Below, one piece after another: positions 1-53,746 of a DNA stretch of 53,746 bases. The stretch's first letter is position 1; each line of letters starts with the position of its first letter. Made by a program: the position numbers and the translations under genes. The notes under the pieces were generated by a model. The model had not been told where the DNA came from and searched no databases. It saw only the letters and a program-made list of their open reading frames with translations. Source of the stretch: Candidatus Brockarchaeota archaeon (GTDB taxonomy: Archaea > Thermoproteota > EX4484-205 > JAAOZP01). Location: the NCBI GenBank assembly GCA_017601245.1, contig JAFNJB010000014.1:1-53746 (forward strand), written 5' to 3'.

Positions 1-215
1 CATGGATTGTTACATCTAGCTACAAGCTCGTCATCAGTAAGTTTTACAACTTCAATATGCTTCTTTTCTATTTGAAGAAAATCCATGTAGAATAACTTTA
101 AAACTTCTTGCATAGAGCGGGCTCTTTTCCCTTTGAGAACCCATGCAACCCCCTTAAGGTAAAAAATAGTCCTTGCGATAAGTATTAAAAGTGTCTGAGT
201 GCTTATCAAGTGCAT
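1..215 (-). CDS. Partial hypothetical protein (runs off left edge)
   Basis: Hand translation from ATG at 215: MHLISTQTLLILIARTIFYLKGVAWVLKGKRARSMQEVLKLFYMDFLQIEKKHIEVVKLTDDELVARCNNP, open to the window edge; not in ORF track. Confidence 0.55.
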   Translation of the reverse strand, partial: MHLISTQTLLILIARTIFYLKGVAWVLKGKRARSMQEVLKLFYMDFLQIEKKHIEVVKLTDDELVARCNNP

Positions 216-323
216 TCTAAATTTCTAATATTACTTAGATGAACCGGCTAATTAACCTTAAAGACTCGATTAATTGAAATGCAATAGGTTTATCAGTTTT
301 CAAGCATTTTTTACTTAATCAAG

Positions 324-1928
324 ATGGAAGGCCAATACACACCGTTCAGCGAGCTTGCAGAGCTTTGTGAAAAACTCTCTAAGACTACTAAGAGGCTAGA
401 GAAGATTAGGATGATAAGCGAGTTTTTGAAGAAGCTTAAGAAAGAGGAGATTGCGCCGGCGGTATTATTAATAGTTGGAGAGATATTCCCAGAGGCTTCT
501 TCTAAAACCCTTGAAATAGGATTTGCGACAATAAGTAAGGTTTTAGAGTCTTCTCCGCAGAAAACCCTTTTCGGAAAACCTCTGACAATTCTAAACGTCG
601 CAGAGTATTTTGACAGGATTGCTAAGGTTACTGGTCCAAGGTCAAGAGAGAACAAAGAGCTCATATTAAGATCCATGTTTGAAAGAGCCTCGGAACTTGA
701 GACAAAGTATATTGTGAAGAATATTTTTGGAGAAATGCAACATGGAGTTGGAGAAGGAGTAATGCTTGAAGCCATTGCAAAAGCTTCCAATACAAATTTG
801 GATAGTGTGAGAAGGGCATTGATGTTCTCGGGAAACCTCGGTAAAGTCGCTGAAGTGGCTCTCACTTCAGGAGAAGAAGGTTTGAAATCGATTGGACTAA
901 CTCTTTTCCAACCGGTTAAGCCAATGCTCGCACACATGGCATACAGTTTTGAGGAAGTCTTCAAATATCATAAGGTAATTGCTTTAGAATACAAGTTTGA
1001 CGGGGCGAGAGTTCAGATCCATAAGAGAGGTAACAATGTCAGAGTTTTCAGTAGACGCTTAACTGAGGTAACAATAAGCATTCCGGAAATAGTTAATGAA
1101 GTTATCAATGGAGTAAATGCTGAAGAAGCCATACTTGATGGCGAAGTCATAGCCGTTGGAGCAAATGGTAGACCGTTACCATTCCAAGATTTGATGAGGA
1201 GGTTTACTAAAGTGAAGAATATTGAGGAGGAGATGAAGAGAATACCCCTCAAACTTTATCTCTTCGACGTGATTTACCTAAACGGTAAACAACTGGTAGA
1301 TAGGCCTTATTCTGAAAGATGGAGTGAGCTTGAGAGAATAGTGGAAAAAGTTGAGCTAGCTCCTAGGATAGTCACTTCTAGCATAAATGAAGCCGAAGGG
1401 TTTATGAAGAGGGCTGTTGAAGAGGGTCATGAAGGCGTTGTCGCCAAGGCTCTTAATAGCCCGTACATACCGGGTGCAAGAGGCAATTTATGGTTTAAGC
1501 TGAAGACGGCGGACTATTTGGATTTAGTCATAGTAGGTGCTCAATGGGGCTATGGTAGGAGGACAGGCTGGTTAAGCGACTACTTCTTAGCCGCATTAGA
1601 CGAGGAAACTGGGAATTACGAGATAGTCGGCAAAACGTTCAAGGGCTTGACTGATGAAGAGTTTGAGGAGATGACGAGGAAACTATTAGAACTAAAGGTA
1701 GAGGAAGAGGATAATACTGTCTGGGTTAAGCCGGAGATCGTTGTTGAAGTAGCCTACAGCGAAATACAGAGAAGCCCTAAGTACAAGTCTGGCTTTGCCT
1801 TAAGATTTGCGAGAATAACCAGAATAAGAAGCGATAAGTCACCATTTGAAGTAGATACGTTGAGAAGAGTTAGAGAACTCTACCAAAAGCAACAGGAGAA
1901 AAAGGGGATTTTGAAAGGCGGTTTTTAG
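324..1928 (+). CDS. lig: ATP-dependent DNA ligase
   Basis: Motif I EYKFDGAR, ILDGE, FDVIY, EGVVAK, WFKLK, ALRFARITRIRSDK; N-terminal DNA-binding domain. Confidence 0.96.
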   Translation: MEGQYTPFSELAELCEKLSKTTKRLEKIRMISEFLKKLKKEEIAPAVLLIVGEIFPEASSKTLEIGFATISKVLESSPQKTLFGKPLTILNVAEYFDRIAKVTGPRSRENKELILRSMFERASELETKYIVKNIFGEMQHGVGEGVMLEAIAKASNTNLDSVRRALMFSGNLGKVAEVALTSGEEGLKSIGLTLFQPVKPMLAHMAYSFEEVFKYHKVIALEYKFDGARVQIHKRGNNVRVFSRRLTEVTISIPEIVNEVINGVNAEEAILDGEVIAVGANGRPLPFQDLMRRFTKVKNIEEEMKRIPLKLYLFDVIYLNGKQLVDRPYSERWSELERIVEKVELAPRIVTSSINEAEGFMKRAVEEGHEGVVAKALNSPYIPGARGNLWFKLKTADYLDLVIVGAQWGYGRRTGWLSDYFLAALDEETGNYEIVGKTFKGLTDEEFEEMTRKLLELKVEEEDNTVWVKPEIVVEVAYSEIQRSPKYKSGFALRFARITRIRSDKSPFEVDTLRRVRELYQKQQEKKGILKGGF

Positions 1929-1932
1929 GACT

Positions 1933-2442
1933 TTAAGGCTTTTCGATCACTGTCCTTGTTACTATTTCTATCCTCGTTACTTTACCTTTTTCAACATCAA
2001 CCCATACGAATGCTATCCCAGAATAATTCTTGCGTAAGACTAAGATAGCACTCTTAGCCTTTACTGTAATGCTTCCATTCCTCCCGATATTGGTTGAAAC
2101 AATCGGTCTGATGCAAGTAATATTATAACCCTCGGAAAGCAATTTCTGCACATCTTGGTCACTCTCAACTATTTTGATAACGTTCTCTTTAAACTCCTCA
2201 CTGATGTTTATGAAGCCGAAGCCCCACTTGAAATGGCCGCAATACGGGCCTATCCTAGTAAAGTTCCAGTTCCATTCTTTGAAAAAGCCGGGTAAACCAC
2301 GACCTAGTCGTCCGAATCTGAAGCCATTTGGTAAATCGTCTTTTTGTGCAAAAACATTAACTACACTAGCGCATATAATTAGGAGGCTTGCTGACAGGAA
2401 TAGTGTAAGCAACATTATCCTAGGAAGCTTGTTCATCATCAT
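1933..2442 (-). CDS. Uncharacterised secreted/membrane-anchored protein, candidate BlaI-regulon member
   Basis: N-terminal signal-like hydrophobic stretch, Gly/Arg/Phe-rich linker, globular C-terminus; TATA and operator directly upstream. Confidence 0.8.
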   Translation of the reverse strand: MMMNKLPRIMLLTLFLSASLLIICASVVNVFAQKDDLPNGFRFGRLGRGLPGFFKEWNWNFTRIGPYCGHFKWGFGFINISEEFKENVIKIVESDQDVQKLLSEGYNITCIRPIVSTNIGRNGSITVKAKSAILVLRKNYSGIAFVWVDVEKGKVTRIEIVTRTVIEKP

Positions 2443-2446
2443 TTGT

Positions 2447-2463
2447 TACTACGTTTGGTAGTA
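2447..2463. promoter_or_regulatory. Putative BlaI-family operator, site 1 (TACTAC-GTTTG-GTAGTA)
   Basis: Perfect 6-5-6 palindrome between minus-strand TATA (CTTATATA 2476-2469, BRE-like GAAAAA) and ATG at 2442. Confidence 0.8.
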
Positions 2464-2547
2464 GATACTATATAAGTTTTTCTTAAAAAGCATAAAATAG
2501 AGAAATCTTAAATAAACTAGTAGAATGGAATTTCAGAACAAGAAAAA

Positions 2548-3693
2548 TTGGAAATCACAATTAGAGAGAGTCGTGATGTAGGTAGGGTAATTAAGCTATA
2601 CGAACAACATAAAGGTGTTCCTTTTACGTATTTGATGAATATTCCGCTTGTAAAAATGCTAAGCCAGCTAGAATCATTCAAAATCTTTTTAGCCGAAGTT
2701 AACGATGAGATAGTTGGCTGCATCCATGCATTAGACTATGTTTACGATTGTGGGTATATTGGAGGCCTCTTAGTCCATAAAGATTTTAGAAGAATGGGAA
2801 TAGGTGGCAAATTGTTGAAAACGGCCCTAAGCAGTCTCCGTGCAAAATACGTTTATCTTTTTGTAGAAGAGAAAAACACCGTTGCAATAAACCTCTTTGA
2901 GAAAACGGGTTTCAAAAAGATCTATAGGAGGCTCTTATACACCGTTTCAGTACCATTAAACAATGGTTTTAAGCTACAGATAACAAGTGAAGTTGAATGG
3001 GAAGGTTTGAAGAATGCCATTGGCTTTTTAGAAAGGAAAGGAATCGTTAACTTTGGTTATTATCCGATTAAGATGACAAGAAACGTGTTTGAAGATTTGA
3101 AAGCCAAGGGTAAAGTATTAAGATGCGGTGGAGTTATAGCTATAATTGAGAATTTGCATGGATTGATAGTCGGAGACAATCTTTATACTTTCAACGACTA
3201 TGTCTTTAAGCATTTGCAGAAAGTTGATTTCTCGAGAAAAATCGTTGAGATAAACCCTTTCTACATAGAACCTGAACCATCAGACTTGGTCAGTTTAATA
3301 AATCATCTGTTAACACTTGGAGAAGTACATATTAAAACTTATGATAGAGACCCTGTGGTAATTAAGCTACCTTTAGCAGGAAAAATAGGAGCATTAACGA
3401 TGGAGTATAAAGGAGCTTGTACTCAGTATGTCTATAACGGAGGAGGATTGCTTGAAGTCGTTGACACACAAATGTACTACGGCAGGAAGGCTCCCAATCA
3501 GGTTGCCGAGCTTTTCGGAGTCCACTTCTACGGAGACTTAACGATGGATGCGGTAATAGTCAACTTCGACCACCCGATAACAAGGGATAAGAAGCAGGAA
3601 GACCTGTTCAACCCGTTCCTCCTGTATGATGCTGCGATAGACAGGTACCCCAGCAATGCAACAGTACTGGTGAGAGCGGGTGTCAAAGACTAG
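2548..3693 (+). CDS. GNAT-family acetyltransferase with apparently foreign C-terminal extension
   Basis: Motif A LLVHKDFRRMGIGGKLL and NTVAINLFEKTGF; last ~90 aa differ in composition and GC. Confidence 0.8.
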   Translation: MEITIRESRDVGRVIKLYEQHKGVPFTYLMNIPLVKMLSQLESFKIFLAEVNDEIVGCIHALDYVYDCGYIGGLLVHKDFRRMGIGGKLLKTALSSLRAKYVYLFVEEKNTVAINLFEKTGFKKIYRRLLYTVSVPLNNGFKLQITSEVEWEGLKNAIGFLERKGIVNFGYYPIKMTRNVFEDLKAKGKVLRCGGVIAIIENLHGLIVGDNLYTFNDYVFKHLQKVDFSRKIVEINPFYIEPEPSDLVSLINHLLTLGEVHIKTYDRDPVVIKLPLAGKIGALTMEYKGACTQYVYNGGGLLEVVDTQMYYGRKAPNQVAELFGVHFYGDLTMDAVIVNFDHPITRDKKQEDLFNPFLLYDAAIDRYPSNATVLVRAGVKD

Positions 3694-3753
3694 CGTGCCA
3701 AACGGCACCAGCATCTCAACAATGGCAGAATCCTGTTTTCTAGGTTTTTGAGG

Positions 3754-4275
3754 TTAAGGCCTAGGTATGATTTTTAGGAGGAGCCAGTTTATGAATCCGA
3801 TTAGGAGCGCGAGCCATAGGATTAGGATTATTTTGTAGCCGATTTCGCGTGGCCATCTTGCTGCTGGGGGGAAGTATTTTGCTTCTTCTTTAGCGCCTTG
3901 GTACATGATTATGTAACTTGTGGCCATGAAGAATATTGCGAGCATTGGGTCTTTGAACCATGATCCTAGTGCTAAGCCGATTATGAGCACTGTTAAGCCA
4001 GCGTATTTGAAGGCCCTGGCCCTGGGGGACTTCCTTACTTCAGGAGGAATCTCAACCTTTAAACGGTACCACTCGGGGCCGAAATGCTTCCTCATATACC
4101 AGATTGCATAGGTAAATCCAATTAAAACCGTTGGAATGATTGCTGCCATACTTATTACGAACTCTCCCTCCGAGAGGGATGCTGTTAAAGCGAAGTAGAG
4201 AAGGGGAGTTCCAAGTATCATTAATAAAGCTACAATGATAAGTATTGCATATGCCTTAAACTTACTGTTCAACAT
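3754..4275 (-). CDS. Hypothetical polytopic membrane protein (paralog of 4703-5281)
   Basis: About 5 hydrophobic segments; shares KAY, ILGxPL, GPEWY, EIPxEV, QGxxxEAKY with 4703-5281. Confidence 0.8.
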   Translation of the reverse strand: MLNSKFKAYAILIIVALLMILGTPLLYFALTASLSEGEFVISMAAIIPTVLIGFTYAIWYMRKHFGPEWYRLKVEIPPEVRKSPRARAFKYAGLTVLIIGLALGSWFKDPMLAIFFMATSYIIMYQGAKEEAKYFPPAARWPREIGYKIILILWLALLIGFINWLLLKIIPRP

Positions 4276-4361
4276 GATATTTGTAACAATTCTTTGTTAT
4301 TAAGTTTTTCTTTATACAAGTAACTAAGCCACCAACATTTTTAATTAGTGACATTGACGCT

Positions 4362-4616
4362 TTGTCTCGGGAAGCATTTTCAAAGGAACAGAGTGTAACA
4401 GAGGTGAAGAAAGCGTTATCCAACAAGATAGATGCAGTGATTAAGATGGTTGAGAAGGATGCCTATCATGGTGCTATTAACAAGTTGATGAACGATATAT
4501 TGGCTAAAATGGATGGAGACCCTAAGCCAAAGGACTGGATTATCAACTCCATTGCTCAAGTCTCGTTGAAAAGGCATATCGATTGGATTATCACCAATAT
4601 TAGAGCATTACTTTAG
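4362..4616 (+). pseudogene. Isolated C-terminal helical (FIMAH-like) domain, likely 3' remnant of a large surface protein gene
   Basis: ALSNKIDAVIKMVEKDAYHGAINKLMNDILAKMDG..DWII resembles C-terminal helical-bundle tails of secreted proteins; frame open upstream to 4287 without ATG or signal peptide. Confidence 0.5.
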
Positions 4617-4702
4617 GACTATTTTTTATTCCCTATATTTTTACTAAATAAAGCGGAATCTAGAAAATATTTATAATTGCAGATTTATACTACATCCTTT
4701 AG

Positions 4703-5281
4703 TTGGTTAGCGAGAAAGTTAAAGCCTATTCGATAAGTATCGGAATAGCATTGCTTATAATTCTTGGGATACCACTTGCCTACTATGCTCTCCACAGAGG
4801 TATTTCCGAGCTGGAGTTGAAGATAGGTCTTTGTTTTAGTGTTCCCATGGGTGTGGCTGTGTTTATTTACCTTGTTCTGTATCCAAGGATAAAGCATGGG
4901 CCCGAATGGTATAAGGTGGAGTTTAGAAAGGCTGTTGATTATGAAATTCCGCGGGAGGTTGCCAGAAAGGCTAGACAGATTAAACTAATTGGTCTGCTCG
5001 TTTTATTTCTGGGCGTGTCTTTTGGAATAATAGTTCAAATGATTGAGCTTGCAGCATTATTCGCATTAGTCGGTTTGACCATTGTTTTTCAGGGTCAACG
5101 TAAGGAAGCGAAGTATCTGTCCGAAGAGGCAAGGAAAGAGTATGAGAGAATATATGGGGATAGGCTTAGGAAGATGTGGCTGATCCATATTCTGGCACGC
5201 CTAATCATATTAGTAGCTGGAGTGATAATCGCCCTACTCACACTCTGGCAAATACAAGCGTTTATGAGGACGCTGGCCTAA
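4703..5281 (+). CDS. Hypothetical polytopic membrane protein (paralog of 3754-4275)
   Basis: About 5 hydrophobic segments; shared motifs with 3754-4275; TATA TTTATAAT near 4670. Confidence 0.8.
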   Translation: MVSEKVKAYSISIGIALLIILGIPLAYYALHRGISELELKIGLCFSVPMGVAVFIYLVLYPRIKHGPEWYKVEFRKAVDYEIPREVARKARQIKLIGLLVLFLGVSFGIIVQMIELAALFALVGLTIVFQGQRKEAKYLSEEARKEYERIYGDRLRKMWLIHILARLIILVAGVIIALLTLWQIQAFMRTLA

Positions 5282-5296
5282 TCTCTCAAATCTCTT

Positions 5297-6256
5297 CTAT
5301 TTCTCCTGTCTTCTTGTGAATATCATGTAAGAGGCGAATAGGAAGACTATTGGAAAGACTATGAGTACTACGATGTCTATTAGACGTGTTGAAATAACCG
5401 TCGGAATGCTAGTCAATGTTCTTCGACTGAATTCAATAGGCCTAGTAGCATAGCCGAATAGTAGGCTGGTGATCTGCGTATAGTGGTAGTTTATTGAGAA
5501 AGCCTGTATCATGCTCGAGATTTCCGCCTCCCTCCTCATGTAGTCCAAGTATTCTTGTGGAAAGATGCTTGGGGATGTGAAGTTTCTAAATTGTCTTTGC
5601 GACATGTTAAAAGCTTGAAAGCTTCTCACGGGGGGAGGCCCTAAGACAGCAGTTGCAATAAGGCTACTTATTGCCGACAATATAAATGCGAAGAAGATCC
5701 AAATGCCTATGCTAATTATGAGTGAGTGGCTTGACTTGCTTGAGAGTGTTGAAATGAATAATGAGAATGCATAATATGCAAATGAGAAGACTATTGAGAA
5801 AACTATGAACAAACAGACTCTTGCAATATCGTCCATTGTTACTGCAATGTTATGTAGAAGTATAGAGATGGATACTGCTGCAAAGGATGATAGAGTTACT
5901 GCTAGACTTATTACTGCTAAGGCGGAGATTATCTTACCATTAATAACATCCTCTCTGTATATTGGTCTTGAAAGCAATATCCTAAGTGTCCCCCGCTCTC
6001 TTTCCCCAGATATAGCGTCAAATGCCAACGCGATTCCAAGCAACGGAGCCATGTAAGCCATTGTTGTGGCTATTGCAGAAAAAACTGAAGCTACGGGCCT
6101 ACCTGCTTGTTGAAAAGCAGTTATTACCCGGAAAATGGTTGAGTAGGTACTGGCTACTGAAAACAATAGCAATACGCCTACGATTAACCAGAGTCTCTTA
6201 CTTGTTATGGTGTCCGTGAATTCTTTTCTTGCAATAGATAAAGCGTCGCTTATCAT
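5297..6256 (-). CDS. ABC-2/NosY-type ABC transporter permease
   Basis: IARKEF N-terminus, DAISGERERGTLRILLSRP motif, about 6 TM segments. Confidence 0.92.
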   Translation of the reverse strand: MISDALSIARKEFTDTITSKRLWLIVGVLLLFSVASTYSTIFRVITAFQQAGRPVASVFSAIATTMAYMAPLLGIALAFDAISGERERGTLRILLSRPIYREDVINGKIISALAVISLAVTLSSFAAVSISILLHNIAVTMDDIARVCLFIVFSIVFSFAYYAFSLFISTLSSKSSHSLIISIGIWIFFAFILSAISSLIATAVLGPPPVRSFQAFNMSQRQFRNFTSPSIFPQEYLDYMRREAEISSMIQAFSINYHYTQITSLLFGYATRPIEFSRRTLTSIPTVISTRLIDIVVLIVFPIVFLFASYMIFTRRQEK

Positions 6257-6259
6257 TTT

Positions 6260-7213
6260 TTATCCACCCTCCTGGTAGAAACGGTATATTTCATCCCAAG
6301 ACGGCTCTATTGGCTTTAGAGACTCCACCGCATCCTTGAACTGAGGCTTTGAAACAAGGGGTAAGAGTTCGCCCCATATTTCTCTCCTCGATAACACTGT
6401 AACGTGATTCTCATTCTGCTTTATCTCTATTACGTCAGATATTGACCTTATTTCTTGCAGTAGCATATCAATACCGGATTTAACTCGAAGCTCATAACGA
6501 TACCCCTTCGCTTCCCTAACAGATTGATATAGTTCTTCTACACTTCCCTGTACGAGAAGCTTTCCTCCACGTATTACTGCAGCATGAGTGCATACCATAC
6601 CCACCTCGTAAAGCAGGTGTGTCGACATGAGGATTGTCTTACCCTCCTTGTTCATACTCTTAACAAGGTTTCTGAATTCAGCAGCACCTTCAGGATCTAT
6701 CCCGACCGTGGGCTCGTCGAATATTAAGAGCTCAGGATCCTTCAACAGGGCCTGGGCTATTCCGAGCCTCTGCCTCATACCTCTCGAAAATGTTGAAACC
6801 TTATCATTAGCCCTGTCCTTTAAGCCAACCATCTCAAGTGTCTCAAGCGCTCTCTTCTTCCTTTGGTCCGATGGTATCTTATCTAAAGTAGCTAGGAAGA
6901 CGAGGTTTTCAAGCGCAGTCATATGGTCGTAGAAGCCGAAGCCCTCTGGAAGAAGCCCTACTCTTCTTCTTATCTCTACGGATTCTTTAACAACATCGAA
7001 CCCAAGCACTTTCGCATTCCCGCTCGTAGGCAGAATCAGACCCACAAGTATCGATATCAGTGTTGTTTTCCCAGAGCCATTTGGTCCAAAGAGGCCGTAT
7101 GTACTAGCTTTGGGTATTTTCATGCTTATTCCATCAAGGGCCTTAATTCCAGAACCACCTTTACCATATATCTTAACAAGGTTCTCGACTTCTATAGCTA
7201 AATCCATTTTCAT
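6260..7213 (-). CDS. ABC transporter ATP-binding protein (CcmA/multidrug-type)
   Basis: Walker A GPNGSGKT, signature FSRGMRQ, Walker B LLIFDEP, H-loop STH; TGATG overlap with upstream gene. Confidence 0.95.
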   Translation of the reverse strand: MKMDLAIEVENLVKIYGKGGSGIKALDGISMKIPKASTYGLFGPNGSGKTTLISILVGLILPTSGNAKVLGFDVVKESVEIRRRVGLLPEGFGFYDHMTALENLVFLATLDKIPSDQRKKRALETLEMVGLKDRANDKVSTFSRGMRQRLGIAQALLKDPELLIFDEPTVGIDPEGAAEFRNLVKSMNKEGKTILMSTHLLYEVGMVCTHAAVIRGGKLLVQGSVEELYQSVREAKGYRYELRVKSGIDMLLQEIRSISDVIEIKQNENHVTVLSRREIWGELLPLVSKPQFKDAVESLKPIEPSWDEIYRFYQEGG

Positions 7214-8976
7214 CACCTCCTTCCATATCTTCGATATATCATGAAGGTTGCTGCAGCCATGATTACAACGATTAAAACTCCTATTAGGACAGTTTCTCCT
7301 CTTTGCTTCACATACACGTGTAAGCTCCGAGCTGGAGCCTGACTCTGATCTGCTTTAAGGCTTAGAGTAATATAGTAGTCGCCAGGACTTACATCAGCAT
7401 CGCTCGTAACCGTTAATGAGAAAACAGCACTTTCCTGAGGCTTAAGCAGAGATACCAATTCTGGACTTACTTTAACACTGAAACCATCAGGCACGTCTGA
7501 AACCCCAAGGATAAGATTTGAAAGCGAACTATAGCCAGTATTTTTAGCCTCAACCTGGAATGTTATTGACTCTCCAGCCGTTGTCTCACAATAGAAGTTT
7601 TGAGTAATATAAGAAATAGTGTAGGAACCTAATATTCCTAAGCTCAGGTTAAGCCTTTCAACAGAGTCTCCGGAGCTAGCTTCCAATGTTATGAGTATTA
7701 TATTTGGTTCGGCGAGTGGAGGTATGTTTACAAACAGGTTTAGATTCTTGCTCTCACCAGTTTTCAAATATATTTTAGACAGAACGTTCCCAGACTCGTC
7801 CTTAACCAACCAGCTATAGCCGGAAGGAAGTCCTCTTACACTAATGTTTACAATCCCATCCGAATCACCTCTATTTTCGACCGTTATGGGAAATTTGGCA
7901 GTACTTCCAGCATAAGCATCGACATACGGTATGTTTGCATAAAGTTTCAACTTGGGAGTACCTTTCACTACAATGATTTTAAGCGGTAGTTTTGATTCAA
8001 AAATAGCTGTTTTAAGCAATACTATTGTTTCATATTCTTTAGGGATCTCATCAGCCGGTATTTCTAATTTCACCTTCGCGTTAATAGATTCTCCCACTCC
8101 TAACGAGACACCTTGAAGACTGCTACCATCGCTCCTAATAATGATCCCACTCCAATTGTCTGGTAAAATAAGGGATAGTGTTCCCGTAAACCTTTTTGTC
8201 AAGACATTCTTTATTGTTAAATCGAAAACTACCGTTGAACCTGGTACTGTCCGTACTATTGGATATGTTGAAGAGAGTATTTGAATATTGGGCTCTTTAA
8301 CGTAAACTAGGATTGTTCTCTCCCGGGTAATTGAACCCGATATTCTAACCGTTATGTTGTAAATTCCTTGTGCATTGTATGGAGGCTGTATTTTTAGAGT
8401 TAGGCTTTGAACACTACCGGGACTCAACGTTAGGTTAATAACTTCAGCCGAACCCGAGCAAACACTTACTTCCCATCCCTCTGGCGCCTTGGTTGAAATT
8501 GTTAATGTCTCCTCCCCTGATCCCTTGTTTTCTATAGAAAGTGGTACATTTACCTCTGAAAAAGCCTCTACTTTTATGTATACTTGAGGTATTGAAAGTC
8601 GTAACGCATAGTCAAGTATTACCTCTCCTAAATCAACATAATTGTTCACACTCACAGCTATTAACTTACTTTCATACCCTTCTTTTTCTATTTGAATCCG
8701 ATAGGTTCCCGATTGAAGCGTTATACTAAAACCTCCACTTAAAAGCGTTTTAGTCTTCGCTACGAATGCTCCAGAAGTATCGTAGACAGTTACTGTTGCA
8801 TAGCCTAAGGGATTTCCCTCGACGTCTAGAGCCCTTCCATAAACCGTGTAGTATGTCGGTTCTTGAACATATTGGCGTTGAGCATAAATTTGAATTACGG
8901 GAAGGATAGAGGTCAATACTATTAGGAGCAATAGGAAACCATGTGAAACCATTCCATGCTCGATTTTCATACTCAT
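7213..8976 (-). CDS. Membrane-anchored surface protein with carboxypeptidase-regulatory-like and repeated NEW3/Ig-like domains (COG1470-like)
   Basis: Signal peptide; VYGRALDVEGNPLGYATV..G.FSI domain; repeated xNxG..P.GW modules; C-terminal TM plus RRYGRR. Start moved to ATG 8976 because 8977-9011 holds operator and TATA. Confidence 0.88.
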   Translation of the reverse strand: MSMKIEHGMVSHGFLLLLIVLTSILPVIQIYAQRQYVQEPTYYTVYGRALDVEGNPLGYATVTVYDTSGAFVAKTKTLLSGGFSITLQSGTYRIQIEKEGYESKLIAVSVNNYVDLGEVILDYALRLSIPQVYIKVEAFSEVNVPLSIENKGSGEETLTISTKAPEGWEVSVCSGSAEVINLTLSPGSVQSLTLKIQPPYNAQGIYNITVRISGSITRERTILVYVKEPNIQILSSTYPIVRTVPGSTVVFDLTIKNVLTKRFTGTLSLILPDNWSGIIIRSDGSSLQGVSLGVGESINAKVKLEIPADEIPKEYETIVLLKTAIFESKLPLKIIVVKGTPKLKLYANIPYVDAYAGSTAKFPITVENRGDSDGIVNISVRGLPSGYSWLVKDESGNVLSKIYLKTGESKNLNLFVNIPPLAEPNIILITLEASSGDSVERLNLSLGILGSYTISYITQNFYCETTAGESITFQVEAKNTGYSSLSNLILGVSDVPDGFSVKVSPELVSLLKPQESAVFSLTVTSDADVSPGDYYITLSLKADQSQAPARSLHVYVKQRGETVLIGVLIVVIMAAATFMIYRRYGRR

Positions 8977-8999
8977 TGTTACTACTGGCAGTAGTAACA
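8977..8999. promoter_or_regulatory. Putative BlaI-family operator, site 2 (TGTTACTACTG-G-CAGTAGTAACA)
   Basis: Perfect 11-bp inverted repeat containing TACTAC-N5-GTAGTA (8980-8996), between minus-strand TATA CTTATAAA (9011-9004) and ATG 8976. Confidence 0.85.
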
Positions 9000-9053
9000 C
9001 TACTTTATAAGCTTTATTGCTCGGAATTCAAAATATGGAAAAAGTTAAATAGT

Positions 9054-9070
9054 TACTACATATGGTAGTA
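9054..9070. promoter_or_regulatory. Putative BlaI-family operator, site 3 (autoregulatory; TACTAC-ATATG-GTAGTA)
   Basis: Perfect palindrome just downstream of GAAAAAG-TTAAATA (BRE/TATA) and upstream of the repressor ATG 9087. Confidence 0.85.
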
Positions 9071-9086
9071 TTTTAGGGAAAGAAAA

Positions 9087-9512
9087 ATGTCTAGAAAGTC
9101 ATTGGTATCCCAATATAATATCGGTGAAAAAGAACTCAAAGCATTTTTAGGACCTTTAGAGGTAAACGTGATAGAGATCATCTGGAGTTCGAAAAAGCCA
9201 CTCACCGTCAGGGAGGTTTACGAGAAACTAAAGCGGAAGAGAAAGATTGCCTATACCACTGTAATGACTACGATGGATAGGCTTTATGACAAAGGATTAT
9301 TAGACAGGAGGGCTGAAAAGGGGCGTGGAGGTATTTTCTATATTTACTGGCCTAAGTTTGAGAAAAATAACTTCAAGAAGTCAGCAGTCCACGAAGTACT
9401 AAACAGCCTTATAGAGAATTTTGGCGAGATAGTTGCAAACTATTTTGTTGAAAAAATCTCTTCTAGAGACCAAGAGCTTAAACAAAAGCTTGAAAGAGCT
9501 TTAAGAAAGTAG
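9087..9512 (+). CDS. BlaI/MecI/CopY-family transcriptional repressor
   Basis: LGPLEVNVIEIIW..LTVREVYE..IAYTTVMTTMDRLYDKGLL wHTH; C-terminal dimerisation helices (LIENFG..ANYFVE). Confidence 0.93.
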   Translation: MSRKSLVSQYNIGEKELKAFLGPLEVNVIEIIWSSKKPLTVREVYEKLKRKRKIAYTTVMTTMDRLYDKGLLDRRAEKGRGGIFYIYWPKFEKNNFKKSAVHEVLNSLIENFGEIVANYFVEKISSRDQELKQKLERALRK

Positions 9513-9521
9513 TGGTTTAAT

Positions 9522-10853
9522 ATGGCAGTTTTAGAAAGCCTTCTAGTACAGTTTTTCCAACCCTATTTCTACTACTCTACGAGTATTTTAATAGTCTCAT
9601 TCATTTGCATCAAGCTGATCACTAGATATAATCTACTTCTTACCACAAGGACTAAGAGCATAATGTACTTAATTCCCCTAACCATTCCAATTTTGCTGAT
9701 TACTTTTATTTCGCCTTGGCCAACTAGATTCTTTTCTATTGAAAAGAGATTACTTTTCTATAACCAATTACTTCTTGATAATTCATTGTTAATACGGCCT
9801 TGGGGCCCCAAACCCTTCCTTCCTAATATACCGCATATTGGAAGAACAGTCTTCATCCAGCCTCTAAACCTGCTTTACACAATTGGTTTTGCATTATCTT
9901 TAACATATGTGATTTTAACATTAACTCTTGGCGATATTATAGTTAAAAAAGCTTTTCACATCATAGAGCTTAGTTCCGGAGAATATGAGCCTTTACAGAG
10001 AAAGGTTTTGGAGCTGGCTTCTAAAATGGGGATAAGTAAACCTAAGATAGGACTTGTAGAAGATTTGAGGCCAAACGCTTTCGTCGTAGGTTATGGGAAA
10101 AAGACGATGCTTGTTTTCTCATTAGGACTCTTAAAAACTCTAACGAAGAAAGAGTTGACTGCAGTAGTAGCTCACGAATTAGCACATATTAAAAACCGTG
10201 ATTTTATTTTCAAAACCTTAACGACTGCACTATCACTGTTTTCATTCTTCAATCCGTTTTCACACTTATCTGCAGTATCGGCACAAAGGGAGAGAGAAAG
10301 CTTGGCAGATGAAGATAGTGTAAAAATACTGGGAGGAACCAGCTTGCTTGTAAGGGCAATAGTTAAAATAAACAAGGTAGCTACCAAGTTACCGAGGGAA
10401 AGTTTTACAATACGCTTAACGTCGAGCCTATTCCTAACATCCCCCATTTCCTTAAGAATATTGTTTTCAACGCATCCAAAGCTCGAGTACAGGATAATGA
10501 AAATTGAGGAAATAGATAAAGTGAAAAACGTTAGTAAGGATAATATTATTTTTTCAATGTTATTGTCCGCAGTGATTATTGCAACAGGCATTTTAACCAT
10601 TTATATTCTTGCCTCTATTCAAACATCCTTCATGAGACAGTATATTCCTTGGATGATGTTTAGAATGTCTCCTCAGAAGATTTTCATTCCAAAGCCGGGC
10701 CTTAATAATATGGTAGATAATGCACGTTTACCAAGTTTTCTTAAACATAGGGATTCTGTTAACTCACTTATTCTAGGAGAAAATTTGGGAATTAAAAACT
10801 ACTTGAAGCCTCGTTCAAAAATATCTTCTAGCCATGTTATTATTTTTACTTAA
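9522..10853 (+). CDS. Membrane zinc metalloprotease, M48/M56 (HtpX/BlaR1-like)
   Basis: Several TMs, PNAF, HELAH zinc motif, ESLAD, STHP; directly follows BlaI-like gene. Confidence 0.9.
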   Translation: MAVLESLLVQFFQPYFYYSTSILIVSFICIKLITRYNLLLTTRTKSIMYLIPLTIPILLITFISPWPTRFFSIEKRLLFYNQLLLDNSLLIRPWGPKPFLPNIPHIGRTVFIQPLNLLYTIGFALSLTYVILTLTLGDIIVKKAFHIIELSSGEYEPLQRKVLELASKMGISKPKIGLVEDLRPNAFVVGYGKKTMLVFSLGLLKTLTKKELTAVVAHELAHIKNRDFIFKTLTTALSLFSFFNPFSHLSAVSAQRERESLADEDSVKILGGTSLLVRAIVKINKVATKLPRESFTIRLTSSLFLTSPISLRILFSTHPKLEYRIMKIEEIDKVKNVSKDNIIFSMLLSAVIIATGILTIYILASIQTSFMRQYIPWMMFRMSPQKIFIPKPGLNNMVDNARLPSFLKHRDSVNSLILGENLGIKNYLKPRSKISSSHVIIFT

Positions 10854-10858
10854 TATGC

Positions 10859-12091
10859 TTAGGTTAATTGTGGCCTTGCTTCAAGAGTAACAGGGACATT
10901 GAGAATTTGATTGCTTCTGATTATTGTTAGAGTAACGGTTTGGCCTGGACGAGTATACTCCTCGAGAAAAGCAAAAAGATCATCTCCATTCGAGATCTTG
11001 AACCCGTCTATCCCTATTATGATATCCCCACCAATCACAAACCTCGTTCCCTTGATTATAACATGTTTGTTTCCACCCTGAAGACCTGCTTTAGCAGCAG
11101 GCCCATTAGGCGTAGTACTGATTATAAGCCAGCCGTATGTTACATTCACATTCATTGCTTTAGCTAGATCATAAGTCACATCCATACCCGTTACTCCCAG
11201 CCAAGGATGTTGATCATAATATCCCTTTTTAATAAGGGATTCTATTTCACGTAGAATCGTATTCGACGGAATCGCAAAGCCGAGTCCTTGCGAGTCCTTT
11301 ACTATAGCAGTGGTGATTCCAACAACCTCTCCGCGTAAGTTGAGGAGCGGCCCTCCAGAATTACCCGGGTTTATTGGAGCAGTCGTCTGAATACAATTAG
11401 CTATGGGATAGCCTCCTGTAAGGTCCTCAGTAATCGTCCTGCCGAGGGCACTCACTATTCCGGAGCTCATTGAACCAGCTAAACCATAGGGATTTCCTAT
11501 GGCTACGACGGGGTCTCCTACTTTAAGCGTTGACGAGCTTACTATTTTTAGTGGCTTAAATTCCTCTAAGGGAGCTTTTACTGTTAGAACAGCAAGGTCA
11601 GAGTAAGGGTCGAATCCCTTTAAATCAGCCGGGTAAGCATTGCCACTTCTAAATCTTACAGTAATGTCGTGTGCATTGCTAACAACATGATAATTAGTAA
11701 TTACTACAAATTGGTCTTCAAAAAGGTATACGAAACCTGAGCCTTGAGTAGTGCTGTAATAGGGACGATAGAAAATATCGTATTGCACAATAGTTCCAGT
11801 TATAAGGACAACAGAGTCTCTAACTTTCTCATATAGTTCAGAAAGAGAGAAATTACCATCTGAAGTATATATCGTCACCACGCTACAGTCGGTAAACTGT
11901 ATTGCTGAAATACGGTTTTCAAGATTTGAAATCCTATTCTGAAGCTCGTTAATCCTATTTAGGATTGTTAGAATGCCAATTGAGAATCCTATTAATATTC
12001 CTATTACGATACATGCTAGAATTAAGATAATTTTTAAATCTTTGAAAGATGTTTTCACTTGGAACCCTTCGTATGGAGCGCTTTCATACAT
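10859..12091 (-). CDS. htrA: HtrA/DegP-family membrane-anchored serine protease with PDZ domain
   Basis: TNYHVV, SDLAVL, INPGNSGGPL triad motifs; N-terminal TM plus coiled coil; C-terminal PDZ (WLGV..GPAAKAGL..GDII). Confidence 0.95.
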   Translation of the reverse strand: MYESAPYEGFQVKTSFKDLKIILILACIVIGILIGFSIGILTILNRINELQNRISNLENRISAIQFTDCSVVTIYTSDGNFSLSELYEKVRDSVVLITGTIVQYDIFYRPYYSTTQGSGFVYLFEDQFVVITNYHVVSNAHDITVRFRSGNAYPADLKGFDPYSDLAVLTVKAPLEEFKPLKIVSSSTLKVGDPVVAIGNPYGLAGSMSSGIVSALGRTITEDLTGGYPIANCIQTTAPINPGNSGGPLLNLRGEVVGITTAIVKDSQGLGFAIPSNTILREIESLIKKGYYDQHPWLGVTGMDVTYDLAKAMNVNVTYGWLIISTTPNGPAAKAGLQGGNKHVIIKGTRFVIGGDIIIGIDGFKISNGDDLFAFLEEYTRPGQTVTLTIIRSNQILNVPVTLEARPQLT

Positions 12092-12098
12092 TCCAAGC

Positions 12099-12115
12099 TA
12101 CTATTATCAGTAGTA
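12099..12115. promoter_or_regulatory. Putative BlaI-family operator, site 4 (TACTAT-TATCA-GTAGTA)
   Basis: 11/12 match, between minus-strand TATA CTTATTAA (~12129-12122) and htrA ATG 12091. Confidence 0.75.
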
Positions 12116-12161
12116 GGCTATTAATAAGCATTTCTGAAAAATGGTAAAGAAATCAGTAAAA

Positions 12162-12235
12162 TGCGGCGTCCGGGATTTGAACCCGGGTTACCAGCGTGGC
12201 AGGCTGATGTCCTAACCAGACTAGACGAACGCCGC
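12162..12235 (-). tRNA. tRNA-Gly(GCC)
   Basis: GCGGCGT/ACGCCGC-A acceptor stem, anticodon loop CT-GCC-AC, T-loop GTTCAAATC. Confidence 0.97.
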
Positions 12236-12362
12236 CTACTATTTAAGAAACAGAAGGGGGATAAAAATTTTATTCCAAGAAGGATTATGAAACAGCCTTA
12301 TTTTTCTGAATTCTAATCTTATTTGAACTAAGTTTATATACCCTACTTTAGTTGTAGCTTCA

Positions 12363-12935
12363 ATGGACCTAACACCACTGTTCGCATCTTTAATACTGGT
12401 TACTCTCGCCGAGTTGGGTGATAAAACTCAGCTGGCTATTATCACCCTATCCTCGTGCTTCAACGCATTAAATGTCTTTATTGGAGCAATTCTTGCATTA
12501 ATCTTAGTTTCTGGAGTAGGCGTGGTCATCGGCGATTTCTTAGCTGTATTCATACCACAATATTTGGTGAACATCATGTCTGCTGTACTCTTCCTACTCT
12601 TTGGCCTCTTTATTATCCTAACGAGGAATAAGGAAGAGGGTTTTAAAAAGCTCGACGCTAAATGTGGTCTACTATCCGTCTTCTCCATGGTTGCTTTAAT
12701 GGAGCTTGGAGATAAGACTCAGATAGCTGTAATCGCTCTCGCAGCAGAGTATAACGCACTCCTACTCGTTTACATAGGAGTGAACATCTCCTTCATCCTA
12801 CTGACTGGACTAGGGGTTTTATTGGGTAAAACCCTAATACGGCTAATTCCCGTGAAATCCATTAAGATCGTAAGCGGAACGATCTTCCTATTATTCGGAA
12901 CCTTCCTACTACTCAATACTTTACGGACTTTCTGA
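12363..12935 (+). CDS. TMEM165/GDT1 (UPF0016) family Mn2+/Ca2+ transporter
   Basis: Two ELGDKTQ motifs, about 6 TMs. Confidence 0.95.
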   Translation: MDLTPLFASLILVTLAELGDKTQLAIITLSSCFNALNVFIGAILALILVSGVGVVIGDFLAVFIPQYLVNIMSAVLFLLFGLFIILTRNKEEGFKKLDAKCGLLSVFSMVALMELGDKTQIAVIALAAEYNALLLVYIGVNISFILLTGLGVLLGKTLIRLIPVKSIKIVSGTIFLLFGTFLLLNTLRTF

Positions 12936-13017
12936 GGGAAAAATACTCATCATACAAATTTTAGAAAACCCCATGTCAAAAATCTTAATAAACAGCCATA
13001 CGATTAAAAAACCGTAA

Positions 13018-13116
13018 GCGGGGGTTGCCGAGCCTGGTCAAACGGGACTGACCAAAGGCGCTGGACTTAAGATCCAGTCCCGTAGGGGTTCGTGGGTTCA
13101 AATCCCACCCCCCGCA
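13018..13116 (+). tRNA. tRNA-Leu(TAA) with 14-nt non-canonical intron (13042-13055, position 21/22)
   Basis: GCGGGGG/CCCCCGC-A acceptor, CTGGA-CTTAAGA-TCCAG anticodon arm, long variable arm; removing ACGGGACTGACCAA restores a normal D-arm. Confidence 0.95.
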
Positions 13117-13121
13117 TTTCT

Positions 13122-13373
13122 CTAAAATAACCATACTACGACTTCATCTCCCAAGTCATCCACTTCCTCGAGTTCGTAATCTTTGATATCCTTCACTTCT
13201 AGTCCTTAGCCGAGGATCCGCGTCACGAGTCCTCGCTCAATCATCCTGTTGACTAACGAATGTAATAGATTTTTCATCGCCCCGAAATCGATGTCGTACA
13301 CACCTCCATTAACTATCTTGTTTGCTATCTTGCATCCTAATTTGCAGAACAGGGTAATTTGATGAACAACCAT
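13122..13373 (-). pseudogene. Small orphan ORF with in-frame TAA (13206-13208)
   Basis: MVVHQITLFCKLGCK...RILG*GLEVKDIKDYELEEVDDLGDEVVVWLF*; TAATG coupling to the upstream ORF. Confidence 0.45.
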
Positions 13374-13558
13374 TACCTTCTTACCTTGCGCCACTTTTTC
13401 ACCTCAGGATGGTTTGCAAATCTATCTCTGAGGGCCTTTCCATGCTCCTCAAGGGCTTTCTCGACTTCCTCGAGAGTGTTGCGATACCTTATCGCTGCGG
13501 AGCGAACTTCATCAAATAACTTGATACCGATGAGGTGAGCCTTTGTTTCTATAGCCAT
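13373..13558 (-). CDS. Small hypothetical helical protein (element remnant)
   Basis: 61-aa charged ORF with TAAATG start context and TAATG overlap with the next ORF. Confidence 0.55.
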   Translation of the reverse strand: MAIETKAHLIGIKLFDEVRSAAIRYRNTLEEVEKALEEHGKALRDRFANHPEVKKWRKVRR

Positions 13559-13758
13559 TTATCTCTTTATGCTTAAGCCTATGGTGAACACTACAAATCA
13601 ACAGCTCAAAATCACCTTTTTTCAGAAACCCTGCCCCAGGCTCATTAGGGTACGAGTCAAAAGGTCTTCTAAAAGTCCCTTTGCAAGCATTGTAAAAGAG
13701 CAGGATTCTAACCATTACCCTTATTCGCATTTAAAGCTTGAATAAACCCTCCAATACA

Positions 13759-13795
13759 GGTTCGCTGGTTTAAATCCACTCCTGCATTTTCCTAA
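13759..13795 (+). repeat. Degenerate direct repeat of tRNA-Leu 3' end (att-like)
   Basis: GGTTCGCTGGTTTAAATCCACTCCTGCATTTTCCTAA vs 13087-13125 GGTTCGTGGGTTCAAATCCCACCCCCCGCATTTCTCTAA; about 30/39 identical by hand alignment. Confidence 0.65.
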
Positions 13796-13842
13796 GCCTT
13801 GTTTTCTAAATACTTATATTCTTCATCTATGCTCTATAGCCT

Positions 13843-14466
13843 ATGAGTTCTGATAATCTTGAAAAGCATTCTATTGCTAAAGAATCTTCAAAGGCGATAG
13901 TTAAAGTTGTGGTTTACATTGTTCTTTATGTTGCTGTTACAATGATTATACAATACCTGTTCTTCAGCTTCCTGCCTCAATACGGTATAAATATCACAGA
14001 CTATGCTGTTTACGCTAATATTCTGATAGCCCTGGCATTTGGTTACCTTATTGTAAGCGGCATAGCTAACTTCATCTATTGGACTCTTAGGGTTAAGTAT
14101 ACTCATCCCACGGCTGCAGCCGTTAGGAATGTTATTAAAATCATAGGTATAGGTGGACTCGCCGCCGCTATTGCTGGCGGTGTCGCCGGTGGTGCCGCCG
14201 GCGTAGCTCTCGGAGGATTCTTAGGTATGGTAATAGGCTTCGCAACCCAACAAGTATTGGGGCAGGCGGTTGCAGGCCTATTTGTACTCATAGTCAGGCC
14301 TTTTAAAATAGGCGACTCTGTGATTGTTGCCGGCGAGGAGGGTATTGTCGAAGACGTTGCTACTCTTTTCACCACTGTTATCAAAAGCGATGGGACAAGG
14401 GCTTTAATACCGAATAATACAGTATTAAGTGGAAAAATATACGTTAAGCAGCAAAAACAGGATTAA
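13843..14466 (+). CDS. mscS: Small-conductance mechanosensitive channel (MscS family)
   Basis: Gly/Ala-rich TM3, IGFATQQVLGQAVAG..RPFKIGD, EGIVEDV, IPNN. Confidence 0.92.
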   Translation: MSSDNLEKHSIAKESSKAIVKVVVYIVLYVAVTMIIQYLFFSFLPQYGINITDYAVYANILIALAFGYLIVSGIANFIYWTLRVKYTHPTAAAVRNVIKIIGIGGLAAAIAGGVAGGAAGVALGGFLGMVIGFATQQVLGQAVAGLFVLIVRPFKIGDSVIVAGEEGIVEDVATLFTTVIKSDGTRALIPNNTVLSGKIYVKQQKQD

Positions 14467-14519
14467 ATTAATGTTGCACTTCTAGAAACCTAAATAAGTC
14501 TCTGTATTCCTAAATTTTC

Positions 14520-14578
14520 GGACAATGAGGAGATCGAGGTACGAGGACTTGGTGACTGGTTTTTCCGCTTCCGAGTCC
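14520..14578 (+). ncRNA. Candidate C/D-box sRNA
   Basis: Terminal stem GGAC/GTCC, C box ATGAGGA, D' ACGA, C' TTGGTGA, D CCGA; ATCGAGGTA complementary to conserved 23S UACCUCGAU; TATA-like TAAATAAG about 25 nt upstream. Confidence 0.6.
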
Positions 14579-14721
14579 TAAATTCATCTCTTCTAAAATC
14601 GCTACTCAAACGTTAATTAAAAACTTCAAAAATAGCCTTATGAGATTATGATAATACTTTAGGATATTTCTTAGATACGTGGTGCATTTTAACAAAAAGG
14701 TCTGAAAAGCAGAATATTATC

Positions 14722-16152
14722 CTATAGCATAATGCTCTGGCTTGATGGACTTTTCTCTCTCCGTGAAAAGATTTTTGCAACCTTCCCTTTCTTCCTTAAT
14801 TCCTCAATGTTGGAAGCTCCGGCATAGCCCATTGCTGCCCTTATTCCTGAAGTGAATTCGCCTATGACTGAGGCCACGTCTCCACGGTATGGAACCCATA
14901 TTTCAGTTCCTTCAGGTATTTCCTTAGAAAAAGTTGCATAACGGTCTAGTGCCATTCTCTTCTGTCTTGCTGATTGACTACCCATCCCCCTATGTAGTTT
15001 AAAATACTTGCCGTTTATTATAGTCATCGGACTAGGGCTCTCCTTGCAACCTGCTAATACATATCCGAGCATGGCACAGGATGCTCCAAATGCTATTGCT
15101 AGTGCAACGTCTCCAGGACTTCTAATCCCACCGTCTGCAATAACCGGTATCTTTAAGCCCAATTCTTCGAGAGCGTCTGCAGCCTGTGAAACTGCATAAA
15201 GCGTGGGTGCTCCCGCTCTAGTAACCTCCGTGGTTATGCAGACAGAGCCGCTTCCAATACCTACTCTAAGCCCTGCAACATCCTCTATTCTAGATATTGA
15301 GTCCAAGACCCCCTGTTTAGTGCCTAGGTTCCCTATTACAATGTCGATGCCAACTTCTCTAGTAAGCCTCCGCGTTGCCTCTATCACGTTCTTATTGTGG
15401 AAGTGTGCGACATCTATTACTAAGGCGTCTGCATATTTTGCAAGAAGCTTTGCCCTATCCAGGTCAAAAGGAGACACGGCTGCGGCAACTCTCAGCCTAC
15501 CTTCGGAGTCTCTAGAAGCATCTTTATACTCTCCTCTTAAAGCCACGTCCTTGTAAGTTATTAATCCAATAAGCTGGTTATCATTATCTACAACCGGAAG
15601 CTTCTCAACTCTATGTTTCTTCATCAATTCAACAGCTTCTTCAGGAGTTACAGTAGGACCCGCTACTACAACGTCTTTAGTCATGGCCTCCTCAACCCTT
15701 ATCGAAGGGTCTGTAAACCTCACATCTCTACCTGTTATTATCCCGATAAGCTTTCTTCCTTCAACCACTGGGAGGCCAGATATCTTATGCTTCTTCATAA
15801 GCTCTGCAGCCTCTCCAACGGTAGCTTCTTTGTTTATTGTTATGACGTCCTTGATTATGAAAGACTCCGCCCTCTTAACTGCCTTGACCATTTCCAGCTC
15901 TTCCTCTGCTGAACAGTTCCTGTGCACGACGCCTAATCCACCATGTCTTGCGAGGGCTATTGCCATTTCAGACTCCGTTACAGTATCCATTGGTGAAGAT
16001 ACTAAGGGGATGTTTATTGGGATGTTTTTTGAAAAACTAGTTCTCAAATCTATATCTTTAGGCTCTACTTGTGAAAAACCCGGTAACAGTATTACGTCTT
16101 CAAAGTTGAAAGCAGTTTCTGCCTTCTCAAACTTTTCTTGGAACGCCCCCAT
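14722..16152 (-). CDS. guaB: IMP dehydrogenase with CBS pair
   Basis: SSPMDTVTE, CBS domains, GIGSGSVCIT catalytic Cys loop, IADGGI, RGMGS, flap RY dyad. Confidence 0.95.
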   Translation of the reverse strand: MGAFQEKFEKAETAFNFEDVILLPGFSQVEPKDIDLRTSFSKNIPINIPLVSSPMDTVTESEMAIALARHGGLGVVHRNCSAEEELEMVKAVKRAESFIIKDVITINKEATVGEAAELMKKHKISGLPVVEGRKLIGIITGRDVRFTDPSIRVEEAMTKDVVVAGPTVTPEEAVELMKKHRVEKLPVVDNDNQLIGLITYKDVALRGEYKDASRDSEGRLRVAAAVSPFDLDRAKLLAKYADALVIDVAHFHNKNVIEATRRLTREVGIDIVIGNLGTKQGVLDSISRIEDVAGLRVGIGSGSVCITTEVTRAGAPTLYAVSQAADALEELGLKIPVIADGGIRSPGDVALAIAFGASCAMLGYVLAGCKESPSPMTIINGKYFKLHRGMGSQSARQKRMALDRYATFSKEIPEGTEIWVPYRGDVASVIGEFTSGIRAAMGYAGASNIEELRKKGKVAKIFSRREKSPSSQSIML

Positions 16153-16223
16153 ATTCAACTAATTAAAAGCCTCGGATTATAAGTCTTTTCAAGCGATTTT
16201 TTAAAAAGTGGAACATAGGTATT

Positions 16224-16823
16224 TTAACGCGATGCTTCAGCATGTCTCTCAAGCTCTTTCTTCCTTGTAACCGCATAGCTTGAATCATCGTTATTCGCCG
16301 CGTTTATTATTTCTTCGGCAAGCGCTTCCGCTATAGTCTTCCTACTCTTAAAGCTCTTCATCTTAGCCCCGTCTACAATATTCCTTATTGCTAAATCCAC
16401 TCTTCTACCGGGTGAAATATCTACCGACTGGTAATACACTATGCCACCGTAGCTTACCCTCGTAGTGTCTTCCCTAGGAGCCGAGTTTATGAGTGCCTTT
16501 ACAAGGATTTCTATCGGGTTTTTACCTGTTTGAAGGCTTATTATTTCAAAAGCATCCTTGACTATGTTTATTGCCTTGGCTTTCCTACCTCCAGCCCTAG
16601 CCGTTTGAGCCAGCCTATTTACTAGCCTTTCGACAATATTCACGTTGTACTTCCAGAACTTCCTCTTTTCATGCCTGCCACCGGAATGAGGAATTCTAAC
16701 TGGCTTTAGACTTATCACTTGAGCTAATCCAGGATCATTAACCTCTATGCCCTCGAAGCTCCACTTATCGAATAGCTTACACTCTATGCTTGGCTTAGAC
16801 AAGCCCAGGCAGGCATTTGCCAC
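16224..16823 (-). CDS. rps7: 30S ribosomal protein S7 (uS7)
   Basis: PHSGGRH, IVERLVN, NSAPRED, VDISPGRRVDLA; start may be TTG 16802. Confidence 0.97.
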   Translation of the reverse strand: MANACLGLSKPSIECKLFDKWSFEGIEVNDPGLAQVISLKPVRIPHSGGRHEKRKFWKYNVNIVERLVNRLAQTARAGGRKAKAINIVKDAFEIISLQTGKNPIEILVKALINSAPREDTTRVSYGGIVYYQSVDISPGRRVDLAIRNIVDGAKMKSFKSRKTIAEALAEEIINAANNDDSSYAVTRKKELERHAEASR

Positions 16824-16840
16824 TGAGCCTATAAAAAGCT

Positions 16841-17275
16841 TTACCTCGTAGGCTTCTGTTTCTTACCCTTCAGAAGCGCGTCTAGGGATACCCCGTTTAC
16901 GCTTATGACCTTATACCTTACCCCCGGAATATCTCCCATAGACCTGCCCAATGAACCACCTATGCCAGCGATTATTACTTCATCTCTCTCATTTATGAAG
17001 TTCAGAGCACCGTCTTTGGGGACGAATGCAGTAACCTCCTTCCCGTTTTTTATCAATTGGACTCTCACACATTTCCTGACGGCGCTATTCGGTTGCTTGC
17101 TTGCTATCCCAACTTTCTCCAATACTATGCCTCTCGCCATTGGAGCTCCTTCAAGAGGATCATAGAGCTCCTTTAGCCTTAAGACCCTTTTAGTATAGTA
17201 TCTAGAGCTCCATCTAAACTTCTTACGTATGAGTATTAGCTTCCTGGCTGCGAATTCTCCCTTGCCCAATCTCAA
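16841..17275 (-). CDS. rps12: 30S ribosomal protein S12 (uS12)
   Basis: [30 protein letters not shown]. Confidence 0.98.
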
Positions 17276-17311
17276 GGTTCCGTAGGGCAGGGACCTTATT
17301 AAGTTTCCTTT

Positions 17312-17761
17312 TCAGCGTATTTTAACGTCGCTTATTCCAAAATACCTTCTAGCAATTTCCCTTATAACCTGTATTCTAAAGCCGTTCTTGCCTATTGCCC
17401 TACCCTTATCCATGTCATTTACAGTCACGTATACTACTTTCCCACCCTTGGCATTGTTATCCACTTGTATGTTTAACACTTTAACGGGATAGAGGGCTTG
17501 TCTGAGAAATGTTTCAATATTATCATGGAGCCCCATTACATGTACTTCCTTCCCTATCTTCCTGGAGAAATGTTGCAGTAGAATCTTACAACCCTGTTTT
17601 ATTCTCTCAAAATCCTCAGGTTTAAGTATGAAAAAGACTGTCTTATCATTATTGGTTATTAGACAATCGACTACCCTTGCCCCGGTTGCACTTTCGAAGA
17701 AGCCGATGTAGCTGAGCTCCTGGTTTGACCAGCTTGCCTTAACATCGCTTTTGCTCGACAT
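17312..17761 (-). CDS. nusA: Archaeal NusA (KH-domain transcription factor)
   Basis: FESATGARVVDC, DKGRAIGKNG; conserved position. Confidence 0.9.
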   Translation of the reverse strand: MSSKSDVKASWSNQELSYIGFFESATGARVVDCLITNNDKTVFFILKPEDFERIKQGCKILLQHFSRKIGKEVHVMGLHDNIETFLRQALYPVKVLNIQVDNNAKGGKVVYVTVNDMDKGRAIGKNGFRIQVIREIARRYFGISDVKIR

Positions 17762-17763
17762 AC

Positions 17764-18075
17764 CTACTTATTTTCCCCCAGTATCTTTGACTCTCCCTGG
17801 CTTACTATTCCTACAACTGCAACCGGGTATTTTAAGCTTAACGCTTTCCCCAAGGCTACGCGTGAGCCCTCGTAGACTATGAAAGGAGTTTTGGAAAGCT
17901 CTAGGGCATTTTTCAACATACCTAAGTAGGGCTCTGGAAGATTTGAAACGTATATTACACCCTCTAGCTTACCGCGTAAAACAAGTCTGTAAACCTCATT
18001 GAAACCCGTTACAAAGCTACCCGTCTTAGCTAATAGCTCAAGCTTGCTGCTGAGCGATGCTCTCTCCTCTGACAT
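17764..18075 (-). CDS. rpl30e: 50S ribosomal protein L30e
   Basis: KTGSFVTG, YEGSRVALG, GESKIL; between rpoA and nusA; ATG 18075 overlaps rpoA 3' end. Confidence 0.9.
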   Translation of the reverse strand: MSEERASLSSKLELLAKTGSFVTGFNEVYRLVLRGKLEGVIYVSNLPEPYLGMLKNALELSKTPFIVYEGSRVALGKALSLKYPVAVVGIVSQGESKILGENK

Positions 18076-21000
18076 CTTCAGTCTCACCCTTGTTCTTCGA
18101 AAAGCCTTCTATATCAACATATACTTTGACCATGCCTGTCCCAGCGTAAATCTCAGAGCCTGCAAGAACTCTTTCAGTCATGCCGAGTAACTTATCCTCC
18201 ATACCCGCTACAGCGCCTTCAACCAGTACTTGAACAGCCCTCTCAAAAGCTGCTTTAGCAAGTACGCTCTGCTTACTCCCAGTAACTCCGTGTCTGCCTA
18301 TTTGTTTTATAACACCATCCTGGGTCATCGCACTTGCAACAAGCGAGAGATGCCTCCAGTCAACGTCTAGGCCTTGCTCATTTAGAGTCTTCCACATTTC
18401 GTTTATTAAAGCAGCTCTAGCAGCCTCTATGCCGAGGACTTCAGCTATTTCGTGAATATCATTGCTTACCGTCCTAGTATAATCTACTTCTGGGATGTTA
18501 AATACTTCTGCTAAATTGCTTCCCTCAGTCACTATACAATACTCGTTATTCTCTTCTTTCAAAAGAACTCCTTTGACTCCAGTTATTCCGCTTACGGGAG
18601 TCTTCCTTATTTTAGACTCGAACTTCTGAGCATCGTTTTTAATAGGTATTTCGATGCTTCCATCGTTCTTAACGTTAAATTTAAGATTCAATGCTTTAAG
18701 TACCTTTAGGATATCTTCTTGAGAGAGCCCCCTCTCCATCAACCATTCTTCAACGGGATGTATTACTAAGTAGTCATATGCAGTTGTTGACTTTAAGCTT
18801 ATCTTAGCAATGTCTTCAATCGTAGTGTATACCATTTTCCTAGCAACTTTTAATGCCCTACTATAATCCTTGTTGTATGGACTTTTAAGGTAAACCGTCA
18901 TCATCGGCGTTTTGGGAGTTTTCCTCGCATCAAGTAATTCAATAAGCCTAGGAAGCCCGAGAGTTACATTCGCCTCTCTGACGCCAGCATAGTGAAAGGT
19001 CCTCAATGTCATCTGAGTTCCAGGTTCTCCTATAGACTGTGCTGCAACAATACCAACGCTTTCACCAGCCTCCACGAGCGCCCGCCTGTATTCCTCAACT
19101 ACTCTTTCCACAACTTTCTTAGCAGCTGAGGCTGAAAGATGCTTTGATATTATTGCTTGAAGAGTCTCTTTCTTAACGCTGGGGGGCAGTATTTTCCCAT
19201 ATTCTTCAATCATTTTCTTAACAACCTGCCTACTTGCTGGACTACCCTTCTTCGGAAGGGATAATGCGTATTCTTCGACTATTCTAAAGGCATCCACTGA
19301 CTTTCCATGGTCGCTCTTAGACGGATCTACACCATCCTCGCCATATACTATGTCAACTATGTTGCCATAAGAGTCTCTAACAGTCCCATCGTATTCTACC
19401 CTAAGTGATTCCAATGCGTGTATTAGCCTACGTTGCAAATAACCGCTCTGCTGAGTCCTAACTGCGGTATCGACGAGGGATTCGCGGCCACTCATCGAAT
19501 GGTAGAATAGCTCTATAGGCGAAAGCCCATGATAGTAGTTAGATTTTATGAATCCCCTAGCAAGTGGACCCAGATCACCCTTGTTAAAGTGTGGCAGTGG
19601 TCTTTCCGAATACCCTTTGAAAATCCTCCTACCTCTCAGAGCCTGCTGCCCCAAGCATCCCGAGATCTGGCCAACGTTTAGGTCAGAGCCTCTCGCCCCT
19701 GTCTTGGTCATTATAACCATGCTATTGTCAAGCCCCAGGGCTGATGAGACAAGGCTCCCAACTTTACTCCTCACATTTGAAAGGGCATCCATTATATATG
19801 CTTCCAGACTCTCTTCCTCACTCATTCCTGGAATCCTCTTTATCCTGCCCTTCTTCCAGTCTTCGAGAAGCCTTTCTACTTCAACATCAGCCTGGTCAAC
19901 CTCTTTATTGACTCGTTCCTGAACATTCCTAGGTAGTTCCACATCCCTATAGCTGAAGCTAAATCCTCTCAAAAGAAGGAATTCCCTGATCATTTTCTCT
20001 AGCGAAGAGATGAATTTATGTCCTTCTTCCAAGCCATACTTCTTTATTATCCTATGTAGGATTGTATCGGCTTTTTCGGCACCTATAGAAGCCTTATCGA
20101 TGACACCAGATATGATCTTGCCATTCTTTATTACTATTTCCGCCTCATCTTTACCTCCTACGTCTCCTACACTAGTCTTGTTGACGTAGTTGAAGTCTTT
20201 TCTCAAAAGAAGGCTAACAGCCTGCCTGCCAGACCATAGTGGCTCAGGAGCCTTAATCTCAGGTTCTGGAAGCTCACCCTCATAACCTGCGGCATACACT
20301 ATTCTTGTAAATTCTTCTTTAGTCAAGTAAGTGTCCTTTCTCGTTAAGAGGTATGCCCCGGTTATGAAGTCTCTAATAGCACCCATAATTGGTGCTCCGT
20401 ATCTTGGAGTCAGATAGTGGTTTTTAACCCCGAGTAGCATACTCGTCTCAACAGATGCTTCAAGGCTCTGCGGCACGTGAAGATTCATCTCATCACCGTC
20501 GAAGTCAGCATTGTAAGGCGGACAGACAGTAGGATTAAGTCTGAAGGTCTTCCCTGGAAGAACTCTAACCCTGTGGCCCAGCATTGAAAGACGGTGAAGC
20601 GAAGGCTGCCTGTTGAAAATCACGAAGTCTCCGTCGATCAAATGTCTCTCAACAATGAAGCCAACGTCTAATGCTTCAGCCAAAGCGTCTCTGTTTTCGA
20701 CAAACTGTAATTTATGCCTAGCACCATTCGGCCTGATAATGTATTCTGAACCAGGGTGGACAAAGGGACCGTTTCTAACTAGCTGCATTAGCCATTCCCT
20801 ATTCCAGTATGTAACTCTTTCAGGAACAGTAAGTATTTTAGCAATCTCTTCTGGTACACCCACCTCGTCAATTTCAAGATACGGATCTGGCGATATTACT
20901 GTCCTAGCGGAGAAATCCACTCTTTTTCCAGAGAGGTTTTTCCTGAAACGACCCTCCTTCCCCTTCAGTCTCTGCGCAAGGGTCTTAAGCGTCTTACGAG

Positions 21001-21886
21001 TTCTGTGCTGTGCCGGTAAGACTCCAACAGCCTCATTGTCGAAATATGTTGTTACATGGTATTGTAGAAGATCTTCATGGTCCTGTATTATCAGCGGTGA
21101 TGCACCGGATTCTATATACTCTCTTATCCTGCGAGCTGTCCTTATTATATCCACAAGCTTATGAGTCAAGTCATCTTCAGACCTTTCTCCCGTCTCAAGT
21201 ATTATCGATGGCCTGACTTGTATTGGAGGTACAGGTAAGACCTCTATAACATACCATGCTGGATGGGCAACCTCAGGATCTATGTTTAGGAGCCTAAGAT
21301 CATCGTGGGGGATAGAGTTTAAACGTTCTCTTATTATTCTAGAGTTTAATAATCTAAGGGTCCCCTCCGGATCCCTTTCGTAGAACTTTGTTGGTCTCTC
21401 AAGCTTGATCTGATATTTCTCAGCTCCACAATGCGGACACCTATTGGCCCTTCTGACCTCGTCTTTTATCTGGTCGAAAATCTGCTCTGGTATAATGCCG
21501 TATAACTCTTCATATTCTTTCATCTTCCCCTTGTAATATTCTATTCTATCGTTGGGCAGTAATATTCTCCCACATTGTCTACAAGTGGATTGTAAGACGC
21601 GTTCAATCTCACGTGCGAATGAGACATGTATCACTGGTACGGGTAGTTCTATGTGGCCGAAGTGTCCAGGACATTTATCAGGCAGGTTTCCGCAAGTCTT
21701 ACATCTCTGCCTAGGCTCTATAGTACCCAGGCGCGTATCCATTATACCACCGGGGACTGAGAGACCGTCTTGATCATAGGTTTCGTCTGTTGTTACCTCC
21801 ATTACAGAGAGCCTTCTGATCTCAGCTGGAGAAAGTACACCGAATTTTATCGAATCGATGTGTTTTATCTCAACTTCCTGACTCAT
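18038..21886 (-). CDS. rpoA: RNA polymerase largest subunit, fused A'/A'' (Rpo1)
   Basis: NADFDGDEMN catalytic motif and A''-type AQSIGEPGTQMTLRTFHYAG in one 1282-aa ORF. Confidence 0.98.
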   Translation of the reverse strand: MSQEVEIKHIDSIKFGVLSPAEIRRLSVMEVTTDETYDQDGLSVPGGIMDTRLGTIEPRQRCKTCGNLPDKCPGHFGHIELPVPVIHVSFAREIERVLQSTCRQCGRILLPNDRIEYYKGKMKEYEELYGIIPEQIFDQIKDEVRRANRCPHCGAEKYQIKLERPTKFYERDPEGTLRLLNSRIIRERLNSIPHDDLRLLNIDPEVAHPAWYVIEVLPVPPIQVRPSIILETGERSEDDLTHKLVDIIRTARRIREYIESGASPLIIQDHEDLLQYHVTTYFDNEAVGVLPAQHRTRKTLKTLAQRLKGKEGRFRKNLSGKRVDFSARTVISPDPYLEIDEVGVPEEIAKILTVPERVTYWNREWLMQLVRNGPFVHPGSEYIIRPNGARHKLQFVENRDALAEALDVGFIVERHLIDGDFVIFNRQPSLHRLSMLGHRVRVLPGKTFRLNPTVCPPYNADFDGDEMNLHVPQSLEASVETSMLLGVKNHYLTPRYGAPIMGAIRDFITGAYLLTRKDTYLTKEEFTRIVYAAGYEGELPEPEIKAPEPLWSGRQAVSLLLRKDFNYVNKTSVGDVGGKDEAEIVIKNGKIISGVIDKASIGAEKADTILHRIIKKYGLEEGHKFISSLEKMIREFLLLRGFSFSYRDVELPRNVQERVNKEVDQADVEVERLLEDWKKGRIKRIPGMSEEESLEAYIMDALSNVRSKVGSLVSSALGLDNSMVIMTKTGARGSDLNVGQISGCLGQQALRGRRIFKGYSERPLPHFNKGDLGPLARGFIKSNYYHGLSPIELFYHSMSGRESLVDTAVRTQQSGYLQRRLIHALESLRVEYDGTVRDSYGNIVDIVYGEDGVDPSKSDHGKSVDAFRIVEEYALSLPKKGSPASRQVVKKMIEEYGKILPPSVKKETLQAIISKHLSASAAKKVVERVVEEYRRALVEAGESVGIVAAQSIGEPGTQMTLRTFHYAGVREANVTLGLPRLIELLDARKTPKTPMMTVYLKSPYNKDYSRALKVARKMVYTTIEDIAKISLKSTTAYDYLVIHPVEEWLMERGLSQEDILKVLKALNLKFNVKNDGSIEIPIKNDAQKFESKIRKTPVSGITGVKGVLLKEENNEYCIVTEGSNLAEVFNIPEVDYTRTVSNDIHEIAEVLGIEAARAALINEMWKTLNEQGLDVDWRHLSLVASAMTQDGVIKQIGRHGVTGSKQSVLAKAAFERAVQVLVEGAVAGMEDKLLGMTERVLAGSEIYAGTGMVKVYVDIEGFSKNKGETEDVRGESIAQQQA

Positions 21887-21891
21887 TTCAC

Positions 21892-24800
21892 CTACACCTT
21901 CTCCCTAACCCTTATCCTCGGGAATATTCCGAGACTCATCAATTCCTGGAGCAGGAGCTTAAAGGCATATGAAATCTCTATGCCGCTGACATCTTTTCCT
22001 TTTTCACAAAGCGGACATACATACTTCTTCTGCTTAGCATCGTAATAGGCAAACGTACCACATTTCTCGCAAACATACACTATAGTCCTATCTGATTCTT
22101 CCAGAAGCCTATCTTGAAGAAGCCTAGCTGCCCCATGGCCAACTAGACAGTCTCTCTCCATCTCGCCGAATCTTAAACCACCTCCTCTTGACCTTCCTTC
22201 AGTAGGCTGATGGGTCAACATTTGAACCTGACCCCTGGCTCTCGCATGCATCTTATCTTTAACCATATGATGGAGTCTCTGGTAATAGATTATTCCCATA
22301 AAGACCTTAGCTTTGAAACGCTTTCCAGTTACACCATCTATGAAATCAAATTCGCCATAGGGTGAAAAGCCATGTTCTTCGAGAATCTTTTGAATCTCCT
22401 TCTCCGGAGTATGTATGAATGTTGTACCATCCATCGGCCTTCCTTCAATGGCTGCGGCAATGCCGAATAGGGATTCGAGGAAGTGGCTTATTGTCATCCT
22501 AGAAGGTATCGCATGCGGGTTTATCAAGAGGTCTGGAACCAAACCGTCTTCAGTAAACGGCATATCTGTCTGACTGACAAGAAGCCCGATTACACCCTTT
22601 TGACCAGATCTAGATGCAAATTTATCACCTATTTCAGGAATCCTGTGGTCTCTAATCCTTACCTTTATTAACCTGTTATTCTCTAAATCTTCCGTTATCA
22701 TTACACTATCTACATAACCGCTTTCTGAGGGCTTCAGAGCCACTGAAGAATCTCTTCGAGCAGGTGCTTGGAAGACAAGCTCTTTATATTCTTCGAAGAA
22801 TCTAGGCGGACTCGACCTTCCTACTATTACTTCACCGCCTTTAACCTCTGCCTCGACAGAGACAATGCCGTCTTCCTCGATCTTAGCATAAGCCTCATCT
22901 CCCCTGTAGCCTCTAATCTGCGGGTCGGGCTTCTCTATTCTATCAACTTCGCCCATTGGATATCTCCTAGCTTCAACTTCATACGACTTGTAGGTAGTTG
23001 ACCTAGCGAGTCCACGCTGGATGGATGCAGCATTGAGAACTATAGCGTCTTCCATGTTATAGGGATGGGATAATACTGCTACTAGGAAGTTCTGTCCAGT
23101 AGGCCTTTTGTCTAAACCGATAATATGATCTATTCTTGAAGATACTAGCGGTATCTGAGGATAAGTCATAACATGGAAGGTCGTGTAGAAAGCATTGTTA
23201 ATATTTGCAAAGGGAAGACCCAGCGCTTGCTTAGCCATTGCAGCCTCGTAAGTATTTCTAGGAGAATGATTATGCTCTGCAAACGGAACCATTGCTGAGA
23301 CGACACCAAATATAAGCAATGGGCTTATTTCCAGGTGTGTAGTCTCGCTTGTAACATCCTTCAGAGATACTGCTATGAGAGCATTTTCCTCTTCCTCGGC
23401 ATCTAGAAACTCTACTACTCCGTTGTTAACCAGATCGTCAAAGCTAATTTTACCGAGGGCGAGTTTAGAAACATGATCCTTAGTAAGCTTAATCTGACCA
23501 TCTTCCACAACTATCAGCGGCCTTCTAACTCTACCTGGATCAGCATTAAAGTAAATCTCCTTAACAATTCTTCCACCGTAATTAAACTCGTAATATGCCA
23601 CATTTATCTCTGCAGGTATCACACCTTTCCTCCTAAGGCTTCTAATCTCTTTGACCAGAGCTTCGCCAGAATGGGAATAACCAACTAGGACTCCGTCTAT
23701 GAATATTTTCGCTGCTGTTAAACGAGTTTCCTGATCTGCCTTAACAACAGGAATGATACCGAATTTCGAAAGTATCTTGTCTAGAATGGATTTATCTGCT
23801 GAAACAGAGACTTGTGCACCTATGCTCATGTTTTTAACAAGTCCACAATTCACACCCTCGGGAGTCTCATTCGGGTCTAGTTTACCCCATTGGGTAGGAT
23901 GTAGGTCTCTAGCATCAAAGTTGGATTGGCTCCGGCTTAATGGTGACTGGATTCTCCTCAAATGGCTTAATACGGAAAGATAATTGGTCCTATCTAGTAG
24001 TTGAGTAACGCCAACAAGTCTCTTACCCCAGTTACCAGTAGCCATGGCTTGGTTTATAGTATCGGTGATTAGGCTAGTTGTAATTAGATTTGAAAACGAG
24101 TAAATAGTCCTATGCCTTAAGCTAAGCTTCTCAAGCTGATACCTGAAGTCTCTAACCATCCTCCTAAAGGACGTTCTAAATAGTTCAGCAAGAAGACCTC
24201 CTGCAAGCCTAATCCTCTTATTCTTGTAATGGTCTTTATCATCGGGTGGACGCCAACCTAGTTTCATTGCAAGGATCCTCTCGGCCATTTCACAGAGGAA
24301 TAATGCCTTATTGTACCTGGCAGATTCATCCATACCAAGATGTGGCAGAAGAATCTTGTCTAAGACGTTCTGAGCCTTGCTTAAACGGACTTTATCCGAC
24401 TGACCATATGCAACCCTGTTGCCGATGTACATTATGGCATCTTCCTTGCTCATGACATTTTGGGCAGCGTCAAATGAAGGTGCTAAAAGCTCTTGTATCT
24501 CTGGAAACGGTGAGACACGTTCTGCTATCTCCTTATCAGACGCCATTCCAAGAGCCTTCAACATTATTACGAATGGAATCTCCTGTCCAACTCCTGGAAG
24601 GTAAACTTTCAACTCATTGCTCTGTCCCTTCAGCCTTACTTCAACTCTCGTCCTATAGCCTACAGTGGTAGAGAAGACCCTCGCAATATAGAACGAGTAT
24701 GGACCTATCTTTTTTTCCTCTAGGATTATCCTATTTGGAGCAAGATCTTCAACTCCGACTATAACCCTCTCCGAGCCGTTTATTATGAAGTAGCCACCAG

Positions 24801-25254
24801 GATCATATGGGTCCTCACCCAATCTAATCCTTGCCTCAGAACTGAGACCGGCAAGTGCACAGTACCTTGAATTAACCATGATTGGAAGTTCTCCTATTAG
24901 AACTTCTTGTCTATTCTCTCTACCGTCTCTTATCTCCTTAATCTCGAGGTATATTGGAGCAGCATATGTAAAGTTCCTCATCCTAGCCTCCATTGGATAT
25001 ATGTTTCTCACAGCTCCACTCGGTTCTATAATCCTGGGGACATGAACTCTTATTTCGCCAAACTCTACACGTATGACTTTATCTTCTACATTAACTTCTA
25101 TACTCTTGACTTCATCCACTATTTTCTGCATATCCCTATCTACGAATTCATTGAAAGAGTCTATGTGGTGTCTTGCAAGACCAATACTTTTAATGTAGCT
25201 CTCAGCAACTACCCAAAGATCTGCTTCACTAAGTTCTTCAGACAGGTTGCTCAA
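21892..25254 (-). CDS. rpoB: RNA polymerase subunit B (Rpo2, unsplit)
   Basis: GGYFIINGSERV, ETPEG, GDKFASRSGQKG, GLRFGEMERD, C-terminal zinc ribbon. Confidence 0.98.
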   Translation of the reverse strand: MSNLSEELSEADLWVVAESYIKSIGLARHHIDSFNEFVDRDMQKIVDEVKSIEVNVEDKVIRVEFGEIRVHVPRIIEPSGAVRNIYPMEARMRNFTYAAPIYLEIKEIRDGRENRQEVLIGELPIMVNSRYCALAGLSSEARIRLGEDPYDPGGYFIINGSERVIVGVEDLAPNRIILEEKKIGPYSFYIARVFSTTVGYRTRVEVRLKGQSNELKVYLPGVGQEIPFVIMLKALGMASDKEIAERVSPFPEIQELLAPSFDAAQNVMSKEDAIMYIGNRVAYGQSDKVRLSKAQNVLDKILLPHLGMDESARYNKALFLCEMAERILAMKLGWRPPDDKDHYKNKRIRLAGGLLAELFRTSFRRMVRDFRYQLEKLSLRHRTIYSFSNLITTSLITDTINQAMATGNWGKRLVGVTQLLDRTNYLSVLSHLRRIQSPLSRSQSNFDARDLHPTQWGKLDPNETPEGVNCGLVKNMSIGAQVSVSADKSILDKILSKFGIIPVVKADQETRLTAAKIFIDGVLVGYSHSGEALVKEIRSLRRKGVIPAEINVAYYEFNYGGRIVKEIYFNADPGRVRRPLIVVEDGQIKLTKDHVSKLALGKISFDDLVNNGVVEFLDAEEEENALIAVSLKDVTSETTHLEISPLLIFGVVSAMVPFAEHNHSPRNTYEAAMAKQALGLPFANINNAFYTTFHVMTYPQIPLVSSRIDHIIGLDKRPTGQNFLVAVLSHPYNMEDAIVLNAASIQRGLARSTTYKSYEVEARRYPMGEVDRIEKPDPQIRGYRGDEAYAKIEEDGIVSVEAEVKGGEVIVGRSSPPRFFEEYKELVFQAPARRDSSVALKPSESGYVDSVMITEDLENNRLIKVRIRDHRIPEIGDKFASRSGQKGVIGLLVSQTDMPFTEDGLVPDLLINPHAIPSRMTISHFLESLFGIAAAIEGRPMDGTTFIHTPEKEIQKILEEHGFSPYGEFDFIDGVTGKRFKAKVFMGIIYYQRLHHMVKDKMHARARGQVQMLTHQPTEGRSRGGGLRFGEMERDCLVGHGAARLLQDRLLEESDRTIVYVCEKCGTFAYYDAKQKKYVCPLCEKGKDVSGIEISYAFKLLLQELMSLGIFPRIRVREKV

Positions 25255-25258
25255 CCCA

Positions 25259-25516
25259 TCAACCCTCCACTACTACACGATATGCTAAAGTCTCACCTGC
25301 AACAGGGCTCTTTCTTACGATTTCAACAACATCTCCCAGCTTAGCACCTATAGCTACTGCGACAGGGTCGCTGCTGAGCATCTTCGGCAATTGAGAAGGC
25401 TTAATGTTATATTTCTTAAGAAGAGCCTCCTTCTCCTCACTAGATAAAACCCGGTGACGGGGTACTAAAACATGTTCGAGTATGTTAACTTTACTAATGT
25501 TTTTCTTACTAACCAA
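25259..25516 (-). CDS. rpoH: RNA polymerase subunit H (Rpo5)
   Basis: [34 protein letters not shown]; likely TTG start at 25516. Confidence 0.96.
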
Positions 25517-25978
25517 GCAGCGTCGAGTGGGGTATGAAAAAGGTGGTAATAAACATTTCTCCACCTTTTTCAAAAAGGTCTTGAAAAAACGTGGGAAAAC
25601 ACAGAAAGACTCCCTCCTAATAAAACTTATTCAACTAATGAGGAGATAGATTTTGAAGGTAAAGAGGGGTCTAAAAACCCTGATTAAGCCTGGCCTGATC
25701 AGAATCTAAAACTAACGACAAGTGCCCGTTAATCCCCCTATGCTTCCATATCATAAGCTGCGCAAGCAGTATTCTCAAAATCCTTATGCTCCTTTTCCGC
25801 TTGCCTAATAATAGTCGAGTAGAAAACCAGAGAACATAGCAGGTTTTTAACTGAACTAACCAAGCCCTAATTTTTTCAGTATCTTAATAAAAGGAGATCT
25901 ATACTGGGCTAAATACAAACCCCAAGCTTACATCCTAAAGGGAAAAAGTTAAAAAGCGGTATAAGGAAAAATAAATCA

Positions 25979-26151
25979 CCCGCGGTAGCTCAGATTTAAA
26001 TACTGGATTTGCGTATTGAAGGCGCAAGTCCAGTATTTAAAGAGTAGCCTGGTAGAGCTTCCGGCTGTAGTCCTCCACCGTGGGTGGAGGCGTTCAGCCT
26101 ACCGGGCGGACAGAAACCGGAGTGTCGCTGGTTCAAATCCAGCCCGCGGGA
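25979..26151 (+). tRNA. tRNA-Tyr(GTA) with two introns (25994-26047 at 15/16; 26071-26115 at 37/38)
   Basis: C1-G72 acceptor CCCGCGG/CCGCGGG-A; both insertions flanked by bulge-helix-bulge-type motifs; excision yields a standard cloverleaf. Confidence 0.93.
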
Positions 26152-26501
26152 TATTGATTGTTAATTTTCGTTATCATCAATAAAAAATACTATTGAATTT
26201 TTCTAATTTTATCTCCATATTTTATTGTGATATTTGAAAAACGGCGATGACAGTTATCAATAGTATGGTATATGTGTAGTTATTATGGTCTTAAAGGTTA
26301 TGTGTCCAATATGTAACATTATGTCTAGATTCGACTTTAAGATTTTAGTAGAATAATCTGTTTATTATTCCCATTTGGCTTCCATTTATCTTGTGATTTT
26401 AAAAGACTCTTTCTTACATCGAAGGCATTTAATTAATTTTTGTTATTTTTCTTATGAACAGTGAATACTTAAATATACGTATTAAGAAAGATAACAAAGC
26501 C

Positions 26502-26825
26502 ATGAAGCAGGCGGGGAGAAAACCAGAAGTGTTTAAGGCGAAGGTGTTTAAGGCCTTAAGCGATCCTGCGAGACTAGAGATTATAGAATTGCTAAAGGAA
26601 GGCGGGAAGTATGTCAGCGATATAGTGAAGAGAACCGGAGTCGTTCAACCAGCAGTTTCGCGTCATTTGAAAATACTGAAGGAATGCGGTATGGTTGAAG
26701 AAAGTAAAGCTGGAAATAAGAGACTATACAAAGTTACAGATCCGAGAATATTCAAGGTTATCAATTCTCTTGACAACAACTTAATCGAGAGCCTTAAGAG
26801 ACACGTACTCGAACGCATGGTTTAA
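26502..26825 (+). CDS. ArsR/SmtB-family transcriptional regulator
   Basis: FKALSDPARLEII, QPAVSRHLKILKECG; TATA CTTAAATA about 27 nt before ATG 26502. Confidence 0.92.
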   Translation: MKQAGRKPEVFKAKVFKALSDPARLEIIELLKEGGKYVSDIVKRTGVVQPAVSRHLKILKECGMVEESKAGNKRLYKVTDPRIFKVINSLDNNLIESLKRHVLERMV

Positions 26826-26889
26826 AAAATTCAAGGATAACCTAAGATACCTTCGGATAAGGCCTTATTTAGGATTATTTTTAATGTTT

Positions 26890-27453
26890 TTATGATTTCC
26901 ACCATTTGGACACGAGGTATTTTACATTATTGTTTTTTACATCAGATATTGCGAAAACGAATAGTTTCCTAACAGAAGTCGCAAGCCTGCCAGCACGAAT
27001 AAAATCTGGCGCATCTATCTTATCACCAACCTTTTTGACTTCAAGTATTGCTGGTGCATGGTCTATTCCTGGACCATGCTCGTATATTGCGAAGTCGCAT
27101 CCGAATTTAATCCCTGGTGTAACTATGAAACCCCTGTTTCTAAGGTCTCTGTAGACTATGAATTTGCTTTTAAAATCCTCATGGATTCTAGAGGCTATTC
27201 TAAGCAATTGTTCAGGAGTTATTTCTCTACTATCCCTATCAACCACTCTTATAATTCCCCTTTCCAATAGGTATAATCCTTCGAACAAATCTAGCGTTAG
27301 AGGAGCGTTGAAGTTATAGTCCTTAGGCTTAGGAATGCCTACAGGTTTGCCGAAGAAGCCCATTCTATATACTTCTTGAGAATGTGCAATATTCCATATT
27401 ATTAGACGATCCCCTATCAGTTCGGCAGTTATCTCAGCTTTCTTCTCTTCCAT
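26890..27453 (-). CDS. endA: tRNA-splicing endonuclease, catalytic alpha subunit
   Basis: VYRDLRNRG, GIKFGCDFAIYEHGPGIDHA, RLATSVRK (Tyr/His/Lys triad); GFFGKPVGIPKPK loop. Confidence 0.96.
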   Translation of the reverse strand: MEEKKAEITAELIGDRLIIWNIAHSQEVYRMGFFGKPVGIPKPKDYNFNAPLTLDLFEGLYLLERGIIRVVDRDSREITPEQLLRIASRIHEDFKSKFIVYRDLRNRGFIVTPGIKFGCDFAIYEHGPGIDHAPAILEVKKVGDKIDAPDFIRAGRLATSVRKLFVFAISDVKNNNVKYLVSKWWKS

Positions 27454-27467
27454 TTTGCTACACCAGT

Positions 27468-28127
27468 CTAAAATACGCTTAGAGATAGTACTCTAGCAGC
27501 ATCCGCGGCATCTGCAGCTTTATCCACAACCTCTTCAATAAGATTTGCAACATCTTTGAGCAGGAGGATTGTAGAAATATCTGCCTTTGAAAAAATTATC
27601 TTGATTTCTAGGCTTCTGAAAATACTGTCAACTTCCTTTTCACACGTCTCAACGTTCCTGGCGAAGTCCTGTATCTTTGAAGTTTCAAAGCCCAATGTAA
27701 ATATGGTCTCCCTCATTTTTACAACCGCATCAAGGGCTTTAGCTGTTAGTTCTTTAAAATGGTCTTTTAGATTTTTATCCACTGATTTCTTTTTTAGGAA
27801 AAATTCTCTTAACCTGTAAACTATTCCTTCACAGAGGTCAGGTATTCCAGTTAAAGGTGAAGCCAACCTCAAAAAATCCTCTCTACTAACCATTATTGCA
27901 CCAGCCTCGACGAGTTCGCTTGAAAGATTTCTTTTAGTTTCTATCGACTTATTTTTGAGAGTAATTATGCTATTCAGAGTTTCGTCCAATTTAGAAGTAT
28001 CGTCATCAAAACATGCTGTGACAAGATTATTAACTTCTCTCACCGAGTCTACGGCATACCTCGCAAGCTCTTGACATGTTTGTAGGAGTTGTCTTTTAAG
28101 CCGTAGAGTTGTCTCGGTGGGGTACAT
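27468..28127 (-). CDS. DUF47/PhoU-like helical protein
   Basis: SREDFLRLA, EKEVDSI, IEEVVDKAADAAD pattern. Confidence 0.8.
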   Translation of the reverse strand: MYPTETTLRLKRQLLQTCQELARYAVDSVREVNNLVTACFDDDTSKLDETLNSIITLKNKSIETKRNLSSELVEAGAIMVSREDFLRLASPLTGIPDLCEGIVYRLREFFLKKKSVDKNLKDHFKELTAKALDAVVKMRETIFTLGFETSKIQDFARNVETCEKEVDSIFRSLEIKIIFSKADISTILLLKDVANLIEEVVDKAADAADAARVLSLSVF

Positions 28128-28205
28128 TTCTCAACTATCCTGTTTTAATACTGCTGTTTTTAGTTTTAAGCTTTTCCGGATTAAACCCTATTTTCCTTGA
28201 AACTT

Positions 28206-29702
28206 TTAAACAATGGGTTTAGAAGGTGAAAGAAGCCTAGAAAGCTCTGCTGGAAGACTCGATATGCTTATCCTTTTCTGCTCCTTCGTATCTCTAAATC
28301 TAAGCGTTACAGTATCGTCGGAGAAAGTTTGATGGTCTATAGTTACTGCAAAGGGTATACCTATTTCATCAGCCCTCGCATATCTTCGGCCAATACTTCC
28401 AGAGTCGTCGAAGTTTACTTTGAAATTGTCAAGATAAGCGACAACTTCCTTAGCCTTAGCTATGAATTCAGGCTTAGAAAGCAGTGGGAAAACAGAGACA
28501 TCAAAAGGTGAGAGATATGGCGGTATGGAGAGGTAGGTACGTCCATCCTCATCTATTCTCAACCCGTACTCAAGAAGAGCATATAGGAGCCTTTCTGCAC
28601 CGAAACTAGGCTCAACTACATGAGGCACTACCTTTTTGTTAGTTGAAGATATGAAAACACTCATATCCTCGCCACTGACCCTCATGTGTCCAGAAAGATC
28701 ATAGTCCGTCCTATAGGCGAATCCAGCAACCTCGGTCCATCCCCACGACTCCAAGAAGACTTCGCAGTCAAAAAGCTGCTTGGCATAATGGGCTCTCTCG
28801 TTGGGCAGTTTCTCTCTAAACCTGTAGGCACCATCAGGTATCCAAAGGGCTTCAAGAAAGCCCTTTGTAAGGACAAGGAAGAAGGGTATCCAATTGTTGC
28901 TGAATACGTTTCTCTCAATGGCTTCTCTAACCTTGACTTTACGCGATTCTGTAATGCCCTTTTCCTGGTCTTCAGCAGTTAGTAGGGGGATCGTCTCTTC
29001 TAAGTATCTCTCATCAGATGGTCCGGTATTAGTATCTGGGTCGAAGAAGAACTCGACCTCCATTATTGTAAACTCTCTAAGTCTTATGGGGCCCTGTCTT
29101 GGAGAAATCTCGTTTCTAAAAACCCTCCCCACCTGTGCTACTCCTAAAGGTAGACTTGACCTGCCGTGGACATAAAGCCTCTTGAATTCTGTAAATATTC
29201 CTTGAGCAGTTTCAGGCCTTAAGTATCCCAAGTCACCTACTCCTATTTCCGTCTTGAACATTAAGAGCCATTGAAACGATTTTGAAAGCTTCTCACCGCA
29301 GTTTGGACACTTAACCAACTTACTTTCAATAAGATCATCTATGTATTCGAGCGATGCTCCCTCAGGAATATTAATACCAATTTCATTAAGAAGATGGTCA
29401 GCACGGAAGATGGAACCGCATTTTCCACATTTCAAAGCTTTATCTGTAAACTGAGTCTCATGACCAGAGGCCACATAAACCGGCCTAGGCCCTATTACTG
29501 GCGACTCTATTATTTGAAAATTTCTAGAATAGACAAAGTATTTTATCCAAAGATTTTCAAGCCGCCTCTTTATCTCGAAGCCCACGTTGCCCAATGTTAA
29601 CAGCCCTTTTACTCCTCCGTAGATCTCGTAAGAGGGCCAGAATATTCCTCGGCGCTTCGCCAGCTCCATTAAGATCTCAGATTTCTTCTTCGCTGTCTGC
29701 AA
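28206..29702 (-). CDS. glyS: Glycine--tRNA ligase (homodimeric type)
   Basis: YLRPETAQGIF, FRNEISPR, ERAHYA, VEPSFG, GSIGRRYARADEIG. Confidence 0.97.
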   Translation of the reverse strand: MQTAKKKSEILMELAKRRGIFWPSYEIYGGVKGLLTLGNVGFEIKRRLENLWIKYFVYSRNFQIIESPVIGPRPVYVASGHETQFTDKALKCGKCGSIFRADHLLNEIGINIPEGASLEYIDDLIESKLVKCPNCGEKLSKSFQWLLMFKTEIGVGDLGYLRPETAQGIFTEFKRLYVHGRSSLPLGVAQVGRVFRNEISPRQGPIRLREFTIMEVEFFFDPDTNTGPSDERYLEETIPLLTAEDQEKGITESRKVKVREAIERNVFSNNWIPFFLVLTKGFLEALWIPDGAYRFREKLPNERAHYAKQLFDCEVFLESWGWTEVAGFAYRTDYDLSGHMRVSGEDMSVFISSTNKKVVPHVVEPSFGAERLLYALLEYGLRIDEDGRTYLSIPPYLSPFDVSVFPLLSKPEFIAKAKEVVAYLDNFKVNFDDSGSIGRRYARADEIGIPFAVTIDHQTFSDDTVTLRFRDTKEQKRISISSLPAELSRLLSPSKPIV

Positions 29703-29756
29703 GATGCTTCCCCCCTGTTAAAGAGCATTAACCTAATAAACCTTAGTGTCAAGCAA

Positions 29757-30119
29757 TTATAAAAGTGCCAGATTGCCGGTGATCTTATCCATCAATTCTT
29801 CCGGAGCTGGACCAAGCCCTAAGCATGTTACCGTACCCGGGGGGATCTCTGTAAGACCCATATCGGAAATAAGGCAGGCAGAAACCCCCTCTTTTAGAGC
29901 TATATCTCTTATTTTAAGAAGCTCGTCCAGCGATTTTACCTTCAGGACTATTTTCCTCTGACCCTCCTTAAGCCATTCGTTGAACCACTCTGGCCTAATC
30001 TGACGAGTTTCTTCCGCCGCTGAGACTGCGGCATGTGCGACTTGGGCACAAGTCTTACCCACTGACATTTTCAAATCCTCTCTAACTACTATACATTGCT
30101 TGAACTTGAAACAGCCCAT
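29757..30119 (-). CDS. pth2: Peptidyl-tRNA hydrolase Pth2
   Basis: KQCIVVREDLKMSVGKTCAQVAHA, DMGLTEIPPGTVT. Confidence 0.97.
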   Translation of the reverse strand: MGCFKFKQCIVVREDLKMSVGKTCAQVAHAAVSAAEETRQIRPEWFNEWLKEGQRKIVLKVKSLDELLKIRDIALKEGVSACLISDMGLTEIPPGTVTCLGLGPAPEELMDKITGNLALL

Positions 30120-30210
30120 CTGCCTTCAAAAGTGATGGTAATGGCTTAAACTTTTCAGTGTTTTCTCAGCCGCTAAGCTTATTAATAGCTTGATTTAATT
30201 GGTCCGCAAG

Positions 30211-30372
30211 ATGGTAGTATGTATGTCCTGTAACAGGCCGATAGACCCCTATGAAAAATACGTGAAGTTCACATGCTTTAATTGTGGTGAAGTAACCATA
30301 TGGCGCTGTGAGAAATGTAGAACATTCGCCAGAGAAGTAAAATGTCCAAAATGTGGCTACACCATGCCGTAA
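30211..30372 (+). CDS. Small zinc-finger protein (DUF1610-like)
   Basis: Hand translation MVVCMSCNRPIDPYEKYVKFTCFNCGEVTIWRCEKCRTFAREVKCPKCGYTMP: four CxxC; upstream of EF-1beta as is usual; alternative TTG start 30199. Confidence 0.9.
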   Translation: MVVCMSCNRPIDPYEKYVKFTCFNCGEVTIWRCEKCRTFAREVKCPKCGYTMP

Positions 30373-30528
30373 GAGTAAAGAGGACCATAATTATTTTATT
30401 AAATCACTGGAGTAAGTTTATACTCTTCAGAAAAGCTTTATATAGGATTTTGAAAGATTGATGGTTAAGTTGTTGTACAAAAATATTAAACCGGATGTTT
30501 CAAAAACACTTAACGGAGGCGTTGAATC

Positions 30529-30816
30529 ATGAAACAAATAATATATACTCTGAGAATTTTCCCAGACGAGAATACTACCGATCTAAATGAACTCTTAAAG
30601 AGATTGGAGGAGAACCTGAAAAGCGGTAAGATAATCGCACATCAAGTAACCGAATACTTTTTCGGCATGAAAATACTGTTGGTGAACGTGGAAGCCCCTG
30701 AAGTAGATGGAGTATCTGATAAGATTGAAGAAGAAATTAGAAAAACAGATGGAGTATCTGAGATGGAAATAGTTAACGTAACCAGAAGAGTGGAGGTTTG
30801 GAAAGAGGGTGGTTAG
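30529..30816 (+). CDS. ef1b: Translation elongation factor EF-1beta
   Basis: LRIFPDE..DLNEL, FGMKILLV, IEEEI..DGVSEMEIV; synteny with zinc-finger gene. Confidence 0.85.
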   Translation: MKQIIYTLRIFPDENTTDLNELLKRLEENLKSGKIIAHQVTEYFFGMKILLVNVEAPEVDGVSDKIEEEIRKTDGVSEMEIVNVTRRVEVWKEGG

Positions 30817-31054
30817 GACATCTGAAGACAGTAGGAGGATAATCCCTCTTAGAAATTATATCTTTGACATCCTGGAGAAGAAGAAAAGCCTTACTTTAAC
30901 CGAGCTTTTAAGAAGCTTAGAGAAAGACGTTGGGAAAGTAAGCGTTCTAGAAGTAGAAAGGGAACTTATGGCAATGGAGATAAGGGGTATTCTGAGAGTA
31001 TTCGCTTCAGGCAAAAAGGATCAGAGGCTTGAATTAGTCAACCCTAATGTTTAA
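30809..31054 (+). CDS. Small hypothetical winged-helix protein
   Basis: PLRNYIFDIL..LTLTELL..ELMAMEIRGILRV; coupled to ef1b. Confidence 0.75.
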   Translation: MVRTSEDSRRIIPLRNYIFDILEKKKSLTLTELLRSLEKDVGKVSVLEVERELMAMEIRGILRVFASGKKDQRLELVNPNV

Positions 31055-31101
31055 CAGCTTTCCGAAATTGTTAATAGCTTCCTGGGCACCATATATTTGG
31101 A

Positions 31102-32127
31102 ATGGGTGTTCAGCTGGGGGATATAGTCCCGGCTAAGGAGATAAGGCTTGAAGACCTTGCAAACAAGAGGATCGCTATAGACATGTATAATACGCTTTAC
31201 CAATTCCTTACGATAATAAGAGGAGCCGATGGAAAGCCCTTGATGGATTCTAAAGGCAGGATAACAAGCCACCTTTCAGGAATATTCTACAGGACTTGTA
31301 ACTTTCTTTCTGTGGGTCTCAAGCCCATTTACGTATTTGACGGTGAACCACCTAAGATTAAGAGAGAAGAAGCTGAAAGAAGGAAGATGTTGCGTGAAGA
31401 AGCTTCTAAAAAATACGAAGAAGCTTTAGCAGCAGGGAAGATAGAGGAGGCACGTAAGTATGCCCAGATGTCCGCAACATTAGATGAGTACCTCATTAAA
31501 TCTGCTGAGAAACTTATTACCCTAATGGGAATACCCGTTGTCCATGCTCCTTCAGAAGGAGAAGCCCAAGCTGCATATATGGTTGCTACAGGCGTGGCAG
31601 ATTACGTGGGGAGTCAGGATTTCGATTCTCTTCTCTTTGGTGGTAAGATGCTTGTGAGAAACCTTACGATAACGGGTAGGAGGAAGCTTCCTGGCAAGAA
31701 GGCGTATGTCGAAGTTAATCCGGAAGAAATATCTTTAGAGGAAACATTGAGGACACTGTCAATTACAAGAGAGCAATTGATAGATATTGCTCTACTCGTA
31801 GGCACTGATTATACTGAGGGGATAAAAGGTATAGGTCCAAAGAGAGCATTAGAACTTGTTAAAAGCGGAATGAGTCTAGAAGATATTTTCAAAAAGTATG
31901 GAGAAGATCTATCTAAGATTTCAAGGTACTATGAGGCTAAGGAGTTTTTTCTCCATCCCGACGTAAGAGACTTAGGTGAACTCCACTGGAAGGATATCGA
32001 TGAGGAAGGTGTTATAAGATTTCTACACGACGAACATGATTTCTCCTTAGATAGAATCACTAAAGCCATTGAGGAAGTTAAAAAGAAGAAAAAAACTGCC
32101 GAAGGAGCATTATCTAAGTGGTTTTAG
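31102..32127 (+). CDS. fen: Flap endonuclease 1
   Basis: MGV start, [36 protein letters not shown]-terminal LSKWF PIP-like box. Confidence 0.98.
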
Positions 32128-32813
32128 AAATTGAAGCCATATTCCCCGCGAAGTGGAACAAATATTACCGGCCCCATATTAAAAGTGTTTATCCTTCCCT
32201 TCTCATCCTTCTTAACAAGCAGGAGGTTTTGTTCGAAAAATTCGGATTGAACAGGTATTACCATTCTCCCATTCGGCTTCAATTGTTCTATGAGTGGTTC
32301 AGGGATCCTCGGTGCTGCAGCAGTTACTGAAATGCAGTCATAAGGAGCCTCTTCTCGATATCCTTTAGAACCATCGCCCACTATGACTTTAACGACCTTA
32401 TCTAGCCCGAGCCTAGATAGATTCCTTCTTGCAAATTCTGCAAGCTTAGGATTTATCTCAATCGTGAAAACCAAGGGTTTTGGAGAATCTAGGTTGGGAC
32501 AGGTTAACACGGCAAGAGTAGCTGCATGATAACCGCCTCCAGTACCTACTTCAAGAATTTTTTCGCCTACTTGAACGTTAAGAAGTTCATTCATCATGGC
32601 AACCATGTGGGGAGCCGATACCGTTTGGTTTGTTTCACCTAGAGGCAGTGGAGTATCCTCGTAGGCGTATTTCAACTGATCTGGCCATACGAATTCATGT
32701 CTAGGTATTCTGAGCATAGCGTTCTTAACTTTCTCAGATTTTATAATGCCCTCTTCGACAAGACGTTCCACCAGTCTTTTCCGTTCTTCAAAATAAGGAT
32801 CTAAGATATCCAT
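32124..32813 (-). CDS. pcm: Protein-L-isoaspartate O-methyltransferase
   Basis: [41 protein letters not shown]. Confidence 0.96.
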
Positions 32814-32875
32814 TCTCTCCCCTTTACCGACAGTATTTCTTAAATCCCTGAAGAATAAAACTATTTTGCCTAAAC

Positions 32876-33298
32876 ATGGGTATGGTTATAGAGAAAGTCC
32901 ACGGAATGGGGCATAGGAATATAAGAGCGACTCATCCAACGACACTAGCTATTACAAGGGATTTGGAAATAGGGAAAACTGGAGATTGTTTCCTCTTGGT
33001 TTCTGCAGATAAGTCTCCTAGAATGCTCTCGGAAGAATTTAAGAATGCTGCCAGAAGGCCTGTCAAGATATTCGTTAAAGTAATTGTTGGAGAACTTATG
33101 GACGAGTTTTATTGCTACGGTGATCCGGCTCTAACATTTAAGGATGATTCTACAATGGTCTTCAGAAAAAGCACGTACATTTGCGACAAGACTGTTGGAA
33201 TTAAAAGCAGTAAGAGCGCTATAGATATAGATCGGAGAATAGTTGAAAAGTTGAAGAAAGGTTTTGAAGCTACTGTAGAGCTTATGGTAAACCTTTAG
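32876..33298 (+). CDS. DUF371-domain protein
   Basis: GHRNIRATHPTTL, GDCF, VFRKSTY. Confidence 0.9.
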   Translation: MGMVIEKVHGMGHRNIRATHPTTLAITRDLEIGKTGDCFLLVSADKSPRMLSEEFKNAARRPVKIFVKVIVGELMDEFYCYGDPALTFKDDSTMVFRKSTYICDKTVGIKSSKSAIDIDRRIVEKLKKGFEATVELMVNL

Positions 33299-33307
33299 AA
33301 TATGATG

Positions 33308-34381
33308 CTATCTTTCACGTTCCCCTCTTATAAACTCCTCAAACTTCCTCTTAGCTTCTTCATACGGCATTTGAACAGGAGGATGTTTAAAACAGTATGC
33401 AGACACACTTATAAGCGGTCCGCTAATGCCTCTATCTAGAGCAACTTTTACACCTCTCAAAGCATCTATTATTACGCCCGCACTGTTCGGCGAATCTATA
33501 ACTGAAAGCTTAAGGTCGATAGATAATGGTGCTCCTCCAAAATACTTGCCTTTAATCCATATGTAGCATATTTTCTCATTTTCTAGAAAGGGAATATAGT
33601 CGCTGGGACCTATTCTCAGAGGCATCTCGTAGGGGGACATTGCTCTTACTGCTGAAGTCTTACTCTCCCTTTTCGAAACAAGCCTCTGCTGTTCCAGCAT
33701 ATTTAAGAAATCCGTATCCCCTCCTATGTTAAGCTGGTAAGACTCTTCAACTTTAACACCCCTGTCGACAAGTAGTTTTATCAAAGTTTTATGTAAAACT
33801 GTCGCACCAAGCTGACTCATAACGTCATCTCCCGCGATAGGCAGTCCCTTTTCCTCGAACTTCTTCTGCCATTCTTCGGATGACGCTATGAAAGTCGGCA
33901 TAGCGTTTATGAATGCTACACCAGCTTCCAAGGCAGATTGAGCGTAGAAACGGCTACCTTTCTCACTGCCAACGGGCAGATAGTTTATAAGGATCTCCGC
34001 GCCAGAGGATTTTAATTCTTCAACAATATCCACGTCCCTATCCTCCGAGAACCTTATTACTTCCCTTAGATACCTTCCCACACCATCTAGGACAGGCCCC
34101 TTCTTCACAGTTACACCTATTTTTGGAACTTCTTGAAACCTTATCGTGTTATTGGGCTTCTCGAATATTGCCTCGCTCAAATCCTTGCCCACTTTCCTAC
34201 GGTCTACGTCAAAGGCGGCTACAAACTCGATATCCCCAGGCTTGTAGCCACCGACATCAGGATGTGCTAAGCCTATTTGCTCATTACTCTCACGATAGTA
34301 ATATACCCCTTGAACTAGGGCAGATGCACAGTTTCCAACACCAGCTATTGCAACCTTTATTTTTCCCAATTCTGATTCCAA
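33308..34381 (-). CDS. ino1: myo-Inositol-1(3)-phosphate synthase
   Basis: GVGNCASALVQG, NYLPVGSE, GDDVMSQLGAT, QLNIGGDTDFLNM, DSPNSAG. Confidence 0.96.
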   Translation of the reverse strand: MESELGKIKVAIAGVGNCASALVQGVYYYRESNEQIGLAHPDVGGYKPGDIEFVAAFDVDRRKVGKDLSEAIFEKPNNTIRFQEVPKIGVTVKKGPVLDGVGRYLREVIRFSEDRDVDIVEELKSSGAEILINYLPVGSEKGSRFYAQSALEAGVAFINAMPTFIASSEEWQKKFEEKGLPIAGDDVMSQLGATVLHKTLIKLLVDRGVKVEESYQLNIGGDTDFLNMLEQQRLVSKRESKTSAVRAMSPYEMPLRIGPSDYIPFLENEKICYIWIKGKYFGGAPLSIDLKLSVIDSPNSAGVIIDALRGVKVALDRGISGPLISVSAYCFKHPPVQMPYEEAKRKFEEFIRGERER

Positions 34382-34429
34382 AGGAATTGTTTTACCCTTA
34401 TAAAATTAACTCTTGGCTTAAAATTGGAT

Positions 34430-34933
34430 CTATTTCAGTTTAAGGCCGCATCTCCTACAATATCTCACTCCCTCAGTAACTGGAGCACCACATCTTGGAC
34501 AGAAACCGATTACTTCACCGACTTTTCCAGACTTTTCCTCCTCTTCAACAACCTCCTCTTTCATACCTTCCTCAACTGTCTCCTCGGGAGATGAAAGGGC
34601 TTCATAATCCTGCTCAACTCCCACTTCGCTTGTTTCCATGGCTTCTCCGACTTCATATGCAGTCTCTATTCTTCCTCGTGGAATCTCCTCGGTAGTTTCA
34701 ACAGGAATCTCTATCCTTCTCTTTTTCGGTCTGATCAGTATTGAGATTATCGCTATTATGAAGCCGAACCAGAAGAGGATCGTTATAAACGATGTGAAGT
34801 TTCCTTCTCCACCTAAGTACCCGATTAACGTATCTTTAATTGCTCCCTTAATACTCTGAAAATATAGGCCTAGCCCCATTAGCAGTACACCGATCGCTAA
34901 GACATTTGACTTATTCAATACCTGAATTAGCAC
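34430..34933 (-). CDS. Membrane protein with acidic linker and C-terminal zinc ribbon
   Basis: Two TMs, Glu-rich region, FCPRCG..YCRRCG. Confidence 0.85.
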   Translation of the reverse strand: MLIQVLNKSNVLAIGVLLMGLGLYFQSIKGAIKDTLIGYLGGEGNFTSFITILFWFGFIIAIISILIRPKKRRIEIPVETTEEIPRGRIETAYEVGEAMETSEVGVEQDYEALSSPEETVEEGMKEEVVEEEEKSGKVGEVIGFCPRCGAPVTEGVRYCRRCGLKLK

Positions 34934-34977
34934 ATGAAAGGTAGTAATTAACTTTTCTATTATCTTTAATTCTCATC

Positions 34978-35379
34978 TTACAGCATTTTAAATTTCCCCA
35001 TTCTAAAAAGGGTTATTACCGTGAGGACTATGCAACCTATGCTAAACATCAATTCTATAGAAGATATTATTCCATGAAAGATTGCAAAGTATAAGGGTGG
35101 CGAGGCTCCGGCAATCCCCATTACCACTCCGGTTAAAAACATGTATCGTACGATCCTCTTTAACATATTTTCTGAAATCAGCCTTATGCCTATGGAGAAT
35201 CCTACTAATGCGCTTGCAACAATCATATTGTATGCTCTACCGCCTGTTGAAATGCCTGTTAAAAAGTAGGCTATCGCAAGGATTATTTCTAAAGATAGAT
35301 TTAGCAATCTTTTACTTAGAGCAACGTTCTCAAGCATTAGTGCTTTCTCAGCGTTTTCTCCCGAGTCCAATACTGGCAC
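34978..35379 (-). CDS. Hypothetical membrane protein
   Basis: About 4 hydrophobic segments; co-oriented with neighbours. Confidence 0.7.
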   Translation of the reverse strand: MPVLDSGENAEKALMLENVALSKRLLNLSLEIILAIAYFLTGISTGGRAYNMIVASALVGFSIGIRLISENMLKRIVRYMFLTGVVMGIAGASPPLYFAIFHGIISSIELMFSIGCIVLTVITLFRMGKFKML

Positions 35380-35406
35380 ATCTCTTTAAGCAGCTTTTTA
35401 AAAAGG

Positions 35407-36354
35407 TTACGTATAAATCTCCACAGAATTACCTACTTCAGATGATTTTAAACTAGCCTCGATTATTTTAAGCGCTCTTACTGCATCTTCTTCTCCGGGA
35501 ATTGGGTTTTCGTTATTAACTATACAGTTCAGGAAATATTTCAACTCATGTCGAAGAGGTTCGCTCCATTCGGAGAAGGGGGTTATCCTATCATTCTTAG
35601 AACTGAGGGTTACCTGCTGTGTAACTAAATCAGCTTCAACTACGCCTTCTGATCCTATTACCTCTAAACGCCTTATCTTGTAGGGGGTTAACCAATTTGC
35701 GTTAATTATAGCCATTTTACCACTGGAGAAAGTTAGTATTATTGTTGCATAGTCCTCATGAATCCTATGCATTGACTTTCCTGTTTTAGCATATACTTTG
35801 ATTGGGTCTTCTGAAAAAAGGTATCTCATCAAGTCTACATCATGAATCGCAGTATCTAAGAGGACTCCTGAGTCAGTTACTCTCTCGGGCCATCTCCTCA
35901 CCCTTGTCGCTGAGGCCATTATTATTTCCCCTAAAGCTTCTTCCTCAATGTACTTCTTAACCATCCTGATGGCAGGGTTAAATCTTTCAATAAAACCCAC
36001 CATTGTTTTAACATTCTTCTTCTTAAGAAAGTTAATTAGCTCTATTGCTTCTTTCACTGTTTGAGTAAAGGGCTTTTCTATGAAGAGGTATCCAACTTTT
36101 TTCAATGCTAGTTCCATTGCAACATCCTTATGCGTTGAAGTAGGTGTCGAAACTATAGCCCCATCATAAGCTCCTTCAGGAATATCAGAGACATTCCCAT
36201 AATACGGAACATTGTAGAGTTTTCCATATGTGCTGGCCCTTTCTTCAACTATGTCGCATACACCGCCTAAGCCTCCGAGTTCTGCAAGAACCCTTACATG
36301 GTTTTTACCGAAGCCGCCTACTCCAACTACTATAATGCTAGGTTTCTCAACCAT
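35407..36354 (-). CDS. Gfo/Idh/MocA-family oxidoreductase
   Basis: GVGGFGKNH, EKPF, GFIERFNP, DTAIHDVD. Confidence 0.93.
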   Translation of the reverse strand: MVEKPSIIVVGVGGFGKNHVRVLAELGGLGGVCDIVEERASTYGKLYNVPYYGNVSDIPEGAYDGAIVSTPTSTHKDVAMELALKKVGYLFIEKPFTQTVKEAIELINFLKKKNVKTMVGFIERFNPAIRMVKKYIEEEALGEIIMASATRVRRWPERVTDSGVLLDTAIHDVDLMRYLFSEDPIKVYAKTGKSMHRIHEDYATIILTFSSGKMAIINANWLTPYKIRRLEVIGSEGVVEADLVTQQVTLSSKNDRITPFSEWSEPLRHELKYFLNCIVNNENPIPGEEDAVRALKIIEASLKSSEVGNSVEIYT

Positions 36355-36373
36355 TTAACAACAATTATTGATG

Positions 36374-38827
36374 TTACATGAAGTCTTTAAGCTTTAAGCT
36401 TCTCCTGGGAGGCTCTATCTCTATACCCAGGGGGTCTAGAACCTGTTCGAAAGTAGCCCTCATGACTTCAAGATACTTATCTAAGTCTATTTCTTCTATT
36501 CTAGCCAGCTTAACGGGTTTAACGCCGTTTTTAACCTTAACGTATGATATTATGTCGCCGGCCCTAGCTTTAATACCCAATTCCCTCTCAAGCTGTTTAG
36601 CTGCCTTAACGTGTTGCGGCGTGTTCTTATCATAGTCATCCAGAGGTTTGCTTAACATTACGTCGAAAGCAAGCTCATCGAGACTCAGTTGCTTATTCAC
36701 GAGTTTTTCAACGTACTCGTTTATCATATTCTTTATGCTCTCAACGGCTGCATTGAATTCCTCCTCGTTCTTTACCTTGCTAAGTATGCTAATCATGTCA
36801 TGGAAAGCCTGTTTTACGAATTTTGGTGTTGAACTCTTCTTTCCCACAAGGCCCTTTATGTCAACATTACCATCCTCAGTAACTCCAAGGTAGTTCTTCT
36901 TACGTTGGCTGAAAACACCATATCTGTAAACCTTATCTATGTTAAGTTCAATGTTATACTTTTCCCTCATAAACTGGATGAGTTTCTCAACATCATTCGG
37001 ATTCGGATCCCTTAGAAATATTGAATCAGTATCACCATATACAACCTCTATGCCAAGGTTCTTTGCAGTCTCAACAAGTTCGGTAAATATCCCTCTACCT
37101 ATCCACGTTACTGTTTCAGCAGCTGAAGGAGCATAGAAATGGAAAGTATCAGCACCCATAACACCATAGCTGGCGTTTATGAAAACCTTTATTGCCCTTT
37201 GTACCACGTCATAGAAAGCACGTTTTTCAGGAGTTTCCGCTTTCTTAGAAAGAGGCTGATAGTACTTTACTCGGAGCTCTCTTAAAGCGCCTATTACTGA
37301 GCTCTCTATACCCCTCCTTTTAACGCATATCCAATGGGGTGAATTCATTGGAGTATTGTTTTTACATTCTTCATGGACGCATCTAACTGTCTCATAACTT
37401 ATATTAAAGTTCATTATTATGCTAGGATACAGTGATGCGAAGTCGAGGATTACAAGGTTGAAGTATAAGCCGGGTTTAGGTTCAAGAACTATTGCCCCCC
37501 TATACTTCTTGCCTTTTATAATGGCCTCAGACTTCTTCTCACTTTTAAGCTGTAGAATATCTTCTTGTCTAGGTATTAGATAGTTGTTCTTTCTATGGAG
37601 GCTTAGGAGCATGCTTTTAATCCAAGTAGAGACGCCGTGTCTGACGACATCCTCCATAGGTAGCCTGCTTATCCTCATGAAAAGGACGAGGAGTTTGAGT
37701 AATAAGTAATCTTTGTTAGCGATGAGTTCAAAAGTTATCTCAGCATCTCTAAAGCAGTATTCAGCAAGTTCTCTGGGTTTAAGAATGGAAATATCTTCAG
37801 TCAGAGCTATTTTGCCCTTACCGATTAGAGCCTTACCAATCGCATCCAGCGTTACTTCCTTATATACTCCTCCATAAGCATAATTTTGTATCGATTTGTT
37901 AAAGAATACCCTGTAGAGATCTATATGCACCCCGTTAACAAGGTTAATGTAATCCTTGCCCTTTTCGAGAGGGGATTCCTCATTCAACGATAGTTTTTTA
38001 GCCCTGTTATACAAATACAGGAGGTCGAACTTATCACCGTTAAAAGTCACTAGAAATGGATATTTCTTGATTTCTTTAAAGACTTCTTTCAAAAGCTTAT
38101 CCTCGCTAGATACGTGGACTATCTTCTTAGTTCCATCATACTCTTCCCCATCAAAATCGTCAAGAACATAGACTTTGCCCATTTCCGTATTCGATTTAAA
38201 AGCCGCAGAGATTATCGGATCCTCTGCCTTATTGGCATCGGGAACATGATTTGGACCAGGAGGCTTAACTTCTATGTCGAGTGAGGAAAGCTTCATGAAC
38301 GGTATTGGCTGATTAAGTATTTCAATCAACTCTCTGATTTCTGGATACTGGGATTCAGGAGGCTTAACAACATCCTCGAGGACTGTTTCTAAGCGTCTTT
38401 CGACAAGCTTGCCGTCAATTATATCGTAGTATAGCCCTGGTTTCTTATCCGTGTCGTATATATAACACCAAGTGTAATGAATATCAGCTTCCCAGGCCCT
38501 TCCAATTATTTCCCTTATGGACGTGGCGGACCCACCTATTGACAGAGGGTCTTTTGCAATGATTTTTCTGAAAACCTTTTCCCTATCTTCTAATAAGTCA
38601 TACTTTCTAACTTCTTCAATCCTGTCAAATCCATGGTGGTTTATCAACTGCTGGTTACTCATCAATTCTTCTATGCTTAAATCGGTCAATAAGTATGGCT
38701 GATGGTTCTCAGCAGATGGGAAAATCACTATCTCCTGCTTCTCAGGGTCGTATAGTTTAAGCAGAACCCTCTTACTACTCCCATCATAAGAGGCGGAAAC
38801 CAGTAATAACCCTTTTCGCTCTTCCAT
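36374..38827 (-). CDS. Family B DNA polymerase, PolB1 type
   Basis: Exo SLDIEV, FNGDKFD, YCFRDA; Pol DFASLYPSI, KVFINASYG, YGDTDS, KKNY. Confidence 0.96.
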   Translation of the reverse strand: MEERKGLLLVSASYDGSSKRVLLKLYDPEKQEIVIFPSAENHQPYLLTDLSIEELMSNQQLINHHGFDRIEEVRKYDLLEDREKVFRKIIAKDPLSIGGSATSIREIIGRAWEADIHYTWCYIYDTDKKPGLYYDIIDGKLVERRLETVLEDVVKPPESQYPEIRELIEILNQPIPFMKLSSLDIEVKPPGPNHVPDANKAEDPIISAAFKSNTEMGKVYVLDDFDGEEYDGTKKIVHVSSEDKLLKEVFKEIKKYPFLVTFNGDKFDLLYLYNRAKKLSLNEESPLEKGKDYINLVNGVHIDLYRVFFNKSIQNYAYGGVYKEVTLDAIGKALIGKGKIALTEDISILKPRELAEYCFRDAEITFELIANKDYLLLKLLVLFMRISRLPMEDVVRHGVSTWIKSMLLSLHRKNNYLIPRQEDILQLKSEKKSEAIIKGKKYRGAIVLEPKPGLYFNLVILDFASLYPSIIMNFNISYETVRCVHEECKNNTPMNSPHWICVKRRGIESSVIGALRELRVKYYQPLSKKAETPEKRAFYDVVQRAIKVFINASYGVMGADTFHFYAPSAAETVTWIGRGIFTELVETAKNLGIEVVYGDTDSIFLRDPNPNDVEKLIQFMREKYNIELNIDKVYRYGVFSQRKKNYLGVTEDGNVDIKGLVGKKSSTPKFVKQAFHDMISILSKVKNEEEFNAAVESIKNMINEYVEKLVNKQLSLDELAFDVMLSKPLDDYDKNTPQHVKAAKQLERELGIKARAGDIISYVKVKNGVKPVKLARIEEIDLDKYLEVMRATFEQVLDPLGIEIEPPRRSLKLKDFM

Positions 38828-38912
38828 CTCCCCTTTCTTACTCGACGAGTATTTTCATTCTCACTATATAGGTTTATCTCTTAGTAAGGGATTAAGGAGG
38901 ATAGAAGATAAA

Positions 38913-39242
38913 ATGCCAGTAAAAGAGTATAAGACGAGATATATAGTGTTCGAAGTCAAGGATTATCGTAAGCTTAATAACATACTTAGAGAAGCTTGTA
39001 GTGCTCAAATAGGCTTCTTCTTTAAAATTGTTCGAAAATACAACGAAATTATAATTGTAAAATGTCCACATAAAATGGTTCCGATTATTAAAGCGAAAGT
39101 AAGTGAAGCGGAATCGCAATTATCCCCGGGATTAAGAATAATAGGTGTTTCGGGTACTTTAAAAAAGGCTATAAGCAAGTTCTGCACGGGAAAAAATCTG
39201 TCGAGACGAAGGCTAAATGACATACAATTTTTCCTAATATAA
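38913..39242 (+). CDS. rnp2: RNase P protein Pop5/Rpp14
   Basis: RYIVFEV, IIVKCPH, IIGVSGTLKKA; upstream of psmA. Confidence 0.85.
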   Translation: MPVKEYKTRYIVFEVKDYRKLNNILREACSAQIGFFFKIVRKYNEIIIVKCPHKMVPIIKAKVSEAESQLSPGLRIIGVSGTLKKAISKFCTGKNLSRRRLNDIQFFLI

Positions 39243-39573
39243 ACTTTGGTTAAAATATTGACTAAGAGGTTTGAAGAAAACGTTTAACAGCATCAGTCAG
39301 CTTAACGATTCATTATAACTACGTTTTTAATTACTTCTATATGCCTTTCATAAAGCCAGTTTCAGATCCTTTCTTTTAAGACCCTGATGCAATAGTGAGT
39401 ACTATAAAACTTGTCTAAAGAGCTTTGTAAGATAAATTTTACAATGAATATTCCGACACGCTTGACATAGCTTCCATTTGTTTAACTCCTGGAAAACACC
39501 TCCTCCTCCATAATTAGGGCTAGGCAAGGGCAAAGATTATAAGGAGTTAGTTAACTCTCATCTAAACAGGATC

Positions 39574-40278
39574 ATGATACCAGGCTACGAGCGGATGTAC
39601 GGATTCTCGCCCGACGGAAGAATACTCCAAGTCGACTATGCTATGATTATGGTGAATAATAGTCCGACGGCGTGGGGTATACATGTTGAGGAAGGCATTG
39701 TACTAGCAGGTGTGGAGAAGAGGATAGATATGCTTCAAGACAGGACTTTCAGCCAGAAGCTTTTCCAGATAGATGAGCATATAGGAACTGTAGTTGCAGG
39801 GTTCAATTCTGACGCCAGGCTACTGGTTGAATATGCTAGAAATGAGGCGCAGATAAACAGGTTTCTTTACGATGAACCTGTGGACGTGGAATATCTTGTA
39901 AGAAGGTTGAGCAATACTGTCCAAGCATACACTCAGCACGCTGGAATGAGGCCTTTCGGCATCTCTATGCTAATAGGGGGCGTAGACATGCTTGGGGCAA
40001 GCCTTTACCAATTGGATCCCACCGGCATATATTTCAAGTATTTTGCATCCGTAATAGGCATAGGTAGAGAGGACATATTGAAGTATTTCAGGAATAATTA
40101 TTCGATGAACACTAGTCTAGACGAGGCTATAATAATGGGTATTAGGGGCAGTATTGAGGTTTTGAAGGAGGAAGTGGCTCCAGATAGGCTTAGGATTGGA
40201 ATAATAAGGACTGATGAGAAAAAGTTTAAGGTCTTAAGCTATGAAGAAGTAAAGAAGTACTACGAAAGGGCGAAATAG
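39574..40278 (+). CDS. psmA: Proteasome alpha subunit
   Basis: FSPDGRILQVDYA, KLFQIDEHI, YTQHAGMRPFG, DPTG. Confidence 0.96.
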   Translation: MIPGYERMYGFSPDGRILQVDYAMIMVNNSPTAWGIHVEEGIVLAGVEKRIDMLQDRTFSQKLFQIDEHIGTVVAGFNSDARLLVEYARNEAQINRFLYDEPVDVEYLVRRLSNTVQAYTQHAGMRPFGISMLIGGVDMLGASLYQLDPTGIYFKYFASVIGIGREDILKYFRNNYSMNTSLDEAIIMGIRGSIEVLKEEVAPDRLRIGIIRTDEKKFKVLSYEEVKKYYERAK

Positions 40279-40280
40279 GG

Positions 40281-40970
40281 TTGAGTAAACCATCCACTAT
40301 AGGCAGGCTCTCCTTACGAGGGGAGAAATTTGAAATAATTGTAGCGCCCGACCCTGCTTTGAACTTTAAACTTACAGGAAAGGGGGACATAAGGAAGATA
40401 CTACTCATAGATGAGATTTATTCCGACTCTAAAAAGGGGCTCAGGGTTTCTTCTGAAAAGTTAAAGAAATTCTTTGGGACAACCGATGTTTTCAAGATAG
40501 CTGAGAGGATTCTTTTAGAAGGTGAGCTTCAACTTACTAGTGAGCAGAGGCGTAAAATGATTGAAAGCAAGAGGCAACAGATAATAGCAATGCTATCTAA
40601 AAGCCTTATTGACCCCTCGCTGGGGAATCCAATACCATCACTTAGGATTGAACAAGCCCTCAGTCAAATTGGTGTCTCAATAGATCCATTCAAACCTCCT
40701 GAAGAACAGTTTAAGAATGTTGTTAAGGCTTTAAGGCAAATACTTCAATTTAAGATCAACGACATTCCATTAACATTGACATGCCAACAGGAAGAGTCTA
40801 ACGATGTATACGGCTTTGTAAACTCCTTCGGAGAGATAGAACAGACTAAGGCCCAGAAGGATAAGAGTGTCAAAATAACGGCCAGAATTCCATCCATACT
40901 TATGTCCTACTTCCTTGAAAAGGTTAATGAGAAATACGGTGAAAGGGTAAAAGTTGATATAGGGGCGTGA
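40281..40970 (+). CDS. Ribosome maturation factor SBDS/Sdo1
   Basis: GEKFEI, IYSDSKKG, FGTTD, GELQLTSEQRR. Confidence 0.95.
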   Translation: MSKPSTIGRLSLRGEKFEIIVAPDPALNFKLTGKGDIRKILLIDEIYSDSKKGLRVSSEKLKKFFGTTDVFKIAERILLEGELQLTSEQRRKMIESKRQQIIAMLSKSLIDPSLGNPIPSLRIEQALSQIGVSIDPFKPPEEQFKNVVKALRQILQFKINDIPLTLTCQQEESNDVYGFVNSFGEIEQTKAQKDKSVKITARIPSILMSYFLEKVNEKYGERVKVDIGA

Positions 40971-41014
40971 GGAAAGGCTTAGCACACTAAGCAGCTGTTT
41001 AAGGAGGCTTAAAG

Positions 41015-41713
41015 TTGTACCAGGGTAATGAGCAACAGAAGCAGAGGCCTATAGTTGTACCCGGCGAGCCTGTTGGGGAAAGCAGATTCTATATTCCGGG
41101 TAGTAATACGTTAAAAATCTCAGATAGGATGTTTGCAACAACTGTTGGAATAGTGAGAGTAGACGGTAAACGCTTAGACGTTATTTCCTTAAAATCCTTC
41201 TATCAACCAAAAATAGGGGATCTCGTAATCGGAATCGTTAAAGAACCCAATATAGGAGGGTGGACTGTGGATATAAATTCTCCATTCCTTGCATTCCTCC
41301 CCCTGTCAGAGTATTCTGAAAAAAGGATTCGTCTGTCGAGGGATAGTATAGGCAGGATTTTAGAGATAGGCACTGTTATAACCGGGGTTATAAAAGATGT
41401 GTCGATATTCTCTTCTCCAGTAATAACCATGAAGGGAAAAGGGCTTGGAATAGTTTCAAGCGGGACATTGCTAAATATAACGGCGTCAAAGGTACCGCGT
41501 ATCATAGGAAAGAAAGGGTCCATGCTGTCTGTTATAGAAAGGATGACGGGTGTTAAACTTACGGTAGGTCAGAACGGTCGAATAATAGTACATACTGAAG
41601 ATAGCAACATAGTTGCTAAAATTAGGGAAGTCATAGAAATGGTTGAAAGGGAATCACATATATACGGGTTGACTGAGAGAGTTGAGGCATTACTGGCTGG
41701 AAGGAAGCTGTAA
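41015..41713 (+). CDS. rrp4: Exosome RNA-binding subunit Rrp4
   Basis: VVPGE, YQPKIGDLVIG, WTVDINSP, KVPRIIGKKGSM, GQNGRI. Confidence 0.96.
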   Translation: MYQGNEQQKQRPIVVPGEPVGESRFYIPGSNTLKISDRMFATTVGIVRVDGKRLDVISLKSFYQPKIGDLVIGIVKEPNIGGWTVDINSPFLAFLPLSEYSEKRIRLSRDSIGRILEIGTVITGVIKDVSIFSSPVITMKGKGLGIVSSGTLLNITASKVPRIIGKKGSMLSVIERMTGVKLTVGQNGRIIVHTEDSNIVAKIREVIEMVERESHIYGLTERVEALLAGRKL

Positions 41714-41716
41714 AAC

Positions 41717-42445
41717 ATGAGCGAGAAGATAAGCCTGTTTAAAGAAGACGGAAGAAGGCTTGATGATAGAGCTCCTGATGAACTCAGGCCCATTAAGATT
41801 AAGGTTGGAGTATTATCCAATGCTCAAGGTTCCGCCTATATTGAGCAGGGTAAGAATAAGATTCTAGCAGCAGTCTACGGTCCAAAAGAAGCTCTTCCTA
41901 AGCATATTTCACTACCTGACAGATGCATATTAAGATGCCGTTATCATATGGCGCCTTTCTCAACACCTGAGAGAAAGAGCCCTGCTCCTAGTAGGAGGGA
42001 AATAGAGCTTTCAATGGTTATTAGAAATGCTCTTGAACCACTTGTCATGACCTCCCTTTTCCCTAGGACTGTTATAGATATTTTCATAGAGGTTTTGCAG
42101 GCCGACGGGGGGACTCGCTGCGCAGGTTTAACGGCTGCAGTATTAGCTCTTGCAGACGCTGGCATACCTCTAAAAGGCTTGACTGCAGCCTGCGCCGTGG
42201 GTAAGGCAGATGGAAAAGTAATAGTGGACCTTAATGATCTTGAAGACAAATACGGCGAAGCAGATATGCCAATTGCCTACAACCCGACACTCGATGGCAT
42301 TACTCTACTTCAAATGGACGGTATAATGTCTAAAGAAGAAATTGAGCAGGCGCTTTCACTAGCCATAACTGCTACTCAAAAGATACATAAAATGCAAGTC
42401 GAGGCGTTGAAAGAGAGATTTTCAGTCCCAAGGAGGGAGGGTTAA
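41717..42445 (+). CDS. rrp41: Exosome exonuclease Rrp41
   Basis: RNase PH: ELRP, GSAYIEQG, YHMAPFS, QADGGTRCA, EDKYGEADMP. Confidence 0.97.
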   Translation: MSEKISLFKEDGRRLDDRAPDELRPIKIKVGVLSNAQGSAYIEQGKNKILAAVYGPKEALPKHISLPDRCILRCRYHMAPFSTPERKSPAPSRREIELSMVIRNALEPLVMTSLFPRTVIDIFIEVLQADGGTRCAGLTAAVLALADAGIPLKGLTAACAVGKADGKVIVDLNDLEDKYGEADMPIAYNPTLDGITLLQMDGIMSKEEIEQALSLAITATQKIHKMQVEALKERFSVPRREG

Positions 42446-43269
42446 TGTCAATAACCGAGCAGAGGCCGATCATCTCAAAACTCGAGAAACAGGAGCTTTA
42501 CCGTCTGCTTGCTGAAGGTAAGAGGGTTGATGGAAGAGGTCTCCTCCAGTATAGGAACCTGAACGTGCAATTGAATTACATTGAAAAGGCAGAAGGATCT
42601 GCATTAGTGGAACTTGGGAATACTAAGATACTGGCTGCTGTTAAAGTGGGAGTAGCATTGCCGTTTGCAGATACTCCAAATGAGGGAATTCTGATTGTAA
42701 ACGCTGAGCTGGTCCCATTGGCTTCACCAGTCTTTGAACCCGGGCCCCCTTCTGAAGAGTCTATTTCTCTAGCCAGGTATGTTGATAGAAGCATAAGAGA
42801 ATCTAAGGCAGTTGATCTTTCTTCACTATGCATAATACCCGGCAGGTCTGTTTACTCACTATATGTAGACCTCTATATTCTCGATTACGACGGCAATCTT
42901 ATAGATGCTTCAGTCATAGCAAGCGTGAACGCCCTTGGTACGACGAAGCTTCCGAAGTACAGCGTTGAAGGGCAAAGTATTAAGAAACTAGACGAATATT
43001 TCAAACTGGAGCTTAAAGACCTACCCGTTTCGATAACGTACGCATTCTTTGGTGACAAGTATGTTGTAGATCCATGCTTAAACGAGGAGTATGCTTCAGA
43101 CTTTACAATCTCGATGACGGTTAAGTCTGATGACAGGTTTTGTGCAATACAGAAGAATGGTGGGGGCATGATTTCACCGAGGGGCTTTTTAGAGCTTTTA
43201 GACAAGTCTATAGCACTAGGGAAAGAGTTAAGAAGCATAGCATACAGCAAGCTCAGTGGAAATGGCTAG
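42445..43269 (+). CDS. rrp42: Exosome subunit Rrp42
   Basis: RVDGRG, AEGSALVELG, FEPGPP, VDRSIRES, DGNLIDA. Confidence 0.97.
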   Translation: MSITEQRPIISKLEKQELYRLLAEGKRVDGRGLLQYRNLNVQLNYIEKAEGSALVELGNTKILAAVKVGVALPFADTPNEGILIVNAELVPLASPVFEPGPPSEESISLARYVDRSIRESKAVDLSSLCIIPGRSVYSLYVDLYILDYDGNLIDASVIASVNALGTTKLPKYSVEGQSIKKLDEYFKLELKDLPVSITYAFFGDKYVVDPCLNEEYASDFTISMTVKSDDRFCAIQKNGGGMISPRGFLELLDKSIALGKELRSIAYSKLSGNG

Positions 43270-43519
43270 GAAGAAGCTTTCCGGAGCACTGGGTGTAAGA
43301 TACGGATTCTCACTGAGAGAGAGGTATATGCAGGTTTTAAAGAAAAGGAGGGCTGTTTATAACTGTCCAAGATGTGGAACAGGCGTTTTAAAAAGGCTTA
43401 GCGTAGGTGTCTGGAGCTGTAGGAAATGCGATTATACTTTTGCCGGAGGAGCATACGAACCCTTTACTAAAATAGGTGAAGCCGCTGTAAGGGCTGCAGG
43501 TGTTAAAGCTAGTTCTTAG
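43262..43519 (+). CDS. rpl37ae: 50S ribosomal protein L37Ae (eL43)
   Basis: GVRYG, CPRC, KRLSVGVWSCRKC, FAGGAY. Confidence 0.97.
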   Translation: MARKKLSGALGVRYGFSLRERYMQVLKKRRAVYNCPRCGTGVLKRLSVGVWSCRKCDYTFAGGAYEPFTKIGEAAVRAAGVKASS

Positions 43520-43520
43520 A

Positions 43521-43787
43521 TTGATAAGGGTCAAGCTGGTTTTAAAATACAGGGACGAGTGGAGGCCCGGGGCTATTTACAGGGCCTGTCTAAGAGATGC
43601 TGTTGTAGAACCGAAAAGTGGGGTGAAGGCAAGAGTTATCGGTAATAAAATACTGCTACTTATCAAAGGCAGTAAGTCTTCCAAGGTAGCGGAGAGGCTT
43701 AAGAACATTCTTGGTTTGATTCACATGGTGGAGCAGGCAATAACCATATTGGAAACACAGGATTGTGTTGGTTACGATATTTTTTAA
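43521..43787 (+). CDS. Probable KEOPS subunit Pcc1-like protein
   Basis: Size, beta-alpha-beta-beta-alpha pattern and position before prefoldin beta; weak sequence signal. Confidence 0.5.
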   Translation: MIRVKLVLKYRDEWRPGAIYRACLRDAVVEPKSGVKARVIGNKILLLIKGSKSSKVAERLKNILGLIHMVEQAITILETQDCVGYDIF

Positions 43788-43823
43788 GACATAGGTTTTT
43801 AAGCATCCTCTAAGAAAATAGGA

Positions 43824-44192
43824 GTGATGTCTCAGGAACTTCCTCTTCAGCTACAGGAGAAACTGTCCAGGCTTCAACAACTCCAACAAACTCTGGAATC
43901 TCTTTATATTCAGAAGGAGCAGGCTAAGCTAGAGGAGAGGGAGCTTGAATCAGCTCTACAAGAGCTGTCATCCGTCGACGAAAACACGCCAGTATACAGG
44001 ATAACAGGCAGGATTCTCATTAGGAAAAACAAAGCAGACCTAATAAACGAATTAAACGAGCAAAAGGAGCTTATCAAAGTCAGAATAAACGCGATAGAAA
44101 GGCAGGAGAACAAGATTAGGGAGAGGGTTAGTGAGCTTGAAAACGAATTGAAAGCAGCATTATCAACAAGCAGGGGGAGTATCTCTGCTTAG
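43824..44192 (+). CDS. pfdB: Prefoldin beta subunit
   Basis: Coiled coil with ALQEL..TPVYRITGRILI hairpin. Confidence 0.95.
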   Translation: MMSQELPLQLQEKLSRLQQLQQTLESLYIQKEQAKLEERELESALQELSSVDENTPVYRITGRILIRKNKADLINELNEQKELIKVRINAIERQENKIRERVSELENELKAALSTSRGSISA

Positions 44193-44255
44193 AAAATTTA
44201 ACTTATACTCTAAAGACTTTTTAAAACGTTCCTCATTTTCTGGCAAAACTGGAAA

Positions 44256-45122
44256 ATGAACGCAGTAGACTTTAGAAACGTGAGCTTCCGGTATGCAGGA
44301 TCCGAGAAAGAAGCCTTGGCAAATATTAATCTTAAGATTGAAGAAGGGGAAAGCGTACTTATAACTGGCCCTTCTGGTTGCGGTAAGTCTACGATAGCCA
44401 AGATCATTATGGGATTAATACCACATAGTTATACTGGCGAATTCAGCGGCGAAGCCTACGTATTTGGAATGAACATTTTAGAAAACCCTGTAAGCAATAT
44501 TGCCACGAAATGTGGAATAGTCTTCCAGAACCCTGAGAACCAGCTTTTCACATTCAGCGTAGAAGATGATGTGGCATTTGGTCCAGAGAATTTAGCCCTA
44601 CCCCCAGAGGAGATACGTAAAAGAGTAGATGAATCCCTTAAGCTAGTTGGAATAGAACACCTCAGGTATTCTTCTCCGAACAACCTTTCTGGAGGAGAAC
44701 AGCAGAAAGCAGCTATTGCATCTATACTCTCTATGTATCCTTCTCTCATAGTTTTCGATGAACCTACTTCAATGCTCGACCCTTCTTCGTCAATAAACCT
44801 GATTCAAAGCATTTTTAGACTTAAGGAGGAGCTAGAGAAAAAAGGTGGAAGATTAACGTTAATAATCATAGAGCATAGGATTGGTCTGCTCCTCGACCAT
44901 GTTTCAAGGATCATCGTTATATCGGATGGTAGAATAGTCCTTGATGGCGAGCCATTGTCAGTTCTTTATGAGAGTTTTAAAAAGAAGATTCCAATAAACA
45001 TCCCTCCAATCCTTCAAATATATTTCAGGATCAAAGACAGATGCGGCTTGGAAAAGCCCCCTAAGAATCTTAAGGAGCTTTTCTCATATCTAAGGGAGGC
45101 GAGTAGTGAAAAACATGGTTGA
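44256..45122 (+). CDS. ecfA1: ECF transporter ATPase EcfA
   Basis: GPSGCGKS, VFQNPENQ, VAFGPEN, LSGGEQQ, DEPTSMLD. Confidence 0.93.
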   Translation: MNAVDFRNVSFRYAGSEKEALANINLKIEEGESVLITGPSGCGKSTIAKIIMGLIPHSYTGEFSGEAYVFGMNILENPVSNIATKCGIVFQNPENQLFTFSVEDDVAFGPENLALPPEEIRKRVDESLKLVGIEHLRYSSPNNLSGGEQQKAAIASILSMYPSLIVFDEPTSMLDPSSSINLIQSIFRLKEELEKKGGRLTLIIIEHRIGLLLDHVSRIIVISDGRIVLDGEPLSVLYESFKKKIPINIPPILQIYFRIKDRCGLEKPPKNLKELFSYLREASSEKHG

Positions 45123-45939
45123 AATAACTGTTGAAAATCTCTTTTTCAAATATCCTGATGCTGAGAAATATGCTTTGAAGAATATTAACTTTACAATTAA
45201 AGAAGGTGAAAGCATAGCCATACTCGGAGAAAATGGTGCCGGTAAGACTACTTTAGCCAAGAACCTCAATGGCTTACTTAAGCCAACTAAGGGCAGTGTG
45301 AAAATAGACGGGGTAGATACTAGGAATCTATCTGTAGCAAAGATAGCTAGAAAAATAGGATTTGTATGCCACAATCCTGATCATCAGTTCTTTGCAGAAA
45401 CTGTTGAGGAAGAAATTAAATTCGGTCTGAAGAACTTCGGCTTCACTGAAAATGAGATCGAGAAAAGCCTTTTGGATGTTTTGAAAACTTTTGGATTAGA
45501 AGAGTATAGACATAAAAGCCCCTTCCAACTGAGTGGTGGTGAGAAGAAGAGACTAGCCATAGCTTCGATAATTGTTTGGCGTCCGGAATTGCTAATCTTA
45601 GATGAGCCTACGATAGGAATGGATTATGCTCAAAGACTGAATATTCAAAATGTCCTTAAAAATCTGGTTTCAGAAGGAAAGAGCATTATCGTAATAACTC
45701 ATGACGTAGATTTTGCCGTAAGCCTATGTAGAAGAGCAATAGTCCTAAGTGGAGGCGAGATTGTGGGAGACGGTTGCTTACGAAAACTTCTTTCAAACCC
45801 AGAAGTGATTGAGAAAGCATCATTAAGAAAACCTTTCCTCATTGAGCTTGAAGAAGAAATTGGTTTTTCAGTTATCGATGAGGATTTTGACAGTATAAGC
45901 GAGTCTCTAATAAGGGTGTTTGATAAATGTCATTCTTAA
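45115..45939 (+). CDS. ecfA2: ECF transporter ATPase EcfA'
   Basis: GENGAGKT, NPDHQFF, SPFQLSGGEKK, DEPTIGMD. Confidence 0.93.
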   Translation: MVEITVENLFFKYPDAEKYALKNINFTIKEGESIAILGENGAGKTTLAKNLNGLLKPTKGSVKIDGVDTRNLSVAKIARKIGFVCHNPDHQFFAETVEEEIKFGLKNFGFTENEIEKSLLDVLKTFGLEEYRHKSPFQLSGGEKKRLAIASIIVWRPELLILDEPTIGMDYAQRLNIQNVLKNLVSEGKSIIVITHDVDFAVSLCRRAIVLSGGEIVGDGCLRKLLSNPEVIEKASLRKPFLIELEEEIGFSVIDEDFDSISESLIRVFDKCHS

Positions 45940-46661
45940 AAGCATTCCAATATAAGAGGAGGAATTCTCTAATCCATAGGTTAGATCCTAGATCAAAGTT
46001 TCTGCTATCTTTAGTATTAATGACTTTTTCAATTGTATTTATAGATATTCGAGTGTTAATTGCAATTCTAACATTACAACTCTTCTTAATAGGATTGGCC
46101 AGAGCATTGAAAGAATGGGTTTATTCATTAAGGGGACTCATCTTCTTCATCATAATAATATTCATTACGCAATTGCTTTTTGGCGGAACCCTTTTCATGG
46201 GTATTGTTCTTTCAATAAGGCTCATTGTGTTATCATCATCTATGTCATGGTTCTTCTTATCATCGACTCCTGAAGACATTGGAAGAGCAATGAGTTCGGC
46301 ACGATTCCCCATAGAGTTAACTTTTTCTTTCGTGATGGCTATTCGCTTCATACCCGTAATTTACAACGAGTTTCAATCAATATATGATGCACAGCGTTCA
46401 CGCGGACTTGAACTTGAAAAGGGAGGGTTTAGAACAAAGGTAAGAAACCTAATGCCGATACTTATACCCCTACTCGTTGGAACCATAAGGAGGACTTATG
46501 AGATAGCTGATGCGATGGAGGTTAGGGCCTTTGGCGCTTCGCCTAAGAGGACAAGTTACAAGCTTTTGAAGTTTAAGAAGGGAGATTATTTCCTCTGTTT
46601 AGTGTCAGCAATACTTGCATCAGCTATTATTTACCTTAAAATTTTCTTGGGATTAGAATAG
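45927..46661 (+). CDS. ecfT: ECF transporter T component
   Basis: SLIHRLDPRSK, AIRFIP, AQRSRG, AMEVRAF. Confidence 0.94.
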   Translation: MSFLKAFQYKRRNSLIHRLDPRSKFLLSLVLMTFSIVFIDIRVLIAILTLQLFLIGLARALKEWVYSLRGLIFFIIIIFITQLLFGGTLFMGIVLSIRLIVLSSSMSWFFLSSTPEDIGRAMSSARFPIELTFSFVMAIRFIPVIYNEFQSIYDAQRSRGLELEKGGFRTKVRNLMPILIPLLVGTIRRTYEIADAMEVRAFGASPKRTSYKLLKFKKGDYFLCLVSAILASAIIYLKIFLGLE

Positions 46662-46663
46662 AA

Positions 46664-48148
46664 TTAGTCGAACCTTATTTGCGAGACAGAACCATTTTTA
46701 AGTGCAAGTACCGCAGCAATATTGGGAGTAGGCATTATACCAAGCTGTTCCTGGTACCTTGTCCTTTCTTGCCAGGTTCCGCTGTTAATCAGCTTGATTT
46801 CTCTGTAGACTCCATTTCTGAAAACGTGCACATGTCCAGTATGAAAAACGTCCGGGACTTCTTCTATTACGAGTTCATCTCGACCATGCGCTATTATCGG
46901 AGTTCTGGAACCGTATACTGGCGCCAAGTGTCTGAGTTGAAGCATTATCTCCATAGCATTCTCAGGCCTATCGTAACTTGCATTCTTTGCAAATGTTGCA
47001 ATATCCTCCATGCTTGTACCATGGTAAATAAGGAACTTGACACCATGTAGAGAAACCATACAAGGATTACTTAAGGAGATAACGTTCCCATTACTCTCAA
47101 GCTTTTCAGCATATTCGTCGAATATCGGAGGCTGCGGGATAGCCCGGAGAGTAGCATCGTGATTGCCGGGTATTACTATAACCTTAATATGCTCGGGAAT
47201 CTGGCTTAGAAGATTTGAAAGACCTCCATATTGCTTCTCCACATCCCTCACTTGTAATTCTTTCTCCTGTTGGGGATAGATTCCAACACCATCTACAAGA
47301 TCCCCCGCTATAATCATGTATTTTATCCTAGAAGATATCTCCCGTTCCTTTTCAGTCACACCCCCATCTCTCAACCATTTTATCATTCTCAAAAATGCTT
47401 TCTCAGAAAACTTCTGACTACCATAGTGAATGTCTGAAGTTAGGAGGACGGAAATATCTTCCTCTATAGTCTTAAACTTTTTTATGGGTACGTCTGGAAA
47501 TATTATAGATCGACAGAAAAGTTTGGAGTTAGAAACATAGAAAGACACTCCCACTACAGAGTCGGGCAGGAGCCTACCGATTTTTTCCCTTAAATCTTTA
47601 TCGCAATCCCTCGGAATCAGTATCTTGGTTGAGAAATCCATGTCTTCTACCACTATATAGTTTTCACGCTTCTCGTACACCATGACTATAGTTTTACCCT
47701 CTGAACGATCCGGTAAGCTACATGCTTTCCTCAGCGGGTAATATGGGGACATATCAGCCCGGCTTCTAAGCATTGAAGAGATCTTAGAATACCTATCGGC
47801 AAAATACTGTCTCCTAGCTTCAAGGTCATCAGAAACTTGCTTAGCCTCATATGATTTTAAAATCTCAATATCATCTTCTACATCCTTAGCTAAAAAATGA
47901 GTATGAAAACCCGCGGAAATTTCAGCCCTGATCGAAGCCCCGATAACGCTTGTAACAACTTCTCTAGAAACGACAACGCTATTTCTCTTCTTAGCTTCTT
48001 CGGCAATTTTGCTTAAAATTGTAGGTAGAGATTTCTCATCGTAATTTTCGACCAGAATCAAAAGTGCTTCAGGATTAAGAAGAATCCCTAGTCTTGTTGC
48101 TTCAGTCAGTATTCTTTTCTTAATATCCCCCTTATCTTGATTCAACAA
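46664..48148 (-). CDS. DNA polymerase D small (proofreading) subunit DP1
   Basis: SDIHYGS, AGDLVDGVGIYP, PGNHD, YHG, RHLAP, HTGHVH, NSGTWQ. Confidence 0.95.
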   Translation of the reverse strand: MLNQDKGDIKKRILTEATRLGILLNPEALLILVENYDEKSLPTILSKIAEEAKKRNSVVVSREVVTSVIGASIRAEISAGFHTHFLAKDVEDDIEILKSYEAKQVSDDLEARRQYFADRYSKISSMLRSRADMSPYYPLRKACSLPDRSEGKTIVMVYEKRENYIVVEDMDFSTKILIPRDCDKDLREKIGRLLPDSVVGVSFYVSNSKLFCRSIIFPDVPIKKFKTIEEDISVLLTSDIHYGSQKFSEKAFLRMIKWLRDGGVTEKEREISSRIKYMIIAGDLVDGVGIYPQQEKELQVRDVEKQYGGLSNLLSQIPEHIKVIVIPGNHDATLRAIPQPPIFDEYAEKLESNGNVISLSNPCMVSLHGVKFLIYHGTSMEDIATFAKNASYDRPENAMEIMLQLRHLAPVYGSRTPIIAHGRDELVIEEVPDVFHTGHVHVFRNGVYREIKLINSGTWQERTRYQEQLGIMPTPNIAAVLALKNGSVSQIRFD

Positions 48149-48227
48149 CGTTAGAAATTAAAAGTCAGCGTTTTTAATCCTTTTATCCATAAGGTTTATT
48201 ACCCACATTGGGAAAATACGGTTTTAA

Positions 48228-48413
48228 ATGTCTGAAGAACGCTCTAAGAGGAAAGAGGGACGGAGGTCTCCACGTCTTCCCGCGGGAACTGCAGGTTTAT
48301 TCAGCACGCTTGGTGAGAAGGGAAGGGGTTTTCAGATTAAGCCCATAGTGATTATAATTGTTTCATCTATCTTTATAGCACTTAGTATATTGCTACTGAT
48401 GTTGGGAATATAA
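48228..48413 (+). CDS. Preprotein translocase subunit Sec61beta
   Basis: Basic N-terminus, AGLF, IKP followed by a C-terminal TM. Confidence 0.85.
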   Translation: MSEERSKRKEGRRSPRLPAGTAGLFSTLGEKGRGFQIKPIVIIIVSSIFIALSILLLMLGI

Positions 48414-48417
48414 GGGA

Positions 48418-50190
48418 TTGTCCTCTAGAGATTCGTCTCGTTATGCTAAGTTTCTTTTCTCATTTCCATCCTTACGTGTAATAATATTTATAAATGTCTT
48501 TCTTGAAATACTTATTTCAATATTTTTATCTATTACCTGCCCTATTCTCAGATCGATCCCACAAGCTTTAATCTTAGTTTTTTTACCCATTCCATATTCA
48601 CTAATCATCCACAAGTCCTTTATTCGTAACGACAAAATTTTAACTTTCAGAAGACTCTTAGCACTACAATTAATTCAAGAAGCGATTTATACGATTCTAA
48701 TTTTCATAGGATGTCTAACTAATATTCTTTTTCATAAAGAACCTTGTTTTACAATATTCTTTTCGATCTCATTGGGCACGACACTCTCTTCATTTATCTC
48801 AATACTTGTAATGTTAGGTTTCTTAAGAAAGAATACGGTCAAAGTTTTAGCGATATCCCTTATTTACGTATTCACGCAATCATTCCGCTGGTTAGTATTG
48901 GGTCAAATGATATTTAAAACGTGGATTTTTATGATGTTATCGATTATAATATCCTTCTTTGCAAGCGTATTTTTCTTATTTTTCTTAAACCATAGGCTTA
49001 AAGGGAAAATTCCAATAAAGCCTTTAAGTATATTCCACGCATACCTAGAGTACCATCTTAATAAAAATCCTGAATCTTTCGAAAAAATTCTAGAAGATAT
49101 GAGTGAAAAAAGAGACCTAGAATTGTCCCTCCTACTATTGGATACTGAAAAAGAAGTAGATCTGTCGATATTTGGCCTATCTGTTCACTTTGGACCTTTT
49201 GGTACAGTTGGAAGTAGCCAATTACCCAGTCGTTTAATAAAATTAATTGAAAACCCTAGTCTCAGGGTACTTTTGTTACGTAATCTTTCAAACCATAGTC
49301 TTAATCTTCCCTCCTGGAGGGAGGTTGAAAAGCTCAGATTGAAAATGGTAGAGGCATTAAGTTCTGCAAAGCAATTGGGAGAATGTAATGCAAGCGTAGT
49401 CCAAAAAGAAACCGAAGGATACTCGGTTACTATCATTTCTATATGTTCTTACTGTATTGTTTTACTATCTTGTCCAGGATACTCTGTAGAAGATCTCCCT
49501 CCCGAGTGGGTACCTAATATCTCGAGCTTAATAAGCAAGTATGGCTTTACCCCATTCATAATTACGGATGCTCACAATTCAATAGATTCTTCAAGCTGGA
49601 GAACGTTAGATCCCGACTATGGTAGATTCGTTAATATTTTGGAAGAAGTATTGAAAAGCTTAAGGAAGACATCTGAGAAGAAAGTGATAATTGGATTCGA
49701 CAGAATTCACCCTTCTGTACTACCAAATGATGAAATAGGTCCTGGAGGAATATCGACTATTGTTTTGAACCTTGAAGGAGAGAACCATGCTCTCATAGTT
49801 ATAGATGGAAACAACATGGTGAAAGGTTTACGTAACTATCTTGTTGATCACTTGAAAAAATCGTTGAATTTATCAACGCTTGAAATCGTTACTACAGATA
49901 CTCATCTTCTAACTGGGATTAGAAAAGCAAAAAAAGGGTATTTTCCAATTGGCTTTAAAACAGATAAAGAACTTCTCTTGAAAACATGCATAGAATCTAT
50001 TAAAAATGCTATTAGTAGTTTATCGGCTTGTTCAATTAAAGTTTGGATTGGCAAAGTAGAAGACATTAGGGTTACTGGAGGAGTCTTTAATATTCTAGAA
50101 AGCTTTGTTAAGCAATGTAGTAAAATGATCAATATTTTGATGGTCTTGACAACTCTATTGACTTTCCTACTATCGCTTATTCTCTTTTAG
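48418..50190 (+). CDS. DUF2070-family membrane protein
   Basis: N-terminal TMs; HFGPFGTVGSS, DAHNS, IDGNNM, TTDTH. Confidence 0.9.
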   Translation: MSSRDSSRYAKFLFSFPSLRVIIFINVFLEILISIFLSITCPILRSIPQALILVFLPIPYSLIIHKSFIRNDKILTFRRLLALQLIQEAIYTILIFIGCLTNILFHKEPCFTIFFSISLGTTLSSFISILVMLGFLRKNTVKVLAISLIYVFTQSFRWLVLGQMIFKTWIFMMLSIIISFFASVFFLFFLNHRLKGKIPIKPLSIFHAYLEYHLNKNPESFEKILEDMSEKRDLELSLLLLDTEKEVDLSIFGLSVHFGPFGTVGSSQLPSRLIKLIENPSLRVLLLRNLSNHSLNLPSWREVEKLRLKMVEALSSAKQLGECNASVVQKETEGYSVTIISICSYCIVLLSCPGYSVEDLPPEWVPNISSLISKYGFTPFIITDAHNSIDSSSWRTLDPDYGRFVNILEEVLKSLRKTSEKKVIIGFDRIHPSVLPNDEIGPGGISTIVLNLEGENHALIVIDGNNMVKGLRNYLVDHLKKSLNLSTLEIVTTDTHLLTGIRKAKKGYFPIGFKTDKELLLKTCIESIKNAISSLSACSIKVWIGKVEDIRVTGGVFNILESFVKQCSKMINILMVLTTLLTFLLSLILF

Positions 50191-50454
50191 ATGGGGGTTT
50201 TCAACAACTATCTCAATTACTGGAACCATCCTGGAAGAACCACTTATGCTTTCTTCTAAAATCCTGACGTCAATTATCCTAGCACCCGCTATATTTCTCT
50301 GCAAGAGGTTTGCAACGTCAACAGCTCTTGAAATGTTTTCTCCTCTTCCTCTTATGATAAGGGTCTTGCTACCGCTGTTAAACACTGTAATACATGCAGT
50401 AACATAATTCCACGGCTTCTTTCTCCCAACGATAACAACAGCTTCACTACTCAA
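50170..50454 (-). CDS. albA: Alba nucleic-acid-binding protein
   Basis: IVGRKKPWNYV, IRGRGENISRAVDVA, IEIV. Confidence 0.93.
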   Translation of the reverse strand: MSSEAVVIVGRKKPWNYVTACITVFNSGSKTLIIRGRGENISRAVDVANLLQRNIAGARIIDVRILEESISGSSRMVPVIEIVVENPHLKENKR

Positions 50455-51949
50455 TATCTATCATCTCCACCTCACTGTCCCCAGTGACTTCAATGCATAT
50501 TCTTCCTATTCCCCTCTCCCTAACATTACACCATTTAATCCTTACTCCAACCCCGGGTCTTAGTCCCATAATCTTACTAGTATTTTCACGCCACGCAACT
50601 ACTTCAACAATCCCCGTATCATCCATCAAGTTTAAACGGCATAATCTTATTCTTTCGCCAGAAGTTGAAACAACCTCTTGTTCCTCTGGGGTTGTTGAAA
50701 CAACCCCCTCTACATGTATCTTCCTCATACCTGGTTCAAGCTCGTCAATTCTATAAGTTGCTTCTGGAATCTTAAGATTTGAAGGACCTTCTTCAACACC
50801 TATTATCGTCGTGGAGGATGTTGTGCTCAACAGGATTTGTCTCCCCCTGCTTCTCACAATAACGTTTAGAAATGAAATCTTCTTACCCTCAGCATCCATC
50901 TGCCTAAGCCTGTCTATAACGCCATTCCAACAGGTTAATATAGCATATGATTCACCATCTGAGACGATGGTGTCCATTACTCTCCTTATCCTTCCTCCTA
51001 ATGAGACAGTATTTTCCTTGAACATTTTTAGCACGTATAGTCTCAAGTTGACGAGTTTGCCTATGTCCGTCTTGGATAGAGCACTATACTCAACTTTCTC
51101 GGTTTTACTAACTATCTCCAGATACCCCATGGAATCAAGTTCTAACTCGAGGCTCCCGCTTAATCCTCTCCTGACTCTGGCTCCAGCAATTAAGACAGTG
51201 CTGAAAACATCCTTCTCAGTCACTTTGAATGAATGCTCGTGCCAAAGAGTCAAAGGAATTCTTAAATCTCCATCTGCCAGTATTATCCTTCTAAGGGCCC
51301 CTTCCCCCCTTATCGGATCTGAAAATCTTTTCAACTGAGAAACACCCATTACCATCGCCTTGACGTTAACAACATTGTCACTATAGCTTATTTCCCCAAG
51401 CCTTTTAAAGAACGCTTCTCTTGGAGGAATATCTGGACTATCTTCGATCTTCGATATGCTTCCATTATTACCTAGATGTATCTCCACGGTCCCGAGTCGC
51501 CCCTCTTTACTGTATGCCCTGACAATCTTAATCGCATCACCAACATTAACACCTAGTTCCTGGAATAGATTCGCCTTTTCTCTCCATAAGTATATGTAAC
51601 ACCATCCCGAGGAATCTCCTATTATCGCTCTGGATATCATAATTTTTCCATCATTAGACTCTACTTCCCTAGGCTCAAGAACCGCTATAACTCTACCGCG
51701 TGTAGAAATGCTTGTAAGACCGGAGACAATACTGCCAATCTTAATTTCTTTTTCTAGCGAAACCTCTTCGAGCCTTATTCCTAGCTCATTGGCCAAGCTG
51801 AAAACAGCCCAAACCCCCCTGTAAGCTTCGCTAACACGGGCATGTTTCTTCTTCTCCTCTATCCTTCGAATAAGCTCCTCCCTAGATATGTCCTTCCTTT
51901 TCTCTAGAATAGCCTCAATATACCTTTGAATAAGCTCCTCCCTAGACAT
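50447..51949 (-). CDS. Multi-OB-fold single-stranded DNA-binding protein (RPA-like)
   Basis: N-terminal helical domain plus about 4 OB repeats (IGDSSG..LW, LADGD..LW, VSDGE..CW, MDDTG..AW). Confidence 0.88.
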   Translation of the reverse strand: MSREELIQRYIEAILEKRKDISREELIRRIEEKKKHARVSEAYRGVWAVFSLANELGIRLEEVSLEKEIKIGSIVSGLTSISTRGRVIAVLEPREVESNDGKIMISRAIIGDSSGWCYIYLWREKANLFQELGVNVGDAIKIVRAYSKEGRLGTVEIHLGNNGSISKIEDSPDIPPREAFFKRLGEISYSDNVVNVKAMVMGVSQLKRFSDPIRGEGALRRIILADGDLRIPLTLWHEHSFKVTEKDVFSTVLIAGARVRRGLSGSLELELDSMGYLEIVSKTEKVEYSALSKTDIGKLVNLRLYVLKMFKENTVSLGGRIRRVMDTIVSDGESYAILTCWNGVIDRLRQMDAEGKKISFLNVIVRSRGRQILLSTTSSTTIIGVEEGPSNLKIPEATYRIDELEPGMRKIHVEGVVSTTPEEQEVVSTSGERIRLCRLNLMDDTGIVEVVAWRENTSKIMGLRPGVGVRIKWCNVRERGIGRICIEVTGDSEVEMIDIE

Positions 51950-52023
51950 TTACCCCCTCTCCCATTATAGGCCCTAACCTGATATGCGACTTAAGATATT
52001 TACGCATACGCAATGCCCATTGC

Positions 52024-52134
52024 CTAGCGTCTAACAACCCTCCTAGCAATGAAGTAAATGATTACTATCAAAATACCCACTGCTAAAATAAGCGTTATTT
52101 TTTCCAGGTTGGAAATGAACTCATATATACTCAT
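52024..52134 (-). CDS. Candidate 36-aa single-pass membrane microprotein
   Basis: MSIYEFISNLEKITLILAVGILIVIIYFIARRVVRR; TATA-like CTTATTAA about 25 nt upstream; below ORF-track cutoff. Confidence 0.6.
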   Translation of the reverse strand: MSIYEFISNLEKITLILAVGILIVIIYFIARRVVRR

Positions 52135-52207
52135 GTCCTATTCGCTTTGAACAAAGGTTAATAAGCTTTAAATTAATATAATGTAGCCCTATCCTAGGTG
52201 AAGCAGA

Positions 52208-52855
52208 TTGACTAGGGAAGAAGGCGTAAAATTCCCTCTTTCAGAAGCATTCTCATTTAGCCTGGAGAGTATTAAACGTAGGTTAAGCAGGGCTCTAGTA
52301 ACAATGGCCTCGATAATAGTGGGAATATCCTTTCTAACATTTCTTCTAACTACTGGAAGAATAGTATCCAGCCTACAGCAACAATCGGGCACCATAGTAG
52401 AAGCGTATCAAATATGGGTTGCCATAATAGCACTGCTCATATGCGCAGTAGGAATCGTAAACACTATGCTGATAAGCGTTGCAGAAAGGTATAAGGAAAT
52501 AGGTACAATAAAGTGTCTAGGTGCGATGAACAGACATGTGTTAACAATATTTCTGATAGAAGGGTTCCTACTCGGTTTAATGGGGGGTGTAATAGGGTCG
52601 ATAACCGGTTGGGGTGTTGCAGCTATCTGGCAATACTTACTGCCGATTATGAGACAAGAGCCCGCACAGATTCAAGCTCTGATAGTAGCAGCAAAGCTAT
52701 GGCTAGAGTTTGATATCAAAGACCCATTAATTCTATTGTCAAACCCGCTAGTAGACATTGGGTTAAGCGTATTCATAGCATTAATATCATCCATAGTGCC
52801 CGCCTACATTGCGGCTAAGCTTAGCCCAACTGAGGCATTGAGGTATGAAGCGTAA
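52208..52855 (+). CDS. FtsX/MacB-like ABC permease (short, no large extracellular domain)
   Basis: GIVNTMLISVAERYKEIGTIKCLGA, PAYIAAKLSPTEALRYE. Confidence 0.93.
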   Translation: MTREEGVKFPLSEAFSFSLESIKRRLSRALVTMASIIVGISFLTFLLTTGRIVSSLQQQSGTIVEAYQIWVAIIALLICAVGIVNTMLISVAERYKEIGTIKCLGAMNRHVLTIFLIEGFLLGLMGGVIGSITGWGVAAIWQYLLPIMRQEPAQIQALIVAAKLWLEFDIKDPLILLSNPLVDIGLSVFIALISSIVPAYIAAKLSPTEALRYEA

Positions 52856-52869
52856 GAGGTGAATGTAGA

Positions 52870-53595
52870 ATGGCTTTAAGATATGAATATGCTGTTGAAA
52901 CAGAAGATTTAGCGAAATATTACGTAATGGGGCCTGTTACAGTCAAGGCTCTAGACGGGGTCAGTGTTAGAATAAGAAGGTCCGAATACCTCTCGATAAT
53001 GGGACCTTCCGGAAGCGGGAAGACAACCTTCTTCAACATGATCGGAGGGTTAGATAGACCCACTAGAGGCAAGGTTTTCATCGATGAAGTTGATATAGCA
53101 AGTCTCGATGCCTATGAGCTTGCATGGCTTAGGGCTAAGAAAATAGGATACGTTTTCCAGACTTTTAACCTGATACCCGTATTAACAGCAATGGAGAACG
53201 TTATGCTTCCTATGATCTTCACGGGAGTGGACAGGGATGAGAGAATTAAGAAGGCAAGGGAAATGCTTACTAGAGTTGGACTAGGTGAAAGACTACATCA
53301 CAAACCTGGAGAACTCTCTGGGGGACAGCAACAAAGAGTTGCGATAGCAAGAGCATTAGTAAATGATCCAGTTATAGTTCTTGCAGACGAGCCGACTGGA
53401 AACCTTGATCTTCACACCGGATTAGAAATAATCAACCTATTGAAAACACTAAACACTGAAAAGAGAGTCACCATAATAAATGCAACACATGACCTGAAAA
53501 TGATTGATGTTAGCGATAGGATATTCTGGATACGTGACGGTAAGATCGAAAGAATAGAGACTAGAGCAGAGGTAGCAGTAAAGGAAGTAGAGTAA
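52870..53595 (+). CDS. ABC ATP-binding protein, LolD/MacB type
   Basis: [40 protein letters not shown]. Confidence 0.96.
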
Positions 53596-53663
53596 AATTT
53601 ACACCTCCTTTATTGTATCAAACGCCTACTTCAAAATTTATTGTAAAACAGATTAGAAATCAT

Positions 53664-53746
53664 TTATCGCAGAGTATTCAACAAGGTTTTGAACGATTTA
53701 AGGAAGTACTCTATTTCTTCCCTTCCCTCATACCCGACGTTTCCTA
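53664..53746 (-). CDS. 3' end of a gene entering from right edge, possibly class V aminotransferase
   Basis: ..GNVGYEGREEIEYFLKSFKTLLNTLR*; resembles the RIGxMG C-terminus, but only 26 residues are visible. Confidence 0.4.
   Translation of the reverse strand, partial: GNVGYEGREEIEYFLKSFKTLLNTLR

Follow-up and report, generated by a model that had tools for sequence, protein, structure and literature searches.

A local group of four promoters, clustered around the only BlaI/MecI-family repressor gene of a Brockarchaeota genome, shares a palindromic operator in the DNA analysed here, a stretch of 53,746 nucleotides (the window). These promoters probably form a regulon under this repressor; its relief by a membrane protease is slightly favoured, and a role in an envelope or secretion stress response is tentative. 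Whatever goes beyond the pattern in the DNA we infer.

Operator sequences and promoter organization

The palindrome TACTAC-N5-GTAGTA (TACTACNNNNNGTAGTA) occurs without mismatch at 2447-2463, 8980-8996 and 9054-9070, while a fourth copy at 12099-12115 has one mismatch, in a TACTAT half-site. These are the four copies of a 17-bp palindrome claimed in a preliminary description of the sequence. The window holds no further site at up to one mismatch, and dinucleotide shuffles of it (n=100) gave a mean of 0.09 sites and a maximum of 1, none of the 100 reaching four. The genome-wide scan proposed in that description, made at the same stringency over the whole assembly (1,295,755 bases in 61 contigs, 41.5% G+C), returns the same four sites only, all in promoters flanking the sole blaI and confined to 9.7 kb around this single PF03965 gene. 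At two mismatches there are 44 more, of which 33 fall within open frames 150 codons or longer. The total count is not raised, with 4 sites for the real box against 8 for a reversed control pattern at up to one mismatch, and this means that the signal comes from the exact copies, from how they cluster and from where they stand in promoters. From the G+C content, about 0.13 exact copies would be expected in the genome, compared with three within 6.6 kb. In a genome-wide survey of perfect 6-N5-6 palindromes, hexamers of the same composition as TACTAC average 0.16 copies; just nine hexamers have three or more occurrences, and TACTAC is the sole one among them with three copies on one contig (a span of 6,607 bases).

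The placement of each box between a TATA box and a start codon, as described earlier, is seen at all four promoters (orf169, NEW3, blaI and htrA). Coordinates are those of the plus strand; blaI is encoded on this strand and the other three on the minus strand, and transcription starts were inferred from TATA spacing. Operator O1 (TACTACGTTTGGTAGTA, 2447-2463) lies between the minus-strand TATA box of orf169 (2469-2475) and its ATG at 2442. O2 (TACTACTGGCAGTAGTA, 8980-8996) is found between the NEW3 TATA box (9004-9010, minus strand) and the ATG at 8976, and with its flanks forms a perfect 9-N5-9 palindrome (TGTTACTAC / GTAGTAACA). At blaI, the TATA box TTAAATA (9045-9051) ends 2 nt before O3 (TACTACATATGGTAGTA, 9054-9070), which is followed after 16 nt by the ATG at 9087. 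O4, the copy with one mismatch (TACTATTATCAGTAGTA, 12099-12115), is located between the htrA TATA box (12119-12127, minus strand) and the ATG at 12091. A possible weak fifth site at 4688-4704 (TACTACATCCTTTAGTT) has two mismatches and one perfect half-site; it begins 10 nt past TTTATAA (4671-4677) and overlaps the TTG start of orf192, a membrane protein gene (4703-5281), and it may be due to chance.

Conservation in related genomes

The box was also found at the matching promoters of Brockarchaeota relatives, as sought from the preliminary description. All 16 same-genus loci carry at least two boxes in the divergent region between NEW3 and blaI, and 5 of 7 loci from more distant Thermoproteota carry at least one at up to two mismatches. 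O2 is kept in six relatives (L001-L006) and at all 16 same-genus loci. The closest of these relatives, L001, has the same O3-type arrangement at blaI, whereas in L002-L006 the second box lies between both TATA boxes, upstream of that of blaI and not downstream, so that operator placement varies among relatives. At htrA, a TATA box and a TACTA[CT]-N5-[AC]TAGTA box are retained in 6/6 aligned promoters. The orf169 orthologue of G003 (60% identity) is preceded by an exact box with a different spacer, and that of G012 has the same box in front. Among 39 distinct boxes collected, the TACTA positions hold 1.7-2.0 bits and the spacer 0.02-0.26 bits, showing that half-sites are fixed and spacers free to vary. 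The flanks, which played no part in box selection, are conserved as well (G in 55 of 78 half-sites, T/C in 72 of 78). The box is absent from the htrA promoters of both same-order genomes (2/2) in which a search at E<=1e-10 detected no BlaI, and this absence, together with the footprinting, backs the regulon claimed at the outset. Of 80 homologue loci, bacterial ones among them, 29 carry a relaxed box, TACNAC-N5-GTNGTA, from -300 to +30 of blaI, against about 0.7 hits expected.

The repressor and the adjacent protease

The repressor (9087-9512, plus strand; 141 aa) is assigned by Pfam to Penicillinase_R (8.2e-23; 81.4 bits, cut-off 22.6), bearing out its description as BlaI-like. In the PDB it matches 2g9w_A (6.7e-9), its closest solved relative by sequence, and MecI (1okr, 1.1e-5). 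Entry 2g9w, titled 'conserved hypothetical protein', we take to be Rv1846c, the BlaI of M. tuberculosis. The recognition helix AYTTVMTTM (residues 55-63) is nearly invariant in the aligned archaeal and bacterial family members; of the helix identity with M. tuberculosis BlaI that had been stated, AYTTVM is shared but the last residue differs (AYTTVMT here, AYTTVMA in 2g9w). Archaeal repressors have a four-residue insertion (GRGG) after the wing and cluster separately from the bacterial rows of the alignment, M. tuberculosis BlaI being on the other side of this division. MecI N101-F102 aligns with N118-Y119 of the repressor, a position at which Tyr is frequent across the family and which corresponds to the BlaI bond cut by BlaR1 (PMC9834060). 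Judged from sequence, this repressor very probably binds the boxes described above.

The next gene, which begins 9 nt past blaI (9522-10853, plus strand; 443 aa), encodes a membrane Zn-metalloprotease of M48/M56 type by Pfam, PDB and hydropathy evidence, as the earlier description of a co-encoded HELAH protease had it. It has the motifs H218ELAH, D227 and E259SLAD, and residues H218, E219, H222, D227, E259 and D263 are invariant in 55 homologues. They align with H201EXXH, D210 and E242XXXD of BlaR1, as numbered in PMC9834060. Hydropathy indicates four hydrophobic segments, the last two of which bracket the protease domain, a layout resembling BlaR1. The 83-aa C-terminal tail contains no penicillin-binding domain, and no sensor domain is recognizable in the protein by Pfam and hydropathy. 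Both the tail and the TM2-TM3 loop are unconserved, homologues ranging from 283 to 632 aa.

Family scores lean to the HtpX side: M48 scores 86.3 bits and M56 64.2 bits in Pfam, HtpX about 94 bits versus 27.9 for blaR1_generic in NCBIfam, and the PDB matches are HtpX 3cqb (5.5e-8) and BlaR1 8exs (9.1e-4); an AF2 model and a Foldseek search were also used for its structure. Since the protease is as close to HtpX/M48 as to BlaR1/M56 and lacks a beta-lactam sensor, the label BlaR-like given earlier holds for its layout and not as strict family membership. A modelled complex with the repressor reached an ipSAE of 0.44 (0.43-0.45 in three runs, best of 3 controls 0.00), with at least 92% contact agreement between runs and a partner pLDDT of at least 70. 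Of 80 solved complexes, 58 reach the mark applied to such models, as do 2 of 110 mismatched pairs, and passing scores of 0.60 or under came from 7 of the 80 solved complexes and from both mismatches that passed; the model lends weak support to a pairing of the two proteins.

Target genes and host

The other boxed genes had been named correctly, orf169 being without a family. Divergent from blaI is a minus-strand operon (5297-8976) of genes that overlap or are 3 nt apart, with synteny in L001-L006, for a NEW3/CARDB-type surface protein with a signal peptide and C-terminal TM anchor (7213-8976), an ABC ATPase (6260-7216) and an ABC-2 permease (5297-6256). The ATPase scores 240.7 bits for drrA and 178.6 bits for galliderm_ABC in NCBIfam, both under the cut-offs. 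The htrA gene (10859-12091, minus strand) specifies an HtrA/DegP-type serine protease with one PDZ domain (Trypsin_2 1.2e-31, PDZ_2 7.1e-9; degP_htrA_DO 265.8 bits, under the cut-off of 416.2) and an N-terminal membrane anchor at about residues 21-39. A secreted protein of 169 aa with a signal-peptide-like N-terminus is encoded by orf169 (1933-2442, minus strand); it has no match in Pfam or NCBIfam, and in the Atlas only archaeal hypothetical clusters. It is absent between the ligase and GNAT genes in L002-L006 and is an accessory member of the regulon. By hydropathy, all targets are extracytoplasmic, either secreted or membrane proteins.

The host is a hot-spring archaeon. Its nearest named records are Brockarchaeota and Thermoproteota MAGs. 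As had been stated, it is without an evident beta-lactam target: a search of the genome, which is 92% complete, gave no transpeptidase (PF00905). In the one hot-spring metatranscriptome that gave reads (128 in total), reads match the annotated strands, at a depth of about 2-5x for the three target units and up to 0.9x for the blaI operon, with none over the 5' third of the NEW3 gene (8172-8976). These reads indicate transcription, not co-regulation.

Proposed mechanism and alternative explanations

In the proposed circuit, a repressor dimer would occupy G[TC]TACTA[CT]-N5-[GA]TAGTA[AG]C operators past the TATA box but ahead of the inferred transcription start at the blaI-protease operon, the divergent NEW3-ABC exporter operon, htrA and orf169, and keep TFB/RNA polymerase off these promoters. 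With promoter engagement blocked at all four, the units would stay low and the repressor would regulate itself. Such occlusion of the core promoter is likely. The co-transcribed four-TM protease, its catalytic site cytoplasmic and its variable loops outside, would then cut the dimerization domain of the repressor at or near N118-Y119, leading to derepression. This step is slightly favoured over its absence. Because all targets are secreted or membrane proteins and include the quality-control protease HtrA, the likeliest input would be damage or overload of extracytoplasmic or membrane proteins, although envelope or secretory-protein stress as the signal is put forward tentatively.

A different role for the protease is the strongest competitor, though an unlikely one: repressor and operators would be real, but the M48 enzyme would be an HtpX-like quality-control member of the regulon instead of its sensor, with the repressor inactivated in another way, such as heat-labile folding or a ligand, as in classical heat-shock repressors. 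The closer match of the catalytic core to HtpX than to BlaR1, the absent sensor domain and the weak complex prediction are all in line with this, as are the remaining targets, HtrA included, all with quality-control or envelope functions; htpX and degP of E. coli belong to one stress regulon. However, the protease gene lies immediately 3' of blaI and is strictly coupled to it in an operon in each of the 10 archaeal loci, which span several phyla, and five of the seven bacterial ORFs tested after blaI are short, sensor-less M56 proteases. The BlaR1-like layout, the retention of N/S followed by an aromatic residue at the aligned scissile position, and scores that miss every HtpX equivalog cut-off widely also argue for the protease as the relieving partner.

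The circuit could be the same but respond to an envelope-active antimicrobial compound or peptide that the protease would detect through its variable outer loops, with the ABC-2 exporter as resistance effector. It would then be an archaeal counterpart of inducible antibiotic resistance and not a general stress response. The ATPase does resemble drug and lantibiotic-protection ABC ATPases at its sub-cut-off scores, the unconserved loop and tail are as for a diversifying sensor, and 8 of 10 archaeal loci have an ABC/NEW3 module alongside blaI. This input is nonetheless improbable, as the protease has no recognizable ligand-binding domain, HtrA and orf169 have no obvious efflux role, and ABC-2 and DrrA-like ATPases are generic.

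A CopY-type metal sensor that leaves DNA upon copper binding is highly improbable and contradicted by the sequence. CopY_TcrY is indeed the top NCBIfam match of the repressor, but at 40 bits it is far under the cut-off of 121.95, and Pfam finds no copper ATPase or chaperone among the boxed genes. CopY uses a C-terminal Cys motif, which is impossible in a repressor that has no cysteine. Finally, chance, or a general promoter element with no link to the BlaI-like protein, would suit the low count relative to the reversed control, but is very unlikely for exact copies this clustered, found at no promoter beyond those flanking blaI, kept at orthologous promoters with free spacers and missing from htrA where BlaI was not detected.

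Relation to known systems

The proposed protease-relieved regulon shares several features with BlaI-BlaR1 (MecI-MecR1) of S. aureus and B. licheniformis: the winged-helix repressors belong to one Pfam family and are autoregulated, their inverted repeats lie where promoters diverge, and a membrane gluzincin is encoded next to them. The four TM segments, the cytoplasmic HEXXH...EXXXD site and the C-terminal dimerization domain, in which the N-F scissile bond aligns with N118-Y119, likewise correspond (PMC9834060). It differs in several respects: the archaeal protease has an unconserved tail in place of a penicillin-binding sensor, and its better score is to M48/HtpX; the genes controlled are those for HtrA, for a surface protein plus ABC exporter and for secreted orf169, none of them a beta-lactamase or PBP; no transpeptidase gene was found in the archaeal host; and the operators lie between TATA box and transcription start, not on a sigma-70 promoter. 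In Clostridium thermocellum, BlaI_0696 and BlaI_1845 have small self-regulated regulons with inverted repeats 5 nt apart according to DAP-seq (PMC8457756).

Homologue loci of Actinomycetota and Chloroflexota have TACGAC-N5-GT[AC]GTA upstream of blaI. The M. tuberculosis repressor, which acts at a bacterial promoter, is paired with BlaR (Rv1845c); Sala et al. reportedly described in 2009 a partner protease without sensor domain and a box of the TAC-N-AC...GT-N-GTA kind, and the regulon reportedly comprises blaC and ATP-synthase genes but neither HtrA nor ABC genes. In three Bacillota/Vulcanimicrobiota loci (L050, L059 and L080), blaI is preceded by the same box, TACTAT-N5-AGTAGTA, and the gene after it encodes a sensor-less M56 protease of 348 aa. 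There, the box has the -35 hexamer TTGACA as its spacer, with TAAAAT or TAAGAT 17 nt on, whereas in the archaeon this box follows a TATA box.

The archaeal repressors MDR1, Phr and LrpA also have operators between TATA box and transcription start, for which repression by exclusion of RNA polymerase is expected, and Phr controls itself and a small heat-shock regulon. They belong to protein families other than that of the BlaI-type repressor, and to our knowledge none is controlled by a dedicated membrane protease. The bacterial Cpx, sigma-E (with RseP) and CssRS systems induce HtrA/DegP, and sigma-E signalling uses regulated intramembrane proteolysis. Their output, with HtrA-type and HtpX-type proteases, is similar, but their transducers are unrelated, being a two-component system or an anti-sigma cascade rather than a pair of one protease and one repressor. 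Literature searches yielded no characterized archaeal example of such a switch, in keeping with the preliminary description. This bacterial-style repressor/protease pair is apparently an uncharacterized envelope-stress switch of Archaea.

Operator sites and promoter architecture

A scan of the window for the palindrome TACTAC-N5-GTAGTA gave three exact copies (2447-2463, 8980-8996 and 9054-9070) and one with a single mismatch (12099-12115), the same four positions listed in the preliminary description, and no fifth site with at most one mismatch. Dinucleotide shuffling (100 rounds, mean 0.09 sites) never gave as many as four. In the whole assembly (1,295,755 bases in 61 contigs, 41.5% G+C, 92% complete), sites with at most one mismatch are confined to these four, but the total is lower than that of a reversed control pattern (8). 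The signal thus comes from the exactness, clustering and placement of the copies, and not from how many there are. Nine hexamers form perfect 6-N5-6 palindromes at least three times in the genome, and TACTAC alone among them has three copies on a single contig, within 6.6 kb.

A further 44 sites carry two mismatches; 33 of these fall in open frames 150 codons or longer, and a crude TATA-plus-start filter retained only 2. No further regulon members were found among these 44 sites, and no suitably placed start codon is near the intergenic site on contig C36. Additional sites with no or one mismatch in related genomes (G006, contig C108; G003, contigs C16 and C31) fall within coding frames or beside nothing recognisable. 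Within the window, the two-mismatch sequence TACTACATCCTTTAGTT (4688-4704) has one perfect half-site. A TTTATAA (4671-4677) precedes it by 10 nt, and its end overlaps with the TTG start codon of orf192 (4703-5281), which encodes a four-TM membrane protein. The sequence could be a fifth, weak operator or could have arisen by chance.

Read along the gene, all four promoters show the order TATA-like element, box, start codon, as had been proposed. For orf169, a secreted protein gene, this is TTATATA, 5 nt, box, 4 nt, ATG; for NEW3, the surface-protein gene heading an ABC operon, TTATAAA, 7 nt, box, 3 nt, ATG; for blaI, the repressor gene, TTAAATA, 2 nt, box, 16 nt, ATG; and for htrA, CTTATTAATA, 3 nt, box, 7 nt, ATG. 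Archaeal TATA boxes are centred about 26 nt upstream of the transcription start. With this spacing the starts would fall at or slightly beyond the 3' edge of each box, which would put the boxes at about -20 to -2 and leave three of the four mRNAs with little or no leader. A tRNA-Gly(GCC) gene (12162-12235) shares the minus strand with htrA and is separated from the htrA TATA element by 34 nt.

Conservation of the operator

The box is well preserved in relatives. At least two copies (with at most two mismatches) occur in the divergent region between NEW3 and blaI in 16/16 loci of the same genus, the window's own included, and at least one copy at the same stringency in 5/7 more distant Thermoproteota loci. 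Three boxes of the type TACTA[TC]-N5-ATAGTA stand in this region of a Bathyarchaeia locus (L007). In alignments of the intergenic regions the conserved islands are the NEW3 box, both TATA elements of the divergent region, and the TATA element plus box of htrA, the last conserved in 6/6 aligned sequences. In two genomes of the same taxonomic order no repressor was found at E<=1e-10; the promoters of their htrA orthologues (51-52% identical) carry the box in 0/2 cases.

Thirty-nine distinct boxes from the genus were pooled. Information content is 1.7-2.0 bits per position over TACTA, 0.93 at the sixth position (C/T) and 0.02-0.26 at the five spacer positions. The two flanking positions, which played no part in box selection, are also conserved (G in 55/78 half-sites, T/C in 72/78), giving the consensus G[TC]TACTA[CT]-N5-[GA]TAGTA[AG]C.

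Five relatives (L002-L006) keep the gene order ligase, GNAT acetyltransferase, permease-ATPase-NEW3 operon, divergent blaI plus protease, and htrA. In all five the second box of the divergent region stands between the two TATA elements, abutting the upstream side of the blaI TATA and about 75-80 nt upstream of the blaI match, with only a degenerate copy downstream of that TATA; unlike these, the window and its closest relative (L001) have the second box downstream of the blaI TATA. The position of the operator relative to the core promoter has thus shifted within one genus.

Three membrane or secreted protein genes that belong to no family, orf169, orf173 and orf192 (1933-2442 and 3754-5281), are missing from the ligase-GNAT-permease interval in L002-L006, where ligase, GNAT and permease, placed by tblastn, succeed one another within about 40 nt. 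The GNAT acetyltransferase frame itself (2548-3693) encodes 381 aa, and relatives align to residues 1-288 only. The gene orf169 is present with its box in two other genomes of the genus, G003 and G012; in G003 it is 60% identical, and its promoter retains the exact box with a different spacer and equal TATA spacing. Presence in these two genomes and absence from L002-L006 indicate that the regulon gains and loses accessory members.

Across the wider protein family, a relaxed box (TACNAC-N5-GTNGTA, at most one mismatch in ten positions) was found between -300 and +30 of the blaI homologue in 29/80 loci, against a chance expectation of about 0.7 (background 0.026 per kb, 26 kb examined). With boxes standing upstream of blaI, the repressor is predicted to bind inverted repeats in its own promoter and to regulate itself. 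Bacterial loci show boxes of the kind that the preliminary description gives for the BlaI of M. tuberculosis, a box that would resemble the archaeal one; the papers searched print no sequence for it. In three bacterial loci (one Bacillota and two Vulcanimicrobiota MAGs) the box is identical, TACTATTGACAGTAGTA; its spacer contains the -35 hexamer TTGACA, with TAAAAT or TAAGAT 17 nt on (L059 9902-9935, L050 9872-9905), and together with this -10-like element it reads as a textbook sigma-70 promoter. This sets one and the same operator inside the -35 region in bacteria and after the TATA box in the archaeon.

Loci from a Bathyarchaeota (L008), a Methanomassiliicoccaceae (L009) and a Hadarchaeota (L010) have neither a box with at most one mismatch nor a clear 6-N5-6 palindrome upstream of blaI, and their operators may differ. 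In L009, which has a blaI-protease-htrA locus, a direct repeat GCATAGTAG-N10-GCATAGTAG (9950-9990) stands upstream of blaI in place of the palindrome; this operator may have diverged.

The repressor

The 141-aa product of 9087-9512 scores 81.4 bits on Penicillinase_R (PF03965), whose curated cut-off is 22.6; its winged-helix domain, residues 21-136, spans positions 1-114 of the 115 in the profile. The best solved relative is PDB 2g9w (6.7e-9), and the recognition helix KIAYTTVMTTM is aligned to DLAYTTVMAVL of its chain A. Across 33 sequences, conservation at A55, Y56, T57, T58, M60, T62 and M63 is complete or at least 90%, and the helix AYTTVMTTM is nearly invariant in archaeal and bacterial members. 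The helix AYTTVMT given for M. tuberculosis BlaI in the preliminary description agrees with 2g9w (LAYTTVMAVL) in six of its seven residues and differs in one. CopY-type metal sensing is ruled out, there being no cysteine among the 141 residues and so no metal-binding cysteine motif at the C-terminus, and the CopY/TcrY model (TIGR02698) gives 40 bits, below its cut-off of 121.95.

The closest named records are Thermoproteota and Candidatus Brockarchaeota MAGs (74-84% identity), followed by Bathyarchaeia (56-63%), a Methanomassiliicoccaceae MAG (48%) and a Hadarchaeota MAG (40%). Bacterial homologues are 33-47% identical and come mainly from Chloroflexota, also from Actinomycetota, Bacillota and Vulcanimicrobiota. 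At E<=1e-10 the repressor occurs in 23/301 sampled Thermoproteota genomes, comprising 15/16 genomes of the same genus (the window's own not counted) and a few scattered elsewhere. In a maximum-likelihood tree, 22/23 archaeal rows form one group separate from the 10 bacterial rows, with support (90/90) under the starred level; the single archaeal row outside it is a very long branch. A four-residue insertion is common to the archaeal members. PF03965 is also present in the genomes of Methanocaldococcus jannaschii and Haloferax volcanii, so the gene family is not new in archaea. The transpeptidase domain PF00905 was not found in the genome (92% complete), and 10/14 control genomes have it.

The partner protease and the putative proteolytic step

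A protease gene lies directly 3' of blaI in 10/10 archaeal loci, here after a gap of 9 nt (9522-10853, 443 aa). It matches M56 (PF05569) with 64.2 bits against a cut-off of 31. H218, E219, H222, D227, E259 and D263 are invariant in 55 homologues, and the motifs H218ELAH, D227 and E259SLAD align with H201EXXH, D210 and E242XXXD, the gluzincin motifs of BlaR1 as given in an excerpt of PMC9834060. Hydropathy indicates hydrophobic segments at about 16-40, 46-64, 117-142 and 342-360, with the catalytic domain between the third and fourth, the four-TM gluzincin layout of the BlaR1/MecR1 N-terminal domain. Judged by the positive charges in the short first loop, the catalytic domain would be cytoplasmic.

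No extracellular C-terminal sensor domain of the penicillin-binding, class D beta-lactamase-like kind was found: only 83 residues follow the last TM segment, and they have no Pfam match. This tail and the TM2-TM3 loop are unconserved in the 55 homologues and poorly modelled, the tail with pLDDT <50 from about residue 388. Scores fall short of the equivalog cut-offs for BlaR1 (blaR1_generic, 27.9 vs 400 bits) and MecR1 (40 vs 1200), and of those of all 8 HtpX models (best 94.1 vs 369 bits). The closest PDB sequence match of the catalytic core is HtpX (3cqb, 5.5e-8), which places it nearer HtpX than BlaR1. An AlphaFold model (pLDDT 77, pTM 0.74) searched with Foldseek did not separate M48 from M56: ZMPSTE24, BlaR1, HtpX and BepA were all matched with probability 1.0 and TM-scores of only about 0.3. 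The protease is thus BlaR1-like in layout and context, but falls outside the beta-lactam-sensing BlaR1 family. Of seven bacterial ORFs tested that follow blaI, five likewise encode a short M56 protease (316-506 aa) with no sensor domain.

Residues 10-19 of the protease (window 9549-9578), Q-x-F-Q-P-Y-F-Y-Y-S, are nearly invariant in the 55 homologues. Its probable place is the outer face or the beginning of TM1 and, since the outer loop and tail are unconserved, it is a candidate sensing or gating element.

According to an excerpt of PMC9834060, BlaR1 cuts S. aureus BlaI between N101 and F102, a bond of the C-terminal dimerisation domain. The aligned MecI residues N101-F102 correspond to N118-Y119 of the archaeal repressor, where most of 33 relatives have N, S or A followed by Y. 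The complex of protease residues 1-385 with the repressor was predicted from alignments of both, in three runs with three controls. The ipSAE was 0.44 (runs 0.43-0.45) vs 0.00 for the best control, with at least 92% contact agreement and a partner pLDDT of at least 70. This was graded as weak support on a benchmark whose mark was reached by 58/80 solved complexes and 2/110 mismatched pairs; at an ipSAE of 0.60 or less, just 7 of the 80 complexes reached it, along with both mismatches that passed. We regard cleavage of the repressor by the protease as a likely, though putative, step.

Target genes and their transcription

Pfam bore out the gene calls of the preliminary description. Beside the Penicillinase_R repressor (9087-9512, 81.4 bits) and the membrane Zn-protease (9522-10853, M48 86.3 bits and M56/BlaR1 64.2 bits), these are, all on the minus strand, HtrA with a trypsin-like and a PDZ domain (10859-12091), the NEW3/CARDB surface protein (7213-8976) as first gene of an operon with an ABC ATPase (6260-7216) and an ABC-2 permease (5297-6256), and orf169 (1933-2442). 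In HtrA, Trypsin_2 (110.8 bits) is followed by PDZ_2 (36.3 bits), the HtrA/DegP layout; the subfamily model TIGR02037 gives 265.8 bits, under its cut-off of 416.2, consistent with the single PDZ domain. No family match was found for orf169 in Pfam or NCBIfam, and its Atlas structural neighbours are below the naming bar. By hydropathy, orf169 and NEW3 have signal-peptide-like N-termini, and membrane anchors are present at the C-terminus of NEW3 and the N-terminus of HtrA; all targets are therefore extracytoplasmic.

Four hot-spring metatranscriptome runs were searched. X1, X2 and X4 each gave 1-2 partly fitting reads or contig pieces, leaving only X3 usable; about 5% of this run was read, and 128 reads were placed, of which 68 had at least 99% identity. 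The strands of the reads agree with the annotated gene strands throughout. Depth is about 3.7-4.0 for orf169, 1.8-3.7 for the ABC operon and up to 4.7 for htrA; it is 3.4-5.5 for orf173, which has no box, at most 1.1 for GNAT and at most 0.9 for the blaI-protease operon. The regulon units are thus transcribed in nature, and these depths bear on transcription, not on co-regulation. Read starts do not cluster in X3, so no transcription start could be mapped. There are zero reads over 8172-8976, the 5' third of the NEW3 gene, with the rest of the operon at about 2-4x; reads over 7000-7835 carry several differences, and the gap may reflect strain divergence or an internal start.

Comparison with known systems and biological meaning

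As predicted from its sequence, the archaeal circuit would operate like BlaI/BlaR1. Its repressor is a member of the BlaI/MecI family, whereas its protease lacks the sensor domain that defines BlaR1, and the circuit is closer to the bacterial sensor-less BlaI/M56 pairs than to BlaI/BlaR1. No archaeal member of the BlaI/BlaR family that has been characterised came up in a literature search, just as the preliminary description had known of none; the only relevant archaeal text found was a remark, in an excerpt of PMC9240420, on an annotated BlaI-family gene of Haloferax mediterranei.

What is new is the defined operator and its placing on archaeal promoters, the target set of HtrA, surface protein and ABC genes, whose conservation spans several archaeal lineages, and the sensor-less, M48-like protease that accompanies the repressor. 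To our knowledge, little is known of how archaea sense trouble outside the membrane and relay it to the transcription machinery. In the mechanism proposed, damage or overload at the cell surface would be detected by the sensor-less M48/M56 membrane protease, which would then cleave the BlaI-type repressor bound to operators lying between TATA and transcription start; loss of the repressor would turn on HtrA, the surface-protein/ABC exporter module and the switch itself. Such a pathway would be common to Brockarchaeota, Bathyarchaeia, Methanomassiliicoccales and Hadarchaeota. Tentatively, and with somewhat less than an even chance of being right, we suggest that this is the first defined case of archaeal transmembrane signalling by regulated proteolysis of a repressor, a functional counterpart of the bacterial Cpx, sigma-E and CssRS systems.

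The locus is a compact, fully specified and testable circuit, with one repressor, one protease, a 17-bp operator with defined half-sites and four promoters of known geometry, and its target set points to surface-protein quality control. A single repressor-operator pair appears to serve two different transcription machineries, with the -35 element in the operator spacer in bacterial relatives and the operator just past the TATA box in the archaeon. Proteolysis, if borne out, would give a physiological role beyond beta-lactam resistance to the sensor-less BlaR-like proteases, which are also frequent in bacteria and so far unexplained there.
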